NCBI GenBank assembly: GCA_951406725.2
Contig: OX597819.1
Location: 32,240,001 to 32,304,000, forward strand
Source: Octopus vulgaris
Lineage: Eukaryota
Reading direction: 5' to 3'
DNA: 64,000 nt
Program-made: the position numbers and the translations under genes
The notes under the pieces: generated by a model
The model's database searches: none
Seen by the model: the letters and a program-made list of their open reading frames with translations, nothing else
What the model was told of the DNA's origin: nothing
Shown here: one piece after another, positions 1-64,000 of the stretch
Layout of the letters: every line of letters starts with the position of its first letter
Position numbering within the stretch: the first letter of the stretch is position 1

Positions 1-160
1 TTTCGTCATCTTTACGTTCTGAGTTCAAATTCCACCAAGGGTGACTTTGCCTTTCATCCTTTCAGGGTCAATAAATTAAGTACCAGTTGCATACTGGGGT
101 TGATCAAATCGACTGCCCCCCCCTCCCCCAAAATTTTAGGCCTTGTACCTACAGTAGAAA
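1..160 (+). mobile_element. tRNA-derived SINE, family A (cut by window edge)
   Basis: B-box-like GAGTTCAAATTCC followed by the family body GACTTTGCCTTTCATCCTTTC...AAGTACCAG...GGGGTTGAT, which recurs >25 times in the window. Confidence 0.8.
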
Positions 161-579
161 AGAATATACCACCAGCATTGTCCAGATGACCTTAACATCA
201 GGTCCAGAATTTAGCCAAGACTGGGGGCCACATGTCATATGCCACCTACATAATTCAGGTTTACAATACATAAATTCACTGCAACACAATTTTTACCTCA
301 ACAGGCCCTGCTCTATTTAACATTATTCTAAAACAAATCAAAGAAAAAAGATCTCATTTCCTTCAAATGAAACCAGGACAAATTTTTTCCAAGGGATGTC
401 AGATAGGCCTCCTTTACTTGGATGTATCTCAGTCAACAACAAATCCCTACTTGAATGAGCCATGATACCACAAAACTTACCTTAAAAATGACCTAGCAAG
501 TCCTATCAGGTGGTTGCTATTAAATTAGGCATGATCCTGGCTAATCTTTGGCTAAAACATATCTAGGTTGTCTATGTTA

Positions 580-1010
580 TCATCGTCATCTTCGTTTAAC
601 ATCCGTTTTCCATGCTAGCATGGGTTGGACTGTTCGACCGGGATCTGGGAAGCCAGAAGGATGCACCAGGCCCCAATCTGATCTGGCAGTGTTTCTACAG
701 CTGGATGCCCTTCCTAACGCCAACCACTCCATGAGTGTAGCAGGTGCTTTTTATGTGCCACTGGCACAGGTGCCAGGCGAGGCTAGCAACAGCCACCGGC
801 ACGGAAGCCAGTCAAGGCGGCGCTGGCATCGGCCACGTTTGGATGGTGCTTTTTACGTGCCACCGGCACGGAAGCCAGTCAAGGCGGCGCTGGTATCAGC
901 CACATTCATATGGTGCTTTTTATGTGCCACCGGCACAGGGATCACAACTACAATTTCCATTGATTTTTGATGTTGATGTACTTGACTCAATAGGTCTCCT
1001 CAAGCACAAG
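580..1010 (-). mobile_element. Interspersed retro-repeat (SINE/RTE-related) with internal tandem subrepeats
   Basis: CAT-type tail at left; GGATGCCCTTCCTAACGCCAACC motif; three copies of GGTGCTTTTTAYGTGCCACYGGCAC. Confidence 0.55.
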
Positions 1011-1434
1011 GTCAAAACAGTGTTTCTTCTGATAGCAAAAATATTAACGACAGTAGAATTAACTACTGGGTATTAACTATGTAACATAAAGATATTAGCT
1101 ACAGAAACATGGTTATTTTTGATGCAATAATCATATTAACTATGGTAGCAACATTGTGATAGTTATAATAATGATATCAACTGCAGTAATAACATTGTGA
1201 TGTTTATTATAGAAAAACTGTTCTATGGTTATAACACTGTGATATTAATTGTATTGACCTGGTAATAATTTTGTGATGTTTGTATTAATAATAGTTTTAT
1301 TTATGATAGTATCAGTGTGATTTTTGCAATAGAAAGAGTATTAGTACTAACCATGTGACTGTTTTAATGATATGAACTGTGGTTATAACCCTGAGGGATT
1401 TGTAATAGTTAAGGTATTATATCTGTTTGTAAAG

Positions 1435-1893
1435 GCACTGAGCTGGCAAAATGCTTAGCGGTATTTCGTCTGCAGCTACGTTCTGAGTTCAAATTCTGCT
1501 GAGGTCATCTTTGCCTTTCATTCTTTCAGGGTCAATAAATTAAGTACCAGTCGAGTACTGGGGTCGATGTAATCGACTTGCCCCTTCCCCAAAAATTTCA
1601 GGCCTTGTTCCTATAGTAGAAAAGATTATATGTGGTTGTAATAACTCTGATGGTTGCAATAGCAATGTTATTAACAATTGCAGTATTGGTTTCAAAATTT
1701 TGGCACAAGGCTAGCAATTTCTGGATAAAGGATAAGATGATTATCCTTTATCAACTGGTAATTATTTTATCGACCCCAAAAAGATGAAAGGCAAAGTCAA
1801 CCTTGGTGGAATTTGAACTCAGAATGTAGAGGTTGATGAAGTGGTGTTAAGTATTTTACCTGGCATGCTAATGATTCTACCAGCTCACTGCCT
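1435..1893. mobile_element. Two family-A SINE copies (1435-1630 +, ~1688-1893 -)
   Basis: Matches to the family A consensus in opposite orientations. Confidence 0.75.
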
Positions 1894-1896
1894 TAT

Positions 1897-1933
<37 letters not shown>

Positions 1934-2789
1934 TAATAATAATAATAATAATAATAAAATCCCAAGGTTTAAAACAAACTTTTTTTTATTTTTATTTTTA
2001 TATTTTTAAAAAAAATTTATTTTTATGTATTAGACATTCACTAGTACAACACCCAAAAAAAAAAACCCCAAATATATGGCACAGAACTTCCAACCTGTTG
2101 TCTCTTGAGGTCTCTGGGTGAGACTTGGAACCAACTTGTACAGACATAAAGCAAAAGTCAAACATAGAATAATAATAATAATAATAATAATAAATAATAA
2201 TAATAATAATAAGAAGAAGAAGAAGAAGAAGAATAAGAATAGCCATGGTAATAATACTGTGATCCTTGTTAAAGAAATGCTATTATCTGTAGAAGTAGCA
2301 CTGTTTTTGGTGGTTATTATAATAGCATTATCTGTGGTAATAATAACATGGAGACTCTGAAAGCAAAGGTATTGTCTTTCGTAATAATAGTTTGATGGTT
2401 ATAATAATAATGGTATTAACTATAGTAGTTACACTGTGATGGCTGTAAAAGTAATAATATGAAATGTGGTAGTTACCCTGTGACTGTTGTAACAATGATG
2501 TTATCAGAATATTAAAAATATTACCTGTGGTCATAGTGGTATGAAGATTGTAATATTAATGGAATTATCTAAGGCAGAAGCTGGCAGAATCATTACAGCA
2601 TCAGGCAAAATGCTTAGTGGCATTTCATCTCCTTGTGTGTTTTGAGTTCAAATTCTGCTGAGGTCGTCTTTGCCCTTCATCCTTTCAGTGGTTGATAAAA
2701 TAAAAGTACTACTTGGGTACTTGGAGTTGATGTAATTGACTTAACTCTGCTCTCCTGAAATTACTGGCCTTATGCCAAAATCTGAAATG

Positions 2790-2847
2790 GTGATGATGAT
2801 GATGAAGATGATGATGATGAAGATGATGATGATGAAATGACAATGAA

Positions 2848-2882
<35 letters not shown>

Positions 2883-3023
2883 CGGCAATGGCGATGATGA
2901 AGATGATGATGATGATGATGATGATGATGAAGATGATGATGATGATGATGATGAGATGATGATGATGAAGATGATGATGATGAAGATGATGATGATGAAA
3001 TGACAATGAAGACAATGATGATG

Positions 3024-3060
<37 letters not shown>

Positions 3061-3117
3061 CAGCAATGACAATGAAGATGATGATGATGATGATGACAAT
3101 GATGAAAATGGTTGTGG

Positions 3118-3170
<53 letters not shown>
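2790..3170. repeat. (GAT)n compound microsatellite
   Basis: Direct reading; explains the poly-H/S/M ORFs. Confidence 0.95.
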
Positions 3171-3171
<1 letters not shown>

Positions 3172-3659
3172 CGCTGGTGGTGGTGACTCATGGTTATAAC
3201 AGTGATAATAACAGGGTTTCTCATGGCTGCAACAGTAACTGTATTAATTGTGGTTAAGGTCACCGTGATGATTGAAATAGTAATTCTATCATTAACAGTG
3301 CTAGCAATGCATTGAAGATTGCAACAGTATATTGGTAATTAATAAATTTTGGTAGTAACACTGCGGTGAGTGTAATACTAATGAGATTAACTTTGGAAAT
3401 GAAACTGTGGTTGTTGTATCATTACAGTATTGACTAAGGTAATAATCATTATTTGTGATTGTTAGTACCAATGTGATTGTTATTTTGTTAAAGATTATTG
3501 ACAATTAGAGTAATACTATGGTAGTTGTAATACAAATAGCATTAATTTGGTAGTAATAGTGTTGTTTCAATAATAATCATATTAACTCTGGTAATCAAAA
3601 TCTGATATTTGTAATTGCTTACTTGCTTGCAACAGCTCATCAAAGGTGATGACAACGTC

Positions 3660-4270
3660 AGTCCAAGATATTCATCCTCCTCCACCTCTGGCACATTGTT
3701 TCTCATGGGAGTGGACATGGTTGGCAAGGCCGATACAAAACAGGCAGATTTGTAGTACTGAGAGCACTGAAAGTGACCCCGGACAACAGCTATTGTGAGA
3801 TAATGACATCTCCTCCTCTCTCTCTCTGTAGTCTTCTACATTCGGTTTCAAACCACTCCACTCCAGTATTCCACATGGACTGCCATGCCTTGTGATTAAC
3901 AGTCAGGGCCTCCAACTGACTGAGAGTTTCATGGCTGAAAAGATCATATGAGATAGATCCTGTGGTATCGAGAACACTGAAAGTGACCCCAAACAACAGG
4001 GGTAATAATGACGTCTCCTCCTCTCTCCGTGCAGTGTTCTACATTCAGTTTCAAAGTGCTCTGTGCCAGCATTTCACATGGATCTCCATGACTTATGATT
4101 AACAGCCAGGGCCTCCAGCCAGCTGGGATGGACACTGCATAAAATGAGAGACCACTTGAAATGATTATGAAAACAAAGTTTTGGACATCTATGAGACCTA
4201 CTTCCATTTACAATCCTGTCTTTAGGACCATCTTTGGGACCATCTTTGGGAGCCAGTTACCTGGCATCCA
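3660..4270 (-). mobile_element. Decayed RTE-clade LINE 3' fragment with ~210-bp internal tandem duplication
   Basis: Minus-strand peptides LEALTVNHKAWQSMWNTGVEWFETECRRLQRE and ICLFCIGLANHVHSH resemble the RTE ORF C-terminus; 3761-3920 is repeated at 3970-4130. Confidence 0.65.
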
Positions 4271-4277
4271 AATACTA

Positions 4278-4635
4278 AGATACTTGTAATAGTAAATGGG
4301 GTAAAGACCCCACTTCAGTCAAGAATGACCATGAGATTGCACCTAAAAAGTTCTCTTCCAAGGCACAAGTCTAGGCAAGATTGTTTACGGAAGACCAGCA
4401 GTCACCCATGCATATCAAACCCCCTCTCAACACCACCAATGTTGTTCAAGGGAAAAGCAAAAGCTGATATATCTTGGCTCCAGTGACATCGCAACTCATT
4501 TCTACAGCTGAGTCAACTGGAGTAATGTGAAATAAAGTGTCTTGCTCAAGATCATAACACACAGCCCAGTCTGGTAATCAAACCCACTACCTCATGGTTG
4601 TGAGCCCAACACTCTAACCATTGAACCATGTACCT
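4278..4635 (-). mobile_element. tRNA-derived SINE with CORE-like central domain
   Basis: Minus strand: tRNA-like head, TCTTGAGCAAGACACTTTA core-like motif, RTE-like tail. Confidence 0.65.
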
Positions 4636-4707
4636 ACACTTGTAATAATAAAGATAGTAATACTGGCATTAACTCTGTGACAGTTGTAACAGTAATGATA
4701 GTAATTT

Positions 4708-6330
4708 CGGTCTCAAATTTTGGCACAAGGCCAGCAATTTTGGAAGAAGGATTTAAGTAGATTACATCAAATCTAGGGTTCAAATGGAACTTCTTTTATT
4801 GGGCCTGAAATGTTGAGTTTGGTAGAATTTGAACTCAGAATGTAATGACAGACGAAATGTGGCTAAGCATCTTGTCTGGTATGCTAACAATTCTGTCATG
4901 CTAATGATTTTGCCAAGCTAATGAATCTATTAACTATTTTAGCAACACTGTAGTGATTAAATTAGTAACTTTGTGCATGTTAGTAACATTGTGATGGTTG
5001 TAATAGTAATGTTATTAACAGTGGTAGTACCCCTGTAGTTGCAATATTAATTAGTCTAAATGTCATAGCAACTCTGTGGTGGTTGCAATAGTTAAAATCG
5101 TATTAATTTTGATACTAACCCTGTGATGCTTGTTATAGAAATGGTATTAATCGTGGATACTATTTTTGGTGGCTATAAAAAATTTTAACACAACGCCAGC
5201 AATTTTAAGGGCTTAGTTGATTTCATCAAGTCCAGTGCTTGTCTGGTACTTTATTTCATTAATCTCATAAGTATGAAACGCAAAAGGCGGTGAGCTGGCA
5301 GAAACGTTAGCATGCCAGGCAAAATGCTTAGTGGTATTTCGCCTGTCTTTATGCTCTAAGTTGAAATTCATATTTCTTTATTGCCCACAAGGGGCTAAAC
5401 ATAGAGGGGACAAACAAAGGGAGACAAAGGGATTAAGTCAATTAGATTGACCCCAGTGCATAACTGGTACTTGAAATTCTGCTGAGGTCGACTTTGCCTT
5501 TCGTCTTTTCAGGGTCGATAAATTAAATACCAATTGCATACTGGGTTGATCTAGTCAACTGGGACCCTCCCCAAAAATTTCGAGCCTTGCGCCTAGAGCA
5601 GAAAAGGATGAAACGCAAAGTTGACTTCAGCCAGAATTGAACTCAGGGAATAGAAGACTCAAAGAAATGTTAAGGCATGTCCTCTGGCATACTTATAACT
5701 CTGCCACCTCACCACCTTAATAAAAACAATAATGATTTCAAATTTTGCCACAAGAGCAGCAATTTTGGGGAGGGTACTAGTTGATTACATCAACCCCAGT
5801 GTTTCACTGGTACTTAATTTATTGACCCCGAATGGATGAAAAGCAATGTCAATCTCAGCAGAATTTGACCTCATCCAGCACATTAACAATTCTGCCAGCT
5901 CACTACCTTCTTAATAATAACAACAATAATAATTATAATAATGATAATGATTTCAAATTTTGGCACAAGGCCAGCAATATTGGAAGAGGGGGGTAAGTCA
6001 ATTACATTGACCCCAGTGCTCAACTAGTACTTATTTTATCCTGAAAGTATGACTGGCGAAGTTGACCTCAGCAGAATCTGAACTCAGAACACAAAGATGG
6101 AGGAAATGCTGCTGAGCATCCTGTCCAGCATGGTAGCAATTCTGTTCACTCTGAATGTGAAGGACTTGATAATGGAATTTGAGGAGAGGAGGATGGTCAG
6201 TCCCATCAACCCCCAGTACTTTTCTGGTACTTAATTTAGACCATAAAAGGATGCAAGGCAAAGTCAACCTCAGCAGAATTTGAACTCAGAACATAAGGAG
6301 AAGTAAGATGCCACCAAACATTTTTCTCGG
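4708..6330. mobile_element. Cluster of nested, decayed family-A SINE copies
   Basis: At least six partial matches on both strands, including an inverted tail inside a + copy at ~5370-5470. Confidence 0.7.
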
Positions 6331-6334
6331 CATT

Positions 6335-6670
6335 ACTCTTTTACTTGTTTCAGTTATTTGACTGTGGCCATGCTGGAGCACCGCCTTTAGTCAAGCAAAT
6401 CGACCCTGGGATTTATTCTTTGTAAGCCAAGTACTTATTCTATCAGTCTTTGTTGCTGAACTGCTAAGTAACGGGGACATAAACACACCAGCATCGGTTG
6501 TTAAGCAATGCTAGGGGGACAAACAGACACACAAACATACACACACATGTATATACATATATACGATGGGCTTCTTTCAGTTTCCGTCTACCAAATCCAC
6601 TTACAAGATGCCATGCAGTGGGACTGAACCCGGAACCATGTGGCAAGCAACTTACCACACAGCCTTCTGC
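6335..6670 (-). mobile_element. tRNA-derived SINE, family B (internally deleted)
   Basis: Reverse complement of the 7645-8040 copy. Confidence 0.8.
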
Positions 6671-6914
6671 CATCTCAACAACAACAATAATAATAATCCT
6701 TTCTACTACAGGTGAAAGGCCTGAAATCGTGCATGTGTGTGTGGGACGGTGGAGGGGGGGGGCTAGTCGATTACATTGATCCCAGTGCATAACTGGTATT
6801 TATTTCATTGTAAGGCAAAGTCGACCTTCGTGGAATTTGAACTCAGACTGTTAAGTACGGATGAAATACCACTAAACACTTTGCCCAGCATGCTAACGAT
6901 TCTGCCAGCTGACC

Positions 6915-6965
<51 letters not shown>

Positions 6966-7644
6966 AAAAATAATCCTTTCTACTATAAGCGCAAGGCCTG
7001 AAATTTGGGGGGAGGGGAGGGGAAGGAAAAGGGGAAGTAAGAAAGGAGGAGGGTGGAAGGGATGGCCGCCATCTTGTTTAATAATTCGAAACTAGTTTTT
7101 GATGTGTGAGGATAAAATGTGTATTCTCATTGTTTAGCCCATGGTCACATCTGCTCAAACAGATCTATAGCTGAATGTGATCCAGCTGTGACTCTCCCAC
7201 CTCCAAGTTAACAAAATCTAGTTTGTATTACAGAATACAATTTGAGGAAGAATTGGCTGTTATTTCTAGCTGAGCTGAAAACTATGGAGATGCTTCATTG
7301 TTGGTAGGGGTGGTCATGAAGGAATGGAAATTGAACTAATGGTTGATATTAGCTAAGATAGTGATGCTGATTGTGATGATGGTGGTGATGGTGCCAATCG
7401 CATACTCGTGTTGATGGTAGTGATGATGGAGATGGGGTGGGGTGAGGTGGAAATCTGGATGATGGTGGTTGTGGTGGTAAGGGTGATATTGGTGGATTGG
7501 ACGGTGGTGGTTGCAGTTGTGGCATCCAGATAAAGATGCGTTTTGGTGATAGTAGTAGTAGTAGAAGTAGTAGTAGTAGTGGTGGTGATGGTGGCGGCGG
7601 CGGTGTTGAAGGTGGAGGTGAGTACGGTTGTGATTGTGGTGATA

Positions 7645-8040
7645 GGCGGAGAAATGGCTGTGTGGTAAGTAGCTTGTTTACCAACCACACGGTTCTGGGT
7701 TCAGTCCCACTGCGTGGCCCCTTGGGCAAGTGTCTTCTACTATAGCCTCGGGCCGACCAAAGCCTTGTGAGTGGATTTGGTAGACGGAAACTGAAAGAAG
7801 CCCGTTGTATATATGTATATATATGTATATGTGTGTGTGTGTTTGTGTGTCTGTGTTTGTCCCCCTATGCTGGTGTGTTTACGTCCCCGTTACTTAGCGG
7901 TTCGGCAAAAGAGACCGATAGAATAAGTACTGGGCTTACAAAAGAATAAGTCCCGGGTTCGAGTTGCTCGATTAAAGGCGGTGCTCCAGCATGGCCGCAG
8001 TCAAATGACTGAAACAAGTAAAAGAGTAAAAGAGTAAAAT
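7645..8040 (+). mobile_element. tRNA-derived SINE, family B, near full length
   Basis: A-box TGGCTGTGTGGTAAG, B-box GGTTCAGTCCC, CORE-like CCTTGGGCAAGT, internal TA/TG microsatellite, (GTAAAAGA)n tail. Confidence 0.85.
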
Positions 8041-8497
8041 AATATCCAGGTAAAGACGATTTGTGGTGATAGTAGTAGAAGAGGTGGTGATGGCGGTGGT
8101 TGTGGTGGTGGTAGTAGTAGTAGAGGTGGTGATGGTGATGGTGATGGTGGTGGTGGTGGTGGTGGTAGACGCAAGATGATAACAGTAGGTGCTAAGAGCA
8201 TTAGAACAAGTCGCTGTTAACCATCTGCTAACTAAATCCGCATGTTTTAAATAAAGAAACATTTCACCATACCAGACTTTCTGATTGCTATTAGCAATAT
8301 CTGGCTAATTTCGGTGATAGGTTTCAGATGAAGAATTTAGGTTAAATAGCTAAAATGTCGGTCAAACAATTATTACGGCTATTCGTTAATTAGACAACAA
8401 GGAGTCACAATGCCTAGTTGGATGAAAGATAGCTGTCTCGTAAATGAAGTCCTGGTGAGTCCGTATTTCCTCCGTAGCGACATGTATTGTTCGTGTT

Positions 8498-9148
<651 letters not shown>

Positions 9149-9485
9149 TAAGAAAGTGTGTGTGTGTGTGTGCGTGTTTTGACCCAGTTACGTGAAGAAG
9201 AGAGGTAAAATATTGTAAGATTGCTGCTGATGTAGCACAAATTAATCGGAAATTGACGAACGTCTCCGTGATTTACTGTTAGCGCCGAGCAAAAGCTGAA
9301 AACCACTCAAACGAGAAAACATGAATTAATTAAATATGACCTCGTTCTTTAGAGGTTGAGTAAATAAGATATGGGACTTAGTTAACGGATTGAGTACGAA
9401 TTTGTTATTGAACAGATAGTATATTTATGCTGTCTACGCCCATCTTGTCTTTAATTCAGACAGTCTATTTGGGATTACGTTATCC

Positions 9486-10086
9486 GGATCTTTTCGGTTT
9501 GAACGGCAGTTTTTTTCTAGCGGTGTCATATGAAATTGTCACCCATAATTATGACCCTAGTATCGATCTATTGCATTTAAATCTGTTTTAGGTTAGGGTT
9601 AGTTAGTTAGTTAGTTAATTTTTTGGCTCAAAAGCAAAAAGCAAGGCCATGTAGGGTGACATAATGTTAAGTACAGGGTGGTGTTCATGTAAAGAGTTCA
9701 GGCCACTTGAGGTCAAGGGAGCCTTTGAACAAAGCGGTCGTCGGCATCTTCACCATCTCGTCTAGCAGTTAGGGTTAGGGTTAGGGATGGGGGGAAGGGT
9801 ATCTTTTTTTCTTCATAAATGTAAATAAACCCGATCTGTTTCTTAAACGAGGGACAAATTCATACGGCACAGAATGTTTTCACCTCAATAGACGGTCATT
9901 GATTGGTTGAAATTGCAGAAATTGAAGAAAAAACAACAACAAATATCTTACAAACCATAGAATTTTCTCAATAAAGCCAAGAGAAAAAAGATGTTTTATA
10001 AACACATTCTACCAGTATACGAAGTTTAAAATTTTTTAGTTACCTAGAAATTATGTTAAAAACTGCCGTTCAAACCGAAAAGATCC
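9486..10086 (+). mobile_element. MITE family M1 (GG termini, internal TTAGGG tract), interrupted copy
   Basis: TIR GGATCTTTTCGGTTTGAACGGCAGTTTT at both ends; ~170-bp insert; no TSD visible in this copy. Confidence 0.9.
9598..9768 (-). mobile_element. 5'-truncated CR1/L2-like LINE 3' end with (TAAC)n tail
   Basis: Minus strand LLDEMVKMPTTALFKGSLDLKWPELFT* resembles the CR1 ORF2 C-terminus; followed by a 3' UTR and (TAAC)n; absent from the other M1 copies. Confidence 0.65.
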
Positions 10087-11222
10087 AATTTAGTTGCTAA
10101 TCTTAGAACGTCGAGAGAACACCGACAAGGCTCCATTATTGGCCATAGGTAATTCTCTTGTGATTCCACATGCGTTGATGTTACTGTTGTTCAAGCGAGG
10201 GAAGCTACCTCCTGCAAATTATGAATTCAAAATGAATGCCGCGCCGTCGCCGTCGCCGCCGTCGTCATCGTCATCATCATCATCATCATCATCGTCATCG
10301 TCGTCATCGTGGTCGTTATTATCATTATCACCATTATCATCTTCGTTGTCTGTCTTCATAATAACCATTGTGCTGATCATGAGGACAGCCATAATTGTCT
10401 CAGTAATACTTTCCCCGATTCTTTGAGATATATAAACGTACGTCGGTATTTAGTAGAGTCGGAAGGCAGCGATCTTAGTGGTACTTCGTCCGCCTTTACT
10501 TTCTGAGCTCAAATTCCGTCGAGGTCGACTTTGCCTTTCATCCTTACAGAGTCGATAAAATAGGTACCATTTGAGCACTGGGGTCGATTTAATAGACTTA
10601 ATCCTCCCCCACCCCCAAATTGCTGGCATTGTGCCAAAATTTGAAACCAGCATTATGAAATTCGAGAAGGTGGTGGACTGACAAAATCCTCAGTGTGTTG
10701 GGCAGAGTGCTCTACGGCGTTTCTTCCGATTATTTCCGCTCTAACTTCAAACCAATTGACCTGCCGAGGTCAACCATGCCTTTAATCCTTTAGGGGGCGA
10801 TAAAATAGGAACAAGTTAGGCACCGGGGTCGATGCAATGAACTTACTCCCTCCCCAGGGAACTTCTGGCCTAGTGCCAAAATTCTAAACTAATATCTAGT
10901 TCAGCCCGAGAAGGCGGCCAGCTGGCAGAATGGTAAGCATGCCGGGCAAAATGCTTAGCTGCATTTCGTCCCTCTTCTCGTTCTGAATTCCAATTCCACT
11001 TTGCCTTTCATCTTTTTTTTTGGTCGATAAAATAAGTATCAGCCGAACACTGAGGTCGATGTAATTGTTGGCTTTGTGCCAGAATTTTTGAAACCAATAT
11101 TTAGTTCGCTCATTTGTCTTCGAGTTTACATCTTGGAGAAATTAACTGTCTTTCGCTCCTCCAGGGAATCGTTAATAAACAAAATGTACCAGGCATACAC
11201 AGTGGTCATTCATAAAATATGA

Positions 11223-11665
11223 GGATCTTTTCGGTTTGAACGGCAGTTTTAAACATAATTTCTAGGTAACTAAAAAATTTTAAACTTCGTATACTGGTAG
11301 AATGTGTTTATAAAACATCTTTTTCTCTTGGCTTTATTGAGAAAATTCTATAGTTTGTAAGATATTTGTTGTTTTTTTTTCTTCAATTTCTGCAATTTCA
11401 ACAAATCAATGACGTGTATTGAGGTAAAAAAACAACATTCTGTGCCGTATGAATATGTCCCTCGTTTAAGAAACAGATCAGGTTTATTTACATTTCTGAA
11501 GAAAAAAAGATACCCTTCCTCCCACCCCTAACCCTAACCCACTCTAACTAACCCTAACCCTGAAACAGATTGAAATGCAATAGATCGATACTAGGGTCAT
11601 AATTATGGGTGACAATTTCATATAACACCGCTAGAAAAGAACTGCCGTTCAAACCGAAAAGATCC
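11223..11665 (-). mobile_element. MITE family M1
   Basis: Same TIRs; 8-bp TSD AAATATGA on both sides. Confidence 0.93.
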
Positions 11666-11851
11666 AAATATGATATTGTCTCACATATACAATGTAGCGA
11701 GTTGGAAAACTTCGTTCAGCTGAGGTTATCCAACCAACTGTATGGCACTTGGTCGGTTACGTCGACGAGGGTTCCAGATGTTCCGATCAACAGAGCAGCC
11801 TGCTGGTGAAATTAATGTACAAGTGGCTGAGTACTCCACAGACACATTTAC

Positions 11852-12082
11852 CTATTTCTTTACTACACACAAGGGGCTAAACACAGGCAGGACAAACAAG
11901 GACAGACAAACGGATTAAGTCGATTATATCGACCCCAGTGCGTAACTGGTACTTATTTAATCGACCCCGAAAGGATGAAAGGCAAAGGTGACCTCGGCGG
12001 AATTTGAACTCGAAACGCAACGGCAGACGAAATACAGTTACGCATTTCGCCCGGCGTGCTAACGATTCTGCTACCTCGCCGC
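11852..12082 (-). mobile_element. Family-A SINE
   Basis: Near full-length reverse copy. Confidence 0.85.
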
Positions 12083-12296
12083 CCAAGACGTCTTCTATTC
12101 GGACAAGGTGTCTAGGACTGTATTATCCAATGAATTCTTCCTTCGTTATGGGGGTAGTGTGTGATTTGGTTACACTTTCAGGCAGGTTGAGAAACCAGGT
12201 AAAGATTTTTCCTCAAAATATTTTGTAGCCTTAATGAGGATAATAAAATAAAGGTGTAATGAACAGGTACTTACCAAAATAAGAATACAGAATATA

Positions 12297-12864
12297 TTGG
12301 GTTGTCCGGAAAGTTTGTGTCGATTTTTAAAGGAAAGAAAAAGGGTCAATAAATACTTGCCATTACACTTTTAATCAACCAAATATGAACTATTTTGTTG
12401 CACAATGCGTCTCCATCTTTCCTTTAACTTGAAAAGACCCTCTTCCCAGAATTTCAGGTGGTTTCATGGTAAAAAATTCATCAAGGTATCTTTTTACGTC
12501 ATCCAAGGAATTGAAATTTTTACCATTAAAACTATTCTGCAGAGACCTGAATAAGTGGAAATCCGAAGGAGCAATATCTGGTGAATATGGAGGGTGGGGT
12601 AACACATCCCAGCCGAGTTGCAGCAATTTTTGTTTGGTTCCCAAAGCATCAAGTGCCGAAAATGAACTTTCTTATCTTCCATTTTAAAGGGTTACAGACT
12701 TAACACAGGTTATAGGAACATAAACCTTCTTCCACGAAAAGATAGCTTAAATTGTGCTCTAAATGGAGGCGTAATCAAATCCTATTTTATGGACTCAACC
12801 ATGTTCTAAAATAAGTCGAAAGATAAGCTACTATAAATCGGCACGAACTTTCCGGACAACCCGA
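12297..12864 (-). mobile_element. Internally deleted mariner transposon
   Basis: ~30-bp TIRs (TTGGGTTGTCCGGAAAGTT...), TA TSD, transposase N-terminus MEDKKVHFRHLML joined to a C-terminus with HPPYSPDIAPSDFHLF. Confidence 0.95.
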
Positions 12865-13088
12865 TAGTATCTTTTACCTTTTTATCTTTTACATCTTTCA
12901 ATCGTTAGACTGCAGCCATGCTGGAGCACCGTCCTGAAGAATTTTTAGTCGAATGAATCGACATCAGTACTTAATACTTTGCTAAGCCTTGTACTTATTC
13001 TGTTGGTATCTTTTGCCGAAACGCTAATGTTATGGAGACGTAAACACACCAGCACCGGTTGTCAAGCGGTGGTGAGAGACAAACAGAA

Positions 13089-13120
<32 letters not shown>

Positions 13121-13249
13121 ACATATATATTCTAACGATCAGTTTTGCTGAACCTCTAAGTTATGGGCTCGTAAACACACCAACAACGGATGTCAAGCGG
13201 AAGGCGTAACGGGGAGCAGGGAGAAAGCGCAGACACAAAGACACTCAGA

Positions 13250-13524
<275 letters not shown>

Positions 13525-13677
13525 TATATAATTTGAAAGAAACCCATCGTATGTACACACACACACACATGTGTTTGTGCGTCTGTGTTTGTTGCCCCCA
13601 TCGCTTGACAACCGATAGAATAAGTACTAAGCTTACAAAGAGTAAGTCCTGGGGACAAATAAAAGAATAAAAGAATA

Positions 13678-13807
<130 letters not shown>

Positions 13808-14361
13808 GTACGACAGACTTCTTTCAGTTTCCGTCTACTAAATCCACTCACTAGGCTTTGGTCGGCCCGAGGCTATAGTAGAAGACACTTGCCCAAGGTG
13901 CCACTCAGTGGAACTGAAGCCTGAACCATGGGGTCAGGAAAAATATTTTAATATTTTGGTTCAAAAAATTATTTTAAACTTATTTGATACAATTAAATAT
14001 TTTTCAGAAGGTACTAATAAAGCTATCTACCTTTATTGTATTAAAGGGCATAATAAGCGTGTTCAGACGAGGAAACATGATGGTTTTCGACCAGTTTATT
14101 TATCGAAATATGGATTTCTATTACCCAAACTTAAAGAATGTTCTACACACTATCTTGTATTTTTTTTTTTTTGAGAGGAAATTTTATAATCGATATAGTT
14201 GACCTGAAAATCTTAGAGATCTTACAGATAAATATTTTATCGACTTTGGAAGGAAAAAAAAAAACCCAAACGGAAACAAACAGCAATGACGGTTGATATG
14301 ATGGAACTTGAACTCAAAAAGTGCAGATGAATTAGAATATATTTTTCCACTAACATAAGTA

Positions 14362-14738
14362 AAGGAAGCACTCCGTCGGTTACGACGATGAGGGTTCCGG
14401 TTGATCCGAATCAACGGAACAGCCTGCTCGTGAAATTAACGTGTAAGTGGCTGAGCACTCCACAGACACGTGCACCCTTAACAGGGATATTCAGCGTGAC
14501 ACAGAGAGTGACAAGGCCGGCCCCTTGAAATACAGGTACAACAGAAACAGGAAGTAAGAGTGAGAGAAAGTTGTGGTGAAAGAGTACAGCAGGGATCACC
14601 ACCTTCCCCTGCCGGAGCCTCGTGGAGCTTTTAGGTGTTTTCGCTCAATAAACACTCACAACGCCCGGTCTGGGAATCGAAACAGCGATCCTACGACCGC
14701 GAGTCCGCTGCCCTAACCACTGGGCCATTGCGTCTCCA
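14362..14738 (-). mobile_element. tRNA(Arg-like)-derived SINE, family C
   Basis: Minus-strand head TGGCCCAGTGGTTAGGGCAGCGGACTCGCGG...GTTTCGATTCCC; 14-bp TSD CACTAACATAAGTA at 14348-14361 and 14739-14752. Confidence 0.88.
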
Positions 14739-15602
14739 CACTAACATAAGTATAATCATTGGGGATAGATACATGGAGGGAAACTCAGTTTCCTGAGCGC
14801 TTAACTTCTGTTTAACGGTAGAAATCTTCTTGTGATCGATCGATCTGCAAGAAAAAAGAAAAAAACAACAGTTATGGCAAGAAGTTCGCTTTGCAAACAT
14901 GCCATTTTCGTGTTCGATCTCTTTGCAGAATACCTTGAGCAAGTGTCTTCTACCAAAGGCCCGGGTTCGACCAAAGACATGTGAGTGCACTTCATTGACG
15001 GAAACTGAAAGAAGCACATCGTATATAGATTTATATATATTTTATAATATATGTTTTATGATATACTATTATTAATATCATTTATATATTAGATTTATAT
15101 ATATATATATATATATTTATATGTATATATAGAGCTTTTTTGTGATGTACAGATATTGTATATGTAGAATATATTTCTAAATATATATTATATATAAATA
15201 TATATATATATATTTAAACAAATATGTATGTATATTTATACACACACGCATACAGGTACACACACACATGCACATATCTATTAATCCTTGTTTTATGTTA
15301 TAATAAAAACTAGTATCTAAAATTGAAGGATTACTCAATAGATGTGGTAGTGAACAAATTTATTATTCTTTAATAAGAATCGTATTGACACATCTGCTGA
15401 CTAACAGCTCAACTACATTCTTTTATGAAACCTTATAGTCTGAAGATGACATACCTAAATATACACCCCCGATAACAAAGTTCTAAATAAATGATTAAAT
15501 TTTAGATAATGTTCATCTCCAATTTTATTTTTAAAAAATTCTTCATAACACCTTGCCATCACAACCTACCCTACAACCTAATTATCATTTAACAATCCTT
15601 GT

Positions 15603-15640
<38 letters not shown>

Positions 15641-15667
15641 GTATGTATATATATGTATGTATGTATA

Positions 15668-16050
15668 CTCTCTTTTACTTATTTCAGTCATTTGACTGTG
15701 GCCATGCTAAAGCACCGCCTTTAGTCGAGCAAATCGACCCCAGGACTTATTCTTTGTAAGCCTAGTACTTTTTCTATCGGTCTCTTTTGCCGAACCACTA
15801 AGTTACACGGACGTGAACACACCAGCATCGGTTGTGAAGCGATGTTGAGGGGACAAACACAGACACACAAACATATATATACATATATACGACAGGCTTC
15901 TTTCAGTTTCCGTCTACCAAACCCACTCATAAGGCTTTGGCCGGCCCGAGGCTATAGTAGAAGACACTTGCCCAAGTTGCCACGCAGTGGGACTGAACCC
16001 GGAACCATGTGGTTCGTAAGCAAGCTACTTACCACACAGCCACCCTACGC
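15668..16050 (-). mobile_element. Family-B SINE
   Basis: Near full-length reverse copy. Confidence 0.85.
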
Positions 16051-16187
16051 CTATGCCCTGTGTCGCTTACACACATACACACAGGCTCACATATTACTCA
16101 GCTCGCCCACACGTACATACTCACACACTCACTCCCATTCCTACATACACACTCACGCATACCATTCTCACATATACACGCGCGCGC

Positions 16188-16754
16188 TAGAGGAAATTCG
16201 TTCGGCCGGATCGCGAAATGTGTTTTCCCACGAAAGTTCCGGATCCCAGTAATGAACATCATTTGCATACAGCCAATCAGAGCTCACCTTGATCTTGTTG
16301 TCAAGTTAACAAACACACTCTACCGAACGAAGAACGATGCCTGATTTTAGAAGGAGACAAGTAATTAGATAGATTTGCATCTTTTCCTATTGTCTGATTT
16401 TGTTAGGGCCCCGTGTGGTAAAGATCTGGATGGGAAACGTGTGGGTAGAGGGTGATGTGTTAGTAACCCTCTCCCTTCACAGTTTTACGAAGTAAACAAC
16501 AACACAAATTACTAAGCAGAGGCATCCATGGCTGAAACAGGAACAAGATCAACAAGCATTCTTAAAAGAGAAAAGAAACATGGTCATTCCTTACCCGAGT
16601 AATCTTATCTTATCGCCCATCACTTGTTATGCGCTCATAAACTAGTTTGATAGCTGAGCTCTGACTGGATGTATGCAAATGAGGTCATAAGTGGGGGCAG
16701 GAACTCACGTGGGGAATAAAAAATTTCGCGGCCGGGTCCTCGTTTATCTCCCTA
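16188..16754. mobile_element. Old TIR element (~100-bp imperfect inverted ends, TAG...CTA termini)
   Basis: 16188-16286 aligns by eye to the reverse complement of 16655-16754, best over CATTTGCATACAGCCAATCAGAGCTCA; no TSD. Confidence 0.6.
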
Positions 16755-16868
16755 TCATCCAACCTCTTTCTTCTGGCTATTTCGTCATGTTGAACCGTTA
16801 TTCCCTACGAATTTTTCTTTCGCAGTTTTCTTTTTCATTCTTTTTCTCTCCCTTTTTTTACTCTTAAT

Positions 16869-16906
16869 TCTTTCTGTCGAAGAGCGTAGGCTTGAAACGT
16901 AAAAGA
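16869..16906 (+). ncRNA. Minimal type I hammerhead-like motif (variant core) in a PLE-type repeat
   Basis: Stem I TCTTT/AAAGA, CTGTCGA, A, stem II GAGC-GTAG-GCTT, GAAA, palindromic ACGT, GTA triplet; a related ~130-bp repeat lies at 22260-22380. Confidence 0.55.
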
Positions 16907-16992
16907 CTTTTCCATTTTTTCCCGAGCGTTAAACTAATACACCTGCTTGTTGTTCCTACATCTGTCCTCGTCTTTTGTTTTCTATAAATTTG

Positions 16993-17068
<76 letters not shown>

Positions 17069-17473
17069 TCTCGATCGGTGTTTTCGGGCGATTATAGTCC
17101 CTGGCCGCATATATGTATACAATTATGTTCTTTGACTACAGCATTAGAGCATTTTAGCACTTATTTCTAGCAATGTAGGTGTTTCTAACACCCTAGTTAT
17201 ATTTAGTGACAAACAATTATAGTATTCCGTTTTGGTAAAACATTACATACTACTGTCTATATTAATCTTATATATGTACAGCGCTTTCGTATATTACATT
17301 CGACTTTTAAGAAAGCTTTCGAATGTTTTACAAATTTAAATTTAAATTTTGCCGAGGTTAAATTTTTACTCATTTTTACTCAGTTTTCATATTTAAATTT
17401 TAAAATTATCATTTCAATTTTTTATATTTCTAAAATTTATATATTTACTAGCAGGTAAACCCGGTTCCAAATC

Positions 17474-17523
<50 letters not shown>

Positions 17524-17869
17524 ATCTCTTTCTCTCTCTCTCACCATCTACTTTTTTCTTTCTTCCACCACTTTTTTCTTCTTTTCCTTTCTCCTACCAT
17601 TTCTTATTCTCTGATTTTCTTTTCGTTTTCTTTCTTTAGCTTGTAACAACTAGGTCGTATGTTTGAAACACATACGGAGAAGTATTATGTACGTATATAT
17701 ATGTACGCCGATACCTATATACGCACTTGTATATATTTATATTTTGCCTGTATTTGTTTGGATATGTATGAAGACATGTACCAACGTTTGCTTGTTTAGT
17801 GTACATACTTACATATAGGTTTTTGACGGAGGTAAAGTATACGTACACCACCCGTTTTCGGCGTAACAA

Positions 17870-17870
<1 letters not shown>

Positions 17871-17902
<32 letters not shown>

Positions 17903-17925
17903 ATATTAACCTTAATCCTAACCCA
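17871..17925 (-). repeat. Interstitial degenerate (TTAGGG)n tract
   Basis: CCCTAA repeats on the + strand. Confidence 0.8.
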
Positions 17926-18806
17926 AAACACCGGGTGTCCGTATTCTTTGCTTTCGCCAGGTTTTTTTGGTATGTGTATTACTAAATGTATATGTATTTT
18001 TACGATGTCAGTTCTTTGTAAATGTTTTATTTTAAACGGACATATCTTTTTAATTTATTTAAATTTATTATTTTTTACCATTAATTAATTTACATTGGGT
18101 ATACAGGTTCTTTTCCTCAAATCACCATTTTAGTACCAGTAAAAAAAGGAAGATACGTATTTGAATTTTTCTTGTTATATATCAAATTTAAACACAGGCA
18201 TTTTTATTCTGATGTTTAATCTTATATCTCACATTCTGTATTTGACATATACTTGATATTACATAATTAATATATATATACTAAATTCATATTTATAATG
18301 TATAATCTATAAATTTTAATTCTTAATATTACAAAGTATAATTTTTATTTTTCATTCTTAATTTTTAATTCGTAATTTTTAATCTTTAATGCTTAATTGT
18401 ATTGCTTATTTATAAAGGGATGTAAAATTAGATATATAATATTTTGAAATAGAACCTGAAGATCTGTTGGAATAATTGTAAATCTGACGATTGCATATAT
18501 GTATTTATATAATGTATATATGTGGGTATACAGTTGTGTATATGTATATATATTGTAATCTTCCAATACTGCAACACATGTAGTTCCTTCATATTTAATA
18601 AATATAAGTATTAACTTAAGTATGATATAATTTATGAAGTACATCATATACCCAGCTGGAAATTTTGGTTATATCCTTTAAGTATTATTTCGGGATGTGG
18701 AAATTGATACCATGGGCTTACTGTCAATTATACACATTAGGTTATTTTCGTATTATCTGAAATAGAATACCCGCATATCGATTAATCCCCCAAAACTGAA
18801 TATTGA

Positions 18807-18850
<44 letters not shown>

Positions 18851-18855
<5 letters not shown>

Positions 18856-19107
18856 TAAATGAAATAAAACATATGCATATATATAAACATATATGTACGT
18901 ACCTACCTCTACATGTACATATACACGCATATATGAGTACAGGACACCAAAGGGACGTCGAACACAAAGAGAAACGAAAACATAGACACAAACCAAAGGA
19001 ACTGGACATTTTTTTAAAAACAACAAAAAAATAGAGTACAGGACAATTAACACAAAGAAAAAAACCCTTCTTCAGTCGCTATGGTTTCATCAACTCTACG
19101 TTTCGAA

Positions 19108-19109
<2 letters not shown>
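18851..19109 (-). mobile_element. Dispersed repeat in (TA)n context, probable PLE terminal-repeat fragment
   Basis: Near-identical copy at 28941-29196; minus strand has TCCTTC-GAAACGTA, the 3' half of a hammerhead. Confidence 0.55.
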
Positions 19110-19145
<36 letters not shown>

Positions 19146-19147
<2 letters not shown>

Positions 19148-19450
19148 TGATTGTCTACCCCTTATGCAGAGTCTGACCACCTACCTACACCTTAGATTCA
19201 TCATGGCGTCTAATGTGTCTTTTTAAACCAGACAATGTATTGAAAAGACACCCACATAGATTGCATATCCGATTTCAAGTTTGCAACATTTATCTTTTTC
19301 GCTTTCTTAGGACCAGGCTGTCGACTTTTTTGGGGGATTATCGAAAAATCCATTTTGCCACGCACTAGACGATTGTCAATCCACCTCTCTGCTCCTCTTA
19401 TGGCCCGAACTCTAGAAACAACTTTCACCCCTCCACATACACATGAAAGG
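19146..19450 (-). mobile_element. RTE-clade LINE 3' fragment
   Basis: Minus strand ICNLCGCLFNTLSGLKRHIRRHDESKV* (terminal C2H2), short 3' UTR, (TA)n tail. Confidence 0.65.
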
Positions 19451-19622
19451 AAAAAAGAGATGACAAAGGAATAACCGATTATTATATGAACTTCATAAGA
19501 TAATCGTTTATTCCTTTGCCATCTCTTTTTTCTTATTTCTGTTCTGTATTCGACAAATGCTTCGTTCAGAAGCATAGTATATTCAGTTCCACACCAGGGT
19601 TTTTGGATCGCAATGCCCATTC

Positions 19623-19715
<93 letters not shown>

Positions 19716-20389
19716 ACACACACGCACACACACACAGACACACAGACACACGCACACACACACTCACACACACACAGACATACACACAGACACACACACA
19801 GACACACACACACACACATACATACACACACACACACATACACGCACACACACAATATATGTATGTATGTATCTGTGTCCTTTGTGCTTGTTTCTGTGCC
19901 CCGTCAACGTTTGACAAGACAACCGGAGTTGGTTTATTTACGTCCCCGTAACTTATCGATTCGGCAAAGAGAGGCCGATAAAATGAGTATCAAGCTTCAA
20001 AAAAGTAAGTACTGAGGTCAATGTGTTCGACTAAACCTTTCAAGGCGGTGTCCTAGCATGGCCGCTGTCCAATGATCGAAATACGTAAAGCATAGAATAT
20101 TAATGATAAATATGATAAGACTAAGGCTTCTCAAGGTAATTAGTCTGGAATGCATAATAACATAAGTCTGCACGTCAATTAGATCTCGGGCTAATTTACA
20201 ACGTATTGAATTGTTAACTATTAGAGTCTTCCAAACTGCTTCGACAACGGAGACCTGAACGCCATTTAATCCCTTTACTAGGCTTTTATCTCCTACGTTT
20301 CCACTAAAATTTGAATTACTTCTCAATGTATACATGACGAAAAAATATGTCGGTATAAAGCTCTTTACTCTCTCTCTCTCTCTCTCTCT

Positions 20390-20788
20390 TACTCTTTTAC
20401 TTGTTTCAGTCATTTGACTGCGGCCATGCTGGAGCACCGCCTTCAGTCGAGCAACTCGACCCCGGGACTTATTCTTTTTGTAAGCCCAGTAATTATTCTA
20501 TCGGTCTCTTTTTGCCGAACCGCTAAGTTACGGGGACGCAAACACACCAGCATCGGTTGTCAAGCAATGCTAGGGGAACAAACACAAACACACACACATA
20601 CATATATATATATATACATATATACGACAGGCTTCTTTCAGTTTCCGTCTACCAAATCTACTCACAAGGCATTGATCGGCCCGGGGCTATAGCAGAAGAC
20701 ACTTGCCCAAGATGCCACGCAGTGGGACTGAACCCAGAACCATGTGGTTGGTTAGCAAGCTACTTACCACACAGCCACTCCTGCGCCT
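20390..20788 (-). mobile_element. Family-B SINE, full length
   Basis: Reverse copy including the GGCGCAGGAGTGGCTGTGTGG head. Confidence 0.88.
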
Positions 20789-21627
20789 TACTTTGTCTTA
20801 GCTGTGTATTTATGGAGGAGATTGAAGAGAGAGTGTGGTATTCATGCTTTCCTTTAAGGCGTTCAGACTACCACCAATGAAGTGAAACGATTTGCAATAG
20901 AGAAAGAAGAATGTAGAGCTTGGTTCTCTAACTTCGGTAACCCTAATATTTTATAACAGAAACACCTGAAATAAAATAAATACTACTGCTATTTAAAAAA
21001 AAATGTCTTGGAGAATAGAAATGCCTTTTTTATTTAAGTGATACGCCATCATACATATATACAGACAGACATAGGTACGTACAGCCTAGCTGTTAATTTA
21101 TAGACAAGCATGACAATCACTGACAAAGTAATGCCTGTGAAAAATGTTAGATTCAATAAGGCTTGTGCAACACCTCATAAACTCTCTCTACTGACACGAT
21201 CGAGAGACAAGCCGAGTTACAATATCCGGTGCCAATACGAGTCGCAGGCTCAGGAATATGGGAGGGCCATGATCTCAAGCACAAGCAGAAGAACCCTGAA
21301 ATGTCCAATGCCATTCCCTGCTGATCCAGTTTAATATCGCAGTGACCTTCTCCAAAATACATGCTTCAACAGTGGTCTTCCAGTAGGCCAGACACCAACC
21401 CGGAATTTATGAGTGCTCGTGTTTATGCTAGATAGTTGTGGAATCTACACTTGGTTTATCCGTCCTTTTGCCATGTCGTGTTTTTAGCCCTGCTGTGTCA
21501 ACTCACTTATGAAGTCTCTCATAAATGCTACTGATAACATGGCATCCAGTACAAACTGTTTCATGATCGGGCAGTCGGCGACTAAACCCATTCCGATCAG
21601 GTTAGCCTGGTGATTGAGGCGTGCTGC

Positions 21628-21658
<31 letters not shown>

Positions 21659-21697
21659 CATACATACATACATACATGACAGACACACAGACAGACA

Positions 21698-21734
<37 letters not shown>

Positions 21735-22157
21735 GAACGTACATGCATGTAAGTGAACTTAACTGTATTTCAATGATGAAGCTTTGTATCTTTGTTAGAA
21801 ACCAGATCCTTCTTTTACAGGAAACTTCAAATAATTAAGTACACATATTGCTTTCAAATTTTGGCACAAGGCCAGCATTTTCTGGGGCGGAATGAAGTCG
21901 ATTACATCAACCCCAATGCTCAACTGGTAGTTACTGAATCCACTGCGAAAAGATGAAAGGCAAGGTCAACCTCGGATTTATGCACACATTAATACTTACA
22001 TACATATGTGTATGTATGCATATATATGCATACACACACATATACGCACGCACATTCATATGAGTATGTCCGTATCTACATACATACAAACATGCATGCA
22101 TACATACATACATACATACATACATACATACATACATACATACATACATACATACAT

Positions 22158-22196
<39 letters not shown>

Positions 22197-22786
22197 CATA
22201 CATGATAGATCGTTAGCCACTACACACATTTTTTTCTCTCCTTGTTTTTTTTCTGTGTCCCTTTCTGTAGAAGAGTGTAAGCTCGAAATATAAAAGACTT
22301 TTTCTATTCCTGAGCGTTATACTAATACATCTGTTTGTTTTGTACACCACCTGTCTTCGACTTCTGTTTTTTTCGTAAACTATACATACATACATACATG
22401 CATACATACATACATACATACATACATACATACATACATACATACATACATACATGCATACATACATACATACATACATACATACATACATACATACATA
22501 CATACATACATACATACATACGTACGTACATACATAATCCAATGGAAAAGAAACATCATAATCCCGTGTCATCCCATGGGATTAATTACAGCAGCAGCAG
22601 TAACAGTAGCAGCAACCATAACAACAACAACAACAACAACATATAGACTATTAAGAGGGACACAATCTATGATGTGAAATAAATTAACGCAAGAGTTTAA
22701 AATATATAATTCAACACAAGACTGCTTTGTATGTGACTTAAATACCAAAATATTTTATGTTTAATCAATTTACTTCCTTTCTAATC

Positions 22787-23215
<429 letters not shown>

Positions 23216-23278
23216 GAGTTTCAAGTTCCCGCTCGTCGGACAGTTTTGTTTAGAATGTATTATATATACATACATACA

Positions 23279-23318
<40 letters not shown>

Positions 23319-23328
23319 TGTATGTATG

Positions 23329-23396
<68 letters not shown>

Positions 23397-23723
23397 ATAC
23401 TATTCCCGCTGCTGCTTGTTATCAGATCTAGCCGAAGTCTTGTGTTTGTCGCTTCTCAACTGTCTATAAAAACCAATAGAAATCCAACCTTGAATTGCAA
23501 CCCAACGCTGACTCAAGCAATCATCAAATAGTTAACCATCGTCATTACAGCTTGATTATCCGACCGGACTTCTATACCGGAAACACGCATCCACGCATGC
23601 ACGTCCGATCAGAGAGATACACGTAAATGAACTTTGTACATACATACATACATACATTCACACACACGCACAGAAACACATAGTTGCACAAACTTCAAAA
23701 TGAACGTGTCTATACACACGCAA

Positions 23724-23756
<33 letters not shown>

Positions 23757-23814
23757 TCGCTCTCTTACTCACTCACACACACAGACACACACAGACACAC
23801 ACAGACAGACAGAT

Positions 23815-23894
23815 AGATGGATGGGTTTATAGATAGATAGAAATAAATAAATAAAAATAGATAGATAGAGACAGACAGATAGACAGAGAGGCAA

Positions 23895-23935
<41 letters not shown>

Positions 23936-24012
23936 CGGATGGGTTTATAGATAGATAGATAGAAATAAAGAAAGATAGATAGATAGAGACAGACAGATAG
24001 ACAGACAGGCAA

Positions 24013-24085
<73 letters not shown>

Positions 24086-24146
24086 GACAGACAGATAGAC
24101 AGACATGCAGATAGATTGATAGAGAGAGAGAGGGGGAGAGAGAGAT

Positions 24147-24177
<31 letters not shown>

Positions 24178-24185
24178 TAGATAGA
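23815..24185. repeat. (GATA)n/(GACA)n compound microsatellite
   Basis: Direct reading. Confidence 0.95.
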
Positions 24186-24587
24186 AATACATGTGTTGAT
24201 ACACGAACATATAGCTGTATCCACAATACAAGCTTTACTCATGCAGACTCCACATGCAAACTGACACAGTTACACGCTTATCAGCATCCATTTGTACAGC
24301 GACGGATGTGTAGGCAATATGGCTGCATCCGAGCAGCCATAGTTATTGCTTGTTGGAAACTATATTAGATTATACATAAATCCTAACTTTATTGGTTTCT
24401 TTGATATTACTGGATAGCAGAATCGGAAGAGCGTCGGAAATATCTTGTACTGTTGTTGTTTGTTTTATTTTTATATAGTCAACAGAAAATGTCTTATTGG
24501 TGTGACCATCCCGTCTATTTTTTTTCCTTCTTTTTTTTTCTCCTGATATCCATCCCTCCAGCCATCCACACACACACAAACACACTC

Positions 24588-25813
24588 ACTATATGAGAAT
24601 ATATGTATGTTATTGTATGTGTGTGAGAGTGTGCGTGCGTGCGTGTGGTTGTGAATGTGAGTGTGTGCATCCGTGTGTGTGTGTGTGTGTTTTGTGTGTG
24701 TTTTGTGTGTGTGTGCGTGTGTGGGCGCGTGTGTATCTCCGTAAGGCTCTGAAACGGTGCGTCCTCGAGAGAAAAACGGATTTGATTTTCGAAATCTACG
24801 TTTCAATAACAATCCCCCACCCCACCCAAAAAATTATTTGATACGAGAAATAACTCAACCTTTAGATCGCTAAATCTCCTCTCTATTTCTTATATTTGTT
24901 TATTTGTCTCTCTCTGTCTTTTACACTTTCCCCGCACTATATTTATTTACGACACTCCCTCTTACTCTTTCTTCTCTAGATGTATCTCTATCACACATGT
25001 TGCTCTTTACTCTCTCTCTCTCCTCCTCTCTCCCCCCTCTCTCTCTCGATATGACGTAATTGCTTTCATTTTAGTTTAAATCTTCACCGCCGTAATGTTT
25101 GTTTTCATTTTGTGATAGACACAGCTATCACGCACAAAATGCTAGCTTCCAAATCCTGTTTTCTGATTGGGTAAAAATGATCAAACTTCAAACATCTATA
25201 ACATTTTTCTAAAACTTTTCTGGAATAAATGTATCAGAAAATCCAATTCAGCGTGAAAAATTACACCAGTATACCAAATTTGAAAATTATTTCACTGAAT
25301 TTTCAAATTTCAAAATCTGTGACAGCAACAGAAAAAGACCCCTATCTCTATTTGTCTTTCGCCGAGCATTGGATTCATCGATTAGGTGATAAGCGCACAA
25401 GAGCCTTTGTCGCACAAACTCGGAAGACGATATCCAATTTCAATTCAAACGACTTCAATTTCCAGTGAGTCTTAGTTTGCCATGACCATTAACAAATCGC
25501 AAGGGCAAACATTTTTAGTTTGTGGTTTATATCTTGAAGAACCCTGCTTCACCCATGGCCAACTTTACTTTGGATGTTCACGAGTAGGATGTTAGGGAAA
25601 TCTTTACATCTATGCACCAAATAGTAAAACACAAAAACTTCGTTTATCGACTCATTATAAAATTTCCCCAAATAATGCAGGAATCCATCTGATTAAGAGG
25701 CTTATCAGTCGGGGAAGACGTGGGCTGATATAGAATAAAATTTTAAAAAAATTGAAATAAAGGCAAACATTCTATTGTGAAAATTGTCTGGCAACGACGG
25801 GCTACTCAACTAG
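24588..25813 (+). mobile_element. Internally deleted Helitron (5' boundary uncertain)
   Basis: 25438-25630 encodes FQFKRLQFPVSLS/AMTINKSQGQT...EEPCFTHGQLYFGCSRVG (Pif1-like helicase motifs, one frameshift, one stop); 3' end GGCAACGACGGG...CTAG followed by T. Confidence 0.85.
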
Positions 25814-26198
25814 TAGTTCTTTTATCTGTTTCAGCCCAAAGGCTGTGACCATGCGCGAACACCGACAGTGTAATCACATTTTCAGAGGTCATTCTTATGT
25901 GATTAGCTTTTGGCAAATAGGGAGTTTGACACAGAGCTTCCCTTTTCTGAGTTTCTTGCCGTGATATAGGTTAATCTGGGACCTTGAGCAGTCAGGAGAT
26001 CAAATTGTTTCTTTAAAACATCTACCCACTACTCCATGAAGATCCCTCAGATATTTTGGCATATATGTATGGATAGATGTATGTATGTATGTATGTATGT
26101 ATGTATGTATGCATGCATGCATGCATGTATGTATGTATGTATGTATGTATGTATGTATGTATGTATGTATGTATGTATATATATATGTATACATATAC

Positions 26199-26302
<104 letters not shown>

Positions 26303-27600
26303 AGCAGCTGGCAATATAGATAACTCATTGGACATGCTGGTTGGAAGCATATAGCCTTTTAAATTCTGGAGGTATGTGTAAAGTTTGGTTAGTTTGGTGG
26401 TGGAAAGACCGAATCAAAAAGAAGTCTCTTTTCTAAGAAGGAAAGAAAAATTGTCTTTTCTTTTATTATTCCTTCCACGGCCGAAGGGATTCAGCTATAC
26501 CTGCGTACATTTTTTTCCGTTCTTTAACCCGCAAATGAGGAAATATCACGTTTTCAGAACGAATTTTTTGTCAAGAGGAGAGCGGTTAAAATTTTCACAT
26601 TCTGAGTTCAAGAAGGTACACAGATCGTCCGAATTTTCAAAGGAATATTTTCCTCTCGGTCAAATAAGTTTATACCGTCTGCTTTCGTTGAGGTAAAGCG
26701 CAGATTCTTTCAGCAGCTTCCAGTTAATTATGTATGGCATCCCGTCTTCTTCTGTTCTATAATAAAGTACTGGGATGAAAATTTCTGTATTCTGACAGAA
26801 ATCGTTCTGACCAAAATATTTCACTGATGATATTTTATATCATCTAGTTAACATACTATATCCATCGCTCACTGACAAATTTATGTATTACCTTATTAGC
26901 ACATTATATCCTCTCCTTTATTGAAGATGTGGTGTATCCCTAGATCTGTTTGTTCACTGACGATATTGAATATCTCCTTATTACATATCATAACCACTTG
27001 CTAACTAGCAATGTTGTATGTCATCCTTTAGTCTCCTCAGTCCTTACTAGACCGGCTTCTACTTACCTGAACCAGCAAAATCTGTACCTCCATTTCACTC
27101 CCGTCACAATCTCATCTGTTTCGTCCATTTCAGATCATAACAGGCTTATCGGCAATGGACGCTTCCGATTGGCTAAAATTGTCAAACTTTAAAGACCGGT
27201 AACTTTTTTACTATTAATTTCTACAGAAAATAAAATGGAGTTTTCGCCATCAGCATGCACAGCTACATCAGCGTAGAATATTTGAAAAACTTCTGTGGGC
27301 AGGAAAAATTTTTTAAAGACACTCATGACGTCATTCATATTGTGTTCAACCTCCATAAACACTGCATTAATCACAATGATTTTTTCATCTTCTCCAAATC
27401 TGTATCCCTCCAGACCTCCTTGTCCACCATTCTCTGATAGAAAAAAAACAAAAAACAAAAAAACAAACAAACATAATTATAACCAGAACATTAACTTCAT
27501 CAACTTCACCAGTTCGCAATTTTCCGTAAAGGCTATAAGCTCTGCTGCAACCATCTGAAGTGTAAGTAAACATCTAATGCTATTTGACAATACCGAATAC

Positions 27601-28021
27601 GGCAATCTTTCGTCTCTAGTAGACCTTTCCGTCGATTTCCGTAAAATTTTTTTTTTTTTTTTTACATATGGGCTTGCGGGAACTTTTGAAGTAATGAGAG
27701 CGAAAGAGACTAAGAGAAAGCGATTGTATGACGAGGAAATTCTTTTGAAGTTACCGTGCATGGGAAGCATTGATGTACATGTGTGTGTGTGTGTTTGATG
27801 GGGCGTGGGAGACAGCAGTATGTTGTGTAAGTGAAATGCTTCTGTTAGTATGTGTGAAGAGACAGAGTAATGTGTGAAAGAAAGAGATAACTGAAATTTT
27901 TTACTCGGTGTATGTGTATATGTATGTATATTACTTCAAAAGTTCCCGCAAGCCCATATGTAAAAAAAAGAATTTTTTTACGGAAATCGACGGAAAGGTC
28001 TACTAGAGACGAAAGATCGCC
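27601..28021. mobile_element. MITE family M2 (GG termini, ~95-bp TIRs)
   Basis: GGCAATCTTTCGTCTCTAGTAGACCTTTCC... is mirrored at the right end; 8-bp TSD CCGAATAC/CTGAATAC (one mismatch). Confidence 0.9.
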
Positions 28022-28199
28022 CTGAATACAATATATTAAAGTGACAAATATAATTGATTACATTTATTATTGTAAAAATTCTAATTTCGCCTCTTGAAAG
28101 AAAAAAAGAAGGCATTATAAACGATATAACATTAAACAATGCGGCCAGTAAATACAATATAAGCAATAACAATTCTTTAGAGGAGCACATCTAGCAGGG

Positions 28200-28282
28200 A
28201 GCACGATGGCCGAGTGGTTAAGGCGTTGGACTTAAGTTCCAATGGACAATTGTCCGCGTGGGTTCGAACCCCACTCGTGCTA
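28200..28282 (+). tRNA. tRNA-Leu-TAA: tRNA-Leu(UAA), intact
   Basis: Full cloverleaf: AGCACGA/TCGTGCT acceptor, GCC/GGC D stem, TTGGA-CTTAAGT-TCCAA, long variable arm GGACA/TGTCC, GTGGG-TTCGAAC-CCCAC, A discriminator, downstream oligo-T. Confidence 0.97.
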
Positions 28283-28582
28283 CGAAACTTCTGTGTTTTT
28301 GTTTCTTTTTTTTCAATTTCTGAGTGTGTTTATTAATTTGTATGTCTTATAAAACCGTGTCTGAAGCTACTTTACTCTTTTACTTGTTTCAGTCATTTGA
28401 CTGCGACTATGCTGGAGCACCGCTTTAAAAGGTTTTAGTCGAAGAAATCATCCCCAAGATTTATTTTTAAGCCTAGCATTTATTCTATCGGTCTCTTTTG
28501 CCGAGCCTCTAGACACTTGTCCATGATGACACGCAGTGGCACTGAGCCCAAAATAGGCTTCTCACCACAGAACCACGCCTGT

Positions 28583-28612
<30 letters not shown>

Positions 28613-28620
<8 letters not shown>

Positions 28621-28884
28621 ATCACGTGACCGACCAGTCCATCAGATGTAGTTACACATCGCTGGTCACAATGCGTTCGCATTGTTTTAGCCTTCGAATG
28701 ACGCCACTCCGCTGGCTTAGCGAGCAGGCCAACAGAAGAAAGAGTGGTGAAAGAGTACAGCAGGGATCACGACCCCCTGCCGGAGCCTCGTGGAGCTTTT
28801 AGGTGTTTTCGCTCAATAAACACTCACAACGCCCGGTCTGGGAATCGAAACCGCGATCCTACGACCGCGAGTCCGATGCCCTAA

Positions 28885-28887
<3 letters not shown>
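28613..28887 (-). mobile_element. Family-C SINE head with an alternative tail
   Basis: 28744-28885 matches 14574-14720; the distal part is unrelated to the 14362 copy. Confidence 0.75.
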
Positions 28888-28940
<53 letters not shown>

Positions 28941-28942
<2 letters not shown>

Positions 28943-29235
28943 TAATAAATAAAATAAAACATATGCATATATATAAACATATATGTACGTACCTACCTCT
29001 ACATGTACATATACACGCATATATGAGTACAGGACACCAAAAGGACGGTGAACACAATGAGAAACGAAAACATAGACACAAACCAAAGGAACTGGACATT
29101 TTTTAAACAACAAAAAAATAGAGTACAGGCTAATTAACACAAAGAAAAACCCCTTCTTCAGTCGCTATGGTTTCATCTACTCTACGTTTCGAAGGATAAA
29201 AGCGAGACGTATCTTCGACAAGAATCTTTCCTTCA
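28941..29235 (-). mobile_element. Second copy of the 18851-19109 repeat
   Basis: Near-identical and slightly longer; minus strand GAAGGA...TCCTTC-GAAACGTA. Confidence 0.6.
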
Positions 29236-29249
29236 TATATATATTGTCA

Positions 29250-29325
29250 GACATAAATAGGATTCGAACATAGACGGACAATTGTCCATTAATTTCAACA
29301 CCTTAACCACTCTGCCATCATTGTT
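29250..29325 (-). pseudogene. tRNA-Leu pseudogene with anticodon-arm deletion
   Basis: Minus strand GATGGCAGAGTGGTTAAGGTGTTGAAATTAATGGACAATTGTCCGTCTATGTTCGAATCC. Confidence 0.8.
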
Positions 29326-29597
29326 ACACTATAAATTATTGTAATGTTACCATAGCAAACTTGAAATATACTCCGTCTTTGATGGCGTGCCGATCTATAT
29401 TTTTATACCTCTGTTTTGACTTGGTGAAAATTATTTTACGCAGTCACCGCTTGACAGCAAAATACATAATACCAATCTCACAGTATACATGAAAGATAAA
29501 CATCACAGCCAGAACACACACTGAAAGGATGATGGGAAATGCAGTGAGTAATAATATCAGCAATAAAAGTTTTTTTGAAAGAGACCGACTTATCGGA

Positions 29598-29680
29598 AGC
29601 ACGGTGGTCGAGTGGTGAAGGCGTTGGGCTTAAGTTCCAATGAACAAATGTCCGCGTGGGTTCGAACCCCATTCGTGTTA
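29598..29680 (+). tRNA. tRNA-Leu-TAA: tRNA-Leu(UAA) variant or incipient pseudogene
   Basis: 83 nt; five stem pairs changed to G-U, one A-C mismatch in the variable arm. Confidence 0.75.
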
Positions 29681-30020
29681 CGAAGTTATTTCTTCTTCAA
29701 ATTCTGAGTTTATTTAGTAATTTGTATGTACTCTATATATATATTACAAAACTGTGTCTAAAGCTACTTTGTTAATTTTTTAAATAGGATCATACCAATT
29801 TTGAAATATACTCCATCTTTAATGGCATGCGAATCTATGATTCTATGCCTCTGTTTTGACTTGGTGTAATTATTTTACAGCCACGACTTGTCACCAAAAT
29901 ACATAATACCAATCTCACAGTAAACATAAAAGACAAACAATGCGGCCAGAACATACTGATGGGACATGCAGTAATAAAATTCCGATATAATCCATTTTTT
30001 CCTCTTCCCAAGACATACCT

Positions 30021-30080
<60 letters not shown>

Positions 30081-30133
30081 CCTTTGTGTGTGTGTGAGAG
30101 AGAGAGGGAGAGAGAGTGGGAGAGAGAGAGGGA

Positions 30134-30194
<61 letters not shown>

Positions 30195-30316
30195 TGTGTT
30201 CTATTTCATCCTTTAAACTGGCGGCTTCCAAAGGTCGATTTCTAATAAAGATTCTTCATATTTCATTGGTAGCTTACTGTTGTAAGAATTTTGCGAATGT
30301 GAAAATGTTACAAGTA

Positions 30317-30643
30317 TAAGGTGTGTTATTAGGTTTTATAGAACAAATATCGTATTGAAACTCAACAAACTGCTAAAGGAGGAGAAGAGAAGATGTTAGA
30401 AGCTTGAAAAGAATTTAATCCATGCATACGATCGTTTCAAACAGCAATATTAATATGTAAATAACATGGTAGAGACATTAGGAATTAATTTAATGATAAT
30501 TACATGTATTTACTGGTGTTCGAAACGATCGTATGCATGGATTAAATTCTTTTCAAACTTGTAACATCTGCTCTTCTCCATCTTTAGCAGTTTGTTGAGT
30601 TTCTATACGATATTTGTTCTAAAAATTCTCACAACACACCTTA
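30317..30643. mobile_element. Tc1/mariner-type MITE with ~140-bp TIRs
   Basis: TAAGGTGTGTT...AACACACCTTA, TA on both flanks, arms complementary with scattered mismatches. Confidence 0.85.
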
Positions 30644-30682
30644 TATATACATATACATATACATATAGGTGTACGTACATAC

Positions 30683-30822
<140 letters not shown>

Positions 30823-31109
30823 AGAATTCACAAAAAAAGGGGAAGACATGTGGTGTAGACAACAAGCAACGCATGCATATCTACCTATATATACATATAT
30901 ATACATGCACACACACATACACGCATACATATACATATCAAAACTTATTCTTGTCGTTACCTATAATTTATGAACATAATATGCTGGCGTATGTATGCCC
31001 ACGGTTAAACATAGGTAATATACCAGTAGCATAATGGATACTTCTATCCCTTAGACGGTTATTTTAACCTCTAACTCAGTTAACCTTTGATATAAATATA
31101 CATACATAC

Positions 31110-31166
<57 letters not shown>

Positions 31167-31227
31167 ATATTCATATATATATACTTATACATATAAGTAT
31201 GGATGTATGTCTCTATGTATATGTATG

Positions 31228-31286
<59 letters not shown>

Positions 31287-31319
31287 TGATCAAAATAAAA
31301 ACATGATGCGAAGGATTCA

Positions 31320-31397
31320 GCGGTACATATGTTTCGGGCCTTTATTAGACAGATTTATAACAATGCATAATGTATGTCTGTGGCCTTCTTCAGCCGC
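31320..31397 (-). ncRNA. Minimal type I hammerhead ribozyme (mirror copy)
   Basis: Reverse complement of 32105-32182. Confidence 0.7.
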
Positions 31398-32104
31398 GCA
31401 CAACAGCTTCCACAAGGACATGTGTTACATCAAAAATTCTTGGTTGGGGATGCAAATCCTCTCATTCGCGTACGACATAATGCGGCAGCAGCATAGAATT
31501 GAAGCGTCCATCTCTTTCTTCTCTCAATGTAGAATGAGGAAATTTGGATGTTGAAGTAATGTAAATAAATAAATACATATATAGACGTGAAGATGGAGGG
31601 GCGAGAATTCAGGACGAGGGATAAAAAATGTATAAAAAGTGTAAGTATAGAAAAATATAAAAATGTAGAGCATAAAGATATAAAGAGATATAAGGAGATG
31701 TAAAGGGGGTATAAAGAATATATATTTTTACTTTATAACCTTATGCCTTTACATTTATTTATATTTCTTTATATTTCTTTATATTCTTTATACCCCCTTT
31801 ACATCTCCTTATATCTCTTTATATCTTTATGCTCTACATTTTTATATTTTTCTATACTTACACTTTTTATACATTTTTTATCCCTCGTCCTGAATTCTCG
31901 CCCCTCCATCTTCACGTCTATATATGTATTTATTTATTTACATTACTTCAACATCCAAATTTCCTCATTCTACATTGAGAGAAGAAAGAGATGGACGCTT
32001 CAATTCTATGCTGCTGCCGCATTATGTCGTACGCGAATGAGAGGATTTGCATCCCCAACCAAGAATTTTTGATGTAACACATGTCCTTGTGGAAGCTGTT
32101 GTGC

Positions 32105-32182
32105 GCGGCTGAAGAAGGCCACAGACATACATTATGCATTGTTATAAATCTGTCTAATAAAGGCCCGAAACATATGTACCGC
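32105..32182 (+). ncRNA. Minimal type I hammerhead ribozyme
   Basis: Stem I GCGG/CCGC, core CTGAAGA, stem II GGCC/GGCC extended by AGACA/TGTCT, GAAA, palindromic ACATATGT, GTA triplet at 32176-32178. Confidence 0.72.
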
Positions 32183-32296
32183 TGAATCCTTCGCATCATG
32201 TTTTTATTTTGATCAATTTACTCCACCACCTACACCACCAAACGGTATACACAGGTGCTTATAATTATCAAGTACTCACCCCGAATTTCTATATAT

Positions 32297-32410
<114 letters not shown>

Positions 32411-32629
32411 GTGTATGTATATATGTATCTATGTATCTATGTATATGTATATGGATGCTGAATAAAATATGTTCTGATAGAGAATAAAGTTCGGAATCAG
32501 CCGAGTCGAGTGATCCCTAAGGATGGGGGCTACGGAATTAGCCGAATTCTCGGTCGGTGCTTTCGGGCGATTACATTCCCTGTCAGTAATATCAGCAATA
32601 AGAGTTCTTTAAAGAGACTGGGATCTAGG

Positions 32630-32712
32630 AGCGCGATGGCCGAGTAGTTAAGGCGTTAAACTCAAGTTCTTATGGATAGTTGTACGCGTGTGTTCGAACC
32701 CCGCTCTTGCTA
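32630..32712 (+). pseudogene. tRNA-Leu pseudogene (anticodon reads CAA)
   Basis: Colinear with the 28200 gene but anticodon stem broken, D-loop GG lost, T-stem mismatch. Confidence 0.85.
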
Positions 32713-33187
32713 AAAACACTTTCTATGTTTATTTCTGTGAATTTATTCGTACGTATATCATCTATTACAATGCTGTGTTTACTATTTTATTGATGTTATG
32801 CCAATTTCGAAATATAATGTATCTTTCATGAAGTGCGAATTTGTATGTTTTTTTGCTGGTCTATTTAAAGTTTGGTGTGAATATTCTGTTCTATACAATC
32901 ATCGCTTGACTCTAAACTGCGTATCACCAATCACTCATTATACACGGAAGGCAAACATCACTGCATACAATAACAGAACACACAATGAAATGAAATAACT
33001 CCAGAAACAACCAACCAAATTCCACAACAAAGCATAACTAACGTAGCATAGAAACATAATTCTACATTCCTAGAAGACAATACTGCATACAACCCAGGGA
33101 CACGGAAATACCATCAGGTGGCGCAGTAGAAGTTAACATGAAAACAATAATAAAAATGATCAGACTTAGGCGCATGAAAATGACCTT

Positions 33188-33590
33188 AGGCACAGGAGAG
33201 GCTGTGTGGTAAGTAGCTTGCTTACGAACCACATGGTTCTGGGTTCAGTCCCACTGTGTGGCACCTTGGGAAAGTATCTTCTACTATAACCTCGGACCGA
33301 CCAAACCCTTGTGAGTGGATTTGGTAGTCAGAAACTGAAAGAAGCCCGTCGTATATATATATATGTATGTGCGTGTATATGTTTGTGTGTCTTTGTTTGT
33401 CTCCCCAACATCGCTTGACAACTGATACTGGTGTGTTTACGTCCCCGTAACTTAGCGGTTTCGCAAAAGAGACCGATAGAATAAGTACTAAGCTTACAAA
33501 GAATAAGTCCTGGGGTCGATTTGCTCGACTAAAGGCGGTGCTCCAGCATGGCCACAGTCAAATGATTAAAACAAATAAAAGAGTAAAAGA
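33188..33590 (+). mobile_element. Family-B SINE, full length
   Basis: Matches the 7645-8040 copy. Confidence 0.88.
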
Positions 33591-34096
33591 ATATAGATTT
33601 TAGATTCTGAACCAAGGCCAGCATTTTTGGGGAGGGGTTAGGTCGATTTCATCGACTCCAGTACTAAACTGGTACTTATTTTATCGGCCCCTAAAGGATA
33701 AATAGCAAGTTGAATTTAGACTCGAACAAAAAGACGGGTGAAATACAGCTAAGCATTTTGCCCGGCATGCTAATGGTTCTGCCAGCTCGTCCACGTATCA
33801 GTCGTTTCTAATATAGGCGCAAGATTTGAAATTTGGGGGAGGAAGTTACTTTATTTTATCGACCCCGGAAGGATGAAAGTCAAAGAGGACCTCAGTGAAC
33901 TTTGGATACGGAACGTAAAGAGCCGTACTAAGTACTATAACTATTCTACGAATCGACCGCCCTTATAATAATAATTTTTATGGACAAAACCAGTGATAGG
34001 TGCTTCATTTTATCGACCCGAGAAAGATTATGGGAAATGCAGCAAGTAACAATACTATCAACAATAAGTGTTCTCTAAACATTACATGCGTCATGA

Positions 34097-34179
34097 AGCA
34101 CGATGGCCAAGTGGTTAAGGCGTTGGATTTAAGTTCCAATGAACGACTGTCCGCGTGGGTTCGAACCCCACTCGTGCTA
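34097..34179 (+). tRNA. tRNA-Leu-TAA: tRNA-Leu(UAA), probably foldable variant
   Basis: Acceptor, D, anticodon and T stems intact; changes at position 13, position 32 and the variable arm. Confidence 0.8.
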
Positions 34180-34741
34180 AGAAGTATTTGTTTTCTATGT
34201 TGTTATTCGTAAGTATTTTATGTATTACAATATTGTGTCTAATATTTTATTGATGTTATATCAATTTTGAAATAAATTTCGTCTTTGATGGAATACAAAT
34301 CTGCACATTTTGCTATTTTAAACTTGGTGTAGACATTGTGTTCATCGATTGGCACTAAAATGCATTACACCAGTCACCCATTACATACGAAAGACAAACG
34401 TCACCCAACAAAGACACACGACTCTCATTTGCACATATTTTTACACGATAGACAAAGCATTAAAATAACACCAGAAACCACCAACCAAATTCCACAGCAA
34501 AACGAAACCAGCGTAGTATGGAAACACAAGTCTACACTCACACAAGACAATGCTACATACATCTCTGCAATAGAGAAATACCACCAGGCGGTGCAGTGAA
34601 ACATAACATGAAAAAGACAATAAAAATGATCAGTCAAAAATTTCATAGAACATGAAAATCCAAACATTTATAGAACACAGGAAAATTGAAGACGAGATAT
34701 CGTATCAAGAGGAAAATATAAATTTTATGATATATATATAT

Positions 34742-35480
34742 ATATGGCTCGGCTTCGCGAACGAAGATCAGGAAGGCTGTCCACGTCGCGTGCATGCACG
34801 CTCATGACTGACAAGTCCGATATGGGAAAGGCAGGTCCGTTAGCAGTGTCCACAGACGAAGGTAACATCCGGTGTGGTGTCAGAGGCGGCTCGCGCCTTC
34901 CACCTGCGTCTCTTGTCTTTAAGTGCGTCTCTTCTTTGTTCCTCAAACTTGCTGACTGCGTTGAAGATCGTGTGGCGCCAGACATCACTGACCAGCATCA
35001 ATATACTGTGAGCATCTGAAACATTCCAAGTGCAGCTGGAACATTCCTTGGTGCATGCATGACCCAGGACTGAAATTTAGACGAAGATATGAGGTATAGA
35101 AAGAGGCATTTAGCAAAACGGCAACCTTGCAGCTAGAAATGTTTGCCCTTGTCGTAGCTCCAGTGCATGACTGTATATCATCAACCGCAGCATCTCTAGA
35201 CAAGTGCTCTGCGACCTTTTTTCCACTTTTGGTACACTTATATTCCTTTTAAAATTCGGCGGCACACCTGAACTAAAAATATAACCAAAAGTATAGGGGG
35301 AAAATTATATTCAGGTTACACTGCTGCACACCTAGCATCGTTTCGTGGCGTACCAATGTGCCGCAGCATACCAGTTGCGGAGCACTGCTCCAGACATCTG
35401 CTTTGGAATAATCGAAACAGCTCACCCATTTCAAAAGAAGCGAAAGAGATGCTTCAGTCTGCTCAGTTGCGTGTTGGTTC
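34742..35480 (-). mobile_element. RTE-clade LINE fragment interrupted by a hAT MITE
   Basis: Minus strand WRHTIFNAVSKFEEQRRDALKDKRRR...FVCGHC*RTCLSHIGLVSHERAC; (AT)n tail; upstream part heavily decayed. Confidence 0.8.
35202..35387. mobile_element. hAT/Charlie-type MITE
   Basis: TIRs AAGTGCTCTGCGAC / GTTGCGGAGCACTG; 8-bp TSD CTCTAGAC/CTCCAGAC, fitting the NTCTAGAN Charlie target. Confidence 0.8.
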
Positions 35481-36539
35481 AAGACACAACAGGCTGTATT
35501 ATATTGCGGGGCCTTTCTAATGAAAACTTTTAGAGACAGTTTTCTATCAGCCTATTTCCTATTGTAAGTAGTCACTTCACTCAAAAGCTTGTCCCAGTTC
35601 CTATCAACCTGGAGGTCCTGACCGAACCAGATCTAAAGCAGTTTAATCGGATCCACTGAAAGGCGCCGTCCATCGACAGCTTGCTCTTGGCGCCGAATTG
35701 GCTATCAACCGACAAGTCTTCTCTCCCAAGTCAAGCGGAAGGAATTTCAACGTATCTGACATTCGCAGCAATAACTTAACAACCAAAATGCGCAGAATCG
35801 ATAAAAAAAGGTGAAAGCGCAATGAAAGTACTTTGTTGTAACGGTTTCGATAGATGGTTATTTATCCTGACCGCCGAGTAGATGTCGCTTGAACAAAGAA
35901 GTGATCTACCATTTGAAAAACAATAATTTCTATGTATGTCGGTAAATGCGAATTTCAGAATGATTCTGTTTAAAACCGAATTTTAAAGCTATTTCAAATA
36001 GTTTCAATATCGACCAGATCCGCACATCGTTACATCGTAACCTTTTGTCACTCATTAGAGCTAGAGTAGAATGGTATGTTGTTGATCAGATTATACATAC
36101 AGATTACATATACTGAATTATTCATAAACACCGGATTAAATCTAGAGATTTCAGATAGCATTAGATAATTTATCTTGAAGGCGTCTTTACTTATTTACAC
36201 TACTCTCTCTTTCTCACCTGCTGCTCCTCCTCATCCTCTGCCTCCTTTCTCTCACTCCCACTCCGTTTTCTCTTCCCTTTGGTAGTTTGGGAGAAGCCGA
36301 AGCCTGTTTTTGTAGTTGTGGCGTATTTTTGTTGTTGTGGTTGCTATTGCTAACGTCGATGTCTGTGCTGTTGCGTTGAATTGCACCAATTCTTTTGATA
36401 AATCACTGTTGCAGTTATTGATGTTCCTGCCGTTGTTGCTGATCCTGCTGTTGCTGTTGCTTCCTGCTACTGCTGACTGCTAAAGCTGCTGCTGCTGATG
36501 ATGATGATGATCGTCTTCCTATTTGTTTTTCTGGGTCAA

Positions 36540-36900
36540 CAACCTCTGAGCTAAACGACTGTTGTTATGTCGATGACTATATCGATTCCACCTCACTCGA
36601 TAGCAACTCACACTTTTCACCTTCGTTAATAATTTCTACCAACATTTAAATACAGCAACTTCTTAGACATTGATGTCTCTTACGAAACCAGCATCCCAAC
36701 CTCTCCAACTCGGTTTTCTATATAAACTCACAGACTCTCACTCCAGCTTCACCTTAATGGCCGGCGTCCCAACGCATGTGCTACACATGCCATCCCTATA
36801 TCACAATGTGTCCCGCACCGCCGAATGCCCTGGGAGAAGTCCGACTACTACAAGTCGAAACAAATGAGTCACTTTTTCCCTTCTCGCGTATATGGACGCC
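36540..36900 (+). mobile_element. Penelope-like RT pseudogene fragment
   Basis: YVDDYI, FVNNF, FLDIDVS, VFYKLTDSHS and HAIPISQ fragments (frameshifted) in PLE RT/thumb order. Confidence 0.75.
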
Positions 36901-36974
36901 ATACTCTTCCCTTCATCCAATCCATTTTATAATCTTGTCGCTATTAGTTTCGTCTGTGGGAAGGGGTTGCAACC

Positions 36975-37505
36975 ATAGCTTTTACGGGTGTGTAGGAAGA
37001 AAACTGTACCTTATAACCTTCACAGTTCACAGGTTGCCCCCGTGATCTTTACCGGTGTGCAGAAAGGAGGCTACAGTCATAGCCTTAACTTGTGTGCAAG
37101 AAGAAGGCTGTACCTATAACATTCGCCGTCCACAGGTATGCAGGAAGGAGGTTGTCTCTATGCTCTTCACAGATATGCAGAAAGGAGGATGTATTCACAG
37201 CCTTTACAGGTGTCCAATACAGGTGTTGTACTCACGATCTTCTCAGGTGTGCATGAAAGAGGCTGTAATTATAGCCTTCACAGGTGTAGAAGAAAGGGTT
37301 TATACTCATAATCTTCACTGCTGTGAAGAAGATGTATTATATCACAGCCTTCACAGGCGTGCAAGACGATGGTTGAACTCATGATCTTCACGTGTGTGCA
37401 TGAAGAAGGCTGTCTTCACAGCCTTTACATGTGTGCAAGAACAAGCTTGTACTCACGGCCTTCGGTAGTGTGCAGGAAGGGATCTGTATCCATAGCCTTC
37501 ACAAG
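36975..37505. repeat. Old 37-bp minisatellite, ~14 diverged units
   Basis: Consensus ~CAYAGCCTTCACAGGTGTGCARGAAGRAGGCTGTAYT. Confidence 0.8.
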
Positions 37506-39904
37506 TCCTTCTAGTCGAATTTCATCAATATTCTTGAAGTCCCGATCGAATAGTTGCAAGTCGATAGCTACAAAAAAAAAAAAAGAAAGAAAAAGAACCT
37601 GCCTTGGAAAGAGGAATATGAAGAACCAACATTCTCAGGAGAAAGAACTAATCACAGTGGTCAGTGAGGGACTTGGAGGACACGAAAAGAGGAGAGACGG
37701 GTGTGTTGGGAACCTGAATGAAATTGGCACAAGACCAGCCAGCCCTGTGGAATAAAAGTCATTAGAGAGACGAGGCAGCATGCCTATTGGCCCGAGGCTG
37801 GACTGCGATGATGACCGTATTTCTAATAACTTTCCCCACTGGTCAACGGATTCTCATTCTCCACACCTTCCACCCTCCATCCCGACCTTTTCGGCACTTC
37901 ATCTTCTGAAACATCTACCTTCTGTTATTGCACCCTTAACTACACCAAACTGTTCCAATTTCTCACTACCCTCGTTCAAAAGTCGATCTAAGTTATCGGC
38001 CCTCGAAGGATAAAAGTCAAAGTCGAATTAGTTGAGATTTAAATTCGGAGTACAAAGGCAGACACCAAATACTACGTCATACATCTGTCCAACAAATATG
38101 TTGACACATCAAATCGCTTTTCCGACATCTGCTACAATGACCTATTCTCTCTTATTACTTCCATCCAGGTCACTTCTGATTCACTAAACTCTCATCTTCT
38201 TCTTTCTCATATTCTATCCGGCACCCATTAACCTTTACAAATATCCATTCTTTCCCAGAACATCCTTCCCCTGGAAACCCCTGTCCATGCTTTTCTGGCG
38301 GTGTTTGCGTAGCAAATATTCCAGAGGACTGTCAACCACGTTGATCTCATCTATTTCAGAAGGACTGACAAGGTTATGGGCTGGTCCATTTTACCCAACA
38401 CTAACCAAATACAAACATAAATTCCTTATATTTGAGACACGTGGCCAGGGGGTTGGCAGAATTGGTAGAGCAGTAAATTAAATGCAAGCGTTACTTAGTT
38501 ATGTTGCTTTATGTTTGGGGTTCAGATTCATTCGAGTTCATTTAAGCCTGAGGTTCTCAACATGGACGGAAGCGATGAGTGTCGTGCGTGTTTGACTTTA
38601 GGGGGAGGTTAGAGGTTGCGGTGAGATAACAATTGACATACTAAATTTTACCTATAGTAAGGGTAAAGATTCCCCCTTCGGTCATGAATAACCATGGGAT
38701 TACCCCCTTCCAAAATCGATGTAATTTATCGGCCCTCGAAGGGTAAAAGTCAAAGTCGAATTAGTTGAGATTTAAACTCAGAATAGTCGTTATTGTCCTT
38801 GTTGTTATTTTCATAGTATTTAATCGATTACTCTTGTAAATCTAAATTCCTCCTGTTGTTCTGTCACTATTTTTGTTAATAGATTAACAGAATCGTTAAC
38901 GCGTCAGATCTTATATTTGGTCTTATCATACTTTCAGATTTCACATCCCGCTGATAAAAATTTAAGAACCAATCAAGTACCGAAGTAGATTTAATCGTCT
39001 AATCCAATGTTTCTCAAGATGACAAACACCACCCTCCTCCCTCAAAATATTGGTTCCAAATTTTGGCTCAAGGTCAGCAATTTAGGGCCAGCGGAGTAAG
39101 TCGATTTCATCGACCTCACGGTTCAATAGGTACTTATTTCATCGACCATAAAAAGATGAAAAACAAAGTTGAGTTCAGCGGAATTTGAACATAGAAGGGC
39201 AAGACGAACGAAACGCCGCTAAGCATTTTTTCAGTGTGCTAACGATTCCGCCAGCTCACCGCCCTCCTTCTCCTCCTCCCTCAAAATATTGGTTTTAAAT
39301 TTTGGTGCAAAGCCAGTAATTTAGGGGGGAAGGAATAAGTCGATTACATCGATCCCAGTGATGAACAAGTACTTATCTTATCAACCCCGAAAGGAGGAAC
39401 GGCAAAGTTGTTCTTTGCGAAATTTGAACTCAGGCAGTAAAGATAGATAAAATGCTGCTATAAATTTTACCCGGCGTGCTAACGATTCTGCCAGCTCACC
39501 TGCATACCCCACCAAAATATTAGCGACCTATTTTTCACTCCCATCTCTTTATTAATGAGAAGGCATTTTAAGTCTAATTAAATCTCAGAATGAGATTGAA
39601 ACAGTAATCGCTCGATAATGTAATGTATAGAAGCCATCTTATCATGGCTAACCACATTGGGGAGGGGGTGTTACTGTAGCTTTATAGCCCCAAGAGATCT
39701 TCGTCTCTAGCTGACTCTAGACACAATATCTTTTAAGTCCTTATCCATATATTTCCTTTTTACACCATGGTATTGCGCTTGTTTAAAAATTAAAAAAGAT
39801 TTAATCATCTTGATTTTATCAAACCTGGCATTTGAAATTTTTACAGTCTCCTGCCGATGAGAAACACTGGACAAACGCCTTCCTTCAAACTATCGCCTTA
39901 TGCC

Positions 39905-39951
<47 letters not shown>

Positions 39952-40202
39952 CATTATTATTATTATTATTATTCGCTGCGGAGTACATCTGACGTGTTTT
40001 CGAACGCTCCAGGTGGGTTCAGATTAAAACATTTATTTAAACTAGCTTGGTGCTGTTTTTCATTATTCACTTTGTTCCAAGTTGTTAATAGAAACACTAG
40101 GAACCTGTCACTGGTTTTCCATGTTTGTTTGGCTCCTCCAGGGGCTATATTCGGCCCACAAAATAAGTTCGGTGGGCGTTTAATCAAATACAATTCAACA
40201 AG

Positions 40203-40248
40203 ATGGCGGAGCGCGTTTTGAAAGAGTTGGCAAAAAACTGCCCCTCCC
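40203..40248 (+). CDS. Candidate first coding exon MAERVLKELAKNCPS (unknown gene)
   Basis: CAAGATGGCGG start context (YY1-like), GTAAGC donor, non-repetitive CpG-richer flank; no downstream exon identified. Confidence 0.35.
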
Positions 40249-40408
40249 GTAAGCCTGGTGACTGCTGAACATTCCATCCCCCCCCCCACTTTCCTCCGTT
40301 ACAGGCGAAAATACAGGCGAGGGGAGGGGAAAAGCGAGGGTGAAAAAGTACAAAGTTCACCTCATAGTAAAATCAGTGGCGACATCGATAACATCTGTGG
40401 TAGCAGTG

Positions 40409-40810
40409 TTAGCACTCCGGGCGAAATGTTTAGCGGTATTTCGTCTGTCATTACGTTCTGAGTTCAAATTCCGCCGAGGTCGACTTTGCCTTTCATCCTT
40501 TCGGGGTCGATAAATTAAGTACCAGTTACGCACTGGGGTCGTTGTAATCGACTTAATACCTATGTCTGTCCTTGTTTGTCCGCTCTGTGTTTAGCCCCTT
40601 GTGAGTAATAAAGAAATAGAAATAGGTATTTCGTCTGCCATTACGTTCTGAGTTCAAATTCCGCCGAGGTCGACTTTGCCTTTCATCCTTTCGGGGTCGA
40701 TCAAATAAGTACCAGTTACGTATTGGGGTCGATATAACCGACTTAATACCTTTGTCTGTCCTTGTTTGTCCACTCTATGTTTAGCCCCTTGTGGGTAGTA
40801 AAGAAATAGG
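40409..40810 (+). mobile_element. Head-to-tail dimer of family-A SINE
   Basis: Two units; GGTAGCAGTG repeated on both flanks. Confidence 0.85.
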
Positions 40811-41429
40811 TAGCAGTGCCAACAACAGCGATAACAGTGACAACAGCGACAGAAACCGCAACAGCAGTAACCTAGCAATTCGGCAAAAGAGACCGAGAAA
40901 GTCCCGGGGTCGATTCATTCGACTAAAAAGAAATTCCTCAAGGCAGTCCTCCAGCATGGCCTCACTCAAATGACGGAAACAAGTAAAAGGTTACGGAAAA
41001 GAATAACAATTATTGTATGGCGGTGAGCCGGTAGAAGCCGGGCAAAAGCGCCGGACTAAATGCTGCTTAGCAGTACTTCTTCCGGCTCTTTAACGTTCAG
41101 AGTTCAAATGCCTCCGAGGTTCACTTCCATCTTTTCGAGATTAATAAAATAAGTACCATTTGAGCACCGAAACCAATGTAAGTCGACTTCTCCGCCCCAC
41201 CATCAAAAATGGCAACCTTGCGCCAAAATTAGAATAATTATTGTAGCTGTTGTTGTTATTCGTTTTCTTTTCCATTTTTTCCTCTTCCTTTCTTCATCTT
41301 CTTCTCACTACTACTTTCTCTGTCTCCTCTACCGATTCCCGCATCCTTTTTACCATTTCATCATTTCTATCTTGTCCAGCTTGTTCTACAGTTAATTTGC
41401 CAATTCCATAGTTAATCATTCATCGCCAA

Positions 41430-41588
41430 TGACTTCATCGTTGTCGTCATCACCGTCGTCGTCATCATCGTCGTCGTCATCATCGTCATCACCGTCGGCG
41501 TCATCGTCGTCGTCGTCGTCGTCATCGCCGTCTTTGTCTTCTTTGGTTGCAATTGAGTTGTTGTTCGTGTTACTGTTGTTGTGGATGG

Positions 41589-41621
<33 letters not shown>

Positions 41622-42122
41622 CGACGGTGATGATGATGATGACGGTGATGACGATGATGACGGCGATGATAATGTTGATGGTGATGATGACGATTATGAT
41701 AATGATGGTGATAATTATGATGATGGCGATGATGATGATGATGATGATGGTGTTTTACGACGATGACATTAATGTTGGAGCTAGCGTTGGTAGTAGTCAT
41801 GGTGACATTGATGGTCAAGATGGCGGGGGAAGGGAGTTCATGTTGTGGCGATGACGGTGGGGAATTCGAATAATCAACGCATTCACCGCCAAGATAGATC
41901 TTTCCTGGATCCTCCTCCTTCTACTTCCCTTCCATCCTCTCTTCCTTTTCTTCCTTCTCCCCTTTCTCCTTCCTTGCTCTCTTACCCTTGCTACTGCTGC
42001 TGTTCTCCCTCTTGCTGATTGCCTTCCATTCTTCACCAAGGATAAATGAAGAATATAGCATTCCCTTGCCTCACCCTCAATACACACACACACGCACACA
42101 TACACACACAAACACACACACA

Positions 42123-42207
<85 letters not shown>

Positions 42208-42605
42208 CTACCGCCGCCACTGTTCTTTCCAAGTTTAGCATTGCTGACAATGAATGAAACCGGACAATATCTTTATACAATCTCTCCACCAGCGCCAGTA
42301 CCACCAGCCCCACCACCACCACCACTATTATTACCACCACACCATCGATACTACCTTCACAACACCAGCAGTAGTAGTAGCAGTAGTCGCTCCACCATCA
42401 CCACCGGCAAATCCTCAGCATCTGCTGCAACAACACCACCGTCGCTACCACTATAATCACAACCACCACTACCGCCACTACCACTATCACTACAACCACT
42501 ACCACCCCCAAAACCACCACCATCACTACTACCACTACCACCTCCACAACCACCACCACACTACTACCACTACTACTACTACTACCACCACCGCCACTAC
42601 CTCCA
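41430..42605. repeat. Compound TCG/GAT, CA and CAC/TAC microsatellite region
   Basis: Direct reading. Confidence 0.9.
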
Positions 42606-42819
42606 CATCGATACTCCTACTCTCATTTCATTAGATTTATTTAATACTATTTTGTGAACTGTCACGCTCAAAACAGTTAAACCACCATTATTATCATTCC
42701 GCTCCAATCAAGACCATCACTTCTGTCACTCCACTAGCACCAGTATCATCCTTTCCATGATGACGAACCAAACCAAAACTACAAGAACAGTAACTCCTAC
42801 TACTACTTTCGTTACTAAT

Positions 42820-43398
42820 AATCCTTTCTACTAAAGGCACAAGGCCTGAACTTTTAGGGGAAGGAGTTAGTCGATTACATCGATCCCAGTACGTAACTGG
42901 TACTTATTTCGTCGATCCCGAAAGGATGAAAGGCAAAGTCGACGCCGGCGGAATTTGAACTCAGAACGTAGCGGCAGACGAAATACCTATTTCTTTACTA
43001 CCCACAAGGGGCTAAACACAAACAGGACAAACAAGGACAGACAAACGGATTAAGTCGATTCTTTCGACTCCAGTGCGTAACTGGTACTTATTTAATCGAC
43101 CCCGAAAGGATGAAAGGCAAAGTCGACGTCGGCGGAATTTGAACTCAGAACGTAGCGGCAGACGAAATACCTATTTCTTTACTACCCACAAGGGGCTAAA
43201 CACAGAGAGGACAAACAAGGACAGACAAACGGATTAAGTCGATTACATCGACCCCAGTGCGTAACTGGTACTTAATTTATCGACCCCGAAAAGATGAAAG
43301 GCAAAGTCGACCTCGGCGGAATTTGAACTCAGCACGTAATGGCAGATGAAATACCGCTCAGTATTTCACCCGGTGTGCTAACGTTTCTGCCAGCTCGC
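42820..43398 (-). mobile_element. Head-to-tail trimer of family-A SINE
   Basis: Three ~184-bp units on the minus strand. Confidence 0.88.
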
Positions 43399-44045
43399 CA
43401 GTTTTTCTACCAATATATACTCACTTATAAATGTTTGTGCGTGCGTGTGTGTACTCAGTCACGATGAATCATCGTTAAACCAATCTCCGTTAAGCCAACA
43501 TCGGACAAACCGGATTAATCAAAATAAGATAGTGACTCAATTTTTCACTAGGGTCGCTATCTTTGAATATCTGTGTTATTCTGAATCTGCTACGTAGGTG
43601 CAATACACATACCAAAAATGGTACATTCATCATAAATATTAAATCTACTGAATAATAAAATCATGATTTGTTGTAGTAATTTTTTTTGCCCCTTGTCATG
43701 AGCTTTACAAGAATCCCTCGTATTACGGGTGCAGTGCGTTCTTGAAAATCTCACGTAACGCGCAATCAATTTTCCTATTGATCTTCGTATTATAAAATGA
43801 GATGCATTCCGACTGATATTTTCGAGAAAATAGACAAAAAGCAGAAAAAGAAAATCATGCAAAAAAAGAAAGAAAAAAAGAAACACTAGGGAATTTTTTT
43901 TTTTTTTCATGCAAAAAAAACAACAAAAACAAACAAAAAACAAAGCAATTTCTAAATATTGAGTTCAATATGTATACATAAAGACATTTGAATTGAAATA
44001 CGTTAATTGATAAATAATAATCGTAATAGTGTAACAGGGGAACAA

Positions 44046-44483
44046 GGCGGCGAGCTGGCAGAATCGTTAGCATGCCGGGCGAAATGTTTAGCAGTATTTC
44101 GTCTTCCGTTACGTTCTGAGATCAAATTCCGCCGAGGTCGACTTTACCTTTCATCCTTTCGGGGTCGATAAATTAAGTACCAGTTACGCACTGGGGTCGA
44201 TCTAATCGCCTTAATCCCTTTGTCTGTCCTTGTTTGTCCCCTCTATGTTTAGCCCCTTGTGGGCAATAAAGAAATTAGAATCGTTAGCATGCCGGGCGAA
44301 ATGTTTAGCAGTATTTCGTCTTCCGTTACGTTCTGAGTTCAAATTCCGCCGAGGTCGACTTTACCTTTCATCCTTTCGGGGTCGATAAATTAAGTACCAG
44401 TTACGCACTGGGGTCTATGCAATCTACTTAATCCCTTTGTTTGTCCCCTCTATGTTTAGCGCCCCACCCCTGTGGGCAATAAC
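44046..44483 (+). mobile_element. Dimer of family-A SINE
   Basis: Two units sharing diagnostic variants (TTTAGCAGTATTTCGTCTTCC, ACTTTACC). Confidence 0.85.
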
Positions 44484-46432
44484 GAAAAATATTGTAATAG
44501 GGAACGTTCTTACCACAAAAGATATTGATAACTGTTTGAATGCGTTGTGGAAAAAAATGAGAGTTAGGGTGAGGACACTGTTTTCTATCTTATAGTTCAT
44601 CATCTGCAAAAGGAGTGAAGAACTTATCCAAACTTTTTTGATGTTTATGATGCATCAACGCTTTCTTAGCAGAACTGAACTCACTGTAAACTAATCATGT
44701 GATTGTTATACACTCACGATTAGTGGCGATATATGCAATATCTTGCAGACCTTCCTATATAAGTGCCAGCCCTTTCCGAGTTTTCATTTGTATTCTCAGC
44801 TTGCTCATGATCTAGCACTATCAGCTCCTTGTTAGTTAGATAAACATTCTCTATGGGATACTGACAATCGGACTATATCATCCTGCATGACTTCTAGAAA
44901 ACCTACATCATCATTTGGAAGTGTCAATAAATCTTTTCTGAATTAATGTTACCACGCCGGGTAAAACGCTTAGCGGCATTTCGTCTGCCGCTACGTTCTG
45001 AGTTCAAATTCCGCCGAGGTCGACTTTGCCTTTCATCCTTTCGGGGTAGATAAATTAAGTACCATCAGTCGATGTAATCGACTTAATCCGTTTGTCTGTC
45101 CTTGTTTGTCCCCCCTATGTTTAGCCCCTTGTGAGCAATAAAGAAATAAGAATGTTTCCACGCCGGGTAAATGCTTAGCGGCATTTCGTCCATCTTTATA
45201 TTCTGAGCTCAAAATCTGGCGAGGTTTGCTTTGACTTTCATCCTCTCGGGATCGATAAAATAAATACCACTTGAACACTGGGGTCGATGTAAGCGACATA
45301 CCCACTACTCCTAAATTGCTGGCCTTGTAGTAAAAGTTGAAATCAATATATCTTTCTGAATTTGATGTAGATTTTCTGCTTGTGGAAAATTTGCAAGTTA
45401 CAGAGACAGTCTGACTATATTTTTACCAAACACCACTCAACCGTGAAAATTTCGGTTCATCTCATGATTCTTCTATGCTAGAAGTTTCTAACAACATGTT
45501 TATCCTCCTCGTCAATTGTTTTCATAAACTGTTTGAAAGTTCTTATATAATATGACTATCACGCTTTGATTCATTGACTACAGCAAATAAGTATTCTTGG
45601 GGATATATTCTGCGGCGAGCTGGCAGAAACGTTAGCGCGCCGGGCGAAGTGCTTAGCGGTATTTCGTCTGTCGTTATATTCTGAGTTCAAATTCCGCCGA
45701 GGTCGACTTTGCCTTTCATCCTTTCGGGGTCGATAAATAAAGTACCAGTTTCGCACTGGGGTCAATGTAATTGACTTACTCCCTTTGTCTGTCCTTGTTT
45801 GTCCCCTCTATGTTTAGCCCCTTGTGGGTAGTAAAGAAATATATATTCTGCTCTCAAGTCATCAGAAAGCTCATTTAAGTTTACTGGGTGGCTTGGTACA
45901 TTGTCTAAAAGACACAGTGCTTTATTGGAAATATGATTGACATGTACCTTTCAAATTCAGGACAAAATTGTTTTGCAAACCACTCTTGGAAAACAGAGCT
46001 TTGCAAATATTAGTCATCCATGTTTCCTTATTTAAACAGTATATGTAGATTTAAACATTGAGTAACCCTTGAAAACTCTTGTTTTCCGAGTGAAACAGTA
46101 GGGGCTTTAATTTCACATCAGAGTAATATTTCCTTGCAGAAGGTGAGTCAGAGGAATTTTGGTGATTGTTTTTCTTTTTGAGAAATAACAGAGCTAGCAA
46201 GTATGCACTTCAAGAAAGTGAATTTTCATCAATATTTTATACTTGTTTTGGTGTCTATCCACCCGTTTAGCAATCATTTTCTTCAGCTGCTCAGGCCAAT
46301 TAGTCGCAGCCTCTGTATCTGCACAGGCAACTTTACCAGTCATTTGAATCTGTGGTGCTGATTCAAACGCTTCTGAAACCTTTCAGGTCAACATTTACTA
46401 GCCAGAATTTTCCACTTTCCATTAGAAGTATA

Positions 46433-46919
46433 GAATGGTTGTATACTGTCAATTTAACGTGACAGTAGGGGATTACACCACCGCTGTTTAGCCCCAGCAG
46501 CCAGGCCTACATCTAGAGACACGCATGTTTCAGTGAAGTTTATTCACTGATTACGGTAATCAGTGAATAAACTTCACTGAAAATTAGATATATATATATT
46601 TACGAAGTCGGGACAAATATCTGCAGCTGGCAGGCTTCTGCTACTCTAGACCGATGATGGACAAAGACCCTGAAACATGCGTGTCTCTAGATGCAGGCCT
46701 GGCTGCTGGGGGTATTTGTCTTCCCTTCGTAAATATATAAGGACACAAGAAAAAAAGAATATGTCGAAGCCATCAGGAAGCGTCGATGGTTTTTCTTTTT
46801 AGGGCTAAACAGCGGTGGTGTAATTCCCTACTGTCACGTTAAATTGACAGTATACAACCATTCTATCGCCCCACCACCGTACATATCTCGATGAGATATA
46901 TAGAAATTTAATATTTCTG
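46433..46919 (+). mobile_element. PLE-type terminal-repeat insertion with inverted partial copy
   Basis: 12-bp TSD ATTAGAAGTATA (46421-46432, 46920-46931); 46430-46533 is the reverse complement of 46670-46866 minus an internal segment; hammerhead motif present. Confidence 0.75.
46645..46691 (+). ncRNA. Hammerhead ribozyme remnant
   Basis: Stem I TCTAGA/TCTAGA, core CCGATGA (U4C), weak stem II, GAAA, near-palindromic ACATGCGTGT, GTC triplet. Confidence 0.6.
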
Positions 46920-47074
46920 ATTAGAAGTATATTTTTCTGCAAATTGTCATATAATTTTTTTAGCTATCTTAAAAATAAAATTACCATAGTGTTTATTCGT
47001 CACATTATGTCGAGTCTGGCTCTCGATCCATACACTCAAAATCGTTCCATTTTAAGCATTACATTAGGTATATT

Positions 47075-47512
47075 GCATCTTTTCGGTTTGAACAGCAGTT
47101 TTTCTAGCGATGTCATATGAAATTGTCACCCATAATTATGACCCTAGTATCGATCTATTGCATTTCAATCTGTGTTAATGTTACGGTTAGTTAGGGATAG
47201 GGTTAGGGTTAGGGGTGGGGGGAAGGGTATCTTTTTTTCTTCACAAATGTAAATAAACCCAATCTGTTTCTTAAACGAAGGGCATATTCATACGGCACAG
47301 AATGTTTTTTTTACCACAATAGGCGTCAGTGATTGGTTGAAATTGCAGAAATTGAAGAAAAAAACAACAAATATCTTAGAAACTATAGAATTTTCTCAAT
47401 AAAGCCAAGAGAAAAAGATGTTTTATAAACACATTCTACCAGTATACGAAGTTTAGATTTTTTTAGTTACCTAGAAATTATGTTAAAATCTGCCGTTCAA
47501 ACCGAAAGATCC
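47075..47512 (+). mobile_element. MITE family M1
   Basis: TIRs; 8-bp TSD GGTATATT. Confidence 0.93.
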
Positions 47513-48038
47513 GGTATATTAACAAATTAGGTCGAGCACTTAACAGAATAACTTCTTGAGCACTTGACATACTTTCCTCTTTATTGACAGGTATTGTCCT
47601 TACCGAAGGCATTGTAAGCTTTAATCTTATGACAATTTAGTTGACTTTTTTTCTCCGTATTAAACCTTTTAAAAACATTAGGTTTAATATCCAGTGTAAT
47701 CTCTTTACGGTTACTTTTCGCTTCGTGCTACTACCTTCAACTCCAGTAGGTAATTTCTTTTCTGCTCTAGGCACAAGGCCCGAAATTTTGGGGGAGAGGG
47801 CTAGTCGATTAGATCGACCCCTGTACGCAACTGGTAATTAATTTATCGATCCCGAAAGGATGAAAGGCAAAGTCGACCTCGGCGGAATTTGAACTCAGAA
47901 CGTAAAGACGGACGAAATACCGCCAGTTGGTAATTTCTACCAAACATCTTGAACTGTAGGTAAAACTGTTGGTAAATCCAACAGTGGCGCGATTAGTATT
48001 TATCTACAATAAATATATAATATAATAGTCGTACAAGG

Positions 48039-48450
48039 GGATCTTTTCGGTTTGAACGGCAGTTTTTAACATAATTTCTAGGTAACTAAAAAATTTTAAA
48101 CTTTGTATACTGGTAGAATGTGTTTATAAAACATCTTTTTCTCTTGGCTTTATTGAGAAAATTCTAGAGTTTGTAAGATATTTGTTGTTTTTTCTTCAAT
48201 TTCTTTCAACCAATCAAATACGTCTATTGAGGTAAAAAAAACATTCTATACCGTATGAATATGTCCCTCGTTTAAGAAACAGATTGGGTTTATTTACATT
48301 TGTGAAGAAAAAAAAGATACCCTTCCCCCCACCCCTAACCCTAACCCTAAGACAGATTGAAATGCCATAGATCGATACTAGGGTCATAATTATGGGTGAC
48401 AATTTCATATGACACCGCTAGAAAAACTGCCGTTCAAACCGAAAAGATCC
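48039..48450 (-). mobile_element. MITE family M1
   Basis: TIRs; 8-bp TSD GTACAAGG. Confidence 0.93.
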
Positions 48451-48972
48451 GTACAAGGAAACAACTGTTGTTTGAGAGCAAAATATTGACTTTTACTTGT
48501 GGATGTAAAAATGGAAATGACAATATGAAAGCGTGATAGAGTGAGGTGGAAGGACGTATTGTATGATTAAAGTTAGTTAATGGATTACCAGATTGATGGC
48601 CACTTCGTCCTTTACAACTATGACTAAAGTCATAAAAACTCATCTTCCTCTTTCTTTCGCTTTCTCTTCCTCTATCTCTCTTTCTTTCTCTTTCTCTTTC
48701 TCTCTCTCTCTCTCTCTCACATACACACACACACATACACAGCACACCCATGTCGTTGTGATGATATGCTGCACATTTAACCAGACATCGTTATCACAAT
48801 GATACTATTATTGTTAATGCCAAGTGGTTATTCGCAGAGGTGTTGGTTGTATTGGTTTTGGTGATGGTGTTGGTTAGTTATTGCTTGGTGGCTACGATAT
48901 TCATATACTTCTTGACAATTGTATTATTCCTGCTGTGTATTAAAAATAATTCGATTTCGGTTCGATCCTACA

Positions 48973-49194
48973 TCTATTTCTTTACTACCCACAAGGGGCT
49001 AAACACAGAAGGGACAAACAAGGACAGACAAACGGATTAAGTCGATTACATCGACTGATGGTACTTAATTTATCGACCCCGAAAGGATGAAAGGCAAAGT
49101 CGATCTCGGCGGAATTTGAACTCAGAACGTAACGGCAGATGAAATACGGCTACGCATTTCGCCCGGCGTGCTAACGGTTCTGCCAGCTCGCCGC
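48973..49194 (-). mobile_element. Family-A SINE
   Basis: Near full-length reverse copy. Confidence 0.85.
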
Positions 49195-50198
49195 TTGTCC
49201 TACATCACGGAACGTCGTGTGTCTTTTGCAATTGTCTCGGACCACTAAAATTTTCTGAATGCAATTTAATCGTCGGTGAAACCGTTTCTAAGTGCGAGTG
49301 GTAGACTTACTTCGTTGTTGTCTTTAGTGCAGCCAACTGTCTTGAAAGCGTTTGTGCCAGGTCTCCAGACCAAGAATAACTTTTTTTTTTTTACTCTCCT
49401 TCACCCGCAACAGTATCGAAGTCCCTGAATAGATTATAGTTACTGCCCTACATCCTTTATTTCTCGAAATTTTCTTATCAGCAGTTCATATCCGCTTGGC
49501 AGCTGTCCTGTACTAAATTACGTAATTCCTATTTTCTGTTCTAAACACCTGATTCTTTGCATTTAGTACGGGTTTCGTTGGGAATGATCCATCGATATTT
49601 TTTGTGTTAGATTCTCACTGTGTACTCAACACCATAAATATTTTGCTATTTGTCCCAGAGCAGTATTTTCTACGGATCAATCTGTAAATGTAATTGTATA
49701 TCATTCTTTTTAATTATTTGCATTTTTCATAAAAGGAATTTGCACAAGAAACACCATAAATTTTTCTAATCCAAATTTATGAAATTCTTCCATGATTCCA
49801 TATTTTTAACCGTTCTGTTTAATGATTGTATTTGTAAAGTATATATTAACTGTTCACATTCTTTGTTTGAAATCCCTAACTATTCGCGATTCTAGGGGAG
49901 AAATCTATTAACAACATAGCCAAGCGTACCAATAATTATCGATATAAATGTGACTTTATTACCTGAGTAGAAAAGCTGTACATTTTGAAGAATTGCTCCT
50001 ATATATTGTCATTTTCGTTGATTTCGAAAGAAATGTTAACATTTGTAAAACAGTTGACCACTTATGACTGTTCATATTATTTTTATGTCCCAAATAACTA
50101 TGTCAAGCCTGTTTGCATTAGCCAGATGTTTTGAAGTGAAAGTATCGCTAGTGTCTAATTTATTGATATGAATGTAGAGAATGCCAGTAACATTATTT

Positions 50199-50614
50199 GG
50201 ATCTTTTCGGTTTGAACGGCAGTTTTTTCTAGCGGTGTCATATGAAATTGTCACCCATAATTATGACCCTAGTATCGATCTATTACATTTCAATCTGTTT
50301 TAGGGTTAGGGTTAGGGGTGGGGGGAAGGTATATTTTTTCTTCACAAATGTAAATAAACCCAATCTGTTTCTTAAACGAGGGACATGTTCATACGACACA
50401 GAATGTTATTTACCTCAATAGACGTCAGTGATTGGTTGAAATTGCAGAAATTGAAGAAAAAACAACAACAAATATCTTACAAACACTAGAATTTTCTCAA
50501 TAAAGCCAAGAGAAAAAGATGTTTTATAAACACATTCTACCAGTATACGAAGTTTAACATTTTTTAGTTACCTAGAAATTATGTTAAAAACTGCCGTTCA
50601 AACCGAAAAGCTCC
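50199..50614 (+). mobile_element. MITE family M1
   Basis: TIRs; 8-bp TSD CATTATTT. Confidence 0.93.
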
Positions 50615-50654
50615 CATTATTTATATTAATGTCAATGTGGCCTTTTCTGTGACC

Positions 50655-50800
50655 GGCGACATCATCTCATGTAGTAAGCCATGTTGTTGTTATTGAGGTC
50701 TATGATACTCCGGCAGCTACAACCCACGTGTGTGATCTCTTCCACAGAAACATGACATAATCGACATTTCTTTTGCATCTTGGGAGTGTTTTGTTCGTTT
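50655..50800 (-). mobile_element. Decayed RLE-type LINE zinc-knuckle fragment
   Basis: KCRLCHVSVEEITHVGCSC fits the CX2CX8HX4C knuckle. Confidence 0.5.
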
Positions 50801-51577
50801 ATTATTCTTCTTTTGGTGTTTCGAAACCACTTTCTGATCTTTCGAAGCATAACTTTTAAACTGTGCCGCAATACAACAGTTGCAATTCCAAGCGAGGTAA
50901 TACTTCGTGTATGTTTGTGTATATGTGTGTATTCATGCATTTTATATATGTGTGAGTACATACAAGTATAAAATGCAGGTATGCATAAATACATGCATAA
51001 ATACATTTATATGCATGAGATTAAATATCAAATAATGTAGACAAGAATTATACTCAAATATAGACTGAACTTTGCTGATATACGAACACATACATATATA
51101 TGTACACACCTTCACACACACACACTCACAAAATCACACACACACACACATACACACAATGACACTTTTATATATTCATACATCTACATAGACACATACA
51201 AGAATCCAGATACACAACTATGTGCATGCATGTGCAATGTGTGTGTGTGTGCGTGTGCATGTGCATATCTTGTGCTGTGTGCGTATGTATCACCATTTCA
51301 GGTGAATATGTTTAACTAATTACTGTACGAAGAAAAAAATATTTACAGGAATAAAAATAATAACAATAAAAAATATGGAAAAAGTAAGAAATGTAAAAAA
51401 TGACGATGAATAATAACAAAAAATAAAAAAATAACAGTAAGACCAGTTTAACAACAACAACAACATCAACATCAACAACAACAATTACAGCAAGCATAAG
51501 TGTGAATATTTACGAAGCCACCACCTATTACTTTAACAATCTTCATCCGTTTGAACATAATGTCTATAAACAGTTTA

Positions 51578-51641
<64 letters not shown>

Positions 51642-51644
51642 GTG

Positions 51645-51686
<42 letters not shown>

Positions 51687-51692
51687 ATAGTG

Positions 51693-51736
<44 letters not shown>

Positions 51737-51739
<3 letters not shown>

Positions 51740-52570
51740 GGACTAAACTAAACGCAAAAGAAATAGACAAAGAAAAATCCCAGCAATGGTTGAGAAGCTC
51801 AGGACTCAAAGCAGAAACAGAGGGATTTTTAATTGCAGCACAAGACCAAAGCCTCCCCACCAGAAATTACCAAAAACATGTAATGAAAAGAAATATTACA
51901 AATAACTGCAGAATATGTGGAGATGGACAAGAAACAACAAATCATATTATCTCTAGCTGCCCAGTCCTGGCTAAGAAGGAATATATTCACAGACATGATA
52001 GAGTTGGAACCTACATACATTGGAAGCTATGCCAACATTATGGAATAACAACAGAAAAAAGATGGTATAGGCACACACCAGAAAAGGTCACAGAAAACGA
52101 GAAAACAACCATACTCTGGGATATGCCGATACACACAGATAGAGAAATTAAGGCCAACAGACCAGATATAGTTGTCAGAGATCATGAAGAAAAAAAATGC
52201 TTTCTAATTGATGTATCAATACCGGCTGATGACAACGTGTCTCTAAAAGAAATGGAGAAACTCTCAAAATACAAAGACCTGGAAATAGAGGTAACTAGAA
52301 TGTGGAATCTGAAAACAGAAACAATTCCTATCATAGTAGGTGCATTAGGCATGATAAAAAAAAATTCAGACAAATACATAACAAAAACACCAGGACTTAC
52401 AAACACATATAACATACAGAAAATTGCACTACTAGGCACTGCACACATCCTACGCAGAACACTTTCCATACAATAACCATCAGAGCATCACAACAAATCA
52501 CAGCACATACCCAAGGCACACAGAGCTGCGCTCGGTAGTGAAGTGAAAGCACGCTATAAAAATAAAACTA

Positions 52571-52573
<3 letters not shown>
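51737..52573 (+). mobile_element. 5'-truncated R4/Dong-clade non-LTR retrotransposon in (AAT)n
   Basis: Open frame to 52476 with AAQDQ, CRICGDGQETTNHIISSC knuckle, RHD, RPD...D...K-KY restriction-like endonuclease, PIIVGALG; (AAT)n on both sides. Confidence 0.93.
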
Positions 52574-52643
<70 letters not shown>

Positions 52644-52646
52644 GTG

Positions 52647-52742
<96 letters not shown>

Positions 52743-52745
52743 GTG

Positions 52746-52806
<61 letters not shown>

Positions 52807-52808
<2 letters not shown>

Positions 52809-53349
52809 GCCCTGATGCAATACCAGGCAGTGGCTCTCATGGCTTCTGATCTTCACTGATTGGAAGTGCTATCATGTACATTGTTTTGTCTTGGTATAAA
52901 AGATGGGCTACAGCAAATATTCTGCTCAATACTACAGATTTGCTTGTCAGTTGTTTGACCTTAACCAGTTGAGCATGTCCCTTGGTGGCTGACGATATGT
53001 GCATCTCTGATCACGAGCAGAAGTAGTGGGGGAGCATCATAGCCATGTGTTGAGAGGGATTCTTTGGGGTTTGAATAGTTCACCTCTGGAAACATGGGTG
53101 GTTCTTTCAACATCCTTAAACAACCCTTATTCAGGGACCTTTTGAGCGGGATGGGCTACTCAACCTGAAGAAAATTCTAACTGGGCCCCACCTGCAGGTC
53201 ATGCGCTGTTTATCTTGATATGAGATCACATATGGTTGTGATGCATGTGCCTGGTGTACCCTTATCAGACAGGTAGTCATGATGGGTATATTGGGCTTCG
53301 TATATTTTACCACAGTGTCACTTTGATGGCATGCACTGCTCTCTCACTC

Positions 53350-53350
<1 letters not shown>
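52807..53350. mobile_element. Unclassified ~545-bp insert bounded by (AAT)n
   Basis: Complex sequence with sharp (AAT)n boundaries and no recognisable ORF. Confidence 0.5.
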
Positions 53351-53392
<42 letters not shown>

Positions 53393-53395
53393 GTG

Positions 53396-53437
<42 letters not shown>

Positions 53438-53467
53438 GTAATAATAATAATAATAATAATAATAGTG

Positions 53468-53519
<52 letters not shown>

Positions 53520-53525
53520 GTGATG

Positions 53526-53571
<46 letters not shown>

Positions 53572-53585
53572 TAATAATAATAGTA

Positions 53586-53686
<101 letters not shown>

Positions 53687-54177
53687 GAAACGGAAAATCC
53701 AGTAAAAATGGAAAAGAGAAAGACGGTGGTAAGAATGGAAAAAAAAAGAAAAGAAAAACCAACAAATCAGAAAAAATAAACGAATGGATGAAGGAAAGAT
53801 GGATGGACGGAACGAGTGCAAAAAATTGAAATAAATGAAATTTAAAATGGGACTAAAAGAATATAAATCAAACCGAAAATAACAAGGAATTAAGATATCT
53901 ATCGACATTTTCAGCGTAACATATTTGTCTTACATTGTTTCACTAATTTATTCTCTGGTTCCACAATTGATTCGTTTTTTTTCTTCTTCTTTCTGTTGTT
54001 CTCTTCATCTTCGCGTTCTTCATCTCTTCACTTTCTTTATTTCATATTTCTGGGTTTTTTTTTTGGTTTTTTAAAGATAAAAGAATATAAATCAAACCGA
54101 AAATAACAAGGAATTAAATTTCTTCTTTGTTTCGTTCCAACTAAACAGTTTGGTTATATTGACACAGTTTAACATGA

Positions 54178-54356
54178 CTTCTTCTTCTTCTTCATCTTCT
54201 TCTTCTTCTTCTTCTTCTTCTTCTTCTTCTTCTTCTTCTTCTTCTTCTTCTTCTTCTTCTTCTTCTTCTTCTTCTTCTTCTTCTTCTTCTTCTTCCTCTT
54301 CTCCTTCCTCTTCTCCTTCCTCTTCTCCTTCCTCTTCGCCTTCCTCTTCTTCTTCT

Positions 54357-54403
<47 letters not shown>

Positions 54404-54427
54404 TTCTTCTTCTTCTTCTTCTTCTTC
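54178..54427. repeat. (CTT)n microsatellite
   Basis: Direct reading. Confidence 0.95.
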
Positions 54428-55427
54428 GCCATCTGGCAACATCATGTAAACTTGATCAGCCTCTTTATCCAAAGCTCTTAATTACTCACCCGCCCACTCA
54501 CTCACTCACTCACTCACTCACTCACTCACTCACCCCCACTCTCACCCCTCTATCCAACACAACCCCATCCCCATTCGTCCAATTTTCTCACCCTTTCATT
54601 CATTCATTCATTCATTCATTCATTCATTCACTCGTTCACTCATTTACTCACCTATCCACTCACATGCCCGCACACCTTATCTCACCACCGCCTGGTTTTC
54701 GCGAACATCAGCCTCAACATACTCACCCTACACCTCCAGCCCCACCCACACAACCAATCAATGTTACAATAACCGAGCTAATCGTTTATCGATTTTCCTT
54801 TTGACTCTACTAAAACACTATCGACTTCCTTCCTCTATTCCACACTTCCTTTCGTCTGTTTAACACGGAGGCCTTCTCTTGAGAAAAATTTCATTCTCCC
54901 CCACCCCTGTTGTATATTTGTTTATTTTGTATTTGTGTCTCTCTCTCTCTTTCTCTCCCTCTCTCTCTCTCTCTCTCTCTTTCTCCTCTACCCTTACTCT
55001 CCCTTCCTTTCTTTCTTTCTTGCAATACCCTGCACCGCACCTTCATTTAAGTGTGCTACCGACCTGAAGAGATTTTTCTGTTTCTGGTAGTGAAGCTGGA
55101 GGAGGGACCTTATTTTCTTTTCTTTTGCTACTACTTGAAACTGTAAAGAACCTAAGTGAAACACTAACGAAATATAAAAAAACAGAAACCCTTATTAACG
55201 ACTGACACAAATGATCGAGCACCGAACTAAATGCTTTAGATATACAGTATTTAGTGACATAACGTAACTCTGAGTTCCAGGATATTGTCTACAACAGCTG
55301 CCCCAAAGATCTTATGTACCATGAACTAAGTTCACGCAAGCATTTCCTACGATCCGGTTTCATAATTTTTCCATGCAACAGGAAATCACCCGTGAAGAAA
55401 AAGCAATAAAATGTACTATATAACTCG

Positions 55428-55798
55428 TTTACTCTTTTACTCTTTTACTTGTTTCAGTCATTTGACTGCGGCCATGCTGGAGCTCTGCCTTTAGTAGAAC
55501 AAATCAACCCCAGGACTTAATCGTTGTAAGCTTAGTACTTATTCTATTGGTCTTTTTTGCCGAACCGCTAAGTTACGGAGAGGTAAACACACAACCATCG
55601 GTTGTCAAGCGATGTTGGGGGGGAGGACAAACACAGACACACAAACACACACATACATAAATATATAAATATATATATATATACATATACATATATACGA
55701 CGGCTTCTTTCAGTTTCCGTCTACCAAATCTACTCACAAGGCTTTGGTCGACCAGAGGCTATAGTAGAAGACACTTGCCCAAAGCCACTCCTGCGCCT
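55428..55798 (-). mobile_element. Family-B SINE with deleted tRNA head region
   Basis: Reverse copy; TTGCCCAA joins directly to AGCCACTCCTGCGCC. Confidence 0.82.
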
Positions 55799-56160
55799 AT
55801 AAATTCAATTATTTACATATAATGGCTTCAAGTTTTGAAAGAAATCCAGCAAAATTGGGGGTGGAGGTGGGCTATAAGTCGATTACATCGACCCCAGTGT
55901 TCAACTGGTACTTATTTTATCGACTTCGAAAGGGATACAAGGTGAAGTATGCCTCTGAAAGTAAAGACGAACGAAATGCCGCTATGCATTTTGCCCGGCG
56001 TGTTAACGATTCAGCCAGCACACATCCTTCATAATGTAATATAAATATATATAATGCAGAAACAGTCTGCAAACTACGATAGTTAACAAAAATAGGTAGA
56101 TGCTCGTCATGAAGCTGGTCTGCTCGTCACTAGCACAGTGAGGCTAAAACACGCACTACC

Positions 56161-57545
56161 TACAGCTACCTCCACCTCATGTGATATATCGTACACCTAG
56201 CCCTGGTCCGCTGTCCGATGGCTGGAAACCCTGGTCTACAGCTACCTCCACCTCATGTGATATATCGTATACCTAGCACTGGTCCGCTGTCCGATGGCTG
56301 GATATCTCTGGCCTACAGCTACTTCCACCTCATGTGATATATCGCACACCTAGCCCTGGTCCGCTGTCCGATGGCTGGCAATCCCTGGTCTACAGCTACC
56401 TCCACCTCATGTGATATATCGTACTCCTAGCACTAGTCTGCTGTCCGATGGCTGGAAATCTCTGGCCTACAGCTACCTCTACCTCATGTGATATATCGTG
56501 CACCTAGCCCTGGTCCGCTGTCCGATGGCTGGAAATCTCTGGCCTACAGCTACCTCCACCTCGTGTGATATATCGTACACCTAGCCCTGGTCCGCTGTCC
56601 GATGGCTGGAAATCTCTGGCCTACAGCTACCTCCACCTCATGTGATATATCGTACTCCTAGCACTAGTCTGCTGTCCGATGGCTGGAAATCTCTGGCCTA
56701 CAGCTACTTCCACCTCATGTGATATATCGTACACCTAGCCTTGGTCCACTGTCCGATGGCTGGAAATCTCTGGTCTACAGCTACCTCCACCTCATGTGAT
56801 ATATCGTACACCTAGCCCTGGTCCGCTGTCTGATGGCTGGAAATCCCTGGTCTACAGCTACCTCCACCTCATGTGATATATCGTGCACCTAGCCCTGGTC
56901 CGCTGTCCGATGGCTGGAAATCTCTGGCCTACAGCTACCTCCACCTCATGTGATATATCGTACACCTAGCCCTGGTCCGCTGTCCGATTGCTGGAAATCT
57001 CTGGTCTACAGCTACCTCCACCTCATGTGATATATCGTACACCTAGCCTTGGTCCACTGTCCGATGGCTGGAAATCTCTGGTCTACAGCTACCTCCACCT
57101 CATGTGATATATCGTACACCTAGCACTAGTCCGCTGTCCGATGGCTGGAAATCTCTGGTCTACAGCTACCTCCACCTCGTGATATATGGTACACCTAGCC
57201 CTTGGTCCGCTGTCCGATGGCTGGAAATCTCTGGTCTACAGCTACCTCCACCTCATGTGATATATCGTGCACCTAGCACTAGTCCGCTGTCCGATGGTTG
57301 GAAATCTCTGGCCTACAGCTACCTCCACCTCATGTGATATATCGTACACCTAGCACTAGTCCGCTGTCCGATGGCTGGAAATCTCTGGTCTACAGCTACC
57401 TCCACCTCGTGATATATGGTACACCTAGCCCTGGTCCGCTGTCCGATTGCTGGAAATCCCTGGTCTACAGCTACCTCCACCTCATGTGATATATCGTACA
57501 CCAAGCATTGGTCCGCTGTCCGATGACTGGAAATTCCTGGTCTAT
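56161..57545. repeat. 77-bp minisatellite, 18 units
   Basis: Unit TACAGCTACCTCCACCTCATGTGATATATCGTACACCTAGCCCTGGTCCGCTGTCCGATGGCTGGAAATCTCTGGTC; starts at 56161, 56237, 56314 ... 57466. Confidence 0.97.
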
Positions 57546-57889
57546 AGCACATCCTCTATGCTGGATACTACATAAATATTGTAAATATCTGAAGCTATCG
57601 GCCTTGACGCTACTGCTGTGCTTTCAGGGACACACAACAGAAACGAACGCAATAAATCCTTTCAACAACATAAACACGAACGATGACAAAAAAACACAAC
57701 AAAAAACATAAACATAAAAGGAATAATACAGGTTGCAATATCAATAACAACATTGACGACAATTGCAACAGTAAAGAGAAAACTAAGCAAATTGAAGACT
57801 AATACTTTATATAGTCATTATTTATGCGATAAATATTTGAAAGAAACCGGTTCTTGAATAGATCACCCGATTTGATATAATAATATAGC

Positions 57890-57922
<33 letters not shown>

Positions 57923-58377
57923 AATAATGATGATAATAATAATAATAATAATTATTATTATTATTATTATTATTATCATTATCACGCAGAATCGGTAGCA
58001 CACCGGAGAAAAGGCTTAGCGGCATTTCGTCCGTTTTTACATTCTGAATTCAAATTCTGCTGGGGTCTACTTTGTCTTTGATCCTTTCTGGCTCAGTGCA
58101 AAAATTGAAACTTCTTACAATTATTATTATTATTATTGTAACGAGTTGGCAGATTCGTCAGCACGCCAGAGTGCTTTGCATGATTTTTTTTTCTGACGCT
58201 TAAACGTTCAGAACTGAAAATTCAGTTGAAGTAAATTTGCTTTTCATCTCCCTGTGTTCCATAAAGTACTAGTCAACTACTGGGGTCGATGGCATCGATT
58301 AAATCCCTTCCCTAAAAATTACAGATCTTGTATATTAAAACAGTGGCCTTTATTATTATCATTATTATTATAATATA

Positions 58378-58415
<38 letters not shown>

Positions 58416-58422
58416 CATCATC

Positions 58423-58481
<59 letters not shown>

Positions 58482-58679
58482 CATGTAGGCGTTGGACTCG
58501 CACAATCGTCCGAGCGTCGGAATAGAAGTTTTGCTTTTTTTTTTCGGCTTTTCACCTTCTGAGTTCATATCCTACCGAGATCAACTTTCCGTTTCATCCG
58601 TTTGATGGTCATTAAAATAAAGTACAACTAAAATACAAGGGTCGAGAATATCAACTATTCCGGATTTAAAACTTATTTT

Positions 58680-60945
58680 CAGACTAGATAACGCTGCCCA
58701 AAACACATCTTGTCAAGATTTTGGCAAAGGTTCCCGTCATGAAGCTGGTGCACTTGTTGTCTGCATAGTGAAAGAAGCGCAAACATGTGCTGTGCTCGAC
58801 AGATCTATCTATGGTTACTTCTTCCTCATGCAATACACCGTAGAGCGGATTAGGTATGATTCTGGTTTCAGTAGGGGATGGTCAATGTGAACCAGTTCAA
58901 AGCATTCGATAGGGTGGACCATCACAATCTGGTAGCAGTCTTAAGCTATCGGTTAGCACGCCAGATGAAATGCTTAGCGGTATTTCGTCTGTCGTTACGT
59001 TGTGAGTTCAAATTCCGCCGAGGTTGACTTTGCCTTTCATCATTTCGGGGTCGATAAATTAAGTACCAGTTCCGCACTGGGGTCGATGTAATCGACTTAA
59101 TACCTATGTCTGTCCTTGTTTGTCCCCTCTATGTTTAGCCCCTTGTGGGTAATAAAGAAATAGGTTTCAGTCTTATCTTCAGAGGCTGAATTGTCACAAT
59201 GTACACTGGCATCTATGGGATGGTTAAACTAAAGAGCTACCGCTCGGAATTGTTCAGCGTTGAATGCATGGTCCAGCAAGGATGTGCTCTGGCCATTCCC
59301 CTGTGTTTGGTCATTAAAGGCGCTGCAGCATGTATTGGATACATTGAAGGGCATCCAACTCGAATTAGGTCATAGTAAAGTCATATCTGCATAAACAGAC
59401 GACGTCACTGTTATAATTTCGGACATTTTCGAGATGGAAATGACAAGAGAAATACTAAAGTAGCACAGGAACACATTTTAACCGGGCAAGTCAGCAGGCC
59501 TGCAACACAGTAGGTGGAGAGGCGAATACTGAGAGTCCGGCTAAGATACTCGGGGTCTGGTTCGGAGCAGACCTCCGAACTATAAAAAGTTGAAGAAGGT
59601 TGTGAGCAGCGTGGCCATTATCACTTAGAAAAGGACCTCAAAGAAGTTGTCCTTGAAAGGACAGACGGTAGCCGCTAACGCCTACATCGCTTCGGTAGTC
59701 TATTACCGTCGTACCTTGTCCCAAGAAATATTTGATCAAACTAGAATGCATACTTTACCGCTTTTAATGGAGAGTTCTACTACCAACAACTACTACGTGT
59801 GATCTGGGTATGTTATCGTTGATGATGCGCAGGCACACGCTAAACTTTGTATACATGCAGAAATATCAGGAAACTAACAATAGTGATGGCGACATCGATA
59901 ACGAAGGGGAACTGTTTTGGATATCCTTCGTGCAGCACATCTCTCTGTAACTTGTGTCTTTGACCGAAAAACTTGGCTCAAATTTAAACCTAAACGTGGT
60001 TGGGCGTTTGTAATACTGCCAGTTACTCACAACGCTGTCAGTACCACAAGAACTTTTGCATCCAACAGAGCGTTAGTGAAATGTATGAACAACCATGATC
60101 TGGGAATGACTTTGGGCGTCAACAAATGTAACCTGAGCCATCTCTTATCGAGAAGTTTCATGTTGCGGACAATGGACAGATTCCAAAGAATTTCGGCATA
60201 GTAGTGTTACAAGGGTCCATTACTTGTTGAAAACAAACCTTATAGGTATGGAAATTTTAACAACTGAACCTGTCCGGGTTGCGCGCAGTGTGACGAAAGC
60301 GCCTTGTACGCTGTAGTTTAGTATCCGTCTATTACTACTTTGCGGATTTGTGTCGAAGAGCATGTAGGATGGATCCTGCTTTCAACCAAGTCTGTAGTGA
60401 GAACGGCGAGCCACTTTCTTTTGGCAGAATAGAGTACAGTTATTTTTCAATTTCCTGGTGGCTGTGTTAAAAAATAAAAGTGGTTTGCGGACTGATCTGA
60501 AATATTTGAAAAGAGACAATCTTCTCTCTGGCGAAATCCTCATGAACTTCTTGAAGTACCAATAAAAAGTGCAAGTGAGAGTAAATAGGGAGGTGTTTTC
60601 ATTTAGTGTGTTCAACAAAAGGTGGGTTAGAGTGGCGATATAGGTGAGAATGAATGGCTATACACCGAGTTTGCTTTCCTAAGTAGGAGGAAAGAAACTT
60701 GGAGAAAGTACTTTAGATATCTTAGGTGTGTGAAGTCTCCTTAAATGTCCTCGGTGACTCTGCTCTCGATTCGGTTCTTTTCTTGCAATTCATTATTCTT
60801 GAGCTTTCTTGTAATGCTTCTTTCTACTTAATGTAAACTATTTTTATGTATTTATTTTTAGCCCTTGTATTGTACACAATGTCTTTGACCCTTGTGGATA
60901 ATGAAATCCTCATCATTATCATCATCATCATCATCATCATCATCA
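58680..60945 (+). mobile_element. Decayed Tx1/L1-clade LINE (RT to 3' tail), interrupted by a family-A SINE at ~58952-59163
   Basis: KILAK, EAQTCAV, KAFDRVDH (58899), VQQGC, SA*TDDVT (59386, YADD position), CPGCAQCDE knuckle (60271), 3' UTR then (ATC)n. Confidence 0.88.
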
Positions 60946-60994
60946 ATCTGTTCTTTCTCCACCTATTCCTCTCTCCTCCTCCTCCTCATTGTTG

Positions 60995-61053
<59 letters not shown>

Positions 61054-61066
61054 ATCATTATTATTA

Positions 61067-61126
<60 letters not shown>

Positions 61127-61132
61127 GTATTA

Positions 61133-61208
<76 letters not shown>

Positions 61209-61329
61209 CATTATTATTATAATCATTTGCTGCTGCCTGATTGGTTAGATAATAATTACGAGAGCGCAATCACGCAATCTGTGCCATGGAAAAATCAAAG
61301 CAGTCACTGGTGGGCACCAAATTACCACC

Positions 61330-61950
61330 TGAAAAACATTAGGAAGAGGAAAATAATATCGAACATCGTGTAACAACATAACAACGATAGCAGGAGATTT
61401 ATCAATAAGCAGTTTCCGGGCAGCACAAATTCCACTAGCTATTCATGGAAAAATAATGAGTAAAGTGAGCTTCAAACAAACGTAGAACATATCAAGAATG
61501 ATCAGAAATTACAAAGTATAAAGTATTATAAACATAACAGAAACTAAAAAGGTTCAACATGCAGTTGTCGATGTATAGAGCTCTTTCCATTGAAAGGAAA
61601 CTGTCCTGAGAAATGTATAATATATGATCGCTACAAAAACTCATTGATCAATTATATAAAATCTTACAGAATTGTTTGTAACAAAAATATCAACATCAAT
61701 GTAAGCCCCACTTTTTTAACACAATGCTTAGTGCACTTCAAAGTAGCACAACAAAGTTATTTGAAGATCAAAAGATGCGGAGAGGAAGAACAGAAATTTT
61801 AATAAAGGATGTTGAATTGGAGGCCAACGTTTAGAAATGAGCCAAGGCACTTCTAAGGTACTTACAAAGAGATAAAAAAACAAATAACAACTTCGCATCA
61901 TTTACATCCTTATCTTAACTTTAAATAGAGACCAGCGACCCTGATAAATA
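61330..61950 (+). mobile_element. Penelope-like linker/GIY-YIG region remnant
   Basis: INKQFP..HKFH*LF..KVSF and CSCRCIELFPLKGNCPEKCIIY resemble the PLE CxC...CPLxGxC linker. Confidence 0.6.
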
Positions 61951-62718
61951 TTGAAAATTATTCTCATAATGGCATAAGTCAAAGGAAGGAAAGGCAGCGC
62001 CAATTATTCTTTTCATGGTCTCTAGGAGAAAAGAGAAAGAATGTAAAACCCGTGGATGGATGCGGTGAAAATCACTAAGTCACGTTATTTTCTAACTTTC
62101 GTCGAATCATTGCAGACCTCCCTCGAATGTTTGTAAATCTCCATTGAATGATTGCAACCGTATGCACTCTGCAAGAGATATGCAACGAGGTTAAAGCCCT
62201 TGAAAGAATTGAGACTAGGTGCTGACCAACACATTCAAACGTTGTATCTCCTTTTCAATTCTCTATTGCAAATAACTGCACTAAATTAGCTTTTCTTATG
62301 ACAATAGAATAGGATCGTAGCCGATATGGTATTTCTCTGCAGACATATACCGCAGGAAACTGAGGGTTTGTTAAAGGCTTGCAATTTATCTAACACAGCC
62401 TATGTAAAACTGCTGGTCTCACTCTAGTCTCTTGATATCCAACTATACTTTGAAAGTGTTTGGGCATTTTTTAGCTTGCCCAGTTTAGTGTCAACTAATT
62501 ATTTTAAAATTTCTGTTGTGTACAATCTCTCTCTTTCTCACATACACAGACACAAGCACATACTCACTCACACACAAACTTATTCACACACATACCAACA
62601 CACACTTATATTAAGACAACATTTATCAAAATTTCAGTTAAATTTCAGTCTTAAGCTTTGGGTCACCGTCAGGTAATTGGTAGGAGACACCTGTAGAGCT
62701 GCACATCCTCTCATGTTT

Positions 62719-62796
<78 letters not shown>

Positions 62797-64000
62797 GGAG
62801 TGATCTGAACCGTGTGCGTTCATAATATGCTCCTGTGCTTTCATAATATGTCCCATCATTATATGATGATTCCACTGTTTAAATTTGAACATCGTAATGT
62901 CACTTTGTCATCTCAGCTTTAAACTGCAGATGCTATGTTAAATATACCTACCGTTATATATCCTCTATTTCATCTAATAGTTCATCAGACTTACACATTT
63001 TGGCATAACCTTTATAAGATTGTCGTCTCTAAGTGTAACACCAGTCGAATTGAAGAGCGAAAACGCAAAACGCGACTATACCTAATGTAACGAATATAAA
63101 ATACACAATTAGAAATACATGTACCAGGAGGATAAAGACAACACTTATGTTTATAGTTTTCCTAAGAAGTATTTGCAATGTACAATTTCTAGTAGTTGCT
63201 ACCCTCTAGAAATGTCACATCTACGAGAAATGCTGAAAAAACGTTTGCAATTACCACCAGAAATGTTTGTAAAACCCTCAACTCGACATATTTGTCACAT
63301 CAAGAAGTATCTGAAATAATGTCGAGTTAAACACTTATCAAGACTTTTTAGAATTAACTATTAAAGATAATTCCATCTGATAAAAAAAAAATAAAAAAGG
63401 AAAAGAAACTACATTCTTCATCAATATTATTTCAAAGTCTAAAGAAATAGAAATCTTCAAAAGATTTCAAAGTTTAGTTTGCAACATGACACATCCACGA
63501 CTAGAAACTACTTTAAGAAACAAAACGAAATCAAATAAAAATGACTTCGGTACGAAATTTTACCTATGTTGATCATCTAACTTTAAAAGCCATACATTTG
63601 ACTGACAGGCATCCTCTAACACCTACATCTTCTGACAGTAGCTTTTAAATCCATCAAAGTGTCTACGGTGGAGTCTATATATCTTCTTACCAATAAATTT
63701 TTGATCCTCTTTTCTCGCTATTATGCTGCTTCTTAACAAAAAAGACTATATCTTCCTTCCAAAGCCATTCTACGATCTGTTAGATACGTGTGACAGAAGA
63801 GGTTTAAAATGTCCAAGACTTGTCCAAAGTAGTCACTATTTTATATACCAGAGATCACACTCCCGCCCCACTACATATCTTCATTTAATCATTAATTCAT
63901 TTGAAGTTTGGATTTGTTTTCCTAGCCTACCGTCACAAGAATTGTCATTAAAATGAAATGATTAAAAAAAAAAAAAAAAGAAACTTCACAATTCAGCAGA

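What the first reader, a model, noticed from the sequence alone, without database searches (positions are those of the whole stretch)
46421..46931. TSD-flanked PLE-type insertion carrying unspliced and apparently spliced inverted copies of the same sequence
Seen: between 12-bp direct repeats (ATTAGAAGTATA), the + strand has a hammerhead motif, then GTATTT...TTTTTCTTTTTAG (46712-46802, 91 nt, GT-AG with a polypyrimidine tract), then 64 nt. The inverted copy (46430-46533) joins the two flanks and lacks that segment. Known: Penelope-like elements can keep introns in their terminal repeats and form inverted partial copies. Inference: one integration event used both an intron-retaining and a spliced RNA template. 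Caveat: exact GT-AG splicing predicts six Gs at the junction and the inverted copy has four, so deletion at the G-run microhomology is a real alternative.
Basis: partly seen in the sequence, partly recalled or inferred. Interest (0 to 1): 0.75.

Follow-up and report, generated by a model that had tools for sequence, protein, structure and literature searches.

The report
Retrozyme insertion with template-jump deletions
This is an ordinary copy of a small, protein-free jumping repeat with a predicted self-cutting RNA motif; its mirror-image half lacks two 93-base pieces at short repeated letters, most likely because the copying enzyme skipped them rather than because the RNA was spliced.

Summary
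The layout is real: 12-bp TSD, empty site in two related organisms, a forward copy of a ~357-nt hammerhead-bearing repeat (730 exact hits of one 21-mer) and a head-to-head inverted arm. The splicing reading is not supported. The gap is 93 nt, not 91, at a GGG microhomology, with no GT-AG phase. A genome-wide junction pattern finds only this locus and no six-G form. The pyrimidine tract is private to this copy (1 of 169) and matches the local flank 241 nt upstream of the TSD. Four other insertions among 117 loci also pair an intact with an internally deleted copy; 0 of 11 family deletions have splice-type ends. Best reading: Penelope-type integration with reverse-transcriptase jumps over structured RNA (0.62); later deletion in palindromic DNA 0.25; splicing plus loss of two Gs 0.07. 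G-run length in independent reads and RNA junctions are unchecked. The scan already noted this kind of retrozyme, and the Tx1 LINE that targets it, on other DNA of this genome.

The parts
46421..46432 (+). Left target-site duplication (12 bp); last 3 nt overlap the element end (monomer position ~303, the tail-less end)
   Evidence: empty site in organisms B and C
46430..46494 (-). Inverted arm, piece 1: reverse complement of 46802-46866 (64 of 65 nt identical)
46492..46533 (-). Inverted arm, piece 2: reverse complement of 46670-46711, spanning the predicted hammerhead cleavage site uncut; joined to piece 1 at a 3-nt G-run microhomology (93 nt skipped)
46528..46554 (-). Inverted arm, piece 3: reverse complement of 46556-46582; joined to piece 2 at a 6-nt microhomology (93 nt skipped); forms a 27-bp palindrome with 1-nt spacer at 46555
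46555..46922 (+). Forward arm: one near-complete ~357-nt monomer from position 5 through the tail; last 3 nt overlap the right TSD
46577..46669 (+).
46593..46739 (+). Long predicted RNA hairpin enclosing the hammerhead; the proposed GT donor is paired in it
   Evidence: (-68.8 kcal/mol, z -7.7)
46645..46691 (+). Type I hammerhead motif with variant core CCGATGA (46651-46657), GAAA (46672-46675), 3-bp helix III, predicted cut after 46685; helix II has an A-C mismatch in this copy
   Evidence: sequence read by eye; family tally; no Rfam hit
46709..46801 (+).
46789..46800 (+). Private 12-nt T-rich patch replacing the family's short CTTCCT; the apparent polypyrimidine tract
46164..46179 (+). Flank stretch matching the T-rich patch (12 of 12, 15 of 16 with context), 241 nt upstream of the TSD; possible local template
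46867..46919 (+). ~54-nt tail present on the forward arm only
46920..46931 (+). Right target-site duplication (12 bp)

Best explanation
This is one TSD-flanked copy of a ~357-nt non-coding hammerhead-motif repeat (a non-LTR retrozyme), likely inserted by a Penelope-type enzyme, whose inverted arm lacks two 93-nt stretches at 3-nt and 6-nt microhomologies, most likely skipped by the reverse transcriptase rather than removed by splicing. Shown: TSD and empty site; head-to-head arms ending at the family's two fixed 3' points (without and with the ~54-nt tail); 3 nt of overlap between each TSD end and the element; two deletions at microhomologies without GT-AG phase. Inferred: a 12-nt staggered cut gave two 3' ends that each paired with 3 nt of the RNA and primed cDNA; the right cDNA copied the monomer in full, the left one jumped twice across folded RNA at matching letters; both stopped at monomer position 5-6, a recurrent stop in the family, and were joined, giving the palindrome. 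Fold-back self-priming would give the same product and is not distinguished. The T-rich patch is likely a local or private change, so the intron look is a coincidence of a G-run microhomology (G-GT on one side, AG-G on the other).
For: Deletion geometry: 93 nt at GGG and 93 nt at CTGAAA, no GT-AG phase on either strand. Junction pattern with 0-6 free bases: 1 match genome-wide, this locus, four Gs, against 730 exact matches of the downstream 21-mer; BLAST with the junction gave one full-length hit among 56 matches, 40 of 539 candidates scored. T-tract: 1 match genome-wide, 1 of 169 acceptor-side words; 121 of 177 read the short family form. 0 of 11 same-orientation deletions with a reference have GT/GC-AG ends; 6 of 11 show clean microhomology >=2 nt against 17% for random deletions. 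L061, L090, L092, L104 each hold an intact and a deleted version in one insertion; L090's deletion starts at the same G-run, keeps the GT and lands on a non-AG. 47 of 117 loci are head-to-head; 24 of 28 with both ends at the fixed points have one of each (p 6e-5). 8 of 48 inversion junctions have an end at positions 2-7. G5 run: 97 of 99 intact, 2 lost one G, none lost two under a strict pattern. Inverted pLTRs, one-sided tail, junction palindromes and an internal microhomology deletion are described for rotifer Penelope (PMC3846280, passages).
Against: The one copy with a strong pyrimidine tract before this AG is also the one whose arm lacks nearly the GT-AG stretch; that coincidence is not fully explained, and the flank match (background 3 other exact hits in about 353 kb) was noticed after the fact in low-complexity sequence. 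5 of the 11 deletions gave no clean microhomology count because of mismatches or filler at the junction. One word with three Gs occurs among 142 under a looser pattern, so loss of two Gs is possible. Own-arm identity beats the median other copy in 34 of 38 loci but the best other copy in only 10 of 38, so a single RNA template is not proven. The timing (during copying or later in DNA) is not shown. No autonomous partner sharing this repeat was found among 12 GIY-YIG loci.
Confidence: 0.62

Rival explanations
1. The insertion arrived with a full ~310-bp inverted arm and a 1-nt spacer; this near-perfect palindrome was unstable and later lost two stretches by slippage or microhomology-mediated repair in DNA, possibly with the T-rich patch copied from the flank during repair.
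For: Both gaps sit at direct microhomologies; the patch matches the flank 241 nt away; private changes cluster in the unpaired stretch 46722-46799. Palindrome instability is established knowledge (recalled, no call).
Against: The palindrome centre (27 bp, 1-nt spacer) is kept, whereas such deletions usually remove it (recalled); many family copies keep two long intact arms, for example L002 and L009 at 98-99% and 98% arm identity; deletions also occur in single-orientation copies such as L049, L056, L111.
Confidence: 0.25
2. The left arm was copied from a spliced RNA (91-nt GT-AG intron removed) and two of six Gs were then lost or mis-assembled; the right arm came from an unspliced RNA. The second gap is a separate jump.
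For: GT and a T-rich AG flank the gap within 2 nt; the tract is unique to the copy that shows the gap; Drosophila Penelope has a 75-bp pLTR-region intron with spliced and unspliced transcripts (PMC2377424, passages); two-end priming would allow two templates.
Against: No exact phase; no other copy with the junction; the donor lacks +5 G, varies (71 GTATTT, 40 GTGTTT of 142) and is paired in a long helix; family acceptor has no tract; 9% of possible microhomology deletions lie this close to GT-AG by chance; the same arm shows a non-splice gap; 0 of 99 G5 runs lost two Gs.
Confidence: 0.07
3. The shortened arm is an assembly artefact of a hairpin-forming region.
For: No listed short-read contig spans the two internal junctions (longest pieces only).
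Against: The left TSD-element junction is present without differences in contigs of two studies of organism A; the assembly holds many intact two-armed copies; the gaps have precise microhomologies like other family deletions.
Confidence: 0.04

Closest known systems
Metazoan non-LTR retrozymes (Cervera and de la Pena 2020, PMC7229834, passages seen; Li, Clavereau and Pollet 2026, 10.64898/2026.07.22.740005, parts 1-3 of 5 read)
   Same: Non-coding repeat of a few hundred nt with a type I hammerhead motif, tandem and monomer copies, GC under 50%, TSD longer than 4 bp, co-occurrence with Penelope-like elements in the genome.
   Different: This locus holds one complete hammerhead motif, with variant core CCGATGA and a helix II mismatch, so it is not an 'active' dimer in Li et al.'s sense; cleavage and circular RNA untested.
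Penelope-like elements, pLTR insertions (Arkhipova et al. 2013, PMC3846280; Craig et al. 2021, PMC8557442; Cervera and de la Pena 2014, PMC4209133; passages seen)
   Same: Head-to-head inverted copy, palindrome at the junction, tail at one end only, TSD of about 8-12 bp, internal microhomology deletion, hammerhead with small helix III.
   Different: No RT/GIY-YIG ORF; tail ~54 nt rather than 30-40; no shared sequence found with 12 GIY-YIG loci of this genome beyond AT repeats.
Drosophila virilis Penelope 5' intron (Schostak et al. 2008, PMC2377424, passages seen)
   Same: A short GT-AG-like stretch next to a hammerhead motif in a terminal repeat.
   Different: That intron is conserved between species and confirmed by RT-PCR; here the tract is private to one copy, the gap is 2 nt off and no spliced copy exists elsewhere in the assembly.

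Membership tests
Non-LTR retrozyme | Non-coding unit of a few hundred nt, dispersed and in tandem | tested here: met
   357-nt monomer (L012), 364-nt tandem (L089); 730 exact 21-mer hits; no ORF of 75 aa inside the element
Non-LTR retrozyme | Type I hammerhead motif in the unit | tested here: inconclusive
   Motif present by eye; 97 of 107 family cores read CCGATGA, 9 CTGATGA; helix II third pair G-C in 53, A-T in 41 of 107 (covariation); Rfam has no hit
Non-LTR retrozyme | TSD longer than 4 bp | tested here: met
   12 bp with empty site; 34 of 117 loci show a repeat of 8 nt or more, 22 of them 11-13 nt
Non-LTR retrozyme | Self-cleavage and circular RNA | not testable with these tools
   needs in vitro cleavage and RNase R / RT-PCR
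Autonomous Penelope-like element | RT plus GIY-YIG ORF between pLTRs | tested here: not met
   No ORF in the insertion. The genome has such ORFs (L144 RVT_1 and GIY-YIG) but none of 12 loci shares this repeat
Penelope-type insertion product | Head-to-head inverted copy, one-sided tail, junction palindrome, TSD | tested here: met
   described in PMC3846280 and PMC8557442
Spliceosomal intron removed before retrotransposition | Exact GT-AG removal | tested here: not met
   93 nt missing, no GT-AG phase
Spliceosomal intron removed before retrotransposition | Splice signals shared by the family and recurrent spliced copies | tested here: not met
   tract in 1 of 169; junction in 1 locus, six-G form in 0
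Spliceosomal intron removed before retrotransposition | Split RNA reads across the junction | not tested
   no RNA run was laid; listed RNA candidates are contigs with small shares

The most novel reading that the evidence does not exclude
One Penelope-type integration captured two RNA isoforms of a retrozyme, an unspliced one on the right and a spliced one on the left, made possible by a newly gained pyrimidine tract; this would show that the two ends of an insertion are primed on separate sense RNAs and that spliced templates can be used.
Probability: 0.07. Interest if true: 0.6.

Novelty: new member of a known kind. Interest (0 to 1): 0.14.

Why it matters
As read here it is ordinary: one more Penelope-type retrozyme insertion with copying errors. 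Its modest use is as a caution (a G-run microhomology mimics a splice junction) and as one more data point that such insertions carry frequent microhomology jumps and one tailed plus one tail-less end. Had the splice reading held, it would have borne on the open question of why Penelope-like elements keep introns and whether they copy sense or antisense RNA (PMC3846280).

Tried and rejected
Rfam scans found no hammerhead family; the low-score microRNA hits reflect the inverted repeats. Looked for a subfamily with the T-tract: none (best other copy 88% over 96 nt, 40 of 828 candidates scored). Looked for other copies of the junction: none. Sequencing runs: no RNA holder listed, which is no evidence on expression; the four DNA runs laid are contigs and no listed piece spans the internal junctions. 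Idea that gaps fall in the tail-less arm because a leading RT meets folded RNA: rejected, the gaps in L061, L090, L092 are in tailed arms and only this locus and L104 in tail-less ones. Arm-to-arm identity as proof of one template: inconclusive (38 of 43 loci gave a value, 5 had under 40 nt or no overlap). Search for the autonomous partner among 12 of 150 GIY-YIG matches: none; that output was cut, and the part seen showed only low-complexity hits. A host gene around the insertion was not identified (ORF list only). Sample note: 117 loci are 122 fetched minus 5 duplicates, taken from best BLAST hits and first-listed pattern hits, so not a random draw; 1 of 12 deletion candidates had no reference and pieces under 25 nt were left out. 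Literature searches (listings only, apart from the six papers named) and a scan-note search showed no report of spliced and unspliced templates in one insertion; supplements were not consulted.

Full report
Observation. The 511-bp stretch is bounded by identical 12-bp repeats. Contigs from organisms B and C, about 3% different in the flanks, skip 499 nt from 46420 to 46920 and keep one copy, so the repeat is a real TSD and the insertion is younger than that split; contigs of two studies of organism A cross the left junction without a difference. Inside, 46555-46922 is a forward copy of a repeat family and 46430-46554 is an inverted, shortened copy.

Family. A DNA search gave 2242 candidates, 40 scored, best other copy 92%; one 21-mer has 730 exact hits. 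The monomer is about 357 nt and occurs in tandem. It folds into a long hairpin (46593-46739, z -7.7) around a type I hammerhead motif read by eye: 97 of 107 cores are CCGATGA and helix II covaries (G-C 53, A-T 41 of 107), while this copy has an A-C mismatch there. Rfam gives no hammerhead hit. In 117 distinct loci, 133 of 158 outer 3' ends fall at two fixed points, about 303 and about 357; 47 of 117 are head-to-head; of 28 with both ends at fixed points 24 have one of each (p 6e-5). TSDs of 8 nt or more were seen in 34 of 117, 22 of them 11-13 nt. This is the Penelope footprint of inverted copy, one-sided tail and junction palindrome (PMC3846280 and PMC8557442, passages) on a non-LTR retrozyme (PMC7229834, passages; 10.64898/2026.07.22.740005, parts 1-3 of 5). 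The genome has RT plus GIY-YIG ORFs, but none of 12 examined shares this repeat.

The supposed intron. The inverted arm lacks 93 nt, not 91, at a GGG microhomology; none of its four phases is GT-AG. The same arm lacks a second 93 nt at a 6-nt microhomology, none of seven phases GT-AG on either strand, and ends in a 27-bp palindrome. A pattern allowing 0-6 bases between the flanks matches only this locus, with four Gs; BLAST with the junction finds no other full-length hit among 56 matches. The donor is weak, variable (71 GTATTT and 40 GTGTTT of 142) and paired in the long helix. The family acceptor has no pyrimidine tract (121 of 177 carry the short form); the T-tract is in 1 of 169 words and has 1 match in the genome. 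By chance 26 of 287 possible microhomology deletions come within 2 nt of a GT-AG pair. Loss of two Gs is rare: 0 of 99 under a strict pattern, 1 of 142 under a looser one.

Controls from the family. Of 12 same-orientation deletion candidates, 11 had a reference (2 from this locus): 0 of 11 have GT/GC-AG ends, 6 of 11 show clean microhomology of 2-6 nt (17% expected), and 5 could not be counted because of nearby mismatches or filler. L061, L090, L092 and L104 each carry an intact and an internally deleted version in one insertion; L090's gap starts at the same G-run, keeps the GT and lands on a non-AG.

The only copy with a strong tract is the one with this gap. The 12-nt patch, however, matches the flank at 46168-46179 exactly (15 of 16 with context), 241 nt upstream of the TSD; the 12-mer occurred 3 times in about 353 kb of other loci and nowhere else in the window, roughly a 1% chance within 500 nt. 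If it was copied locally, the RNA template never had the tract. The match was noticed after the fact and is low-complexity, so it is a lead. The patch also pairs with a private A-rich change upstream in a predicted hairpin (-12.2 kcal/mol). Penelope of Drosophila does have a spliced intron near its hammerhead (PMC2377424, PMC4209133, passages), which keeps the idea plausible in principle.

Mechanism. Shown: TSD, arm ends at the two fixed points, 3 nt of overlap with the TSD at each end, two microhomology gaps. Inferred: both 3' ends of a 12-nt staggered cut primed cDNA on structured, uncut or circular RNA; the left cDNA jumped twice; both ended at position 5-6, where 8 of 48 inversion junctions have an end (positions 2-7). 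Fold-back self-priming (PMC3846280) is not distinguished. Odds: jumps during copying 0.62, later deletion in palindromic DNA 0.25, splicing plus G loss 0.07, assembly artefact 0.04. These are my judgement, not computed values.

Open. G-run length in independent reads and RNA split reads are unchecked; the equal 93-nt length of both gaps is unexplained and depends on this copy's private insertions (the L012 monomer gives 91 and 83). Earlier scan notes describe a 359-360-nt retrozyme of this kind and a Tx1 LINE that targets such repeats on other DNA of this genome; they are unchecked notes and were not counted as support. Verdict: real but ordinary; interest 0.14.

Noticed in passing
L150, L152, L153, L154, L157, L158 (G000 C2, C10, C4, C6, C1): A LINE (ORF2 with Exo_endo_phos and RVT_1, zf-RVT in a sister copy; ORF1 with a weak zinc knuckle) and its ~1.6-kb ORF1-only form sit at one fixed spot of this retrozyme (monomer 67-78, duplicated); the repeat resumes on both sides in 6 of 9 stretches fetched. 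Tx1 label recalled; the scan has noted this already.
   Followed up: partly
window 46577-46669 and 46709-46801: Both gaps in the inverted arm are exactly 93 nt, so the kept 42-nt piece lies at the centre of the skipped region; unexplained, probably chance.
   Followed up: partly
window 46747-46758 and 47230-47241: A second private, A-rich change in the forward arm has a 12-nt inverted match in the right flank; this word is commoner (6 in 314 kb of other loci), so weak.
   Followed up: partly
window 46126-46148: A pyrimidine run with CAG, then AAG, then GTGAGT: looks like an exon end or a 3-nt microexon about 280 nt upstream of the insertion (read by eye).
   Followed up: no
window 28200-28282, 29598-29680, 34097-34179: Three tRNA matches with TAA anticodon loop and long variable arm (Leu-type), two of them with substitutions.
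   Followed up: no
L092:887 and L104:1075: The same 26-nt deletion at a 4-nt microhomology arose in two separate insertions, each beside an intact version: a likely jump hot spot across a small hairpin.
   Followed up: partly
L144, L149: Open frames of 781 aa with RT and C-terminal GIY-YIG recur many times in G000: a young Penelope-like family followed by tandem repeats.
   Followed up: no
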